Source: Lytechinus pictus (lineage: Eukaryota). From it: a stretch of DNA of 64,000 nt. Under the pieces are notes generated by a model. The model was not told the origin of the DNA. It saw only the letters and a program-made list of their open reading frames with translations, and ran no database searches. The stretch spans positions 36,396,001-36,460,000 of the forward strand of contig NC_087245.1 of NCBI RefSeq assembly GCF_037042905.1. The letters are read 5' to 3'. Below are positions 1 to 64,000 of this stretch, in pieces. The position numbers and the translations under genes are program-made. Within the stretch, counting starts at the first letter, position 1, and each line of letters opens with the position of its first letter.

Positions 1-389
1 TATTTTTCGTTCTAATTGTCTGCTCGATTAGTTTAGGGTTTAATTTATTTGTTACATGGTCTATAACTTCAATTGGAAAAAAACAATAAAAAACGAAAGA
101 TAAAAAACAAAGAAATATATAAGATATTCTAAAAACAAAGAAATACATAAGGAAAAATTTGGCTTTCGCAATTTTTCTTTGTGGAAACCTTAAAATTAGA
201 TTACAAAGATGACATCTGGAGAGAAAAAAGAGAGAAAATTTGAAGTGAAATTGGGTGTTTAATATGCAAATGTTTTTCACAAATAAATTTGCATACTTTA
301 TTCATAATAACTAAAAAATAATTTTCAGAATTGTTTAAATACTGGCTTGTAGTTTATGTTGTAGAGAATGTGCATGCCGAATTCCAGTT

Positions 390-990
390 TCAGTCAGTTT
401 CATTAAATAGATCAATAAACTTTCAATTATTAGTGACATTACAAATTTACCCTCAACATGGTGAAATTTCATTGACCCTAAATGACCTATGATCTTAATC
501 ATGTGACCAGAAGCTCATGCAAGACGATAAGTGATACTTGATTACCCTTATGTGTTATGTCCAAGTTTCATGAACCAGATCCATAAACTTTTAAAATTCT
601 GATGACATTACAAAAATACCCCAACATGGTCAAGTTCATTGACCTTGAGTGACCTTTGATCTTAATCATTTGGGCTAAAACTCAGGCCAGACAATCAGTG
701 ATGCTTGATTACTCTCATGTCCAAGTTTCATGAACTAGGTCCATAAACTTTATACGTTATTATGACATCTCAGATACTTAACCTTGGTTAAGATTTCATG
801 TTCATTTAACATGGTCAAAGTTCATTGACCCTAAATAACCTTTTACCTTAGTCATGTGACCTGAAACTTCATTAATCTTATGTCCAAGTCTCTCTCATGA
901 ACTAGGCCCATAAACTTTTTAGGTTATGATTACATCCCCCCCTCAAACTTAACTTTGGTTTAAAGATATCAATGTTAATCAAGGTTCAAG
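390..990. repeat. Tandem array of ~160-168 bp units (~3.5 copies), probably the core repeat of a Helentron-associated (pearl/HINE-like) element
   Basis: The motif CCAAGTTTCATGAACYAG.TCCATAAACTT and the TTCATTGACCCT...GACCT motifs recur, with CATAAACTT-like anchors near 413, 581, 741 and 908. Confidence 0.7.
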
Positions 991-1546
991 GTTAACAAAA
1001 CAACTCTGTCTCACCGGATTCCTTAGTCAGTGATCGCTAATTAATTCACTTACCTTTTTACATACTTTCAGGATTTTTTTAAGATCATAAGCATCATCAT
1101 CTATCCCTTGAATGGTAGTAAGAGTTTTCCTGCCGTTTCGCTGTTGGATGCTGGACCAAAAAGGAAAAATAAGATTACTTATTGCCATCGTACGATTTCA
1201 TGCATTGAGCATTAAAACACAAAGCAATATATAGAGGCCATACACAGATGGTACGATGACCCTGGTTTGCTGATCAAACGATAGCCCTGCGCCGATTGTT
1301 GGATGTTTGTAAAATAAACCATGCCCCTAGGCTGATCGTACGATGCCCACACAATCGTACCATTGTGAAAAATCTGTAAGCTTTGCGCTTAGCCAATTTC
1401 CAAGAGAATCTTTCATATCAGAACTGCAACAATCACTTTAAGACCTATATTTCCTCATCTGTATATAAACTTTCACAAGTTAAACCAAGAAGAGCATTGA
1501 AAATAATAGTCATAGAGCAGGGTTTCTCAATTATCTTGCTTGAATA

Positions 1547-2009
1547 CAGACCTGCCAACCTCTGGGAATGAAAAATTATATTATATGATTTTTTTAAAAG
1601 TGTATTTTTCCCCAAAAAAAGTGTATTTCATAATAAATGCGTGGCGCACTCTCTCATCGCGGCGCTCAAATTGCATGCCAGCTAAAATGCGCATAGCTCT
1701 TGCAGATGAAAAAAAAACATTTAAATATGTGTATATCTCACCCTGGTTTTAACAAAATGATTGAAAAAAAAAAAAAAAAGTTACCTGAAATTACATTGAT
1801 CTAATAACCATATTTGTGTAAGTTTTATGAAATAGAGACATATACTGATATAGAGATGATTTTTCTCAATAAATTATGATTTTGTAAAATAACTCATTAT
1901 TATTATTTTTTTTAAACAAACATATTTTTAAAGAAAAAACGTACTGCCATATTTTGTTTTTTGCAAAAACGTACTAAATACGCCAAAAACGTACTGGTTG
2001 GAAGGTCTG
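1547..2009. mobile_element. Non-autonomous hAT-like MITE
   Basis: TIRs CAGACCTGCCAACC / GGTTGGAAGGTCTG. The TSD is only partial (TGAAT on both sides). Confidence 0.6.
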
Positions 2010-2290
2010 TGAATGAATACATTGGCATATAATATTATAATTCCATTCCCTGTGCCTGGGTGCAACCATTTGTTTTATTTGTGCTTTTTTACTCACTGCA
2101 GCAATTCTGCAGTGGAATATAGCGTTACAGGCTGATCAAGCAAGGAAAATCTCAGCAGTCACCGGTCACCCCCCCCCCCCAATAAAATTACTAAGCTCTA
2201 TTCATTTGTGGTCAAAGATATCAGTTCCGAGCAAGCACCAGTTTGTGAAGCCTGATAAGTTGTCATTTTCTCAGTTACCATACTAAGATA

Positions 2291-2613
2291 ATGTTGCAAG
2301 AAAATATTTGCAATAGATGGCAAATATTCTGTTGCAAAAAGAAGCTGCTGAAAACTGCTTATCTAATAAAAGAGAGCCAATGGAGTAAATTAGAAAGTCA
2401 TTTTGCCTCCGACGAAGATTCTGCTAGGATCGAAAGCTTAGGCCCCTTTTGACTTTCTAAAATATTCTGTTGCAATTTTACAAACTGACAGATTCATTTT
2501 TGCTGTAGCAAATCAGATTACACTCCTTGGAACGTGAAGCAGATCAGCTCCCAATCACAAATTTGCAAGTAATTGCAAGACATGACTGATTTCCATGTTT
2601 CTTGCAACATCCC
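2291..2613. mobile_element. TTGCAAGAAA-type palindromic MITE, interrupted by the insert at 2338-2459
   Basis: Termini TGTTGCAAGAAA / TTTCTTGCAACA. It is a reverse-complement homolog of the uninterrupted copy at 55074-55287. Confidence 0.65.
2338..2459 (+). mobile_element. Short Penelope-like retroelement relic with a minimal type I hammerhead ribozyme-like motif
   Basis: Flanked by a 16-bp duplication AAATATTCTGTTGCAA (2322-2337, 2460-2475). Contains GCCT-CCGACGA-A-GATTC-TGCTA-GGATC-GAAA-GCTT-AGGC at 2405-2443. Confidence 0.55.
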
Positions 2614-3537
2614 ATAACAGACATTTTCAGTCAAAACAAAACCAAGGATTTTACCAAAATTGTCAGAGCTTTAATCGAGTCATTACTGACAATTTTCAAA
2701 AAAACTACACCCATATGAACAAAGAGCCACGTTACATCTATTTTTTGCACACCCCAAGACTCATACCTATTTGACCTTCACTGAACCTATAGGCTCACTC
2801 GACAACCCCCCCCCCCCCCCCGTTATATCTAGAAAATCGCGTAACCAAGGAAGGAAACAAATTGTTTCTCTCCATGGATAGCCTCCGAGTAAGTTTCAAA
2901 TTTCGAGTTTTTTCAGGTTCCAGTCCTACCTCTGGGAAGGCAAAAATTATAGATGTAACCGGGCTCCTTGTGTTTATTTGACTTCAACTTACCGAATGTG
3001 CACCTTTTTATCAGGAGCATTGGAAGGCTCATTCACAAAGATATCTGAAAATTAAATGATAGAAAATTAAATTACACCAAATTGCAACTGACAAAGTAGA
3101 GTATACATGTATGAGCAGCAGTTCACAACTATGAAAAAAAAAGTTTTAAAACAAGGTATTTGAAATTTTGAATACAGTGAAAATAAATTATAAAACCTGC
3201 ATTTAAATGGATTGTCCGGGCTGAATATATTTATATCTAAATCAGGCCTCTACAAAAAAAATTTTCGTCACTTGCCCTGTCGGGCAAATGATGAAAAAAT
3301 TTGCTTGCCCGATAGAAAAAACTGCTTGCCCTATTTGTTTTATAATTTTTTTTATTGACGGCACTACTATTATTTTTAAAGGTCATACAAAATAACAATT
3401 GAGAATCATGTACAGTATAAAAGAACACACATTTAAAAGTTTATTTTCACAGCAACGTAGGCCCGAGTCCTTACGTTTTTTTTATTTGTTTTTGCTATTC
3501 ATAAATGGGGCTTAATTTAAGGTTAAAAAAAAACCTT

Positions 3538-4212
3538 CACCAAAAGTTGCTAAAATTTCATATTTTGCATCTTTAAATCCACGAAATGATTATCTGTTTG
3601 CCATATTTCCTTAGAATTGTTTTGATTTAGTTGGAAACTATAAAGAAAGCCACTAAAAAATATTCAGCTCTTTATTGACTCTGAAAAAGATTGTTTTATG
3701 TTTTTTTTTTTTAATCAAAAGTGGAGTGGCAAAAATTTCACATTTTGCATCTTTAAATCCATGAAATGGTCATTTATTTTCCACATTTCCTTGAATTTTT
3801 TTAAATTAGTTGGAAACTATCAAGAAAATTAAGAATATTCACCTCTCTCTTGTCTTTTCTTTTTCATTTCATCATTTTATGATGTTACACTCGGTCAATA
3901 TTTTTTTTTATTGTAGCCCCGCATGTAGACCTTCATGGGTTTTTTTTCATGGTGTTGCAGCATTGATCGTATCGTTTTATACTTGGTCAACATGAAAGTC
4001 TACATGTGGGACCACAATAATAAAAAGCATTTACCAAGTGTAACAGTTACATCATCATAAATCAGAGTAAAGAAAGAGAGTCAAGAAAGAGCTGAATATT
4101 CTTCATTTTTTCAGTAGTTTCCAACTATCAAAACAATTTCAAGGTAATATGGAAAATAGATGGCCATTTCATGGATTTTTGCAAAATGTGAAATTTTAGC
4201 CACTTTTGGTGG
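3538..4212. repeat. Foldback structure: ~220 bp imperfect inverted arms plus a tandem copy of one arm
   Basis: 3716-3938 is the reverse complement of ~3990-4212 (e.g. AGTTGGAAACTA / TAGTTTCCAACT, CATGTAGAC / GTCTACATG). 3538-3680 repeats 3716-3850. Confidence 0.65.
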
Positions 4213-4576
4213 GGTTTTTTTGGTGTGCATCAGCAAATTGCTCAAGTAGCGCTTACGCAGTCATTGCACACATAGAACATAAGATGCGATGGCACGGTTA
4301 TTCGAACAAGGTACCTGGCAATAAATTATTGGTAATTGGCGCTGATTTTACATCAGTTTCCACTGTTTTTTTTTACTGGTTTGACATTATCTGAGAGATA
4401 GTTGTGATTATCCAAAAGATATTGAAATGTAGAGGGTGTACTGATATTTTAATTCCAAAACAACCACTTGCCCGATCGTTCCCTAGTTATGTTTCTGTGC
4501 ATCTTGGTTTGCACATTTTGCGCTATACACGTTGATTACCGGTATTTAAAATCAAAATTCAAATTTTATTGTTTAT

Positions 4577-4826
4577 TTATGCACTTACCTCGATTATATG
4601 GATGAAGGTCTATCGTGACACAGAATCCTGACATCGAGGCACAAACTGGACCCTCAAAAAAAGGAAGTTAGACCTCTATGTCACATTCGTTCTCGGTATC
4701 GTTTTTCAATTTTGACAGAACGAACGAGACAGAACTTTTCCTTTTTTGAGGGTCCAGTTTGTGCCTCGATATCAGGATTCTTTGTCACGATAGACCTTCA
4801 TCCATATAATCGAGGTAAGTGCATAA
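4577..4826. mobile_element. Palindromic MITE with ~92 bp near-perfect arms
   Basis: TTATGCACTTACCTCGATTATATGGATGAAGGTCTATCGTGACA... is mirrored by ...TGTCACGATAGACCTTCATCCATATAATCGAGGTAAGTGCATAA. Confidence 0.8.
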
Positions 4827-5769
4827 TTTATTTTTTCCCCTTTTATTTTGAGTGCAATTGCGACCCCATTTTGGAGAGTATGTCTACCTAGTATTACACG
4901 GACAAATCCTGGGCTCCGGCCCGCGAAGCGGGCCAGAGCTCCCAGGGTTACATGTGCCGGAGCTCACAGTGGAAGTAGTGAGACAATCATTTAGCATGTT
5001 GACATAGAACTGATTTGGAAGAGTCGAAATATTTCGCCACCGCGACAAGAACCTGCCGTAAACTTAGTGTATCGCGGGTGGTCGGTTTCAAAAGGGTTCA
5101 AATGAGCAAATGTAAAATCGCCGTATTCGTTGTTCGCCTATATAATTAATATACGCGAATTGAATCAGAATCGCCAATCGAAACATTAGAATCTGATCTG
5201 CTCAATTTTCTGCACATATGAGACGAAAACAAGGTAAAACTGATAAATATTTTCGCAGATACGATGCTTAGAAAATAAGGTGGTCGATAAGGGGTAGTTC
5301 CAACCTAGACCAATAGCTTCGGTCTCTGTTATGTTGGTTGTTCCGCTGAACGCTGTTGGCTCCACTCAGTGACTCACCAAATAAGTAAAGGGACTCAATC
5401 ATGTCAATGGCCATATAAGTTCGGATAAAACAGGCAAGTGAAGTTGCGTGACAGCTGAAGTAAGTCACTGTTTTTCTCCCTTTTAAGTTTATTTTTCCCT
5501 GTTTTGGTGCATTTCAGGCCAAAACGGAATAGGCCTAGATCTAGGCCTAATAATCTTTATTTTGGTAGAGTCTAGTTCTTTTTATTTGTATGAAATAAAG
5601 ACAGAAATCGATGAGCCCCGTCGCGAGGATTTTGCATTGTTAACCCCCTAATGGTGGCTGCACGATAGCTAGCCGTCTGTGCACGAGAAATAAAAAAATA
5701 AATAAAAACGTTTAAAAACTCCTCGAAACAGACGGCTGCCAGCTAGTTCCAACCACCATACAGAAGTCA

Positions 5770-5980
5770 CTTCTTCTTGCCATCGACAAGTTCACATCTT
5801 CGAGGTCATACGTTAAAGATATTCAAAGAACGATCTAGACTCGACATACGCAAATGCGTTTTTAGTAACAGGGTAGTGTCAGTGAATGACTGGAAATGGA
5901 ATAGCCTCCCCCAAGAAGTTATTGACTCAAGCTCCATCGATGTATTCAAATTAAGACTCGATAACTTTTGGTGGTCTGAG
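5770..5980 (+). mobile_element. 3' remnant of a CR1/L2-clade LINE ORF2
   Basis: The translation RGHTLKIFKERSRLDIRKCVFSNRVV..WNSLPQEVIDSSSIDVFKLRLD matches the typical C-terminal tail of CR1-group reverse transcriptases. Confidence 0.8.
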
Positions 5981-6112
5981 CGTTTCAATCTTCAATGATC
6001 AAAACCGTCTCTACCCTCCACGTGTGCAAGTTTTTGTTCTTATGTAATAACACATCGTATGGAGATGGACTGCAATTTCAGATGAAGAGATCGAGGTCAA
6101 CAGGATTACGGA

Positions 6113-6569
6113 AAGAGTTCCATATGCACCCCCCACCAAAAATAACAAAACAAAAGATTGTTAGACTTCCGGTTCGTTCACTTCAGATTTTTCTATCATT
6201 TTTTTACTGTTGCTTACCTTAGTTGGGACTCGAACTCACCTCGTTTGATCTGCAGTCAAGACCTTTCCCGCTATACTAGCGAGAAGCGCTGATACCGGAA
6301 AGGGTATTTTTACGATTATTAGCCGATAGTTCGACTAGTCTTGACTCGCAGACCCTTTACTGACTAAATAAACCGATTACCGATGTCTATGGACAATTAC
6401 ACGCACAAGATCTCGCTCGAAATTTGACGGAATAAAGCCATATTTTGGTATGTATTTCCACTTCCCCATCATATATGTTCGATATTAGGGCTAGATATAT
6501 TATTCTGAACCTTCTCCATGTTTTTATTTTCAATTTTAGTGGGGGGTGCATATGGAAGTTGGAACTCTT
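6113..6569. mobile_element. TIR element carrying a tRNA-Cys-like segment
   Basis: Left end AAGAGTTCCATATGCACCCCCCAC; right end GTGGGGGGTGCATATGGAAGTTGGAACTCTT. Confidence 0.7.
6222..6280 (-). pseudogene. tRNA-Cys(GCA)-derived fragment
   Basis: The minus strand reads an A-box-like TAGTATAGCGGG, the anticodon arm TTGACTGCAGATCAA and a B box GAGTTCGAGTCCC. There is no proper acceptor stem. Confidence 0.55.
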
Positions 6570-6670
6570 AGTCTTACCAGGATTACCTCACCTCGTAACA
6601 TGACGATTTAAAAAAATTGAGATTTGATATTCAATTTGTCGTATGTACAGATGTACAAACTTACACATAC

Positions 6671-8037
6671 TTAAAGGGGAATCCAACCCAAATGAAAACT
6701 TGTTTTTATAAGGAAAAGAAAAATCGGACAAGTTGATAGGTGAAAGTTTGAACAATATTGGACAAACAAGAAAGTTATGAATTTTTAAAAGTTGCAAATA
6801 TTGGTAATCACTATACCCATGGAGACTTCAAATTGGCCGCATTTGGGATGTCATAGTGATGTAAGGCAAGGACTACTCTTTCATGTACTCCAATACATAT
6901 TATGGCTAAAATGTCATTTTTCTTGAAAGTTTTATTTCAAATTATATTTTTCTTTCATAACGACATAAAACAATATACTACCTGGGTTATATTTAGATTA
7001 CTGCCCCAGGGGAATGGGTACTTAGGAGAAAACCACAAATCCCTGATAATAAAGTACATGGCCTATGGGAAAGTTGTCCTTGCCTCTTGTCATAATTTAC
7101 TTCCCCAGTTGCCAATTTGAAATCTACATAGTATTAGGGTGCGTTTATCCGCCACTTTTTTACCCTATAATCATGATTCAAATCATGATTCTGCAGAATC
7201 ACGATTGCGTTTAGTCGAAATTGAATATAATCATGATTAGAATCACAAACATGAAACACGAAAAAAAGGGGCGTTTGGAAAGACGTTTCTGCAGAATCAC
7301 GTACGAAAATGTTCGAATAAACGATATCGTGATTTGAATCATGATTATATGACCTCACTGTGTCGGGCTACGGCTTTCGGTTTGACTCTTGCCAAGCTCA
7401 AGGCTCTCTATGTGCTCATTGTATGTACATGATTACTCTGCATGCATTTCTTGTCATGTTCAAATTCTGTGTTGGTCTTCGCATCGTCCACTACTTTTCA
7501 TTTTTTGGTCATGTCTTCAACTTCAAGTTCTAGTAAATGAATTAACTGGACAGACAATGATCTCAGTTGTTGTTGAGTATAGAGTGTCAATATTAAATTG
7601 GATCTACGCTGAAATTCACTTCCGAACACCATTTTGGATTAACTAACAAGATGAATAGAAGCATATATGATAGAAGTAAACTTAGGTTGAATTCTGGAAG
7701 CAAAATATTTTTCGAGAACCGAAACACGTGCGAAAAACTTCCTCTGTCAAACTGCGCACTAGTGATGCGCACTGGATTGGCCCGAATCTGAGGAGAAACA
7801 GCTTTGGAATGAAGGTCGTCTAAACGCTGATTCTGTGATATCGTGATTCATGTTTGTGTTTTGAATCATGATTCTGGCTTGAGGTCGCATAAACGCAGCC
7901 TTAGTGATCTCAATTTTAAAACAGCTATAACTTTCTTATTGCTTGTCCGATTTCTTTCAAACTTTCACCATTCCTTTTAATTTATTTTTCGCCTTCCCAA
8001 CACAACATTTTATGGCCAAGGCTGGATTCCCCTTTAA
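6671..8037. mobile_element. Kolobok/T2-type MITE (coordinates include TTAA TSDs), interrupted by 7137-7900
   Basis: TTAA-AGGGGAATCCA ... TGGATTCCCCT-TTAA, with long imperfect internal inverted arms. Confidence 0.8.
7137..7900. mobile_element. PIF/Harbinger-like MITE nested in the Kolobok-type MITE
   Basis: TTA TSD at 7134-7136 and 7901-7903; TIR GGGTGCGTTTAT / ATAAACGCAGCC; subterminal AATCATGATT repeats. Confidence 0.75.
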
Positions 8038-8830
8038 AGACTGCTCTGTATATCATGTAAGTTAAGTAGCTTGATTTGTTTGTATTATAAGTTAGATAAC
8101 TAAAGATTGAAAGAAAAAAAGACTAACAATAACATTAAAAGTTAGTGCCCAATGACAATCTTTATGATCTTCATGATCTTGATTGAATTAATTTCCTAGT
8201 CCTACTCCTACTCCTAGATTGTCCTGCAGTTGCACGGGCGGGGATTTTGGAGCTGGGTGTGGGAAATCGAAATCTATATCAAGCAAAAACGTTATAAATT
8301 AGTGTGATATAGTCTAACGTAAAAAAAGGTTTGTTTTAATGTTGCGCAAGCCTGCAGTCGTTGCACGACAGAATCGGAAATACCATTCGCATCACGCACA
8401 ATCATTGAGCAATGAGCACAATCACAACAGAGTAAGCTAGGGGAGTTACATTGCAATTGTATGTAAATAAAGCTATGTAGTCGATTACCGTCGGATTCTA
8501 AGCGAAAATTAACCAACTACGCAACATACCTGATCCTGGTGCTGAAATATTCAGCGGAATGTTCTCACTGATGGACATAAAGTTTGTTTTAAGACACAAA
8601 TCTGAGAAAATAAATTACAATGCAAAGGATTTAAGTAGATTTTGTACAACGTTTGTGTCAGTAGATTCAGTGTTTACGTCTACGTCTGGCTGCAATATAT
8701 AATGCTGATCAAATCACGTGACCAGTAAAGGATATGACGTCAAAGGTCGTCCACACAGTATCTTTGGTATGTTCATGAATCTGTTTTGGCCTTGATCTGT
8801 TTCAAGGTTAGGCATAAAGTTACTCCCCTC

Positions 8831-9133
8831 CACTGGCGGATCGAGGGGGGCACAACCGACCCGTGCCCCCCTTCCTTGAGACTTGAGAAGCTAAATTAAA
8901 ATTTGTAATGTAAAAATAACGTTAAAACCGAAGTGTGCCCCCCCCCCCCCTTGAAAGTGAAGCCTTCATTTTCTCTCTCTCTCTCTCTTTTTTTGCTTGT
9001 CAAATTTTGTCGAGGACGAAACATTGATTCTTGGTAAGAACCTTTTTCTTTTTCTTTCTTTTTTTTTTGCTTGTAAAATTTTCCTCGGAAAAATGTGCCC
9101 CCTCCCATTTTGGAAAATCCCGGATGCGCCCCT
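8831..9133. mobile_element. CAGTGGCGGATC-type MITE; related copies at ~48448-48689, 49441-49662 and 53180-53418
   Basis: Termini CACTGGCGGATC ... GGATGCGCCCCT with internal G/C tracts, shared with 48448-48689. Confidence 0.55.
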
Positions 9134-9203
9134 TCTCCCCTTTGCCTGTAGTTTTATTATGATTTTTTTCTTGAAGCTATAAATTGACACTATCTGTACA
9201 AAT

Positions 9204-9917
9204 TTAAAGGGATGGTCCAGGCTGAAGATATTTATATCTCAATAAATAGAGTAAAATTCACAAAGCAAAATGTTGAAAATTTGATCAAAATCGGATAACA
9301 AAATAACGAAGTAATTGTATTTTAAGGGTTTGTATTATTCCGGTGAAACAGTTCTAGGCATGTCTTCATGATTTTTCATTGGGTGGATTGATTATGTCAT
9401 ATCCCTAATTGTTCTTTTGTATTTTATTATATGAAATTAGATTTATTCAAAATTGTTGTTATTTGTTATCCGATTTTGATGAAATTTTCAGCTACACTGT
9501 AAAAAATGATGTGCTAATTTAGCACTTACAGTGCTTGTATAGTGACTGCAATACGAGTGCTGATTTTCTAGTTTAAATTTGAACTAGAAAATCAGCACTC
9601 GTAGTGCAGTCACTATATATACAAGCACTGTACAGTGTATTTGCTCTGTAAATTTTACCCTATCTATTCAGATATTGATAAAATTATGATTTTATGTATA
9701 TTAAAAAAATAATAAAGTGGGGATGTGACATCATCAGCCCACCTAATGAATATTCATGACGATGTGCATAATTGTTTTCACAAAAAATGATAAACTTTAA
9801 AATTCAATAACTTCGTTATTTTATTTTCCGATTTTGATGAAATTTTCAGCATTTTGCTTTGTGAATTTTACCCTATTTATCTAAATATAAATATTTTCAG
9901 CCCGGCCCATCCCTTAA
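9204..9917. mobile_element. Kolobok/T2-type MITE, rearranged; same family as 34213-34799
   Basis: TTAA-AGGGATGGTCCAGGCTGAA ... TTCAGCCCGGCCCATCCCTTAA. Confidence 0.8.
9495..9637. mobile_element. CACTG-terminated hairpin MITE with TA flanks, nested in 9204-9917
   Basis: TA-CACTGTA...TACAGTG-TA with an internal ~50 bp near-perfect stem (9527-9632). Confidence 0.7.
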
Positions 9918-10148
9918 AGTTTAAGGGAGCTTGGCATAACTGAACTCTACAGTTTTACATTTCAACGTTCGAAATAGTTGCCAACTCTGTATTTAAAAAA
10001 AAAACGGAATAGGGCCTACTCGGCGTGGGAGCTCTATCTTGGATTCCTTTATTGATTTTTTTTCTTTTTAATCACTGATTTGGAAATTAACAGTGGTTTT
10101 AATGTTTTAATACGCTATCACTTCTCGATTTGATAAAAGTAGGCCTAT

Positions 10149-10690
10149 CCCGGGGGGGGGGGCACTCGACCAAAAAAGTGGTAGGGGTGTGCCGCGGGCG
10201 AGGCAAAAAACGGGGGCCTTGGAGCGGGCTTATTGTAAAAAGGAGGGTCCTCGGAACGGGCTTCGGAACTACAAATGTTTGTGAAACGGGGGTCCTCGGA
10301 ACGGATCTCCGTATCTCTGTGAGTGCGTATGCATCCCTATGGAACGGGCAATCGTGCATGACGCAACTATAGCGCGGCCTCCGCCGGGTGCGCTCGCGCT
10401 TAGGCGATGGTCGAAAAGCGCTATACGGCCGCTTTTCACCAAAATTGTAGCAAATCAACGCGACCGGAACGGCGTAACGAAAAATATGCGAAGCTTTGGA
10501 GCGGATTTCTTTCTTCTTTTTTCTCGATAAGAAGGAAATGCTATGCGTTGGAGCGGCTTTCTTTGTTCTTTTTCTCAATAAGACAAAAATGCTATGCCTT
10601 GGAACGGAAATTTGAGTGTAAAAATGGGGGTCCCCTCCGCGGCACATACCCACTATGCATTATATACTGAGTGCCCCCCCCCCCCCCCGG
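10149..10690. mobile_element. CCCGGGGG-terminated MITE with 8-bp TSD; its last base lies at 21396, beyond the Chapaev-like insertion
   Basis: TIR CCCGGGGGGGGGGGCACTC / GAGTGCCCCCCCC..CCGG(G). TSD AGGCCTAT at 10141-10148 and 21397-21404. Confidence 0.8.
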
Positions 10691-10781
10691 CACGGCTGTT
10701 TCACTCCCTAGGCTATGTACAAAACAACGAACGTAGAGGGCAGCAACATACGACAGTGTTGCTTTTAGGAAGGTCCACTCC

Positions 10782-12006
10782 GCTCAGATTTTGTGACCAC
10801 TTAAGCCCCACCCCTCACTCAGCGCACTTTTTTGGTAGATTGTAGAGTTTATTTTTTTTCGTTTGTTCAATTTTACTATTTTTTATGGATACTGAAAACT
10901 CCACGAAATAATGTAAATATTCTTTAATAACTGTTCATTTATTTTTTGAAAAAAGTAAGACAAAACGTAATCATGATTCTTGTAGTTTGCACATCAATAA
11001 ACATACATAGTCTGATGACATTGAATTACCTCTTTTCTGCTTAATTTCGCTGCCCCTACAAAGCTACACCAGCCAACACGAGAGCCAATACCTTGATCTT
11101 CTGGCATAGCCGCGCCGAAACTTCCGGGACACATCGGTGCGCGTACTGCGCAAATGCAATGCTGGCCGCACTAGCAGGACTGGCAGGATATCTAGACGCT
11201 ACTCGACTTAGCCAGATATGGACTTGAACGATATGGACTTAATCTGTCATTGATGTGGCACTAACTGCCAGTTGCAACGATAAATGATCAAGGTTAGGAT
11301 CCGAATTTTCCCCTACAGTGTAGATCGGAGTCTGAAAGTATAAAAGAATTAATCATTATCCATAAATCCGACCCAACTTTTTTGCAAGACATCAGGCAGA
11401 GCTTGAATACGGCCACCAGTCAAGCTCAAGCCCAGGTAAGTCCTAGTCTAAAGTTAGACCTAATTAACAGACCAAAATTATCTGGTCCAGTATCGAGCCA
11501 TATATGTTTTGACGGGCCTTGACTTGTGAACTATCAAGAGACGAAGGTATATGTCACAGCTAATTTTTTTCATTCCATAATTTCATCCTAATTTGTGCAA
11601 TTAGTATGCACAAATACCAGCCAACCGTATCCTACCTCCGCATCGACCGGCCGGCCGGGGCGCTGGCGCGGTCAGCCATGGCGCTTGCACTCAAGCGATG
11701 GCACTGTTGCTGGATTGTGTAGGCGCATTAATGTGGTGCAGCGAAACATAGATGAAGAATGTTCAACCTCACGTATATTTGTTATCATGTTGATATGCGA
11801 AAGTCATGAAATTGTTTTCACCACCACGTAATATTTTAGGAAAAATACAGAAATAAATATTGAATATTTTTATGCGTGATATTTGCTGTAAAAGTCTATC
11901 AAGTAAAAATGTTGAAAATGAGGAAATAAAAAAAAATCAACTCTACAATTTACTAAAAAAGTGCGCTGAGTGAGGGGCGGAGCTTAATAGCGGTCACAAA
12001 ATGAGC
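10782..12006. repeat. Inner long inverted repeat within the P-like element
   Basis: TTTTGTGACC...CCCCTCACTCAGCGCACTTTTTT..GTAGAGTT (10790-10850) mirrors 11938-12000. No TSD seen. Confidence 0.6.
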
Positions 12007-12336
12007 TTGACTAAATCGGGGTGAAATTAGCAGATTGGTTTATTTGATGGCATAATCAATCCTGTTTACTGAAGAATTAAAAAAACAAAAGACAATAATC
12101 TGGTAATATTTTTAATTTTGAAATGTGGTACATTTTTTGTCAATTGTTTTTATATTTTTTTATTTCTATTATTGGGATTTAGTCTTGTCATAATCTGTTA
12201 TTTTACCTCTATTTTGTTATTAATCTCTGAATGTATCGCGTCGGTTCATGGTTTCGTTGGCATGCCTACCAAATTGTGCGCGCACTTCATTTGTAAGCGC
12301 GTATCGAGTGGACCTTCCTAAAAGCAACACTGTCGT

Positions 12337-12364
12337 CAAGGCCCTATGTTTATATAGGGCCTTG
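12337..12364. mobile_element. 28-bp palindromic micro-element or excision footprint
   Basis: CAAGGCCCTAT-GTTTAT-ATAGGGCCTTG, flanked by the 8-bp direct repeat ACTGTCGT. It is absent from the opposite TIR of its host. Confidence 0.8.
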
Positions 12365-14633
12365 ACTGTCGTGTGTTGCTGCCCTCTACGTTCGTTGGTA
12401 CAAAATAAGCCCTTTCAAGTACGCGCGCACGAAATCCGCGCGCGCTGCCCAGCCAGCTGATATGCAATTTCAACTTTTACACCACTCGACGATCAACTGT
12501 AAGACTTTCATTCGACATGTGTTAGAAAGCTACATTTTTTGAGGTTTGCCTTACCTTTTAAGGTTATTCCTTTCCATCGTTATATGGTATCTCCAAAATA
12601 TCACGAGAAATCACATTCCAAATTTCGAAAATCCTTATCATTTTGAAGATATTTACAAAAATCCTGAGAGTTCCACTCTTATCAGAGACATTTTCTGTGC
12701 AATCGCGAATGAGCCTGGCCCCTGGGACTTGCAGAGAGCGTCCATTTCAGGCTCAATATCTTGAAAACCACTCGTCCGATTTTGGTGTTCTCAACGTCTC
12801 AAAAGATATAATGTCTTGTTTAATAACATATCCGATTGGCATCACAAACCCATCACTAGTTTTCTTTTAATTCGACTTTTGCTACCCAGTACTTCTAATG
12901 CACGTCAAATACCAGATTCGGTCTTTGACGTTGCCAAATTTCTTATGGAAACTTATAACACGATCATTGTTTCATTATAAGATTTGTAAGGTGTATATTT
13001 CATTAAAAAAGTAACAAATTCAAATAAAAATAAGTTTGTTAGAAGTTTTAGATATTTTTTGTTAAGTTTTGTTGGAAAAATTATTATGATATGTTGAATT
13101 TAGTTTATATAGTTTTGAATCCTTGAAATTTATAAATACAAATTGGCAATCGATCTTTCACCGCTAAATACGATTTATGATTTATTTGTAAACAAAACTA
13201 TCTGGACGTCATCGATCACACTTTGAATGGGGAAATGGGTCTAGATCTAGCGTTAGGTCCAAGACCGGACCAAACACAGCGAGACCACGTAGACAAATGT
13301 ATTTGTTTTAGAGGAAAATTTCTACATGAATTATTCCATTTCTCTTCTCATAATTAAGATTTGAGAGAAATGTTGCAACTAAAACATTCACGTTCGTCAG
13401 ACAGCATTTTGTGATCATTTTCAGACTTGATCATGGGGCCGGGAGAGCCTATTTTAGAATGGGAGATCGAGTCGACGATACCAAGTACCACGGATCATGA
13501 TCGATCATGGAAAATAATTGTTGCCCCTAGCTAGCTAGCTGTCATATCATATAAGGTGCGAGAGTATATTGGCCTATTTTTTTCATTTGCATAAGTTGCT
13601 TAAGTTGGCGGTCCTCTAAAAAAATAGGCAAACTCTTTCTCATTAAAAAATTAAAAAAATACACAACTTGTTACAGAAGCTTACGTAGGAATATTTAAGG
13701 GGGGGGGGGGGTTCAAGCTGAATGAAATGTTGATGAACCCCCCCCAAAAAAAAAATTGAAAAAAAAAAATAAAAAAGGGTCTTTCAAAAAAATTTAGTTA
13801 GAGCGGTCTTTTTTTTTCTATCTCGGCGCTTCCCTCTTGAAAACGTATAGATGATTATAATCTTATATCTGCCTCTTTTATTTGTAATATTTCATGATTT
13901 TATGCTTTTCCATCATGCTAATCATTTGTAAATATTGTGATTGTTATGATTTACTTCAATAACTTAAATGTAAAAAAAATTAGTGTTTTTTTATTGTGGG
14001 GGGGGGGGGGGGGTGGGCCATCTTACTTTTGAGGAGTCCCCCCCCCCCTTCTGGAAAGTGGTGTTAGGTGCCGCGGAATAGTTATGAAAGTAGGGGCTGA
14101 CCATGCAATAATCATATTTACATGGTAATTTTTATGTTTTTGTACATGGTTTTAGAAAGCCCCCACAGCTCCCCCCCCCTTTAGTATTAATGTCACTGAT
14201 TATTTAAAATAACTTTACTTGTTAAATTTTTTAATGGAAACTATGTTTTTTCTAATTGTGGAGGTGAAATATTATCTCCCCCCCCCCCCACCGTCATAAA
14301 TACCCAAGCCGATCCAACCCCACAATATCTCAGAGGCAGGTCCAGTATTTTTAAAATCAAGAGGGTGCAAAGAGCAAAACTGAAAATTGAGTGGGTGCAG
14401 ATGACAATTTTCTATGCAATTTCCTAAAAGAGGCAGGTCCAGTATTTTTAAAACAGGCCTATAGTTATATTAGTAGCATGTTCAATTGAGATTTTTTTCA
14501 AAATGAGGGGGGGGGGGAGGGATGTGTCCCTTCCAACCCTGCCTTTGACTCTGGTTTTTCAGTTTCATCAATACTGCCTTTGTCCCGTTTCATTAATTGC
14601 TTGTTGTCAGTGATCAAGGATTTAATATACCTG

Positions 14634-14787
14634 GGCCCCATTGCATAAAGAGTTACCATTATGATTTACCATGCAAATACAACTTGTATGGAGTCCTTGA
14701 TCTTGATTAGCTTTGATTAGTGTTAACATGGTAGTTACCATTTGATAACAAGGTTACCATAATTCCTAACTTTTATGCAATGGGGCA
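14634..14787. mobile_element. GGCCCC-type small MITE with CTG TSD; similar elements at 27971-28240, 39802-39981 and 55074-55287
   Basis: GGCCCCATTGCATAAA / TTTATGCAATGGGGCA flanked by CTG. Confidence 0.65.
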
Positions 14788-16132
14788 CTGGAGAAGGCAA
14801 AATTGAGGAAGGGGGTGGCGTACTAATGACAATGGTCTTTCATTTGGATAAAGATGCCTAATCAAGGAGTCATTCTCAAAATATAGCGTGGAAGGGCAGC
14901 ATACAAGTACATGTGCCTCACCCTTGTGCCTTTATCCTTGATTATACAACAGAATGTTAGATGTCTCGAGTAGTCATTGCAGGTCATCCCTTGCTTATAA
15001 AAAAGAGTAAGATTATATAAACGAATTTTATTCAAAATTTACAATAAAATTGCAGTGAATTACTACATATTTTAGGAAGTTTAGATACAGATAGAGATTC
15101 ATTCACATTCATCTATTTATTGAACCACATTTGAAAATTTGCCCTCAAGTGACATTACATGCACAAAGATATATATATATAAATAAACATCAAGACAATA
15201 ATTTTACTTGAATGAAACCTTCCAATAAAATATTTTAATAAGCATGTATAACAACCGATATGGAAATTAATTATGGACTAACGTGAGAAATATGGGATAA
15301 ATAGCCTAAAACTTAATTCATGATAGCCCATGATTAGAATAATTTATATGTGTTTGGAAAAAATTGTGTTTAAGACATAATCATTTACCATTACCTGATA
15401 TGGATACTCCTCATTTTATGTGTTTGGATTAGATTCCAGGAGGTAAAATTCAATCTCAACATGTCTGTAGGGTCAATGAAACCCTCGTAACTTTATAAAA
15501 GCTATAAAATATGGATGAAAGGAGAAGGGATTGAACTCCTAAATGAAAACCATGGTCACTTGTCAGGTATGCATTATATACCCCCTCAAAAAAAAAAGAA
15601 TGAATATAAATATGAAATAATCAGTCATTTTAAAACATATTTGCAAATTTCATGTGATCTACCGGTACCACTCACACAGCCACAAAAATTGGTTATTTAT
15701 CATTGTATGCATATCAATTACAGTGTACATTTAATTTTAACAATGTTAAAAAAAAACTGAAAAATGATTTTCACCTTCACATGCCCGGCAAATTCAGTAC
15801 CCCGTGGAAATTTTTTTTAATGAAATGATACAAGACTTAAAAATACTATAAATATAAATTACAAATCAGATAAGTGACTACTGGTAATTGATTAGATTGG
15901 ATATGACATGCACATGTAGCTCATTCCTTTATATTTTCAAAATGGTTGAATTTGTAAAAATAATCTTAATCTCGTTCTTTGCATTTTAACTGACTAGAAA
16001 TGTAAACCATACAGTCATAATTCATATTATGACACAATATAATACATTGCCATTATAATATATATTTTAGTTGTTTTTAACCTACTATTTAACATACATG
16101 CTATAACTTCTTAATCAATACACTTCAAATCG

Positions 16133-16413
16133 AACAAGAGTGTTGCTAAGGCGGGCACATAATATGCCCGTCTGTAACATGGAAAATGGAGCTATTGGTC
16201 AAGCAAGATAAGTGGAAGATGGTGACTTCACCTTTGACCTTCTGACCACAAAATCAATAGGCTTCCTGGGATCCATGCTAGTATCGTGCACCAAATTATA
16301 TGAGCCTAGATTAAGTTAAACTTAAGTTCTCGCGTTTACAAGGAAAAGTTAACGGACGAACGGACACCGAGCGTGATACCATAATACGTCCCGTCAAGAC
16401 GGGCGTATAAAAA
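16133..16413 (+). mobile_element. Helentron-associated non-autonomous element (pearl/HINE-like)
   Basis: 5' AACAAGAG; subterminal inverted repeat ATATGCCCGTC (16162-16172) vs GACGGGCGTAT (16398-16408); CCTTTGACCT core; GGAC repeats; 3' hairpin CCCGTC-AA-GACGGG followed by TATAAAAA. Confidence 0.7.
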
Positions 16414-17340
16414 GTTATGCCTGTAGTCTTTGAATTAAAGTTTGAAGTGAAATATATCTAAATTATTGGAACTAAATTTTTTTTTTAATTTGAATATTAT
16501 ATTGGCTGACATTTTCCTACTCGTCTAGTATAATTAGACATGTCATGAATAATAACTGTAGAGAGACATTCCAGAAGTCTGTTTTTGATTGATAATTGAA
16601 TTTAATATTATACTTTTTCCATTATCCACCCATTTCCATACCGAACGTCTGAAATGCGACCATATTGAATTGCATAATAATGCAGGCAAGACTGCCAGAG
16701 ACGTCTTACTTGTATTGAAATACATTCATGTTAATACCCTCCTTCTAAATAAATTTGTCAGCTTGCATTCAGAATTTGATCAATTCTAACTGCATATCAA
16801 TTAAACAAATATAGCGCAGGCAACTTTTAAAATTGTTTAAAATGCTTTGACACATCTCTTCTTCCAGATGAATAGTGCTGAACTAATGTAGGATATTTTC
16901 GGCTACTCACATCAAAGTCTGCAAGAACTTTTTTTCCTGTATCCTATGGTTGCACACTTTAAAATTTCCCTGTAGCATGTACCCTTCGAGCAAATATTCT
17001 GCCCATGGATGTTGGTACATATACTTGCACATGTTTCTCAAAACTCTTATTACTGACATCGTTTAATAATTATTGATAAAAAATAATGAATTTGTCAGAT
17101 TTGATGGAGAAATATTAAATTTGAAAAAAAAATAATTATAAGCAAAAGATAGGGAATCCAATAAACCACTTTTCCTGACTAAGTAATTTTCAGTTGATTA
17201 TTAACATTATGCCTTTGACCCATTATCCTAATGAAAGTACATGTAGTATTACCCAGGGATCAGATGTAGTAAGTGTGAACATAATTGATGCAGAAATAAA
17301 GGAATGTGACCAAGTTGAACAAAAACTTGACCTTTTGACC

Positions 17341-17721
17341 CCAACTTCCTTTTGTAGTGAGTCCCTCAGTAAATACTGAAGACATAATGAATGAAAAGTT
17401 TCGCCATGTCCAATTTGTAGCAAGAACTTTTTCCTAGATGATGTTACAAGTAGTCCCTGTTTTTAACTATATGTGAACTTGAGGTTTACTGTGTTTGTGG
17501 CAAAACTGGCCTCCTAAAAACATTCACAAGACATGTTAAATTAAATAAAGGCCAGTAGAAGTAGAACGTCAAGAAGCTCTTGAAAAAGCTGGAATCACAC
17601 TTGAAGCAGCTATACATTCAATTGCACATATTCCAAGATTCGTGGAAAGAACCTCCAGTTTCATTGTTTGGAAGAAGCGTCAGGAAGATGGCCACGCCGA
17701 AATCAACAAGATACCTGGAAC
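17341..17721 (+). pseudogene. Decayed transposase N-terminal exon: RING-finger C-terminal half plus zinc finger
   Basis: With stops and frameshifts: SFCSESLSKY*RHNE*KVSPCPICSKNFFLDDVTSSP / CELEVYCVCGKTGLLKTFTRHV / VERQEALEKAGITLE...KIPGT, ending at a GTAAGT donor (17722). Confidence 0.6.
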
Positions 17722-18276
17722 AGTAAGTAACGCAAATTCTTAGCACTGCGAATTAAATGAGAGAATTATCTTAATTCAAAGCTCATCACTTGTACAAATG
17801 CAATTTACTACTCGTTTATTTCTTTGAAATATAGATAAAAAGTGAATTTTATTTTTAAGAATGGTTTACAAGTATAGATGTTGATCTACTTATAGTTGGA
17901 AAAAAAAATATATCCCCTTCCTTATGATATCCAAATCACTTTGATTTCTCATTTTCAAACATTTTCTTCCATAATGACTATTTTTTACATTTTAAATAAT
18001 AGTAACTGTGATAGCAATTGACACAATATTCAGAAAGTAATATGTTTCACCCCTTTTACTTTCCTTTCCTTTTTTTATCCCCTTTTCTTTGTGGTGAAAA
18101 TTTTGGGGAGCCATGACCCCAATGTCTACATGCAAGTGAGTGGGGGTATTTTATTTCAACCTGTATAGTGGCAGATGAATTTAAAAGCACCAAAATTGAA
18201 TTGCGGGGGAAAAAATCTTCTAGTGAATGGCGATCAAAATATGAAATTAAAATTGTTATGTATATATGTTTTACAG

Positions 18277-18386
18277 CTTCTTCTTGTTAGTCATTCAAAG
18301 AGATTTACATAACGAGATGCAGCAAAGACGTTGGCCATGATGAATGATGGGCACCTTAATTGGTCACAGTACAGACAGATGAATAG
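18277..18386 (+). pseudogene. Decayed transposase exon with a RAG1/Transib-like LA...L..SQY..M.R motif
   Basis: TTTTACAG acceptor; DAAKTLAMMNDGHLNWSQYRQMNR at 18316-18386; GTAAAT donor. Confidence 0.6.
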
Positions 18387-19168
18387 GTAAATTTCACTGA
18401 GAATTAATGTCGTACTGACCTCACTATCTTTATTGTCTCCGTTCTTCTTATCCATCCATGGATAACCACTGAAGACCTGGCTCAAGATCTCTGGCAGTGC
18501 ATGGCTCCTTGGGATGGGGGGGGGGGGGGCTGACCAATGGGAATTGCATCGTCTGATCTTCACACAGTCAAAGGTAGTGTCTCCATCACTGCTGTAGCCC
18601 CACTTGAACCATGGACAGTCGACAGTGATTCGCTAGGTCCATAGCAGAGTCACAGACTGGAGGTGGTTAGACAACAGAGATAGAAAGAAAAGTTAGCACC
18701 AAAAAAATTGCTTTATTTTGAATAGTTTTAATGATCATAAAGAACATGAAATCAATAAATTCATCTCAGGGACATGGCCACCAAGGATTATTCATGATCA
18801 TTCGCACCTTTAAATGACAATAGATACTATAATCTGCCACCAGATTCATGATTCAATTCAGCAAAAGTGATAATAATATATACAATCATAAATCTTTGCT
18901 GGAGACAGAATAAAGCATTGGATTTGTACTAAAACAAGTTTTTGAGCAAATTTTGATGTGATATGCACTTGCATAATTGTATTATTTTTTTAAAACTGTG
19001 CCAATTGTCACAAATGTGGCCTTAAATTTTGCATTACCAGTAGAAATAGAAAAAATAGAAATATCTTTAAAAATGTTGAGGCCAGCCTTTTTTTAATAGC
19101 TAAAGCTATTAGTTGGCAGAAATCATCAAAACCTACCCATATGTTCATGTTCCATCATCTTTCCACAG

Positions 19169-19340
19169 GAATGGATTTCTCACAACTCACGATGGGGCAA
19201 TTCCTGAAGAAGAGGTGTGGATTAAGTTTGGGGGAGATCATGGTGGACAGGTGGAGGCTCATTTAAGTTGGTGATACAGAGGTCTGCAATGTGGAAAACA
19301 CAATGCCTCACAGAAATCCTTGTTTGTTGGATGCTATGAA
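19169..19340 (+). pseudogene. Decayed transposase exon containing the putative first catalytic Asp
   Basis: TTCCACAG acceptor; NGFLTTHDGAIPEEEVWIKFGGDHGG/GSFKLVIQ/VCNVEN/NASQKSLFVGCYE. An 8-nt insertion at 19248-19255 and further frameshifts disrupt it. Confidence 0.7.
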
Positions 19341-20740
19341 GGTTCCTTTCATCTCATTGCTTCAGAAAATGACTCATCCCATCGCCAAGCAACTGACAAA
19401 TGAAGAAGATTAAATGTAGAAGTTAGGATATTGGAGATGTAAATTTCAAATTATTCTATTTTGTAACGTCACAGATGTGTAGATTATTACTGAAAATTGT
19501 GTGATATAATTCTTTTTTATAATTTTATATATAAAAAGTAAAATAGCTGGCAGTTGTTTTAGATGTTTCTTTTATCTGATGTAATATAGGCATGATTTAG
19601 GTTTAACATCTGATGTAACATACATATTTTTTCTCTTCAATCTTTGAGACTAGTGGAACTAGTTGAAAGGATACATAAAATAAAAAACCTAATAATGTCA
19701 TTATGTGAGAAGTGAGATTTTTTAGATTATGTTGGTGACATTAGTCAAATATGACTTATCACCACTCAAATCAACAAAAGAAGAAAAAGCTACAGTACCA
19801 GTCACAATTCTTTGACTACCTGTTTCACCAGAGAACTATCATGATGATAAAAAAGACGAACAGAATTTATGCTAATCTTCCCTGTACAAAACGTGCACAC
19901 AGAAGACATGTTATAATAAAGACGAAAGGATCTTTGAAAGATGAAAGTCATCTTATGATGAAATTTAGTAAACAAGAAATGCCACCAAAGAAGCAAGTGC
20001 AGAGATTACCTATCATATAATTATGTATGAACTATAATAATAAATGTATATTTTGGTCTGATATAATAGAAAATTAGAATTTACCTGACCTATGTGTGCT
20101 ACTGTGCATAGTACGATACAGTAAATTGTTTTGAATAAGTGTAGCAATGCATGGTATTGATCATTGATTCATTGAAACTAAAAGATTGAGAAAAACATAA
20201 AGAAATTTAAAAAAAACTTCCACGCACAAAATCCTTCATTTCACTTTCAGACCAAATCCCCTGGCCCCACCATATAGTCTCTATGCAGTATATGCAGTGC
20301 AGCATATTTTTAATGCAACCCCCCCCCCCCCCCAATGTATCTGAAAAAACCTCAAACAGAATCTACCCCACCCTAAAAAATTAATTAAAAAATCTAGAAT
20401 CTATAGGGCCTAGTACTAATACATGTACTATTAGCACTGCTGAGTGCTGGCCTTGAATCTAGTCACTAGTGCGGTGTAGTCAATGACAATGTAGCCCTAT
20501 CAGATTCACAGATCCAAGTAACATTGTAAATTTGTATGCAAAAAAACACTGAAAGTGTTGTCATGATTGTGAAAATGAGAGTCTAGACCTAGCTCTACAG
20601 ACCGTGAAATACCCTTTTTCACGAGTCAAAGTTAGCACTCAGCTCAGCAGCATGCAGCAGGCGCAGCAAAATCATTACATGTAGTTGTACATACAGCGAA
20701 TGCACTCTCAGTCTCGCTCAGCTTAGCTCACGAAGCGCAG

Positions 20741-20785
20741 TAACCCAGAGAGCTCCAGCCCGCGTAGCTGGAGCTCTCTGGGTTA
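20741..20785. mobile_element. 45-bp hairpin micro-element with 9-bp TSD
   Basis: TAACCCAGAGAGCTCCAGC-CCGCGTA-GCTGGAGCTCTCTGGGTTA flanked by GAAGCGCAG (20732-20740, 20786-20794). Confidence 0.75.
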
Positions 20786-22727
20786 GAAGCGCAGTTGAGC
20801 TGCTGTGTACATGAGCGGTGTCTGACCACACAGCCAGGCGGCCCGCGACCCGGCCCTGCCCGGCTTCACCCGGGGTAGCGGCGCGCACATCCTATACAAA
20901 CAGAAAGTGCTGTATCGAAAAATCAACCTAAAATAAATTCTACTGATGGGTTCAACGAAAAATTGCGCCAGATGAATCTTAAGTGCTTTGAAAACAAAAC
21001 TACAATAAATACGAAATGCTGACAAACCGGACTTTTTACATTTTGGACTTTAAAAAGTTCCATAATTAGGGCCAGATTCGCGAGTTTACATGGGATTATG
21101 CAAACGCAAACATCATGACAAAATGGAGAAAAACAGAAAACGTATAATCACATTGCCATACTTACGACTTTAAACATGGAAAAAAATGTTTCCTCCACGG
21201 AATTCTTGCGAAATAAATAAACTGTTGGGGATAGACAGAGAGAGTTGGTCGTGTCAGCGCCAGATGCCACAACAATCGCCAAGGATTTTTTAATCGCCCT
21301 TATAGACATCGCAGCACAACAACGTTAAATGCATATGCGCACTTGGGCCGCAAGGGGGCGCTAAGCTTATTTTCACTGTGAAACAGCCGTGCCGGGAGGC
21401 CTATATCCTGACCGCGCGCGCACACACGCATAAAATATTAACATGACCAGCAAAATGTGATGGAGCGTAGCGACCGAGCGAGAAGATATAGGCTATATAT
21501 AAAGTTCATTCAAGAGGCCAATGGCCGCACGCAGGATATTTTTTTTCCTCCGGGGAGCGGGGGGTACAAAAAAATTGACTGAACTCGAGAAACGAAGGAA
21601 CCAAGCGACCGAGCTTGTTATGGGGAACATTTTTTAAAGTGAAATTGTAGGATTTCATGCACACTCTTGGTTTGGTGAAAATATTCAGTATGAAAAAAGT
21701 CCCCCCCCCCCCGCTGTGTACGGCCATGAAGAGGGCAACTACGGTAGGCTTATTTTAATATAAGATTTTTGTTGACACGTTTATAGGCCTACAAAATGAG
21801 ATTTGTGTGGAGCGTCTGTGGACGTCATGGCAAATGGGGCCTCTTTTCAAAATGGAAATCTTAGGTTGTATGACAGATTTTGGCATATTGAAATATCATC
21901 AGATAAGGCCTATTTTTTGTGGGGTAGGGAAAACAGTGGTGGCTCTAGGGGGAGTTTTGGGATTTCTCTAAAATCGCTCAAGCCTCCCCAAAATTTTCGA
22001 CCACAAAGAAAAAAAATAAGGCGGCATTCCATTAGTATACTGTATTCAAGTTCTCTAAAATTTAAGCTTTTATATTTCAAAATCGTTTTTTTTCCGCTCG
22101 GTCGCCACGCACTCCCTCGCAAAACAAAATAACATCTATAAATGCAGACTATAATGTGCGAGTATAACAAGCCAATGATCCCCTGCATATAAAAGAGTGC
22201 CTATCATTTTTTTTATTACTTACTATTTCATCAAACACGAATACCAATACGCAAAATTCTTTGTCTATTTTTGTCAAAAGCGCTCTGAAATTTTGTTCTC
22301 CTTTAGGATAGCCTATATATGTTGTTGTTTTTTCGGAGGCTAAAGTTTTCAAAACATTTAGCAGTTTAGAGTCAGTGACCATCCATGTTTCGGAAGGTGG
22401 GGGAGTGAATAAAATATATATTTAAAAAAAAAAAAAAATCGGTGCACTTTGCGCGCCAAATTCTAACACAGAACTTTGCACATGATGAGCACCGAAAACC
22501 TTACAATTTATATGATTAAAAGTATTTTAATGTCAAGTAGAATGGTTTTATAGTGCTTTCTGGGGTTTCTGACCTCTATCGGAGACTTGGCTTCTGAAGG
22601 TTTGAAACAGAGTCAATCGGGAAATTTATAGAATATTCGAACATCGCCATCTTGAGTTGAATTTCGGTAATCTTTTGGAAAATATCTTCTCACGAACTGT
22701 TGTCCATTTCATCTAATAAGGCTTCAC

Positions 22728-22752
22728 CATAGAGATGTATACTATCTCTATG
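22728..22752. mobile_element. 25-bp CATAGA-type micro-element or P-like excision footprint
   Basis: CATAGAGAT-GTATACT-ATCTCTATG flanked by the 8-bp direct repeat GGCTTCAC. Confidence 0.75.
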
Positions 22753-23949
22753 GGCTTCACACACTATGTTTTTAAAGTCCGTATTTCATTTCGGGAAATC
22801 TAAAAATCATTTTTATTTTGTTCCTTTAAAAATATATTATTTTTTCTTTTATCATATTGACAACAAATCACCATTTGTCTTGGTGAATCAATTTTTCATA
22901 TATTGTACTACTTTATGCTGATCAGGACACCCTCAAGAACAAATAAATAAATAAAAGATAAAGAAATAATAATTCTTATCAATTTTTAAAGATAAGGAAT
23001 TGAAATCCATCCTTTCTGGAGTCAGTGCCCTGGGAACGATTTATGTTACAAGGGGTGCTGATGTGAATTTGAAAAGTGAAAAAAGGGTTTCAGTAAAAAA
23101 AATGTAGGTCATTCCGGTTTTATTGATCCATTTTGCCCCATTTTGCCACCTATATACCAGAATTCCAGGGGGTGCTGCCTATGGAGAGTAACACACACAC
23201 AGCACCCCCAGTACGCCCGCTTCCCAAGGACATGTCTGGAGAGGAAATAAGAACAATGATAAAACAGTAAGGTTTCGAATGAACTTAGGATTAAGGTAAT
23301 GGGAAACATTCATTGATTTAAAAATGCTTATTGTGATACCCAAAACCGATAGAAATGATGGCGTACATTATTGTATTCTTAATTCTTGTTTGATTTTTTA
23401 CTGGAAATAAAATCAAGTTTGAATTCAATTTAGCGGTGTGAATTTGCCCGGTGAATTTGTAGTTCAATAATAATATGGGTAGCCATTTTCCATCTCAGGA
23501 CTTGAAACATGACTTGTATGACTAGAATTCTTTAAGTTCTCAGTCCGCTGAAAATGTGGCCAGTCCAAGAATCACGAAAGTATAGAAAAGCGGAACATTG
23601 TAGGTAATTTGGAGTGAAGTGGAGAAGAGTCAACGCTTGATCCCTTGGGGTGTTAGACTCTCAATGCAACCCCCATCATCGGGTAATTTACAAGGTTGTT
23701 TAATGGACCTGCACCCGGTGTGGAATTTAAAAGCAACAATTCCTTTACTCTTCTCCAGAACCCGCCCAACAATGATGATGGGTAATTGCAATTCTGAAAA
23801 GAAGCGATTTTATCAAAATCTTTGATTACTGTTGGGGGAAAAAAAAGTAGAAAGAGAGAGCCGAGTTAGCAATACTCCACCAACCCTTCTTCCTTTTATG
23901 TACAGAATGGTTTGTATCGCCTAAGCATACGAGCTGTTAAACGGAGAGA

Positions 23950-24370
23950 AGGGTCGGCGAGCCTTTACGAACGCACTAAATGTCAATCAGTGTAGGTTTA
24001 CACGATTCTATCACTAAGGAACATGCCGACTTCTGTCACCGTGCGGCAGTCACCATCACTCATTGGTCAAATGAACCGTGACGTATCACAAGGCGGGCGT
24101 TGATTGGTCCATCGGGCAAGACTCCCACACGATTAGCTGTCACAGGTGCATGTCAATACGCGTGACACTTTGCCTGACACCGTCCATTCAATGGCAGGGG
24201 CGGGGTTGTCTGCGTCTGTTTATTTACCGAATAGCCCTCTGTGATCCGCTGCCGAAAAGGTGCCAGACTGCTCTTACAAAGACCCGGCTTTGGCCCTTTT
24301 GACGAATTCAACTCCCCTTTTCGCATAAAGACACCGTGATCTACATTATCTTACACCAAAGGAGTAATCT
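23950..24370. promoter_or_regulatory. Candidate cis-regulatory module
   Basis: Non-repetitive GC-richer block with ATTGG x2 (24062, 24103), a GC box GGGGCGGGG (24197), TGACGT (24079) and four TGACA/TGTCA sites in 24138-24179. Confidence 0.4.
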
Positions 24371-24707
24371 CTTTCGGGTCTATCGCATTTTTTTGTGGCA
24401 AACAACGATTACTAAAAACCAGGGTAATTGTCATCGTTTTAAGCTCATCGTGTGGGTTTTTTTAAATGGATTTCTATAAGAGCAGTTCTAATAGAACTGA
24501 TTATTTTTTCTCGTGTAAGATAATGGGCTATTATCAAGGCGTGGTGAATCTAATAACTAATCATTATCAGTGGATTAACAAAATAACCCTGATATTTGCC
24601 GACATTCATCTTTAGATGAGAAGGGTGGTGGTGGTGGGGGGGGGGGCATGCCTGGGGGTGAATTGTTTTTTCCTCCACTGGGTGGACAAGCGTTGAATAA
24701 GAACCAG

Positions 24708-25358
24708 TTAAAGGAGAATTTCACCTGACAATAAGTTTGTTATCACAAAAGTCGAAAAAATTAGAGAGCGATTAAGGTTTGAAAATAATCCATCAGAGAT
24801 TATGAAAATTACAAATTTTCAGTCATTATCTTGTGTTACGTTATAATCAAGCAAGCATCTCCCCCATAATATCCTGCAACATAAATTCCATCGATACCAT
24901 AACCATTCTTTTTTAATGGAACTTGGTAAATGAAAAAAAAATCCTGTAGAGGGATATGTAAAATGACATATCCGATATGCCACAATCACTTTCAATATTT
25001 TTTTTTACAAAATTACATTTTGGGGAATTAATTTCACTGGAGTTGCTCGTCTATGACGTCACAAAAGAAAAAAATTTAAAGATTCATAACCCATTATAAT
25101 TTTACCATTTTATTATCTTAATTCTGTATGTCGAGGACCCCACTGGAAATAAGCTTTCGAGCTTTCGTGGGTCATCCTGTGCAAGCCTGTTGTTTTAATG
25201 CTACTGTATATATGTTATGGTGACTTGCCAAATAAAATCAATCAATCAATCAATCATTTCATTCTAAGACGGGTTTTCATCAAACCTCCGTCAATAAAAT
25301 ATTTTTCTATTTCTGCTGTTATCAAAATCAACTTCTTGCCAGGGTGAACTTCCCCTTT
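24708..25358. mobile_element. Kolobok/T2-type MITE with an inserted LINE tail; family copies at ~28385-28819 and ~48695-49043
   Basis: TTAA-AGGAGAATTTCACC ... GGGTGAACTTCCCCTTT, with a shared TATGACGTCACAAA internal motif. Confidence 0.65.
25100..25256 (+). mobile_element. CR1/L2-group LINE 3' UTR fragment
   Basis: GGACCCCACTGGAAATAAGCTTT...GTGGGTCATCC stem-loop, then AATAAA and an (ATCA)n tail. Confidence 0.55.
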
Positions 25359-26199
25359 GGTTACAATACGGTTTAAGACTCTTCTTTTTGTTGAGGGAAT
25401 ATGGGCTGGGTGTGCGAGTGATTGCCAGGGTTTGTAATATTGCTTCAATCTTACACCCAAAAGCATTCCACTGTCATCGATGAAAGTCATACCCACGATT
25501 ATACATGCGACCACACTGATGATACTAGAGTTTTAATAAACTGTAAGTATTTTATATGAAATGGTGCACAGCATTGATGTTAATGAGTGATGGGCGCAGC
25601 AAATATGACGATTGGATAAAAAGAAATGAAATATCATATACATATAACATTTATTCCAGAGGAAATCAATTTATTCTCTATTTCAAATAATGTAGAACAA
25701 ACCAAGTAGCAAGTATATAGCAACTGCCACAAACACCAAGCAATATTAAGTCAAATCGTCAATGAACGCAAATCAATATATCATATCTGAAAGAGTGACG
25801 TCATATAATGACATCACGGTAAAAGCCGTCACCTCCAAACTGCTACTACTACTACTAATAATAATTATCATAATAATAACTAGCATTTGTGTAATGTCAA
25901 GGAATTTCCGAAAATGATATTAATAACAATGATAAAAATCATGATGATGAAGATGATGTTATAATAATAGCAACAGTAAAAAAAATATAGAATATAATAG
26001 TAATAATGATAATAACAACAACAACAACAACAACAAATACAATAGTTTCTCACTCTCTCTCTCTCACCCACACATACACACTCTCTCTCTCCCTCTCTCT
26101 TACCGTTTTTACCCCTTGCATAATTATGTCCCCCCCCCCCCTTAGAGGCATAGTTATAATGGACCTTCTGCATGGTTATTTGCAATATCACGTTGATCT

Positions 26200-26960
26200 C
26201 TATATAATAAGACGAGGCGGGTGGGAAAGCCGGGCGCGGCAGGCTAAGAAACGGGGGCCCGGGGCACAGAGGTAGAAATCCATTCGTTTCTGTACTGCGG
26301 CACGGCCTTTGAAATCCATTGGCCAAGCCCTTAATGTAAATAATAAACAATATATGGATTGTGTCGCAACCTCTTTCGGTGAAGGGATGGGTGCTGTAAT
26401 ACTTTTCTCCTTGCTCGGCAGTTATTTGCTAAATCCGACTTACCCCTTGCTTTTAAGCCGCGCTTCCCCTTGCATATGTTTTCTTACTCGCGCCTTAATT
26501 GACGCGCATGCGCTCTAAACCACTTTTCCTGTTCTTCAAGAAGTAATAAAACATCTTAGCCTAGTTTCGGCAAAATTTCAAAAAACCAGGGCTTGACTTA
26601 CTCAGAGGAGTGCCAGATAAGTAATTTCGTAATTCCTCCACAGTTCATGTCGGCAAAATGAAAAGAAAATTTATTACTGGACTGATGGGATATTCTCCAA
26701 TCTGTGTGTGTCGGCATGCACGAAAGAGACCCTATGGTCGTATCAAGGGGCCGTATCTACCAGATTTTCTAATATTATTTTCCGGAATACTTTGTGCCTT
26801 AGTTTTTCCTAATGAATTCGATAGGTTTGCCGAGCAAGACCTCTGTCTCCTTCGAATACATCGTCTTCTCTTTCAATTAAAATATAGGAAATTCTGGGAT
26901 AATTATGTGTACCGAAACTCAGGACATTGATTAAGCAAGGGCGTCTGCCCCTTTGATGTT
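26200..26960. promoter_or_regulatory. Candidate Wnt/Notch-responsive enhancer
   Basis: GTGGGAA (26221, Su(H)/CSL-type); TCF-type CCTTTGAA (26306) and CCTTTGATG (26950); Fox-like TAAACA. Confidence 0.35.
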
Positions 26961-27254
26961 AAAGTAGTGTAAAGGGTGGAAAGGATGACAATGAATAACA
27001 GAAAATAAAATGGAAGAAAGAGGAACTGTAGGTCGCCCCCCCCCCCCCATCAAAATACCCTGGCCTCGTCCTACACTGTGTACGACGACATCACAGATCA
27101 AACGTCCTTTAACACCAGTCATGGCAAATTACTATCCAACTGTGGACCTGTACAACTAAGTCCATGGTCCAACTATGGCAAAACAAAAATAATAAAACAA
27201 TATCTTGGTATATTCAAACGATAATCTGGTTTGCTTTGTCCATTTTTAATGGTT

Positions 27255-27490
27255 GAGCGCATGGAGGCTCAGTGGTAGAGCGTCCGCCTCATGAACGGAA
27301 GGTCGTGGGTTCGATCCCTGGCAGAATCATACCAAATACTTATTTTAAAAAATGGGACCTTCTGCCTTCTTGCTAGGCGCTCAGCATTTAGATTGGGGAA
27401 GGGTAATAATATTATGTTATGTATAGGGCCCGCTGGAAGTGCAGAAGGGCTACCCTGGGTAAATAAAACATTATTATTACTATCATTATT
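27255..27490 (+). mobile_element. tRNA-derived SINE
   Basis: A box GGCTCAGTGGTAGAGC, B box GGTTCGATCCC, central body, then AATAAA and an (ATT)n tail. Confidence 0.8.
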
Positions 27491-30400
27491 ATAACAAAAC
27501 AACATTGGTTGTATTGACCGATTCATTTAAAAACAAAAGCCAGTTTTGGAAACGATCTGAAAATGAATGCAAACATGCAGAATCCTATAACATGACCACC
27601 GAAGTGTTTGTATGTATGAATAAAATATAAATATTTGCCAAAATGAACATGGTATTTCAGTGAGATGTCGGGTCTTTTCCCAAACAATAACAATAGACTG
27701 CCCCGTATAATTATGCTTATCAAATTGTGCTAGTGAGTGTTTTTTCGATGGATAGACTGACACTATGAGAATAATAAATAACATGAAATTAATTATTTGA
27801 TTTTAATGGGATGATTTTAATGATTTTACGGGGCAAGGTTCCTTTACATGATACGGTGACAATCAATCTGGATTTTAAAAACTTTCTCATAACATACTTA
27901 TGATTGTGATGACTATTTTACTATGTTTTTATACACCAGGATCAAGATGCAAAACACTAATTGTATCTTTGGGCCTTGTCTTATAAAGAGTTGCGATCGA
28001 TCCGATCAATCGTAACTATGGACGGCCAGCAACGTCAACATCTATTATGCATGTTTGTTCAAAATATTTTCTAGCTTTGCTGTATATTCATGCATTCATT
28101 GTTTTCTTGAAAATTCGCTGTGCTTCTCTTTGATTACGAAGAACATTGTGCAAATTTCCTGTAGAAAAAATTATGACACTGATGGATTTCCATAGTTACG
28201 ATTGATTGGATCAATCGTAACTCTTTGTAAGACGGGGTCCTGGTCTTGTGAACCTGTTTAAAATATGTGTGAATAAATAAATAAATATATAACACACTAT
28301 CATTGATATCCACACACTATGTATATGTTTTCATATTCTTCTCAGAATGCCGACTCTTGAAATTTGATCACGTGACTTTTGGCCTAAGGAGGAGTTCACC
28401 CTGATGAAATGTTCGTTGTAATGATATCAGATAAATCATCATAATATAGGTTAAAGGTTTGATGAAAATTTATCAAGGATTTAAAAATCTATTAGAATTT
28501 TATTTTTTGTATTCATTACGTCATATGTGAGAAGCTTCCTTATAACCGTGAAGTAAAAAAAAATCAATAAAAATATGAAAATGTTTTTATTGTACCTTCA
28601 GTATATCAACATGGACCTAAAAGGTCTATGATAATCAATATACAAATCATTTCACATGGGGCAGCTGCTCGTATATGACGTCACAAATTAAAATATAAAA
28701 CGAATAACTTTCTAATCTTTGATGGATTTTCATCAAACCTTCCCCAATAATATCTTTAATCATTTTTTTTCCTGATATTTTACAACAAAACTTTTCGTCG
28801 GGGTGAACGTCTCATTTAGTTCAAACGAATTATAGACAGGTCATATCACTGATGCCGCAGTAAAGATTCGTGTGGGGTTTATTCTTTCGTCCTTATTTTA
28901 AAGCGAGGTGTAAAAACAATATTAACTTTGAATAGCCGTGCATTTAAACAGATGTGGGTCAACTAAAATAAATGGACTGTCAAGTAAAAAAAAAAAAAAA
29001 AAAAAAAAACCGTGAAAAGGTTACACCGAAACAGGCCTAAATCGTATGCGGTATAGGCCTCTGTATTTTTCAAACACAAATAATGAAAATTATAAAAGGT
29101 TCGTCATCCGTGGTGCCGTGATTAATGATTATCAACACGACAAGTATGCCCCCTAACAATAGTCTATTAGTGGACTACGTAAATCCAAACTAGTTATTAA
29201 GGCCGCACAAAGAATGCAAAGAGATATAGGGCTTGCCGTTTCTCTTATGAGAAGCCATTATAAGAAGGAAAAGCATGTGCTTCTATATCTCGCCTTTGGT
29301 TGGCGGCAAAGATCAAAAGGAGATGAGCTGACTTGCAGATTAGTCGGCTAATTAGATTTCTTAAGAGGCCTGGGTCATGTCGTAATCACGAGGCAAGAAA
29401 AGAGCTTTTCTCTTGCATTGATTGCAAGAGCAACATCAATAGAGCGTAAGGCGGTGATCTTAAGACTCTATGAATAGGATCGTGTTGGAGAAAAGATAGC
29501 ATTTTGAAAGTGATAGCATGCAGGATTTTAATAGGTTTTACACCGCGGATCAAAAGAAGCAGAATTAGACAAAAATGGTGATAGGCGGAGTGCCTGATCA
29601 GTTCAAAGGGGAATATCTACGCCCATTTTAGCATTTATATTAGCTGGCTAGTTTATGTTGACAGGATTTAAATCGGCTTTCTTTTCGATGTGCCTCATTG
29701 AGGCCATAAAGCTCTTATTTCAGAGGGGGGGGGGGGGGGGGAGTGTTCAAAACGTGTATAGGGAAGAAAAGTGGTGCCCGGCGATAATTGCATCATGAAC
29801 GTCGGGCACGGGTAGAATTTTAAAGAAATTACATATTTACGTGAAGGAATGCGAGCGTCTCGGAGAGAGGAATGATAATAGAGGAATTTACAAAATTGTA
29901 TGTTTCATTGATTAACAAAATTTGGAAATGCCGTTGTGTTTAATTATCGTCAAACGCTTCTTCGTATTAAATATAAAAAAAGAATGAGAGTCTTAAAGCC
30001 GCCCTTTTGGGCAAAATGTATACCTTTAATACAAACAAACACGCACACCACAACACAGAAGAAACTCGAGGGAAACGCTAATATTTTCTGGTTATCATGG
30101 TTATAACAGTCTTGGTTTTTGTATTTTTATGTTTTGTTGTATTTTCCCCCCATATATTATATCATTTTAGCGATCAATTCGCGCCCAAGATCACAGTCAT
30201 GCTAGTGGCAAAGAGTAGATATGTGATCGTGATGATGACTGAAATGCACTTGATGAAATAGGAGAGTCGGTTAAACCTGTCAGGGAGGGTAGATTTTCTC
30301 GTCCGAAACGCGGAAAGGTAAATGGGCGAAATGAATGGAGGTCTGTAGCCGACACATTTCGGGAGGGTGGAGAAATTTAGTAATGAACAAGTAGGTGTGA

Positions 30401-30546
30401 TTCATACATCATTTCACAGTGCCCTATTTACATCGTTTTTTAACGTGTATGTTCGATGTTTTGTGAATGTGAATATGATTTTATATACAGTATTCAATAA
30501 ATTCGCAGTTTGTTATTCATAGTTAGATGCAAATAATGTAAGTTAA

Positions 30547-31122
30547 TTAAAGGTTAAGTCCACCCCAGAAAATGTTGATTTCAATAAATAGAGAAAAATC
30601 AAACAAGCATAACGCTGAAAATTTCATCACAGTCGGATGTAAAATAAGAAAGTTATGGTATTTTAAAGTTTCGCTATTTTTCACAAAACAGTGATATGTA
30701 CAACTCAGTGACATGCAAATGAGACATTCGATGATGTCCCTCACTCACTCACTTTTTTTTTTATTGTTTGAATTATACAATATTTCATTTTTTACAGATT
30801 TGACAATAATGACCAACTTGTGTGAGCCATATACTATATAGTATCACACAATGCTAATTCCACCTGTCCAGGAATTAATCGTTGACAATGAAGAGAAAAT
30901 AAGAATATTTCACATTTCATATAATAAAATACAAAATAAATAGTGAGTGGATGACGTCATCAGTCTCCTCATTTGCATACCGACCAGGATGTGCATAATT
31001 ATAACTGTTTTGTGAAATTAAACGAAACTTTAAAAAGTCATAACTTTCTCATTTTACATCCGATTTTAATGAAAATTCCAGTGTTATGCTTGTTGGATTT
31101 TTCTCTTTTTATTCAAATAAAC
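30547..31122. mobile_element. Kolobok/T2-type MITE, right end truncated; family of 35637-36240
   Basis: TTAA-AGGTTAAGTCCACCCC start and long inverted arms. Confidence 0.75.
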
Positions 31123-32559
31123 CTCATCACCAAACACACACTCACTCACCTGATACAATAAATAGGGCCAGGTATAATGGTCTTTGTAGGCCTATATATT
31201 GTTTTTACCAAATTGCCTTACATGATATCGACATCGAAGTCTGAAGTCATTTTTATTGTTTTATCGAGGAGTATATTCATAAACTTGCATATAATCCATT
31301 ATGTGTGTGTGTTGGGTGGAGTGTTTGTGTTGGTACGATCATTGTATGTGAAATTCTATTATGTAGGCCTATATTTAAAATGGATATCTCTACGAGACAC
31401 ATCACTGGAATATCCAGTCGACGATCTTTCAAATGTGAACAGGGCGAAGCAGGGGGAGGGTCGATCCTGAAGGTATACCTCAGTGTATCAAAACTTGAAG
31501 GGAATTTATTACAAAAAAGGCGGCGAACTTGCCATAATCTCATCAATTTAAATGATCGTTCCATGTTCTCTTTACCCCGATGCAACGGAGGCGCGGAGAT
31601 TAGGTGATAGATGACTTCATACGGCCACATCGGTCAGGTCTGCCGACTTCCTGTTCTTTCGACAAAGATCAACTGCAGGACAGGAAAGCGAATAAAAAAG
31701 GGGGTTTTGATAGGGAGAAAACGGCGGAAAGTGCGAGGAAAAGAGAAAAGGCGATAGATCGATGGGTTTGTCACCGACGCGACTTCCCCGCCGTCGTCAT
31801 AGGAGCTTGTCGGCGATTCGGACGCGGAGCGACAACATTTCGTCGACATTTTAAAGCTAACTTATTGCATATGATGTTATAGGAATCGAATTAGCCAGAT
31901 TATAATAGAGAAATATTAGATAACATCGATAATGCGCCACCAATAAGCTGCAACATTACTTTTACAACATCAATACTTCAGAAATTAAAACAACTCATGA
32001 TTCAGGAACAATCATAATCGTTCAAAAATTGTATAGGTTCTTTACGTGTGCCATTCTACATCTGTGCATATTCAATAGGCTATGTACCTCGGCCTACCAA
32101 AAGACTGAAATGTAATTATTACAATGTTTTATGATTTTGATTAATGAATCAGAGAGAGGTCCCGATTCGCATTTAACATTGCTATTTCGCAAAAGTCAAA
32201 TTTCGAAAAAAAAGTCCTAAAATCAAACGAAATTTCAAATACATGTATATCATTTTTTTTTCTTCTTCTTCCTCCTCTTCTTCTTCTTTCGCAGGGCATC
32301 TGATTGCTATTTCTGTATATTCCTCCTCTTCATCCAACTTCTATAAAAAAAATAAAAACAAATTTCTTTTTAAAAAAAAGAGAGAAGCGATTTTAATGAA
32401 GTGTGAATGATGTTGGTATGAAATTAGTCTGTTGTGCAAACCCTTCACTCGAGTTCAGGGTCTGAATGTGCAGCCTACTCATGCCTTGTGTACTGAATGC
32501 CCTATCGCTCAGGAATTGAAACAGCAAGTTTCGTATGTGCTAGTCTTTGCGTGGAGACA

Positions 32560-32698
32560 CAATTGTTGATCAAAGTTTCAATCAGGGTCTGTGCCTGCAG
32601 ACTAATATGAAGTGGTCACTTGCACTCCAGAGTTTTTCACCAGAAATGCACCTGTTGTTTTCTCAAAATGACGTATCAACGCTTCAAAACACAACCAT
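32560..32698 (-). pseudogene. Possible THAP-domain relic (transposon-derived)
   Basis: Minus strand with frameshifts reads MVVF*SV...KNSGV.SDHFI...TDPD*, resembling THAP motifs RVCSDHF and DPDW.P. Confidence 0.3.
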
Positions 32699-33347
32699 CG
32701 TTTCCTACCAATAACACAGCCGTTTTACCACCGATTTAACACATGATCACATGACTTGCGATTAATCAATGGCGGGCTGGAATCGATTTATTAGTTGGTA
32801 TTTTTCAAAGGAGTCAAGACAGCAAAGAGCTGAAACCGATTGTTCCCTTTAGCACTGACGATTTTCTCTCCTTTGTGTTATCCAATTCCAGATGCCGCTC
32901 ATCATTTTCAACTTGGAAATCTCGATTCATTCGATCTATTTTCTTTACGTCCAATTTATTCACAATGCTACCTTCTATATCGGAGGAAAGAAAGAAGTCT
33001 GTTAAGGCGTTAAATATTCCAGATGCTACTGTTGACTCGAAGAATAGACTGTTCAGATCAGGGTTAAAAAACACCTTCAAGCACACAGTTAAAATTAACT
33101 TTTAACTTCCACCACTGTTAAAGTGGAGGAATTTAGATAACCCTTTTATAAATCCGCATACCGACATTAGGATTTCTGAAGAGGGCATCAGACTTTTTAC
33201 TCTTGATAATAGCATTTTACTGTATGGTTTACATGTTCATATGGTTACTGCTGCAGACATTACTCAGGATTATCAGGTGCGGGATGCGAATCCCGCTGCA
33301 GCACTTTAGCGTCTTTAAGCAAGACGTTAATTTATATCCATTTACCT

Positions 33348-33594
33348 TACACTCTATCAAATATTGGGTAAACAAATAATGTTCCATGAGGGTAATTATG
33401 TGTCCAACCAACATTGGGCATTTTTATTTATCTAGTGTGATGAAAATTTTGCAAATTCTGAAGTAGCTGTTGCTTATTTTTTAACCTTACTGGACAATAT
33501 GCTTCCCACGTTTGGTAAAATACTGCCCAAAATTGGTTGGACACATAATTACCCTCGTGCTGGTCAAATTTTACCCAATATGTTTTACAGTGTA
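33348..33594. mobile_element. TACACT...AGTGTA MITE; inverted copy at 44161-44430
   Basis: Shared internal GAGGGTAATTATGTGTCCAACCAA inverted motifs in both copies. Confidence 0.7.
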
Positions 33595-33688
33595 GTAAGG
33601 TCATTGCGTGCTCTTACCACCCCCTACAAATAAATGCAAGCAAAGCAAACAGTAGGTGTAAATGGGCATTACCAAATATTAAATCAAT

Positions 33689-33800
33689 TTAATAATAATT
33701 CAAATGTTTTCAATTGCTGCATGTAATTTACCTCAGTTATGTATCGCATGCATAACTGAGGTAAATTACATGCAGCGATTAAAACCATTTACATTATTAA
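33689..33800. repeat. Short palindrome with a 26-bp perfect stem
   Basis: 33716-33741 pairs perfectly with 33751-33776 around a 9-nt loop, with an imperfect outer extension. Confidence 0.75.
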
Positions 33801-34212
33801 GTGCTAAATATGTTGTTTGTTATCATGAAAGGACATTTGATCTTGACATTGCCGTTTTATAACAGATTTACGAACGTGTAACGGATTTGTAAAATATAAA
33901 ACGTTTCGATCCAGGGAGGGGGGGGGGGGGGAGGGGGCACGGTGCAACCCCCTAAAAATAAATTCGCAAGAATAGCATTTTCACTGCACTTATTTATGCA
34001 CAACTGCCTCTGGCTTTCACATCGAAACCCTTTTATTCATTCATTACTTTGTGGTACGAAATTTGATTCCTTTCCACATTGGGAATCAATTTTTTATATT
34101 TGTTTTTTACTTGCTTTCCTTGTCAGATATATACATTTTTTTATTCAGATTGCTTTGCCCCATGTTTTATAAAGGAAAATTCTGGATCCACCTTATTATA
34201 AAAGCTGTGCGC

Positions 34213-34799
34213 TTAAAGGGAAGGTCCAGGCTGAAGATATTTATATCTCAATAAATAGAGTAAAATCCACAAAAGCAAAATGCTGAAAATTTGATCAAAA
34301 TCGGATAACAAATAACGAAGTTATTGAATTTTAAGGATTTGCATTATTCCGGTGAAACAGTTCGAGGCATGTCTTTATGAATATTCATTAGGTGGATTGA
34401 TGATGCCATATCCCCACTTGTTCTTTTGTATTTTATTATATGAAATTAGGTTTATTCAATTTTTTTCTACCAAGAACTAAAACAATTGGATTGACAACTG
34501 ATTAAGTGCATTAGTTATTTATTGCCGCAACTTATTTCATCATATTGGAGACATGTATAAAAAATGAAAGAATTATGATTTCGTGTAATAACATAAGAAA
34601 AGGGAAAGTGGGGATGTGACATCATCAGCCCACCTAATAAATATTCATGACAATGTGCATACATTATGACTGTTTTCACAAAATATTGATAAACTTCGTT
34701 ATATGTTATCCGATTTTGCTGAAATTTTCAGCACTGTGCTCTATGAATTTACTGTATTTATTTAGATATAAATATTTTCAACCCAGACCATCCCTTTAA
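34213..34799. mobile_element. Kolobok/T2-type MITE
   Basis: TTAA-AGGGAAGGTCCAGGCTGAA ... TTCAACCCAGACCATCCCT-TTAA. Confidence 0.85.
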
Positions 34800-35375
34800 T
34801 GATAATTATTGTCTCCACAATGATTCCCTTGATGGTTATGCTGCGTAATAACCCAAACAGTATACATGGTATATGCTAACGTACTTAAATATTTTCCAGT
34901 CACTTGTACCATGGACCTATTATGCTTGGACACGAAGCTCATGAATTTTGCATTATCCAACTAACTTAAGTGGAAATAACCAGCCATGTTGAAAGAGATC
35001 GAGGGAAGATACAATTTATTATAGATGACAGGAAATGAAGTGATGCGTTATTAGGGTGCCACGCCTTCTCAAAGTGATAAAGCTTCCCGTATACGCTTCT
35101 ATGTTACAGCATGGAGGTAGATAGTTTTTCTTTCTACCTCCATGCATGGTTGCAGTCACACCAATGAAACTTACTCCAAACCGAACATTGGTATTTGGCA
35201 ATTGAAATAGCGTAATAGCTTTGATAGGTCTCAGATTGTTTCTGTTGATATGACGGTGAAGAATGGACATTATTTTTATCCATATACGGCACAATCAGAT
35301 AAACTTGACCTTGACACCGTAATACTGATTCGCAATGGAAATCAGGCTATACAGAATCCTAGATTGGTGTGTATA

Positions 35376-36262
35376 TACACTGTTTAAAAAAACCCTGATT
35401 TTACAGGGGAAAAAGAAGATTTTGCAGAAAGCAATAACAGAATCATTCTGTAAATTCATAAAACAGGAATTTTTCTGCAATATAACAGAACAGGTCTGTT
35501 TAAAAAGGGGAAAAGGGTGATTTATTTAAGGAAATTTGTAAGATTCCATACACCAAATACCAATTTCCTGTAAGATTGCGCAATCTGGTAAGATAACAGG
35601 TGTTCTCGAGACTCTGCTGCAGGAACTTCTTTTATTTTAAAGGACAAGTCCACCCCCAAAAAAATTGATTTGAATAAAAAGAGAAAAATCAAACCAGCGT
35701 AATGCTGAAAATTTCATCAAAATCGGATGTAAAATAAGAAAGTTATGATATTTAAAATTTTTGCTTAATTTCACAAAACAGTTATATGCACATAACGGTT
35801 GGTATGCAAATGAGGGAACTGATGGCATCACTCACACACTATTTCTTTGGGATTTTATTATATGAAATACGAAATATTCTAATTTTCTCCGCATTGTCCT
35901 GTGGAACAAAGTTTTATTCCTCCCTGGACATGTGGAATTACCATTGTTTAACATTTTATGGTTCAGTCAAGTTGGTCCTTATTGTCAAATCTGTAAAAAT
36001 TGAAATATTGTATAATTCAAACAATTAAAAAAAAGAAATAGTGAGTGACATCATCGATTTTCTCATTTGCATGTGACTAAATTGTGCATGTAACTATTTT
36101 GTGAAAATAAGCGAAACTTTAAAATGTCATGACTTTCTTATTTTACATCCGATTTTGATGAAATTTTCAGCATGATGCTTGTCTGATTTTTCTCTATCAA
36201 TTCAAATCAACATTTGTTTTTAGGTGGACTTGACCTTTAAGGATAAATTTTATAACAGTGTA
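35376..36262. mobile_element. TACACTGTT...AACAGTGTA MITE hosting the element at 35637-36240
   Basis: Matching termini on either side of the nested TTAA-flanked element. Confidence 0.55.
35637..36240. mobile_element. Kolobok/T2-type MITE
   Basis: TTAA-AGGACAAGTCCACC ... GGTGGACTTGACCT-TTAA. Confidence 0.85.
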
Positions 36263-38479
36263 TATATTATTCTTCCTGTTGTATGAAACACACTAAGTCA
36301 TATTCCACAAAGTATGTACCTTTATATTATTGTCTTTGTGTTATAGTTAAAAATATCATAAAAGCTTGTAATGCTCATAAATTATCACGGCCTGAACAGT
36401 TCGTAAAATTAAATAAAAACGAAGAATAGTGGGGGCGGACGTCCTGCGAATTTATTATTGAATTTTCGTACTCCTCACAGAATTTTCATATTCTTGGCAG
36501 TTATTTTAGAAATAGATCCACTTCCAGAAAAATCATGAAAATGGAAATATAAACTTGCGAAATTTTCAATTTAACCTTTAAAATGACAAACGTTTGGGAC
36601 CATGTAATGAATTTTCGGGTGATAATGGCCTGCGAACGTTGATCCATGCAAGGACATATAAAGAAATGGATCATAATCTCAAGTTTACTCTTGAATAACG
36701 AGTCTGCCAACATTATCTTTGATCCCTGACGACCGTGTAAATACAATACGGCTCTCCTTCTTTATTTCTTTTTGTTAGGGCAAATATGAACGTACGATTA
36801 AAACGTTTCATATCAAATGGTTTTATCTATTCGGTGTCGGATGATTACTTGATAATACATACAATATTTAAACTTCACTGCAAATGAAACTAAATGGAAA
36901 AGGGTTTCAGTCGAGAATAATTAATTTGGGTGCCCCCCCCCCCCCCCCGAGATCACGTAGAGTTTTATATTTTTCATCATGTGGTGAAATAATATTTTTT
37001 TTTGTCAGATTTTCCTTTGGCGGGGAAATTATTTACGCTGGTATATATATAGGTAATAGGTATAGCTCAAATCAACATGTAAATGAATGTATAACAAAAA
37101 ACAGCTTTGGTTTATGTTGGGGGCCCGGGTTCGAGTGCCGGCAGAGACATTTCGCCCTCACCATAACTATAAAAAAGAGGATAGCTCTTGAGAACTTTGA
37201 TTACATCTATGCCCAACTATCCTTCTCTATTTCATTACAATATTATAATGAAATGAACTTTAAAAAAATAAATGTAACTGTGACATCTGCTCCCGAATTC
37301 GCATGCTGCCTGAGATGTGAATAAAACACCATTTTTTGCTTCCTTTTTTAAAGATTTTGGTGAATTTTCAGTGCCACCATTGAAATTTTATCTCGTTGGT
37401 TTGGACGGAACAATGCACGCATCGTCATTTTTTATTCAAAAACTGGCAGAGTGAGATTGCAACGGCGTGTATAAGGGAGACGAACATGTGGCGTGGGAAG
37501 ACATGGTTTTTTTTGTACATTTTCTGGGAGAAAATGAAATAAAGATATCAAAATAATAAAAGTGTTACCCTAGCTTCAGAAATTACAGAATGTCATATTA
37601 ATATTTTGAGCATCATGATCAGTATCAAGGGTTGAGAATTAAGAAAGAAAGAGTATCAACTCCAAAAATAAAAACATAAAACAATCATTAAAATTGTTTG
37701 TTCTTATGTTGATCATGAAATCAATAACACACTAACTTTAACAAAAAAGTGTCGACATACTTTCCTTTCGACCTAACCATTATTTTTCCTCAACCGCAAA
37801 GATATTTTTTTCGAAATATTTGTGAATATGTAAACTCCCGCATTCTGCTTTCAAGGAAAAAATACAATAATGTATATGTACGAAGAGAAAATACAAATTA
37901 GAATGAAACAAAAAAAGAAAAATCGGCTGAAGAGAAGAGCCCGGGCTTCCATAATCCAAGATCAAAGAATATTTCCGCGACAAATAAATAATTCTTCAAT
38001 GTACTACCGGTGTATCTTTTCATCTTTAGATAAAGCCGCAGTAAGGCTACCTACCCCTCCCCCTTCAGATTAAAGGCGGCATGTTTCCAGTTCTAAAACT
38101 TATAAACGCGCCTTCTCTGTTTGACTTTCAACCCACAATCATTTTCTCCTTTTTTCTTCATTATCAGCCGACGGATCCAACGTGTGTTTAAAGAGGCTGT
38201 CCTGTTTATTTCACGAATATTTGTTTTTCTTTATTTGGTCCTCCATTCTATTTTTCTGCTCCTGAAACGATGCAGACATAAGCAGTGCTTTTTTTGGTGC
38301 TGCTGGACGAGGCCGACTGGTCCGGGGGTTCAAGGCAAAGCGAGTTGGGCAAAATCCCGTTTCGGCTTTCACGCCTCCCAACAGAGAGAGCTCGAGCTCA
38401 CGTCACGATATCTACATTGTCGGCCTCCCTTTCATCTTCCACTTCGCTCACGAGAGAGAAAGAAGCCATTCTTAAATTA

Positions 38480-38945
38480 AGTCTGCTCGCTTCAAACAAT
38501 TCCTCCCGCCCCCTAAAAGATAAAACTTCCCGAAAAAGACGCCCACCCCCTTCTTCCTCGATGCATATCATTAAAGGAGAGAATACGCACCCATTGCCAA
38601 CCCTCTTAGCCAATCAGCTCGCACACTTGGCGGTCCGTCGGCACCTTTGATAACTGAAATCCAATTATTTGTTTATACAAAAGTGGCAGTGGGCTATTAC
38701 TTCATTAAGTTGCCCGCCCCATTGTACCGCCTATCCCGGCCCCTCTTATAATGAACGCTATTTTGCAAGTCAACAAACCCTCTTGCGGGTCTTTTGTGGT
38801 GAACTAATGGACGGGGGCCCCTTTCAAATCCACCGCACCGCATTCTCATTGGTGGGCGGCATCTCTCAAAGGACTTAGACCGTCTGATCATTGGATGGCG
38901 GCGAGATAAAAGGCGAGACGTAATGCGGCTTTCCCTCACTGACTA
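38480..38945 (+). promoter_or_regulatory. Sp5 proximal promoter
   Basis: GC boxes (38505, 38713, 38854); CCCACCC (38542); CCAAT/ATTGG (38610, 38848, 38890); TCF-type CCTTTGAT (38644) and TCAAAGG (38866); GATAAAA (38905) with Inr-like TCACT (38936). Confidence 0.6.
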
Positions 38946-39289
38946 TTCACACACACACAAACATCGTACAAATAACATGGGCAAGTATATTTCTCAATTC
39001 ATCTATACCAGTTCCTCCCACACATGGAGTTATTTTCTTTCTCTCACTCCTATTTCTTTTTTCGACTCACCACATTGTCTGATTCGAGAGCAACACCATC
39101 GTCATTCCGCACTTACTCCACCAGACGTTCAAGTTTTGAAAATCCTCGCGTCCAACATTTTGTCGGTTTTTTGCACTTCACATGACTGTTGAAGAAAACG
39201 TGGAATATAAACCATACCACACGTGTATCTGGACATTAGTACATTGATACTCCTAAACCAACTCCGTGTAGGCGAGTGGACGATAAAGC

Positions 39290-39325
39290 ATGCCGAAAGG
39301 TGAACTACCAACAAGATTCTTACAG
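39290..39325 (+). CDS. Sp5: Sp5 transcription factor, coding exon 1 (MPKGELPTRFLQ)
   Basis: ATG...CAG|GTATG phase-0 donor, in frame with exon 2. The FLQ ending mirrors the short first exon of vertebrate Sp5. Confidence 0.75.
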
Positions 39326-41590
39326 GTATGCTGCTTTTTCTTTTCTTTTGCTTATCATTAAAATAGGACCAATAATCAAATTTGTTAAAAAAAATTGCCG
39401 AGATTACATTTTTTTACAATTTTTTGTTCGACGGCTACATATATAGAACGCACGTTTAAACTTGTCAAATGTCATCGTTCCAAATCCATGTATATTTCAA
39501 ATTCAATATATCGGGATTGATACGATCATGAATGAAAAGCATGTTTCTTTTGTGTATTTTGCAATGAGAACTCTGCACTCGTCTTGTCTCGCCCCTATCC
39601 GAACTTCCCAAGTAGTATGACCCTCGAGGCCCCCTATATTAGGCTCAAGTGTTATTATCAATATTTGTTTGACTCGTGACATTCTTGCAAAGATATTGTT
39701 TTTATTGAATGTTTACTTACGATATTGGAGAACATAGACACGTTGCACGCCTTTAGGTTTGGTGTGATATAATTTGCCATTGCATGCATCTTCTGACTGG
39801 TGGGTGTTTCATAAAGCTGCTCGTAAGTTAAGAGCGACTTTAAGATCGACTGGTAATCCTTTCTTCTGGTAAATGATATTCACCATGAAATGTTCATTGG
39901 TGATTATTTAGTACGTAAGAAAGGATCACCTGTCGTTCATAAAGTCGCTCTTAACTTAAGAACATCGTTATGAAACGGCCCTTTGGTATAACAAACTATT
40001 TCCCGCGACTTCGAAATCAAATGGTCCATCAACAAACGGACCAAAAAATGAAATAGCTCACAACATGCTACAGAACTTACTGAAGTATAGTTAGGCCTAT
40101 TATAAAAGTACAGGCTTAGTAAAACTATATGATTGCAAAGTTGTAAATAATGGACACTCCTTCCATTATAAAGGTATTGAAATATTGGCCTCATACCTGT
40201 ATATTGTTCTATTCAAATTTGTATTTTGAAAAAGTTTCAAATGATATGCTACTGTAAGGAAATAGGCTTAAAAATTTTGTGCCTTTTCAGTATAACCATG
40301 ACAACGGTATGTGTATGAAATTTTGTGTCAAACATTGATCGTAAAACGGTCTGTATTCAATCTTGACAACACTAAACACATTTGGTTACATGTAGGTATA
40401 TCGCATCATAAAAGTATAATGGTTGTAAAATTGATTTGTAAAAAAAACACATTAGTTTGGGTTGTGTTTTTATCACAAAACATGAAATCAGATCGGTGCA
40501 TGAATCACTTTATCTCGATATCTCGAAGACGATAAAACAAAATCAATTATTTTCATGTTGCTCTAAAATACGCCTGCTTGTTAAACCAAATCATCTTTTT
40601 ACTCAACCAACATGCATGTTCGCCATTTTACCCAATATTGGGTAAACCTTTTTTTTTAGAGTGTAGTGGCTTCAAATGCTACATGTATATTGCAATTGAA
40701 TATGAGTTTAGTATTCAATTGAGTTGATGTTTCAGTTTATATGGAGAATGCAATACAAATTGTATTTTAAGTAGGAGGGGCAAGTTAACACCGTGCATGG
40801 TAGTAGAAATACATGATTTAACTCTTCAAGATTTCAATAAAAATCTTTACCAGTTGCTCTTGCATGCCTGATGGATATTCTGATTGCCAACTTTAACCAT
40901 TCCTTGGATTACAGTTTCATTTTTTTTTATCAAATCTAAAGTTATATAACAATTCTGATCTTTTGGTTATTGCAAAACACGAATATCTAACATATACACA
41001 GGCCTATTTTCTATGTACAATTAGGCTTAGAATTATATTGAGTGGGGTAAAAAAATGTATTTCATGTATGACATTGGGCCTACTACACATTATGCACTCA
41101 CTGTTTGTAAAAAAAAAAAACACCAATGCAGTGTAGGCCGTAATACTTTTAAAGACTTTTCCCACGAAACATGCATTTGATTTTTTATATATATACGTTT
41201 ATGGGGACCTGTATGTTCCCCTCTTACCAATTTGGAATGTATGGAAATACGTAGAGGAATTTTACTCGGATCACATTCAAAGGATTCGATTTATTAGCTC
41301 CATACAAGTAATGAATTTAATTTATGTTTGATCTTTTTGGTAGGAAAATTTTGAATATGCATTTATAGTGCGTAGAATTAACTTGATTCGCACGTCCTTC
41401 GTTAATTGGCCTGTCCCAAACACACTTTCACATCCTATATTGATTAAGCCATTTCCCATCAAATACTTTCGAGGATGAATTATGTTTTAACAAGCAAATG
41501 TTCTACAAATCCAACTCGAAATGATTTCATGAATTACTGATTGGAAATATATTAAATATTTCTTTTTGTTTCATTTGTTTGATTCGACAG

Positions 41591-42796
41591 CACTCAGAAA
41601 TCAAAGCTGGCAAGGCTGGTCAACCAAGCCCCCTTGCGATGTTAGCTGCAACTTGTCGAAAAATAGGTGGACCTTTGGCAGTACACGAACCAACCAGACA
41701 ACCAACGATACTTACACCACATCCCACGAAGCAAGATCATAAATTGCTCAAATCGCCAATGCCAGCAACCGCAGCGGTGCACCCGACCTCGCACGCGGGA
41801 AGAAGATACGAGCTTCCCCCGACACCTCCCGCCGAAGCTACAGTGCCTGTCCGCTGTGATTGTAGCGGTGGTGTCATGCACCACTTGCCTCTTCCAACTC
41901 ATCCACCGTGCTTGAAACATCTCTGGCCAGCCGCCGTTCCTCAAACGTCAGACATTGCAGCGATATCGTCGCCGTTTTATCCCGGACACCACCACCATCC
42001 AGCTTTTCATCATCATGTCCACCACCACTCGTGTCACACGATACCAGGCATTCACCACCCCGTCCCGCATCCATACTCACCGTGCAACGCAGCACCAAGC
42101 CCACCGACCACGCCGTCATTTCATCACCATCATCATCATGGACTATCCCCCGTCTCTCCACCAACTATCACCATCCCAAGTCCTTCCTTCAGCGTCCCGA
42201 GTCCCGTTCGTTTAACCCCTCCCGGTGAAGACACCCAGTGGTGGAGCCTGACACCACGCTCAAACCAACAACATTACACACCATCACTCGGCACGCATCC
42301 CGCCCAAACCCTTGGGCTCTATCCTCACCATCTCGATGCCCGGCCCGTTAGCTCCATCACCAAGCTCGCCGCACGCCGTTGCAGACGATGCCGATGCCCG
42401 AACTGTCTCAACCCGTCCAGTTCGAACGAGCCCGCCAAAAAGCGACAACATATTTGTCATATTCCAGGTTGTGGTAAAGTGTACGGGAAGACCTCGCATC
42501 TCAAAGCTCATCTTCGTTGGCACACAGGCGAACGCCCATTCGTGTGTAATTGGCTCTTCTGCGGGAAATCGTTCACGAGATCAGACGAGCTCCAGCGGCA
42601 TCTTCGCACACACACGGGCGAGAAGAGATTCGTATGTCCCGAATGCGGCAAGCGATTTATGAGAAGCGACCACCTTAGCAAGCATTCGAAAACCCATGCT
42701 GCTCGAAAAGAAACAACGATAAACCAAGAAGACCAACACGAAAACGACACCGAGAGTGACAGTGAAGATGAAATTGTTGATGTTACTTCAGAATAA
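41591..42796 (+). CDS. Sp5: Sp5/buttonhead-class C2H2 zinc-finger transcription factor, exon 2
   Basis: Polypyrimidine tract plus CAG acceptor at 41590; Sp box [22 protein letters not shown] and WWS motifs; Btd box [11 protein letters not shown]; three Sp-type zinc fingers ([45 protein letters not shown]); TAA at 42794-42796. Confidence 0.93.
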
Positions 42797-42826
42797 CTTA
42801 TTATATTCTACTTGAGACCGGCACAT

Positions 42827-42857
<31 letters not shown>

Positions 42858-45800
42858 ATGCCAGCTTTTTACAAATTGAATGCACCTTACAATAATGCCA
42901 TAATTAAAAAAAAAGTTAAGTTAAAACTAAGCTTTAACATGAATGAAGATTATTCCCTTTTTACCATGGTCATTTTACCCATTTACCATATTCCAGTTCA
43001 AATTTAATCACTCAAGAAAAAAAGCACAATATAGTTTAAACTGATATGCCTCATATTTGATTAAACTAAGCTTATGTTATGGGAACAATCTACATGATCA
43101 ATGTATTTAACTTTTTTTCATGATGACTGCCAACCACCGCCAAGAAAACATTCAGTTTTAGATTTAATCTTTGTTGACAACGAAGAATTACATGGATAAG
43201 ATCACATTTCGTTATTGATTGCATTCTGAATGCACTTCGATGATTATTGATTACCAGCTGAAAATAAGTGTTGAAATAATGTTTGATATCTGATTTTGTA
43301 AAAAAGGTAAAAGTTGTTTCTGTGAAGTATTATTAAACATGATTTAGCACGTGTATGCAAACAGGGTAACACGATATCAGGACATGAGGTCGTTAATTAT
43401 TTTGGCAAAAACATTTTGGTATGTTAGAATATCGATATATACACTGGGATCGTTCTTTGCAGTCATTTATCATGAGATTTGAATTCATTGTCTGCTCATT
43501 GTGGCGTTATTCAGATGTTGAAAGGCGGCTCGGATTTACACAATTGTCTACACCTATCCAATTACAACGTGCTTTTATCGTTGAATACACACACCGTCAC
43601 AGTGAATGGCACGTATAGATAATAATATTTTGTTCCCACACAATGTATATTGTTAGTTGATTGATCATGCATTGGGCGTGTATATCATCACATAACTCTA
43701 TGTAATAATTCAGATAACTTGTTTGATATAATAGAGGACATTCCGGAGATTTTCATTTGTATATGATTCTCCCAGTGTATCACACGTGTCACCTCACTTG
43801 CGAACGAAATGGTAACATTCATTCATATTCTGATGTCGGTCATGACCACCAAGTTGATAAAATATTCATATTTGTCATAGTTCGAGATTATACAACTCAA
43901 ATTTCTTGATATGTATGATGCCATCCATAAAAATTTGCCAAATTACAGTCGTAAATGTATTTTGTTACATTGTATCACGCCAGCAAACGTTCAAATTTCG
44001 TCATCGCATATTTCTGGTGAGAGGATCGACGCATGCAATATCATTTACTTCAATTTTGTTACATGTATATCAGTAAGCTCCATGCGGCGACAATGTTCAT
44101 TTCTTTTCCATATGTTGGCTCAGTTTAATCATCTTCATTTCACACCAATCAGCTGTAAAATACACTGTAAAAATATATATGGGCACAATGTTTACCACCA
44201 CGAGGGTAATTATGTGTCCAACCAATTTGGGGCAGTATTTTAACCAAATGCGAGAAGCATATTATCCAGTAAGGTTAAAAAACATAAGCAGCAATTACTT
44301 TAGAATGGGCAAAATTTTCATTACACTGGATAAATGAAAATGCTCAAAAGACTTGAAAGAAATGCCCAATGTTGGTTGGAAAAATAATTACCACCATGGA
44401 GCATTTTTACCCAATATTTTTAATAGTGTATCTGTTCATGTGTGAATCGACCTGTGTTTTTTTTCCTTAATACAAGATGAAATTGTTGAGAATTTGAAAA
44501 TATACTTTTAATGAAATACAATTACACCTATTATGAAAGTGGCATTCAATAATCTCACTGTATACTATAATCATGAAAGTTCATCTCTGTTGGTTGAAAA
44601 TAACAAAATTCCGAGGAAGGCTGCAGCTAACTCTTCGAGTTTTCTTTGTCTGGTTGTGAGCAAAAGTTTAACATTTTGTTATTAATCTCACTGCATATGT
44701 ATGTTGGCAAAAGTCACTTCTACCGCCAGTACCTGTACTGGTAATGTTTTGTTACATTCCCTTAAAATTGCTTACAGTAGATATTTGCTTTCATAATATA
44801 CTGGCGATGTTGTAATCGTAAGTTGTCTCTAAACAGTTGGATAATCCCAATCTTCTTCGGAAAATAGGCCTTATATAATATGCGTATGAGCTGGGCCCTC
44901 AGACATTTGTATTTGCTGTATTTGTTTTCATTGAAAATATAAATCAACTAAATTATTCGAAATATAAAAGAAACCAAGGAATGGGAAGGGTTGTTTTACA
45001 ATCTACAATGGTGAGGTATTGCCACTGTTAGAGCAACCTATTGGCCAGGAGCCTAACGAGGGGGGAAAATCAAAAACACGTTTACCTCTCCAAATTGACA
45101 ATGGCATTTTAGGGCTAAATTACCGTCTCATCTCCTTTTGTGCATGTGACCTCACATTCGGTGAAGCGTTCTTTATGATTACTGTAAACAAAGTATAATA
45201 TTCATCCATCGATTGAACCCCTGGCTCAGTACTTGAATGTGATATTGCCAACAATTTATTTACCGTTTAAGGACGAAAACTCAAATTTTTTTGTATTTCT
45301 ATGAATTCTATCAAATATTTTTTGTTCGTTAATACAATTTACATTAGTCAGACGAGTACATTTTGATAGTCAAAATGGCGCTGGTCAATGAAGTTACCAC
45401 ATTGGATATGTCAACGATTTTGATCTCTTACTTTTAAAATTGTGCAATTTTAGAACTATAGTTGAGGAAAATGATTTTTCTTGATTTGTTTTCAAGGTAA
45501 ACATATTTTTATATTTGCCAAAGTTTCATTGAATTTAAAGGCTTGATTTGTATATATTTGATTGACTTTAAAAGTGCCAATGTTTTAAACACGAGTTATT
45601 TTTTTGTACTACGGAAAATGATATCTTGTTCTTTTCTTTCAAGTGAATATTTGACATGATCTTGTGCAGTGCACATATATACCGTAACATGTTGATGTGC
45701 TGTCAGTGCACATGAGACAGTATCACTCAATAAAATAAAAGGTGGAATCATCTTATCACATCCTATATACTGTATGTCTTATTTTTCTTTTTTTTTAGTT

Positions 45801-46148
45801 CTCCAACATTTTATTTAATATTTCAATAATGAATGATTTTGTTTATTTATTCGTATCAAAATTACGAACACGACAAAATGGCTTGATGGGAGATGTTTTT
45901 TTTTTCCATAAAGATCTTCCTAACGTCTTCCCTTTTTTCATTCAAGTTTTTAAATTTTTATTGTTGAGACTCGGTTCGGTAATGTGTTTATAACATTAAG
46001 TATACGATTATGAGAATGTCTGTTTAGAAAGATGGCCATGGGTATATGATCATGGAGATAATTATGACAGGACGATGATGATAGCGAGGACGACAATGAT
46101 GGTGGAGATGATTAACAAGGTGATGGCGAGGATGCAAAGTACGAATGA

Positions 46149-46252
46149 TAATAATAATAATATAGGGTATTTATATTGCGCACATATCCACCTTGTTAGG
46201 TGCTCAAGGCGCTCCTATATTACCCGGCTAAGCTAGGTGTTTATAGCGCACA
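46149..46252 (-). mobile_element. 3' end of a SINE/L2-type retroposon
   Basis: Minus strand GCGCCTTGAGCACC...GGATATGTGCGCAATATAAAT followed by an (ATT)n tail. Confidence 0.55.
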
Positions 46253-46272
46253 ATGATGATGGTTGAGGGTGG

Positions 46273-46303
<31 letters not shown>

Positions 46304-46440
46304 GATAATGATGATGTTGATGATGATGATGTTGATGATGATGATGTTGATGATGATGATGGTGGTGGTGATGATGGTAATGATGATGGTGATGATGGTG
46401 ATGATGATGATGGTGATGATGATGACGATGGCAATGTTGA
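46253..46440. repeat. Degenerate (GAT)n/(GGT)n microsatellite
   Basis: Direct inspection. Confidence 0.95.
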
Positions 46441-49400
46441 TTGTGACAAGGCAATAAGCAAAATATCTTTCCGGTGGCAATACGTAAAATGATATTAAAA
46501 GACCCCAACCCCATTAAAAAAAACACTCTAAGCGAGTGAGCAAAGCAGCCGAGCTTATTTTAAAGTGGTTGTTCGCTTTTATCGTGTTATCTTTTGTTTG
46601 CAGATAGGATTGAAAATACAGAATTTGATGCACATTCTAGGCGCATTTTGTAAAAGTTCTAAAGATTTTTGTTTTCTCACAATTCCGGGATGGGGGTGTG
46701 GGACTTCCTTAAACCTATAGGATGGTGATGAACCAGGAGATGAGCGTGGTGGTGGTGGTATAAGAATGGCAATGGTGATGATGATAAAAACGATGAAAAA
46801 GAAGATGCCAATGGAAACGATGTTCTTGATGTTGACGATGATGATGACGACAATGTGCAGGGCTTACAAACATAACTGGATCTCGTTTCATATAGCAGTG
46901 TATAGATTTGTTATAACAACAAATACACAATGATATCCAGCCAATCAAATCGAAGGATTTCCGTAGCTTTAAACTGTCACTGAACATTTGTTATTATAAC
47001 AAATCTTATGAAATGGGACCCCTGAAAATGCTCCTGACTACGATGAGGTTTAAGGCAGGCGTCATGTCGTCAATAAAACATTTGTCATCGGTTAAGCTTT
47101 TAATATGTTTAAGGATAGTTTTATCAATATCCTCCGTGATTGTTTGAAATGGATATATCTTCTCCTCCTCTCCTTCCTTTTTCTTCTCCTTCTTCTTTTT
47201 TGTCATCTTCATCTTCTTCTCAATCCTTCTGTTGTCTTGAAGATTTAATGGATATTATTTCAACGTATGATTCTGGAGTAACGAAATTTAGCAGACAATT
47301 ATAATGGTCTAATGCTGATGTATGTTTCGGGAAAATCCACTCAAATACCATTAAATGAAATATAACCAAATAACATAAGTAATTAAAAACCTTTATAAAA
47401 CTATAAAGTCCTAGAATTTGAATGAATTTGATTATTACCTGACAGTTTTTGGCTGTTTTTTTTTCTGTTCTACATTTTATTTTGATTATAATTTGTTATT
47501 GATAAGAGGGACACACCGAGCTTACGAAAAAAGCCAATACCAAATATGAGAACACTAACGGGTGAGTGTTTTCCACCGATGAAGTGATATAATGTTTGCA
47601 GTAACTCAATTCAACCGGGGTGTGTCAACAAATATAATGCAGTAATTTTGATCGGACTGGAGTGAGTTTCATCGGTATGACTGACATTTCCCTTGACTTC
47701 GTCTGAAAATCAGGACAAATTGAACATTTAGGGGAGGGCATTAATTTGTAGACTGGCTGGTAGTAGAAGAATAAAAGGTACCGTATGGGGCGACAGCCCC
47801 CCTCCCCAGTTTTGTCAGTTATGAAAAGGGGATAAGAGGGTAAGAAAGGGGAAAGAGGTTATAGTTTAAGAATAGACAATCACCTGGAATAAATCAAAGT
47901 TTTAAAAATCTTTTTCAGTTTATCTAGGCCCCCTCAACGAGAGAGCTCTGTCACTGCCCCTTGAAATTGGTGGATGGGGTTGACAACGCATAAGCACGAC
48001 AGGAAATAGTCCACGATGAGGTTTGCTTGCCATGTACTGTTCCCATGAAAATGATATAGGACTGTACTACAAATAATGTTATGGCGGTAACACAAATGAT
48101 AAGTAACAAACAATAACCATGAAAACGGTGACGCTAGCGGGGTGCGATAGTGCAGCTATAATCAGAGGCCGAAGGACGATTTAGAAATTAAAGTGGGAGA
48201 GGGGATGGACCCTAATGAAGATAATAAGGATGATGATGCATGGTCAATATAGTCGTTTTTGCATGAAATTAGATATGATGATGAAATCATCATCAACATG
48301 GTAAAGGTGACAGTGGTGATGGAGCTGATGTGGCGATGATGATGATGGGGATGAGCGCGATGATGACGATGACTGTGGTGGTGGTTATGATGATGACTAT
48401 CAAATTATTTTAATGTTCGATGATACTCGAGTATCATGAGAATAGTTAGTGGCGGATCGAGGCAGGGGCACATCCGGCCTGTGCCCCCTCCCCCTTGACC
48501 TTTGAGAGCCATTACAAATATTTGTTAGGGGAATAATTTTTTTTTTTTTTTTGGGGGGGGGCTTTCAAATTTTTCCTAGCATAAATCACCATTAATTGGG
48601 AGTGAAGACGTTTATGGGGGGGGGGGGGAGGACTTGTTATTTTTTTCTGTACAAGAATGCCCGCTTGGAAAATCCTGGATCCGCCCCTGAGTATAGTTCA
48701 AATGGGCTTTCATGAAAATAGAAAACTTATAGAGAAATGAGTATGGGTGAAGGTTTAATGAAAAGGATATGAAACAATGTATGTTACTATCTGATGATAA
48801 ATTTACTTCACAAATAAATTCACTTCAGCTTTAAAAAAAAAGATATTTTGGGGTATTTATATCACATGACATAACTATCATGGATGAACTGCCCGTCTGT
48901 GACGTCAAAAACTAACAATTTGTAAATTCGTAACGCCGTTATTTTTTGACAGATGTTTTTAAATCAAACTCTCGCCAATTTCTTTTTCATTTTTTCTGCT
49001 TTTATTACAACCAACTTATTGTCAGGGTGAACTTTCCCTTTAATACAAATACTATACTATGATAATAAATGTTCTACTACTGATACTATTACTTTAGTTG
49101 ATCATGTTGTTACAACTGCTGTCTCTCTTTTATATATGACTTGATACTATGTTTGAAATCAAATATTTTTTTTAATTGCTGAGGATTATACCGAAAAAAA
49201 TAATGATTGATGAAGAAGATGTAGGCATATTTAAGACTTTGATATGATAATTTTGTATAGAAATATTTGGAAATATTTTGTTTATGATGATGACAGTTTG
49301 AATATATATTTTAAAGGAAATGTGGATGTTGGGTGTAAAGATAATTTAGCTGTCTGTGGAGTTATGCTTAAAAAAAAGATCGGAAGCATTTATTTTCTAG

Positions 49401-49896
49401 AAGTCAACCAACTGAATTATGACGAAATATGGTGATTATTCAGTGGCGGAGCCACTATGATTTTTCAAATAGTGAAAGAGCTGGGGAAAGACAAGAATAA
49501 AAAGTAGGGGGAAAGAAGAAAAGAAAGATGGAGGAAAAGAATAAAAATTACTTTTACGGGTCGTGTTTCTCAATATTACCAAATTTATCAAAAATATAAC
49601 GTCACGCATATTTAGCCCCCCCCTCTCAATCTCTCTCTATCAGCACCCAGGTTCCGCTCCTGTGATTATTATTTAGATGCATGTAACGACTTTTTTTTAA
49701 CGAAGTCACCTAAAAGTTCACAAATAACTGAATAAGGTGTTAATGAACGTGCTCATGATATAAATGTTGACGGTGTGCTAATTTTTTTTTAACGAATACG
49801 TTGCTGGCCGGGGTTGCTGGTTAACATCATTATGTTTTATGCTTAAAAACCGATATGCTGGCGAATATTTTGATGATTTAGGTGTTGGTGAATAGT

Positions 49897-50062
49897 TATA
49901 CCTTGGTCACATTTGCTCTACGGCGGCCGTACGGCGAGTCGAAAACAGCCGTTTTATCAATTTAAATTCAAACCACCTATATAATAGTTGGTACAAAAAA
50001 TTTAAAACGGCTGTTTTCGACTCGCCGTACGGCCACCGTGGAGCAAATGTGACCAAGGTATA
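49897..50062. mobile_element. Palindromic MITE with ~60 bp arms
   Basis: TATACCTTGGTCACATTTGCTC...GAAAACAGCCGTTTTA is mirrored by TAAAACGGCTGTTTTC...GAGCAAATGTGACCAAGGTATA. Confidence 0.8.
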
Positions 50063-50735
50063 TTACTAGCGCATTTTCGCAGTCACTACGCCGGCGCTTT
50101 CTACAACGCACCAATTCCTTTGAAAATTATACAAGTCAAATCACAATGGAGAGCTGATAGGTTTTTGTCGAAAGTTGGTGGACCGGGGCAGCAGGATCGT
50201 CCGAAGATTCGAACCGGACGAAAAATTGTCGACGACACTGATGTTTTGATTCACTGATTTTCGACAAATGCTGTTTTGTCATGGAAGGGCTTTTGACAAA
50301 ACATTACCTGCGTTACAGACAACATCTACGTAGTGATTGCGAATATTCCTTTCTGACACTGTCTAAGAGATGCGTTGGTGTGTTGGTGGATTTGACGAAT
50401 GCACTAAAATGACCGAGATGTGTGTCAAATCGACTATCTGCCTTCAATTCAAATTTTGACCATCATTTCAACAACTATTAGACTAGATGCTGATGAGGAA
50501 TTTAGGGTATAAATCTTGGTAAATCCCGTAAACATGTTAAAATCACTGCCACTATTCCCATTCATTCTCGCATTTATGAACGCGTATTCCCTTAACTGCA
50601 ATGATGAGGATAATGTTTTTTTTAGGAGTTTCTGCATCTCTTTTGAAATCTAAATACAAATTTGACAATCAAAGCAAACTTACAAAATAATTGATCAGAT
50701 TACAAATGTTACATTTAGATAATGACAAAGAATGA

Positions 50736-50881
50736 GATGGCTCAGTTGGTAGAGCGTCCATCTCACACCCGGGAGGTCGGGGTTCAAACCCCGGCCGCGT
50801 CAGACCAAAAGACGTAAAAAGATGGGAGTTGCTGCTACCCTGTTTGGCGTTCAACGATTAAACATGTTATAGGGATAGAGC
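50736..50881 (+). mobile_element. tRNA-derived SINE, split by 50882-52594 and probably resuming at ~52595-52655
   Basis: A box TGGCTCAGTTGGTAGAGC, B box GGTTCAAACCC, then SINE body. Confidence 0.75.
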
Positions 50882-52594
50882 CAGTGGCGTAACAGGCGGG
50901 GGGGGGGGGCAGGGGGGGCAAGCTGCCCCCCCTGGCGGATTTCACCGGGAAAATAAAAGAAAAACGGGAAAAAGAAAAAAAAGGAGGGAGAAAGGAAGGG
51001 AAAGGGGAAGAAAAGGGGAAAAGGAAAGGAGGAAAAGGAAAGTTAAAAAGCGAAAAGAAAACGAAGAAAACTTTTTTTAAATGGAAAAGGAAGGAAAGCG
51101 GGAAAATGTAAGAAAAAAGAACATTTGAGAAAGAGCAAATCATTTTGAAATAGGCTTATGTATGCAATAGCATGATGGGAAATAAATCAAAAGATGACAA
51201 ATTGACAAACAATAGCGGGAAACGAAGGTAGAAAGGAATTAGTCAAACACAGGGGCTGCGTAACGGTTATCAAAGTGGGGGGGGGGGGGCTGACCATGCA
51301 GAAAATCACAATCGTATGGTAATTTTTAGGTGTTTGTACATGGTTTTGGAAAAAAGTGGGGGGCTGAAGCCCCCCCCCCCCCGCGCTTCCGCGGCCCCTG
51401 GAACACAACCGGGCTGCCGATAATTGAAATTAAAGAGCGGGAAGAAAGATGGACTGCATACAACATTCTGCTATAAGCTTGCAAAATTTTATGCAAATAA
51501 GCTACCTTTGCCCCATGCAGACCCCACGCAGTAGGGGCTCTTCATTTATAACCTTCAAATGGCTCTATAACGCCACCCCCCCGTTAAATCACGTTCAATC
51601 ACTGGCATACAGGCGCGGGGGGGGGGGTGGGATCTTGGTTTCACACCCTAGAGGAAATAAAAGAAATTATAGGAGACAACGTATAATGAAATGAATGGAA
51701 ACAATGAAATGTGTTATTTGCTGAATATAATGGGAAAATCTATCACATAATTAGAATTTAATTTCAATAGGCAATTTTTTTCCAGCTCGCTTTGCACGCT
51801 GGCGACTATTTACAAATTTTTCCCACATTGCTATGTTTTGCCCCCTCAAAATATTTGTTTCATTACGCAACTGGGTTGAATAAATGTGTTGTGTAAAAGC
51901 TATATTCTGTATATGCCCGCGATTTGATTAAAATAGCGGCAATCTGCGAGGTTTAAATGGCTTTGATATCAAGAAGTTCCGGGGGCTCCATCCCGGACCC
52001 CAACCGTATAGCACTGCGTATGGAAGGGATGGGCCTTGGCCCCAAAAGTTTTACAAACAAGAACAAAAAAAAGGAGGAAAGAAAAGCAAAGGAAAAGTGT
52101 AGGATATGATTTTATTTACTGAATATAATGTAAAAAAATAGCTCAAGGTTAGATTCTCATGAAAAGGTGATTTTTTCTCGCTCGCTTCGCTCGCTCGGAA
52201 CTTATAAAGCAGCTTTTTAGCACATGTGCTATACTCCGCCATCGGTTTTTTTATATTTTTTTTTACTCTTCACGCTACTGCCGCAAAGAATCCTGTTCAC
52301 AGTGGCGTACAGACCACAAAATAAAGGAATCTATATTAGAGTGAAATATATCATTCTGGATATCATGTCAAAATCTATCACAAAATTGGATTTTTGTATT
52401 AAAAAGGTCAAAATTTTTGCTCGCTCGCTTCGCTCGCTCGCAACTTTTTTAAAGATAAATTCTGCCCGATACGCAATATCTGGCCTTCTTAAAATAGTCG
52501 CCTCATTACACCATTACGCCTGTTCATACCATGGTATGACCGGGAAATTTTTGGCTCTTGCCCCCCCTGGCCACCGACCCCTGTTACGCCGCTG
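50882..52594. mobile_element. Composite CAGTGGCGTAACAGG-type TIR element with nested MITEs (e.g. 51250-51400)
   Basis: Termini CAGTGGCGTAACAGG / CCTGTTACGCCGCTG. No clear TSD. Confidence 0.6.
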
Positions 52595-54229
52595 TCGTCG
52601 ATCTGGCGCTGCACAAAACAAATTTTCGGAGGATTTCTGTTTCGAACAATAAAATATGCATTTTCGAATCAACTGCTCAAAAACAGAACGCTTTTGTTAG
52701 TTTCGAATGTCAAAAATAATTAACATTACTAACCCTTTATTACCAAAGGTTTAATATTTACGGTGATTTACATATTGATGAAGTGTGTAAACGAAATGCA
52801 GATATACATAAAGGATATATAGTTAAAACATATATCATGTCCCCAAATAGTCAGAAATATATCGTGAATATTTGTTTCAAATTCATGATACCCTTTCGAT
52901 AAGGCAGGCTTCGAATCATGCTGATAATAATTTGTCTGTTTGGCAAACCTGTGAAATGGGCGTTGCACATAGTACCGGAAAATGATATTTTGGGGGTACA
53001 TATACTTGTAAATAATGCTATATATCAATTATATATCTAAATGTTGCACCCTGGGTAAAGATAAAGGTCAAGAGACCCTGCATGTGATGGTAGTTTGTGC
53101 ATTGTGGTGGTGCTGTTCCAAGCGACTGTGTAATGTGTACTAGTTTAAACGTGGATGTATGTTGGCATGAGACGGTAACTAGTGGCGTAATTATCCCGAA
53201 GAAATTGAGGGGCCAGGTAGAACTTTTTTTATGCAAGCGAAACGAGCTACATTTTTTATACGGAAATCTAATTTTCTGATAGATTTTGACATCATTTTCA
53301 GAAAATAATAATGTTTCCCCATTTTTTCTTCCATTTTTTTTCTCTTGATCATGAAAATTGGGGGGGGGGGGGGTCCATGTCCCCACGCCCCCCCCCCCCC
53401 CCGATCTGTACGCCAGTGATGCTAACTTATTTCATTTACAAATGTATTTTTTACTTTTCTATTGATCAACGATCGTCAATGATATTCTGTTGATGAAAAC
53501 ATGATGTCAATGATTTCAATGCTGACGGAGATTTCAGTGACTGAGGTGTTGATGAAGATGATTTTGATTTACCGGTCGACGAAGATATGATACTTATACT
53601 AAGGCCTCAGTACTAATGCTTAATTATGACTTTTCTTACATAAATTATTGTTGAAACCTACGGACTAACTTACCTAAATAATTACTTATCCACGTACTTT
53701 CTTTAAATCTAGTTTATTTGCTTTATTATTTGAAGTAAGCCCTCGGTAATATCCGGATTCGATCATTTTCATGTTTCAGATCTGTAACGATGCTTTGGAC
53801 CATTATTTTGCAATTATGGTATATTCAATATATTACATTTGTATTAAAATAATGGTTACATTGGGGGGAAAAGCACCTTTTAAGAACAATTTTAGTTCGA
53901 AGAGGTCCAAATTTAACCCACTGACCGTAATCATGGTCAAAGGCGAACAATGGAAATTCTAAAAAGGTGTCAGGTAATAACACCGTATGGTTCAATTGGC
54001 ATGTTGAAAAGCAAATCATACTTACTCCGTCAAAACTTCTCGATGTACCGCAAAATTTTTGTTGTCTGTGTTGGCATTCTTTTTTAATAGTTCGTGAAAT
54101 GAATATATATAATGTATTTGCTTTTTTCCTTTTTTAAGGTATATTGCGGTATAGTTTTGAATTTTTCATTCTTCGCTCATCCCCCCCCCCCTCTATTTCA
54201 CATTTGTCCACTTTCCCTCTCATTCTTTA

Positions 54230-54493
54230 CCCCGCGATTATACGTTAATCTTTGGCTTTTCCGTTGTAGTCTGATATTTTTGTTAGTGTCCGATCTCCTT
54301 GATTACTAATTTCATAATTATTTTAAGGAGCCTGCAGACATTACAAGCTCTGCTTTTTATGCAGGTTCCTTCATATTTCACTTTATTTACTGCCATTATC
54401 TTTTGTATTTTGTATGCAATCAAATGTATTTTTTGTATTATGTGATTATTTTGCAATCTTGTGAAGTATGAAAATAAATTCAATTCAATTCAA
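54230..54493 (+). mobile_element. L2/Crack-like LINE 3' UTR
   Basis: GGAGCCTGCA...TGCAGGTTCC stem, then AATAAA and an (ATTCA)n tail. Confidence 0.5.
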
Positions 54494-57400
54494 ATGTATG
54501 GTGCGTTTAGTATAGTGTGACTTTCAATCAAGTCCTCCGTTCCCCTGGTCAAAGCTCCATAATTTTACAAGTAAATATGTTACCCTAGATGTGATTCAAC
54601 GTTTACACACTTAGCATACCTAGTATCATCTGGTAATATTGTTTCGACATTCCATCGTCGGTAGCTTCCGTATCCAAGCGATCCGCTGAACTATTTTTTT
54701 TTTTGGGGGGGGGGTCGCAGTAGATCTAAAATTATCATTTTTATAACTTTTTATATCCAGAAGATTTACAAGTTAAATATTCAATTAGATAAATTGCTAT
54801 TTTTCAGAGTCTTTTCAATTTCACAGCCTTTTAAATTGCCGAAAAGAAATTGCCGTTAACCCAATGCCGCTCGTGTAATTAAACTACAATGTATATCATT
54901 GATTAGCAGAATACTAACTGGGAATTTAGTTATTTATTGATATTATTCAAAATGTAATGGAACGAACAGCATCCATGAAAGGGTGCTTGATTGCAATGTA
55001 TTCGTTTAGAATATAATCATAATTATTTCATCACTCCCCGATAAAGACGAAAACGTAAGGAGAAAAGAAAATTGGGGCGTTGCAAGAAACTTGCAATCAA
55101 TTGCAAGTCAATTTTCGTTCCCGAAATCAAGCATATGCCGTGCAATTAATTGCAAATTTACGATTGATTGCTAATCTGCTCCATGAAACAAGGAGTGTTA
55201 TCTGATATAGTTAAATGTGATCAATCAATTGTAAAATTGCAACAGAATATTTGCAATTGATTGCAAATATTTTCTTGCAACACCCCCTAAGTCTCATAAC
55301 ATTTTCTAACTGTATTCATCCGGAACAGCTGCTTAGGCCCATGGTAGGCCTGAACCATTACAAGTGGGGGGGGGGGGGGTCCAAGGGGCAGCCCCAATCC
55401 CTTCCAGCCTATGATTCTGCAAATAGTAGGGTAGAAAACGAAATTAAGAGGAAGAAAAGAGTTCTTAATGGTTTGGTTTTATAACTCTCTATGCCTGTTA
55501 TTCAATTAAGAAAATGTTACGAAAACATGCCTTACAACAACTTGAAAGCCGGATTGGGGGGGGGGGGGTTGCCCCAATTATTGGCGTTCATAAATTTCTA
55601 CGGGAATATCCCCCTTTTGTCAGGTCGGTGGTATATTCACGATTTCAAAAAGGTGCCTTAGATACTCCGTTTTGAAGTCCGTATATCAACTTCAATTTCA
55701 GCCCGCGATTCGCGCCTTCATTACTGCATTGTATTATTAAATTTGTATCGTACTCATGCCAACAGTACAAAATAATTAAAATCACCATTTCCAAGTCTAT
55801 ATCCTAATGGCTCACGCTTCGCTCTTTCACTTTTTAAGTGAGATACGCAATCGTGTTTGTGCATTCCTACGATTAGTCCTTAGAATATTTCATTTTCAAA
55901 ACACTATGATTATGATTAGTCTGAAATTTCTGCTCGCGCTTCGCGCTTTCATTGTTGTTTAGTAAGTTTCGTAGCGCACCCATGGTTACCATAAAAATAA
56001 ATGCTAAAACTTACCTCTTTTCCGGTCAGTTTAACGTTTTATGATAGAAAATCAGTTTGTGCTTCACACTCTCATCAGCAGATTAGTTGTTTAGTGAAAT
56101 ATAGGCTACGTAATTTTGTTAATGACTTCCAGCGGTAATTAAAATGCCCTATTTTCAGTATCACTGAGCGCTTCGCATTCGTTTAATTTATTAAGACTAA
56201 ATGAAATACTTTATCTTGTTTGTAAAATAATGCTAAATAGTAAATAATGTATGATTATGTCTACCCCCCCCCGGTCTTTAGCTCTTCGAGCAGCTTATTT
56301 GGATAATCTTATTTTCCCGTCGCTCCACGTACGTCCATTACACAATATACACTTGTTTATGTCGATACTACGAGTGGGTGAAACGAGTGAGCGAGCGAAA
56401 TATTAGTTCACTCATCTCCAATGATATCATTCGTCAAAACTCTTGTGTAAATTACATTCGTTTGAGAGAAAATTGTTTTTAAATGTTGGAAATACAAATA
56501 AGAAGCATTTTTTTTTCAATTGGTCAGGTTTCTCTTTTGATGAGTCAATTTTTTGAAGGGGGTAAAAAATATTATCATCATCTGGCTTGGTGGCATAATG
56601 GGAATACTATATAATAAGGAGATATATATTTAAAAAATGGTTTTAAGGGAGCTCCAATGCGAATATTGACGCTATCGTCAGTGCCAGGGTGTTACCACAT
56701 GATCTATACATCGATCAATATAAGGTATTTTATATTTTAGGAAAAAAGAAAAACGGGCTAGTAAAACTATAATGTCCTTGCTATGAAATATATTTTGGCA
56801 TTGGAATGCATGATAATTAGATTATAAAATTATAATGATTGAATCTAAACATTACAAAGGAGTGAAGAAAGAAAGAGCAAAACTGCCCTTCTCACACAAA
56901 GTAGTTATGTTCATCATAAAACATTAAGACATCTGAATGACACAATGTTGTCATCATCACTACTAAAAAGCACTATTTTGTCAATACCAAATAATTATGT
57001 ATGTGTTATGCGTACATTTCTTACATTGTTTAATGTTTTCTTATACATGTTATTATAGGCCTATATGTATATCAAGATGTAAACGCAAAACGACATCATT
57101 TGTGTAATTGAGAATAAACGAAACGAAATGAAGAGTACAAACATGCACCGAACTGAAACAAAATATCGAATTTACTTCAAAAGCAGAAGGAAAAGAAGCC
57201 AAAGTTTTGCTCTGGAATCATTTCTGTAATAGACAGGAGGAAGCGCACGTAGCGTGTATTTTGAAAGGAAGACAGATGACACTACCGATTCCATCATTTT
57301 CCCGCCAAAACCGATGCATCATCGAGAAGCTCTTAAAATCCTGGGCGTGTGGAGTAGGAGGGAATGACATCGAAGTACCGCTATATACGATGCGATGATT

Positions 57401-58181
57401 GATTATGGAAAACGACAAGGGATGCACATGTTACATTCCGCTTAGTTAGTTGTTGAATTTCAACAAAATCATCGTTTCCTACTAGGGCGGATCAAGGATA
57501 TCAAAAAGTTAACCTTTTCTTGATTTTTTTTCTTTAATGGACAATTTATTTTTCATTTTAACAATTAAAAAGGTACGGGTTCTCACTGAAAAGGAAAAAA
57601 AACGTGACGAACAAATGTACAACATAAATAAAAAACAGGATGGAGCAAAGGTCCTCATTCAAGAAAGGAGGCACTCACCAGAGGGAAGAAATAATTCCCC
57701 CCCCCCCCCCCCACCCATGTTTGACCGTTAATGATTATCTCAAGTGACCTTGTTTAACAGTCGCTATACCTGAATGTGGAAAAACAATGTCATCTAATCC
57801 GGAAAGCTTAATCAGTATCACACTAATCACCTTTGTGTTTTAACAGGGTGGTGTCGTGGAGGGGGGGGGCAGTAGGCGACCAAAAGAGATGAAGGGAGAA
57901 ATTAGGAAATGAACAGAAATAGAAGAAGAGAGAAAGAGAGTACTTGACTACTATAAACAACTATTATTTTATTGTTATTGAGAGATTAAAAAATTAAGTC
58001 GCTCTAGGTCACCTTGCCCCCCTCCCCCCACTTCCCTTGAACATCTCAAATTTTCCCTTCAAAATCCAAATCACCATAGCCACGATCGTGGGAAATTTGT
58101 TTGGTGAGATCTCTTCTCTTTTTTGTGTGTGTACTTTTAATTTGTGATTTCAGAGTAAAATGAATATCAAAGACCATTTAA

Positions 58182-58475
58182 AGCTTTCAAAAATTAACAA
58201 TCGAAGTTATTTCAATCATGATACAGGTATAACCCCTTATGAAATTGTTATACAGTCGTACAATTCTTAACACATAAAAATGATATGATTTCAAGAATAG
58301 CTAAAGTTTTCTGGAAGCGTTGTACAACCAGTAATAGTTTTAAATGTTCATTCAGAGCAATTGGTTGATTTTAACATTTTTATGTGTTAAGAATTGTACG
58401 ACTGTATAACAATTTCATAAGGGGTTATACCTGTATCATGATTCAAATAACTTCGATTGTTAATTTTTGAAAGCT
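58182..58475. repeat. 101-bp near-perfect inverted repeat with a 92-nt spacer
   Basis: 58182-58282 versus 58375-58475; one mismatch seen. Confidence 0.9.
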
Positions 58476-58811
58476 ATTAATATTTGTCAATAATGGGCAA
58501 GATCACACAAACTTTCCTTGTTAACATGTAACCATATACGTAAACGTTTTATTACACATTAACCCTTGCAAATAGAGTGATTCTTGGAAGAAAAATGAAA
58601 ACATTTGAAGTTCAGAATAAAAGACAGGTAAATGTTCTATTTCTATAAGTGAGATGAATTTAAAAAAATCGAAACTTGTTTCGCTTCATCACAAACTGAA
58701 TATCAATATATCTTTTAACATGCTTTGCATATCGACTACCAGGCCGATTTACATTAGGACCAAATTTACATCATGTTCACATCATCAATAAAACAGTGAT
58801 AAAACGATGTT

Positions 58812-59213
58812 TTAAAGATAAATTCCAGTTTTGGTAACGATCTAAAAATGACTTTTTACAGAATCTAATATAATGACCACCTAAGTGTCTGTTTGTATGA
58901 ATAAAAAATATGTGCCAAAGGATTCTGGAAGAAATTGTGTAATTGCTGAGAAATAAGCAAAATAAGCGCGGATTCGGTCACTTCCGTCGGGTCTTTATTT
59001 TAGCAATAATAATACACTGTCCCACGTGTGCCTATCTGTGTTGGTGATCTTCAGTGTGAACATTTTTCAGCGTAGATTTCAAGATTTCACAAAGTTCAGT
59101 TTATGTAACTGTACCAGATCTAGATCCTCGATGATATACTGACAATTAAGCCTTGTTTTACAGACTTTCTCATGAAATCATTGTTTACTGCAAATACTGG
59201 AATTTCTCTTTAA
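58812..59213. mobile_element. Kolobok/T2-type MITE; partial copy at ~27527-27760
   Basis: TTAA-AGATAAATTCCAGT ... ACTGGAATTTCTCT-TTAA. Confidence 0.75.
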
Positions 59214-60090
59214 ATGAAGGAGGGCCTATACCAAAATCAATGTGTTTGGATTATGTTTTTGCAATATATGTAAACACAACTTGTTTGGGAGTTTCTATAA
59301 AAACAACGATACAAAAAGCATTGAATCTTGGATCTGTCATGTATTTTAAAAATAGATTATGTATTATCATAATTATCTGTGAAAGAAAATATTCATTAAA
59401 ACAACTATTTAGGCCATCTATTTGTGTTTTGACCCAACAGTGCTTTATTAGTGTTAAGACAGTTGGTCATAAATTTGACCAACTAGACACAATTTTCCCA
59501 GCCCTTGTCGGTCAAAATATTTGACCAACTATTTTCTAAAGGGTCAAGTTGTACCGTTGTAGACATGGTAGAGGGTGTTGGGTGAGCAGTGTAATATTGT
59601 AGTAAGAAAACAAGAACATTCATTATACATTAGAAAATTGTCGCATAATCGGACAAAAATCATGAAAATTATGTGAGAAATATTCTTTTTATTCCATGAA
59701 TCGACTGTCTTTTCAGTTTACAATTTTCAAATTTTCTAATTTCGAAACCATTTGACAATAACAGGCACGTGTACCAAAAACAACAACGTGTATTTAAATG
59801 CTTGATTCTTCGATTGTATTTTGTTTATTTTGAAAGGAAATGAATAAAATCGAATCTAATCAGTTTAATAGCAAACTCATAATTTAACCACACGGATCAT
59901 TTTTCTGAGAGTAGGGCCTATAAGAATCTGGGTCTATGATATTTGCCGGTTTCTAAACAAACTGAATCGTTTTGTGTTTGTTTGATTAGTTTCCTTTTGT
60001 TAAACCGAAATTCCCATGGCCCTATCGTTAATAATCTGACATTATAATTGTGAACAACTATTATGCCCTTTAAACTGTATGGTGCCCCTG

Positions 60091-60332
60091 CACTGCAAAA
60101 TCTCCGGTGTTGATTTAACACCAGCCTGTAATCTATATATGTCCACACCACAGAGGTGTGAAACAACACCAGATTGGTTTTGGTCTAACACCAGATAAGT
60201 GTTTATACAACACCAATTAGTATTAAAACAGCATCGGTTTGATTCCAAACTGGTGTTGTTTCAATACTTCTCTGGTGTGGACATATATAGATTCCGGGCT
60301 GGTTTTAAATCAACACCGGAGTTTTTGCAGTG
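60091..60332. mobile_element. CACTG-terminated palindromic MITE with TG flanks
   Basis: CACTGCAAAA.CTCCGGTGTTGATTTAA / TTAAATCAACACCGGAG.TTTTGCAGTG. Confidence 0.8.
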
Positions 60333-61119
60333 TGACTACAAATTGATTTATCATCAAAATAATTTAATGATTATTCTGATGATAATATTTTAATAGTCAT
60401 GCACATTTTGTAGGCCAATCAAAATTTCTCAGACTTATGAGAGAAGAAGATGGATAATATTGAAATTCTATAGCTTCTTACCCCGCGAAGAGAAACTGGA
60501 AAAGCGCCATAAATTCTAACAGCATCTGAATCTATAAAACCCATATTGGTTTTAAGGATGGAGAGGGTTAAGGAATTTATTGCAAATATTCCTTCTCTTT
60601 CTCGCTTCCCCATGTTATAGGAGGTACATTACGCATAACTATATCTACAAGGGAATCAATGGCATAGCGACCCGCTTAGTATCGCACTTGTTGAAATTAC
60701 GCTAGCCTCATTCACCATCGCGGCTCCTTTTATCTCCACACTGCGGCAACCTCGCCAAAGACTCGCCGCTCTATTACGCCTAAATGAGCCTGTTACGAGC
60801 CATGCCGCTGCGTTTGAAGTATATAAGCAACCCAAGCCGAATATATAAACCTTCTAACAAGAAGAATGCAATCAAAAAAGGAAGATAACAGGCAAAATAA
60901 TGAAACCCCTCCACGACCACTTATCCTACGCTGAACAATATCTCTCTTTTTATCATACATACATGCATTAATGGTTCTCAATTCGGTGACGAGGAGTTGT
61001 TATGTCTTCTATTCTGTTTTCACACTTTGTCTTTTAACAACTGTTCTTTTGGATTATACATACTTATGAGCCCACGTTTTCTTTGGAAATATTTGATATC
61101 ATTTTTTCCTCCGTATTGT

Positions 61120-61500
61120 CCTTTAGATTTTGTCAAAGGATGCCGACACGAAGGAACAATAGCGGGCGCACGTTCAAAGGGCCCGATGCCGCTAACACGA
61201 GCGCTCCTGCTCGGAATTAGAACTCCCATCCATTCACTCTATCTCTTTTGTCGGGGATGGGAAGGACGGAAGGGAGGCGGTATATGGCTTACTTGCTGTG
61301 AAAATTAATGATGTTATTGAGAAGGGAGAAATCAAATAAAGAAAAAGAGAGCTCTCCACTGTCCCTCCCCCTCCCCTCCTGCTTTAATCTAAAGTTTATT
61401 TTTGACGCAGCTTTGAAGTTTTACCCGCGACTCTGATTTGGCAAAGGATGGCGGGATCGCGGTACAAAGGGATGGATCGAAGGGATAAGAGTGGACGAGC
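61120..61500. promoter_or_regulatory. Candidate downstream TCF/Sox enhancer
   Basis: TCAAAGG (61133), TTCAAAGG (61173), GCTTTGAAG (61410), ACAAAGG (61464) and AACAAT (61155) in unique sequence. Confidence 0.4.
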
Positions 61501-62834
61501 GAAAGGGGAAAAGGTCAATTACAGATAGAATATGGTATGCTTGTGTATTATCGTCCAAGGAAAGCATAAAATATGAATAGATTTCCATGGACATGACACT
61601 AAAAAAAATGACTTCTTGACAGTGTGAATCAATCATAAGGTACTTTGTTTCAGTTTTGATGTTATGCATACAATCAAAATAATGTATTAAGAATACAATA
61701 CATTCATTACTTCTTTGAGCTCTAAGATTTCAAATTGAATTGATCTATGAGCGATGCGTTGTTTTGCCAGGGAAGTGGGTGTAAATATTAATTTTGCTTG
61801 TTGCTTAACTCATAACTTTAAATTGTGTTTTATGCGTTTTCATTTTGTTTTATGTAGTTCTTTGATGCTTGTTGAAGATGTCTAAAATACTGTTTCGCCT
61901 ACTGCTGGATCCGCCCCTGCATATGGATCCATTTTGTATTTTATTCTGTAATTACACCTGATGCATTTTACATGTTTTTACGAATGGAAAATAAATGCAA
62001 TACAATACAATTCCCATTCTTCGGGAGCGTGTTCAGACAAACAGTAAGGGGCATAAAATGATGTGTGTGACAAACTTTCTTAAAAGTCCCGAGTGAGCGA
62101 AGCTGGCGAGCAAAAATATTCAGGATGAAAATCTTATTTTGTTATTTTGACATATTATTATGAAAATATCAAATCTACCTTAAAAATTTCCTTTCTTTCT
62201 CTCCCTTTTCCTGGTTGAACCTTTTTTGTGTCGGTGGGGGTGCTTCAAGCTTCCCATCAAGACGCTAGTTCCGGAGAGAGTTTAAGTTTATCATAATTTT
62301 AGAGAATAACGTAATGTGTAATGTAGATTTAAAGGAGTATCACGGATTTTTTCAGAAAAGATGTTTTACTTCAAGCATCATATACATGTACATCAAAACC
62401 CAGGATTAGCATTATGTGGAAGTCAAATTTAACTAAACTTCGTATGGTTGATCTTTTAAACTTTATTTCTAATAGATTTAATGCTTTCTAGCAAAATCTC
62501 TCTTGATTCCATATTTTGTTTTGGTGATACTCACAAAATTGAATATATTGGTTTGACTTACATTACATCAACGTAAGCGTTGTAAAATTTTGGTCATTTT
62601 AACAGAAATCTCCATTACATTAGGGCTGGGTTTTTTAACGTTTTATTGCCTTGATCAGGAAGTGTAATATTTTGTTAGGGCACAGAACATTATTTGCTCA
62701 CCCATGCTAGATTTACCCCCAATGTTTGTTTGATTTTGATATTTGATAGTTTTTTAATTATGCAGGCCAAAACAAAAAAAAATCACCAAGATCGGGCAAT
62801 GAGTTTAATATTGTACCATGTTTTTTTTTCTCAA

Positions 62835-63305
62835 ATGATGCTAATGATGATGAAGATAGTGATGATGATGATGATGAGGAGGAGGATGATGATGAGGATG
62901 ATGCTGCTGCTGATGATACTGCTGAAGATAATAATGATAATATAATGGTGGTGGTGGTGGTGATGATGGTAGTGGTGGTGGTGGTGACGATGATGATGAT
63001 GGTGAATATGTCGATGATATGATGATGATCATCATGATGGTGGTAGTGGTGGTGATGTCGATGATATGATAATGATGATGATGGTGATGGTAATGAGGTC
63101 GACGATATGATGATGATGATTATGATGATTGATGGCGACGATGATGATGATGATGATGATGTCGATGATATGATAATGATGACAATGATGATGTCGATAG
63201 TGCTTATGGTGATGATGATCACGATGATGATGATGATGATGATGAGATGATCATGATGATGATGAATTGGAGGAGGAGGAGGATGTTGATAATGATGGTA
63301 ATGCT
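62835..63305. repeat. Long degenerate (GAT)n microsatellite
   Basis: Direct inspection. Confidence 0.95.
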
Positions 63306-64000
63306 GCTGCTACTCGTGGTGATACGCCACATATAATATCTGTTTGAAAGCAGAAGGCGCAGATCTCTCCAAAAACATAAGGAAACTAAATGAACCGTAT
63401 ATGGAAAGGTAAAAAGACAAGATATTGCCCCCTCCTATATAGTGACACGACCTGTCCCCCCCCCCACGTTTTCCTTCGCTTATACTCAACACATCTGCTC
63501 CTGCTACTAATCGTTTACAAGATATCAACCGCCAAATAATTGTCAAACTTGACTTTGCAAAAGAAAATCCCTGAAAAAAAAAATCGTTCACATTTTGTTT
63601 ATGTACATTTATCGACCATTCCCCCCAGAACACCTGACGACCGACCGTATTTTTTGTTGCTCGTTATGATCAAATAATCAATTACAATCGAGCATGCCGA
63701 CATATATCGTAATCTCTTTGTATAGCAAAGCATTAAGAATGATTCGACATTCTGACTATAACACAGCCATGCGATTCTCAACAAGTTATTGGGATCTAAT
63801 CACATTGACTGGGAAATGGAATGTCTTTGAAGATTCATTATCTTTCTGGATCACATAATTACCGACGCCTGGAGCTATTTTACTATTTCTCCGATTTTTT
63901 TATTTTATTCAGTTTCTTGAGGGGGGTAGCAATAAAGTGTAAACTTAGCCCTTTGACTTCAAAACCCAGCTGGAGGAATATTATCTACCTTTGATTAAGA

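Follow-up and report, generated by a model that had tools for sequence, protein, structure and literature searches.

The window, a 64,000-nucleotide stretch of the Lytechinus pictus genome, carries a decayed, non-autonomous Chapaev transposon, designated family A, between positions 10691 and 21391 (Table 1). Transposons of this class were reportedly described by Kapitonov and Jurka in 2007. The evidence supports their placement as distant kin of RAG1, within the RAG1/Transib-related class of DDE transposases. Family A has CAC...GTG termini, and 4-bp TSDs flank the window copy and all ten other full copies, which are 89-99% identical to it. The N-terminal Chapa zinc finger survives as an inverted remnant; in family B it is intact and is accompanied by RING and weak RAG1_imp_bd matches. 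The DDE core is represented by the exon carrying the first catalytic Asp, and in relatives of the window element this core matches DUF1280. The profile stretch matched by the remnant of helices (profile positions 210-236) aligns weakly to RAG1. TSDs of 5 bp, as in Transib and RAGL elements, occur only in a divergent lineage, L201, while families A, B, C and N have 4 bp. Across 22 TSDs the GC content is 53%, compared to 37% across the window.

After approximately position 19419, some 9 kb that carries the other catalytic exons is absent, and the alignment to a sister copy goes from 20240 straight to 29416. The later DDE motifs are deleted in family A and present in sister copy F. No long ORF was found in any family A copy examined. 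The many copies with distinct TSDs, together with a gene that lacks most catalytic exons, show that the element was mobilised in trans. A second, non-coding element is nested in the left end; we take its 8-bp TSD to be compatible with hAT or P types.

Table 1. Features of the Chapaev element, numbered by position in the window
Feature	Positions	Strand	Evidence or remark
TSD left copy, CCGG, 4 bp	10687..10690	.	each of 10/10 other full copies has its own distinct 4-bp TSD
TSD right copy, CCGG, 4 bp	21392..21395	.	sequence check
Left end (5', long), perfect 14-bp TIR core	10691..10704	+	sequence and genome search
Left-end spacer past core	10705..10720	+	one A missing after 10708, present in all other copies
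Nested non-coding element	10725..12397	.	24-bp perfect TIR, 8-bp TSD (10717-10724, 12398-12405)
Left-end second block, the shared 9-mer	12402..12410	+	first base at position 32 in intact copies
Remnant of Chapa zinc-finger exon, in opposite orientation to rest of gene	16831..17133	-	74-75% nucleotide match, reversed, to Chapa-coding region of sister copy F
Decayed RING remnant and next zinc-finger/linker exon	17227..17800	+	tblastn, sister-copy frames, E 0.023 (RING, weak) and 2e-27
Remnant, helices aligning with RAG1 dimerisation/DNA-binding region	18316..18396	+	weak profile match, 6.7 bits
Frameshifted exon, first catalytic Asp (KFGGDHGG motif)	19158..19340	+	Chapaev profile match, E 1e-13
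Right-end second block, same 9-mer	21365..21373	-	from position 19 of right end
CACAGTG inside right end	21374..21380	-	centre of interrupted palindrome, judged incidental
Right end (3', short), perfect 14-bp TIR core	21378..21391	-	sequence and genome search

A preliminary description of this DNA proposed that the element has asymmetric, RSS-like ends, and its layout of the window copy is right. On the left, a 7-mer at 10691 is followed by 23 nt (10698-10720) and a 9-mer, once the nested element and one copy of its 8-bp TSD are removed. On the right, a 7-mer, 11 nt and the identical 9-mer complete an end that shares the 14-bp perfect TIR and the CCGG/CCGG duplication. However, the 23-nt spacer holds for this copy only. 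All 15 other left ends have 24 nt, one of them after its own nested insertion is taken out, and the value of 23 is a private 1-nt deletion caused by loss of the A after 10708. Contigs from two sequencing runs of different studies span 10708 to 12398 in the A-containing form. A genome-wide search for the end pattern returned 33 matches, compared to 3 in a reversed control; 13 have 24 nt, 15 have 11 nt, five are unrelated and none has 23 or 12 nt. The left ends, the pattern search and the read contigs exclude 23/11 as a family trait, and the 12-nt offset first claimed is replaced by 13 nt (24/11). The 14-mer terminus by itself has 39 matches in the genome and none in the control.

The spacer lengths of family A are constant at 24/11. 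A spacer of variable sequence is not supported in this family, since the sequence is invariant among 14 copies. The first 44-48 nt are near-invariant at both ends, whereas the 70 nt that follow at the right end are free to vary. The 9-mer is indeed present at both ends of the window copy, but other families do not have it, and it is not a conserved RSS-like block. Taken alone it is the best off-register match in family A, a weak one over all offsets (shuffle p = 0.08-0.09). The internal CACAGTG is exact, but a role for it is not supported. It lies 11 nt inside the terminus, adjoins the 9-mer without a spacer and is not found in the left end. Separately, a candidate symmetric long/long derivative of family A (L008/L009) was rejected; its shared context runs past the CAC and identifies it as an inverted duplication within another repeat. 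Overall, the evidence supports a long/short asymmetry of family A ends, of about one helical turn, that is real and heritable.

Asymmetry of this kind recurs in unrelated Chapaev lineages. Its existence outside RAG, as had been suggested, is not new in itself, having been published for Transib (PMC1131882, PMC9435367) and for RAG-like transposons. Five of the seven Chapaev-class lineages with both ends defined have a family-specific second block, 9-34 nt in length, that is offset by 10-13 nt. The long end is 5' of the transposase in all five, and the transposases share only 22-33% pairwise identity. The null probability of five in seven falling within +10 to +13 is 3.5e-5, for a range picked after the data were seen. 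The best off-register block has an offset of 13 in family C (p 0.005 and 0.03), 12 in family N and 10 in the metagenome loci L184, L193, L201 and L202 (all p 0.002, the floor). Family N is a non-autonomous relative of C with 215 ends in the genome and none in the control; the first 100 listed comprise 48 short ends, 48 long ends and four that are long by one more nucleotide. Spacer sequence differs between C and N, and one long N end has had its spacer replaced by another of nearly equal length.

Some lineages do not follow this pattern. No offset block was found in family B, which is the youngest family here and looks intact, or in L185, which is symmetric. Ends could be defined at only five of 20 metagenome loci, and among these a TSD, of 5 bp, was seen only in L201. 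No relatives of the L201 protein were found among 8000 scored, so its class rests on a 158-bit Chapaev-profile match and a very long branch. No ends were found for sister copies F and E or for the left side of D; the best of approximately 167,000 pairs was at background (score <=25). Two scans of a viral collection gave no relatives, and prokaryote genomes yielded two partial contigs and no end pair. In a small control set from a single genome, chance pairs included, none of 17 inverted-repeat elements has a significant one-turn offset; six have a significant block, always <=2 nt from register.

The modelled Chapaev transposase matches RAG1 (Z 26.7) in an alignment that covers RAG1 residues 391-1007 and is loose over 391-459 in the full model. 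A single-sequence search of the PDB with P0002 gave no matches. The NBD-like region was modelled from a seven-sequence alignment (pLDDT 71, pTM 0.35). By itself it has no sequence match to RAG1. Foldseek with its model returned nothing at E 0.001, RAG1 chains came no closer than E ~6, and the best score in a wide structure search was Z 3.7. A GG-x-P-like motif is present in only part of 73 sequences.

The explanation we lean towards is that the bipartite Chapaev ends are read by one transposase complex that takes a long and a short end together. In five of the seven lineages the ends have a terminal CAC core and an inner block that lies about one helical turn deeper at the 5' end than at the 3' end. 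By analogy with RAG, a transposase dimer probably binds and cuts the terminal cores with its catalytic core, and a second DNA-binding region on a flexible linker, placed as the nonamer-binding domain is in RAG1, would grip both inner blocks. A difference of 10-13 nt would keep both blocks on approximately the same helical face and let one complex accommodate an end of each length. The asymmetry is labile, as in Transib, with some families being symmetric. Several observations weigh against this explanation. Taken alone, family A falls short of significance (p 0.08), families B and L185 have no offset, the spread of offsets from 10 to 13 nt amounts to about 100 degrees of twist, family A spacers do not vary in sequence, and the YY1-like cores of inner blocks (see below) could make a host factor the reader. 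Long/short pairing in the copies follows from their clonal descent and is no proof of a rule.

A more ambitious version, which we hold only tentatively, places one-turn asymmetry, read by an NBD-like region and enforcing long/short pairing without RAG2, in an ancestor common to Chapaev, Transib and RAG. With their RAG1-type Chapa and RING domains, Chapaev transposases would then be living models of the 12/23 rule that need a single protein. Current accounts derive RSS asymmetry from Transib or RAGL-A ends. Chapaev is outside the Transib/RAG group, yet has the N-terminal domains of RAG1. Should its ends be built in the same way, the trait would either predate the Transib/RAG split or be a general solution for dimeric transposases. 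The results suggest a greater age and a wider distribution than described for the long/short end design that underlies the 12/23 rule. Natural symmetric and asymmetric Chapaev families permit a direct test of a one-protein end-pairing rule without RAG2.

Convergence, which we judge unlikely, would have a functional one-turn offset arise repeatedly in dimeric transposases with a second DNA-binding module, with little bearing on 12/23 ancestry. No block sequence is common across lineages, the offsets vary from 10 to 13, symmetric and asymmetric families are interspersed on the tree, and the 5'-long polarity is opposite to that of 12/23-like Transibs, where the 5' end is short (PMC1131882). PiggyBac-type elements reportedly also have divergent ends. 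However, Transib subgroup I is reported to be all asymmetric (PMC9435367) and RAGL-A has an asymmetry of 10 bp (PMC10629977), which makes common descent with the sister group the parsimonious reading; the absence of such an offset from all 17 control elements also counts against convergence.

Neutral or host-driven origins are less probable still. A longer imperfect TIR might have taken an indel, or inner blocks might be YY1-like host-factor sites, with the transposase reading only the terminal core. Family A ends align as a single TIR with a 13-nt gap, and YY1-like cores lie within 70 nt of the terminus in B, C, N, L185 and L193. Several inner blocks contain such a core, which we take to resemble the YY1 motif. 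Invertebrate RAG-like enzymes are also predicted to depend on the terminal 15-17 bp (PMC7204232). However, neutral indels would not cluster at +10 to +13 with a single polarity, control TIRs carry indels of 1-2 nt, and families A and L201 have no YY1-like core by the pattern used. Finally, the original proposal that the ends are literal RSS homologues, with a 7-mer, a 23/12-type spacer and a nonamer that obey a strict 12/23 rule, is very hard to credit and is largely refuted at the sequence level: 24 and 11 are inside the RSS tolerance of 23+/-1 and 12+/-1 (given an arbitrary 7-mer boundary) and the 9-mer is A-rich, but 23 occurs in the window copy only and 12 in no copy, the offset is 13 rather than 11, the terminal 7-mer differs from the RSS heptamer past CAC, and the 9-mer is private to family A, where the spacer is invariant.

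Among known systems, these elements resemble published Chapaev transposons (PMC4079192, PMC4411706) in their CAC...GTG termini, 4-bp TSDs, Chapa zinc finger and RING, and DDE core. They differ in that bipartite, one-turn-offset ends are not mentioned in the parts of those two papers that were consulted, and in that the family of the window copy is non-autonomous and has its Chapa exon inverted. No published report of Chapaev end asymmetry was found in a literature search that did not extend to Repbase Reports. Transib has families with RSS12/RSS23-like ends (PMC1131882 Fig. 4C; subgroup I of PMC9435367) and was called the only other known 12/23 case (PMC8355894), to which RAG-like elements have been added (PMC10629977, PMC9435367). 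Chapaev and Transib share CAC termini, an inner block offset by about one turn, a mixture of symmetric and asymmetric families and GC-rich targets. Unlike Chapaev, Transib has 5-bp TSDs, no Chapa or RING, a conserved A-rich nonamer and a short rather than long 5' end.

RAG-like transposons also combine a core, a spacer and a family-specific second block with a related fold. Their ends include the 10-bp asymmetry of PflRAGL-A (PMC10629977), the 4/13 spacers of AanRAGL (PMC9435367) and the 27/31 spacers of ProtoRAG (PMC8289069), which favours its own asymmetric end pair. They encode RAG2-like partners, of which none was seen here, and have 5-bp TSDs. The RSSs of V(D)J recombination have an offset of 11, a variable spacer, a universal heptamer and nonamer and an enforced 12/23 rule, features not shown in Chapaev. 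There, CAC alone is common at the cut site, exact CACAGTG lies inside one end only, and the block differs by family. What Chapaev ends have in common with the RSS and RAG1/2 is an invariant CAC and a length difference of one helical turn.

Chapaev transposons often carry bipartite ends, each built from a terminal CAC core, a spacer and an inner block, in which the inner block lies farther from one terminus than from the other. These long/short ends emerge as a real pattern in the majority of Chapaev lineages amenable to analysis, and the recurrence of the asymmetry is very probably genuine. Five of seven lineages are asymmetric, with left-right offsets of 10-13 nt, when families C and N of Lytechinus pictus are counted as one lineage and the metagenome loci L201 and L202 as another. 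The long end is 5' in all asymmetric lineages of known orientation. Their transposases are only 22-33% identical and are scattered on a midpoint-rooted tree built with no outgroup, in which the sister copy F stands in for family A, the genome-wide family of the window element, because family A gave only 31 columns. The null chance of five of seven lineages falling in the range +10 to +13 is 3.5e-5, for a range picked afterwards. As a control, 34 inverted-repeat candidates were taken from 683 kb of host DNA, and 17 were kept once candidates that start with CACG or show 3-bp duplications had been removed. Of these 17, six have a significant block, always within 2 nt of register; three with best offsets of 11, 13 and -12 are not significant (p 0.85, 0.54 and 0.13, respectively).

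All coordinates of the preliminary description are found in the window sequence, and the element is almost certainly a Chapaev transposon. Its exact TIR 14-mer occurs 39 times in the genome, versus 0 for a reversed control. Ten other full family A copies were fetched (9.1-11.3 kb, 89-99% identical to the window copy), and all ten have their own 4-bp TSD. The 23-nt left spacer proves private to the window copy, since 15 of 15 other left ends have 24 nt. A genome pattern search for family A ends likewise gives 24 nt in 13, 11 nt in 15, and 23 or 12 nt in none, with five unrelated matches, and the nested insertion is spanned, in the 24-nt form, by contigs of two sequencing runs taken from separate studies. 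Family A spacers are thus 24/11 with an offset of 13, rather than 23/11 with an offset of 12. The 9-mer said to be shared by both ends is present, but taken alone it is marginal (p 0.08-0.09). The internal CACAGTG is away from the cut site, directly adjoins the 9-mer and occurs on one end only. End conservation in family A extends past the TIR core. The RSS likeness of the window copy is partly accidental, owing to its private deletion and to where the boundary was arbitrarily placed.

In three family A copies a different element has inserted no more than 35 nt from a terminus, with duplications of 8 bp, apparent TA and about 5 bp. The pattern suggests either that the ends attract insertions or that interrupted copies lose mobility and are retained. 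The nested element of the window copy has a 38-nt hairpin insertion in its right TIR region, and sequencing runs show a hairpin-free form. The window copy itself is lodged in the final bases of a miniature element ending in poly-G/poly-C, with an apparent 6-bp duplication; poly-C/G tracts also harbour other copies (L007, L010/L011). In one member of the poly-G element family, an inverted duplication includes a 24-nt exact match to the left end of family A. An Sp/KLF-type zinc-finger transcription factor, which from its motifs we take to be Sp5-like, is encoded in an open frame some 20 kb away from the Chapaev element.

Locations of the elements and associated features
Feature	Location	Size	Remarks
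Chapaev element	window 10691-21391		CCGG duplications; 14-bp perfect TIR
Nested element in its left end		1,673 bp	8-bp TSD
Hairpin in nested element	window 12336-12372	38 nt
Family A copies with element inside an end	window 10717-10724; G000:C21:10068855; G000:C20:3344051
Poly-G/poly-C miniature element	window 10149-10690 and 21392-21403
Poly-G element member	L008:1501-1920
Sp/KLF-type open frame	window 41525-42796 (+)
Family B	L079:6241 to L080:5366	9.1 kb	near-symmetric ends
Family N copy within another	G000:C4:10350969-10356782
Tandem Chapa-like frames	G000:C17:10328400-10335100
Metagenome element L201	455-4822

The same genome also carries Chapaev families B, C and D. Family B, whose four copies show about 99% identity, open exons, and Chapa and RING domains, is by sequence a candidate for a recently active element; its ends form an imperfect in-register TIR, and end comparison found no offset inner block. 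In family C the core is 12 bp and the inner block 23 nt, the latter beginning at position 30 of the left end and position 17 of the right end; the TSD matches in one copy and does not in the other. Family N, which is non-autonomous, shares the family C core and has an offset of 12. N-type ends number 215, versus 0 in the control, and the first 100 listed comprise, by our own count, 48 short, 48 long and 4 long ends with one extra nucleotide. Three of these four derive from one duplicated insertion, with the spacer sequence replaced and its length preserved to within 1 nt. Ten of ten end pairs fetched from 294 matches (nine N, one C) have 4-bp TSDs. Family N is young, with about 100 copies of about 2.9 kb genome-wide and 4-bp TSDs (L164-L183), and one copy is apparently inserted 94 bp inside another. 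What we take to be YY1-like cores recur within 70 nt of the termini in B, C, N and metagenome loci L185 and L193, often near position 36.

A metagenome scan yields 20 Chapaev-related loci, in which all 6,797 CAC pairs were scored with no offset favoured. Five loci stand above background (scores of 32, 29, 23, 22 and 22 versus at most 20), and this scoring found no ends in the other 15. Scores of 22-25 do arise, though rarely, among about 167,000 host pairs. The offset is 10 in L184, L201, L193 and L202, and -1 in L185. These ends are less secure because a TSD (5 bp) is present in L201 alone, the flanks of L184, L185 and L193 are unmatched, and L202 stops at a contig edge. L201 and L202 encode a highly divergent Chapaev-profile transposase with no visible Chapa domain and no relatives found; their ends start CACTAT, and they may connect Chapaev ends with those of the Transib type.

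All family A copies examined are decayed. The gene retains the first-Asp exon, the remains of RING and a Chapa exon in inverted orientation, and lacks about 9 kb encoding the rest of the catalytic domain, as judged against the single sister copy F (71-81% identity). Family A is therefore non-autonomous, and no intact partner with its ends was found. The named homologues come from sea urchins, starfish and anemones and are uncharacterised proteins that carry DUF1280. Elsewhere, a Chapa-like domain occurs in a tandem array of three long open frames, possibly domesticated copies.

The structure of a full-length relative (P0022, pLDDT 89), modelled in place of the window element's own protein, matches RAG1 with a Foldseek E of 7.6e-16. 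Residues 351-984 align to RAG1 391-1007 (Z 26.7, rmsd 7.7, 528 aligned). For the core by itself, the rmsd is 3.3 (Z 26.4, 457 aligned). Helices occupy the position equivalent to the RAG1 nonamer-binding domain (NBD) in Chapaev proteins, and some of 73 Chapaev sequences have a GG-x-P-like motif (GGQP in 9, GGRP in 3, none in 35). Chapaev elements move by cut-and-paste with 4-bp TSDs that are mildly GC-rich (53% versus 37%). By analogy with RAG1, whose NBD dimer pivots to accommodate 12 and 23 (PMC10629977), a dimer would bind the two terminal cores and use another domain, located where RAG1 has its NBD, to bind the two inner blocks. The transposase may well read the asymmetry. Its inheritance from an ancestor common to Chapaev and Transib/RAG is a tentative proposal, and a strict pairing rule in Chapaev seems unlikely.

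The word 'Chapaev' is absent from the main text of PMC9435367, PMC10629977, PMC8289069, PMC8355894, PMC7204232 and PMC9885083. Chapaev end asymmetry goes unmentioned in the available sections of PMC4411706, PMC4079192, PMC3014272, bioRxiv 10.64898/2026.01.24.700457, 10.64898/2026.08.26.747230 and 10.1101/100735. Comparable ends are described for related systems. Several Transib families have an RSS12-like 5' end and an RSS23-like 3' end (PMC1131882). Transib subgroup I is entirely asymmetric, and the RAG-like transposon AanRAGL has spacers of 4/13 (PMC9435367). PflRAGL-A has a 10-bp end asymmetry (PMC10629977), and ProtoRAG favours its asymmetric end pair (PMC8289069).
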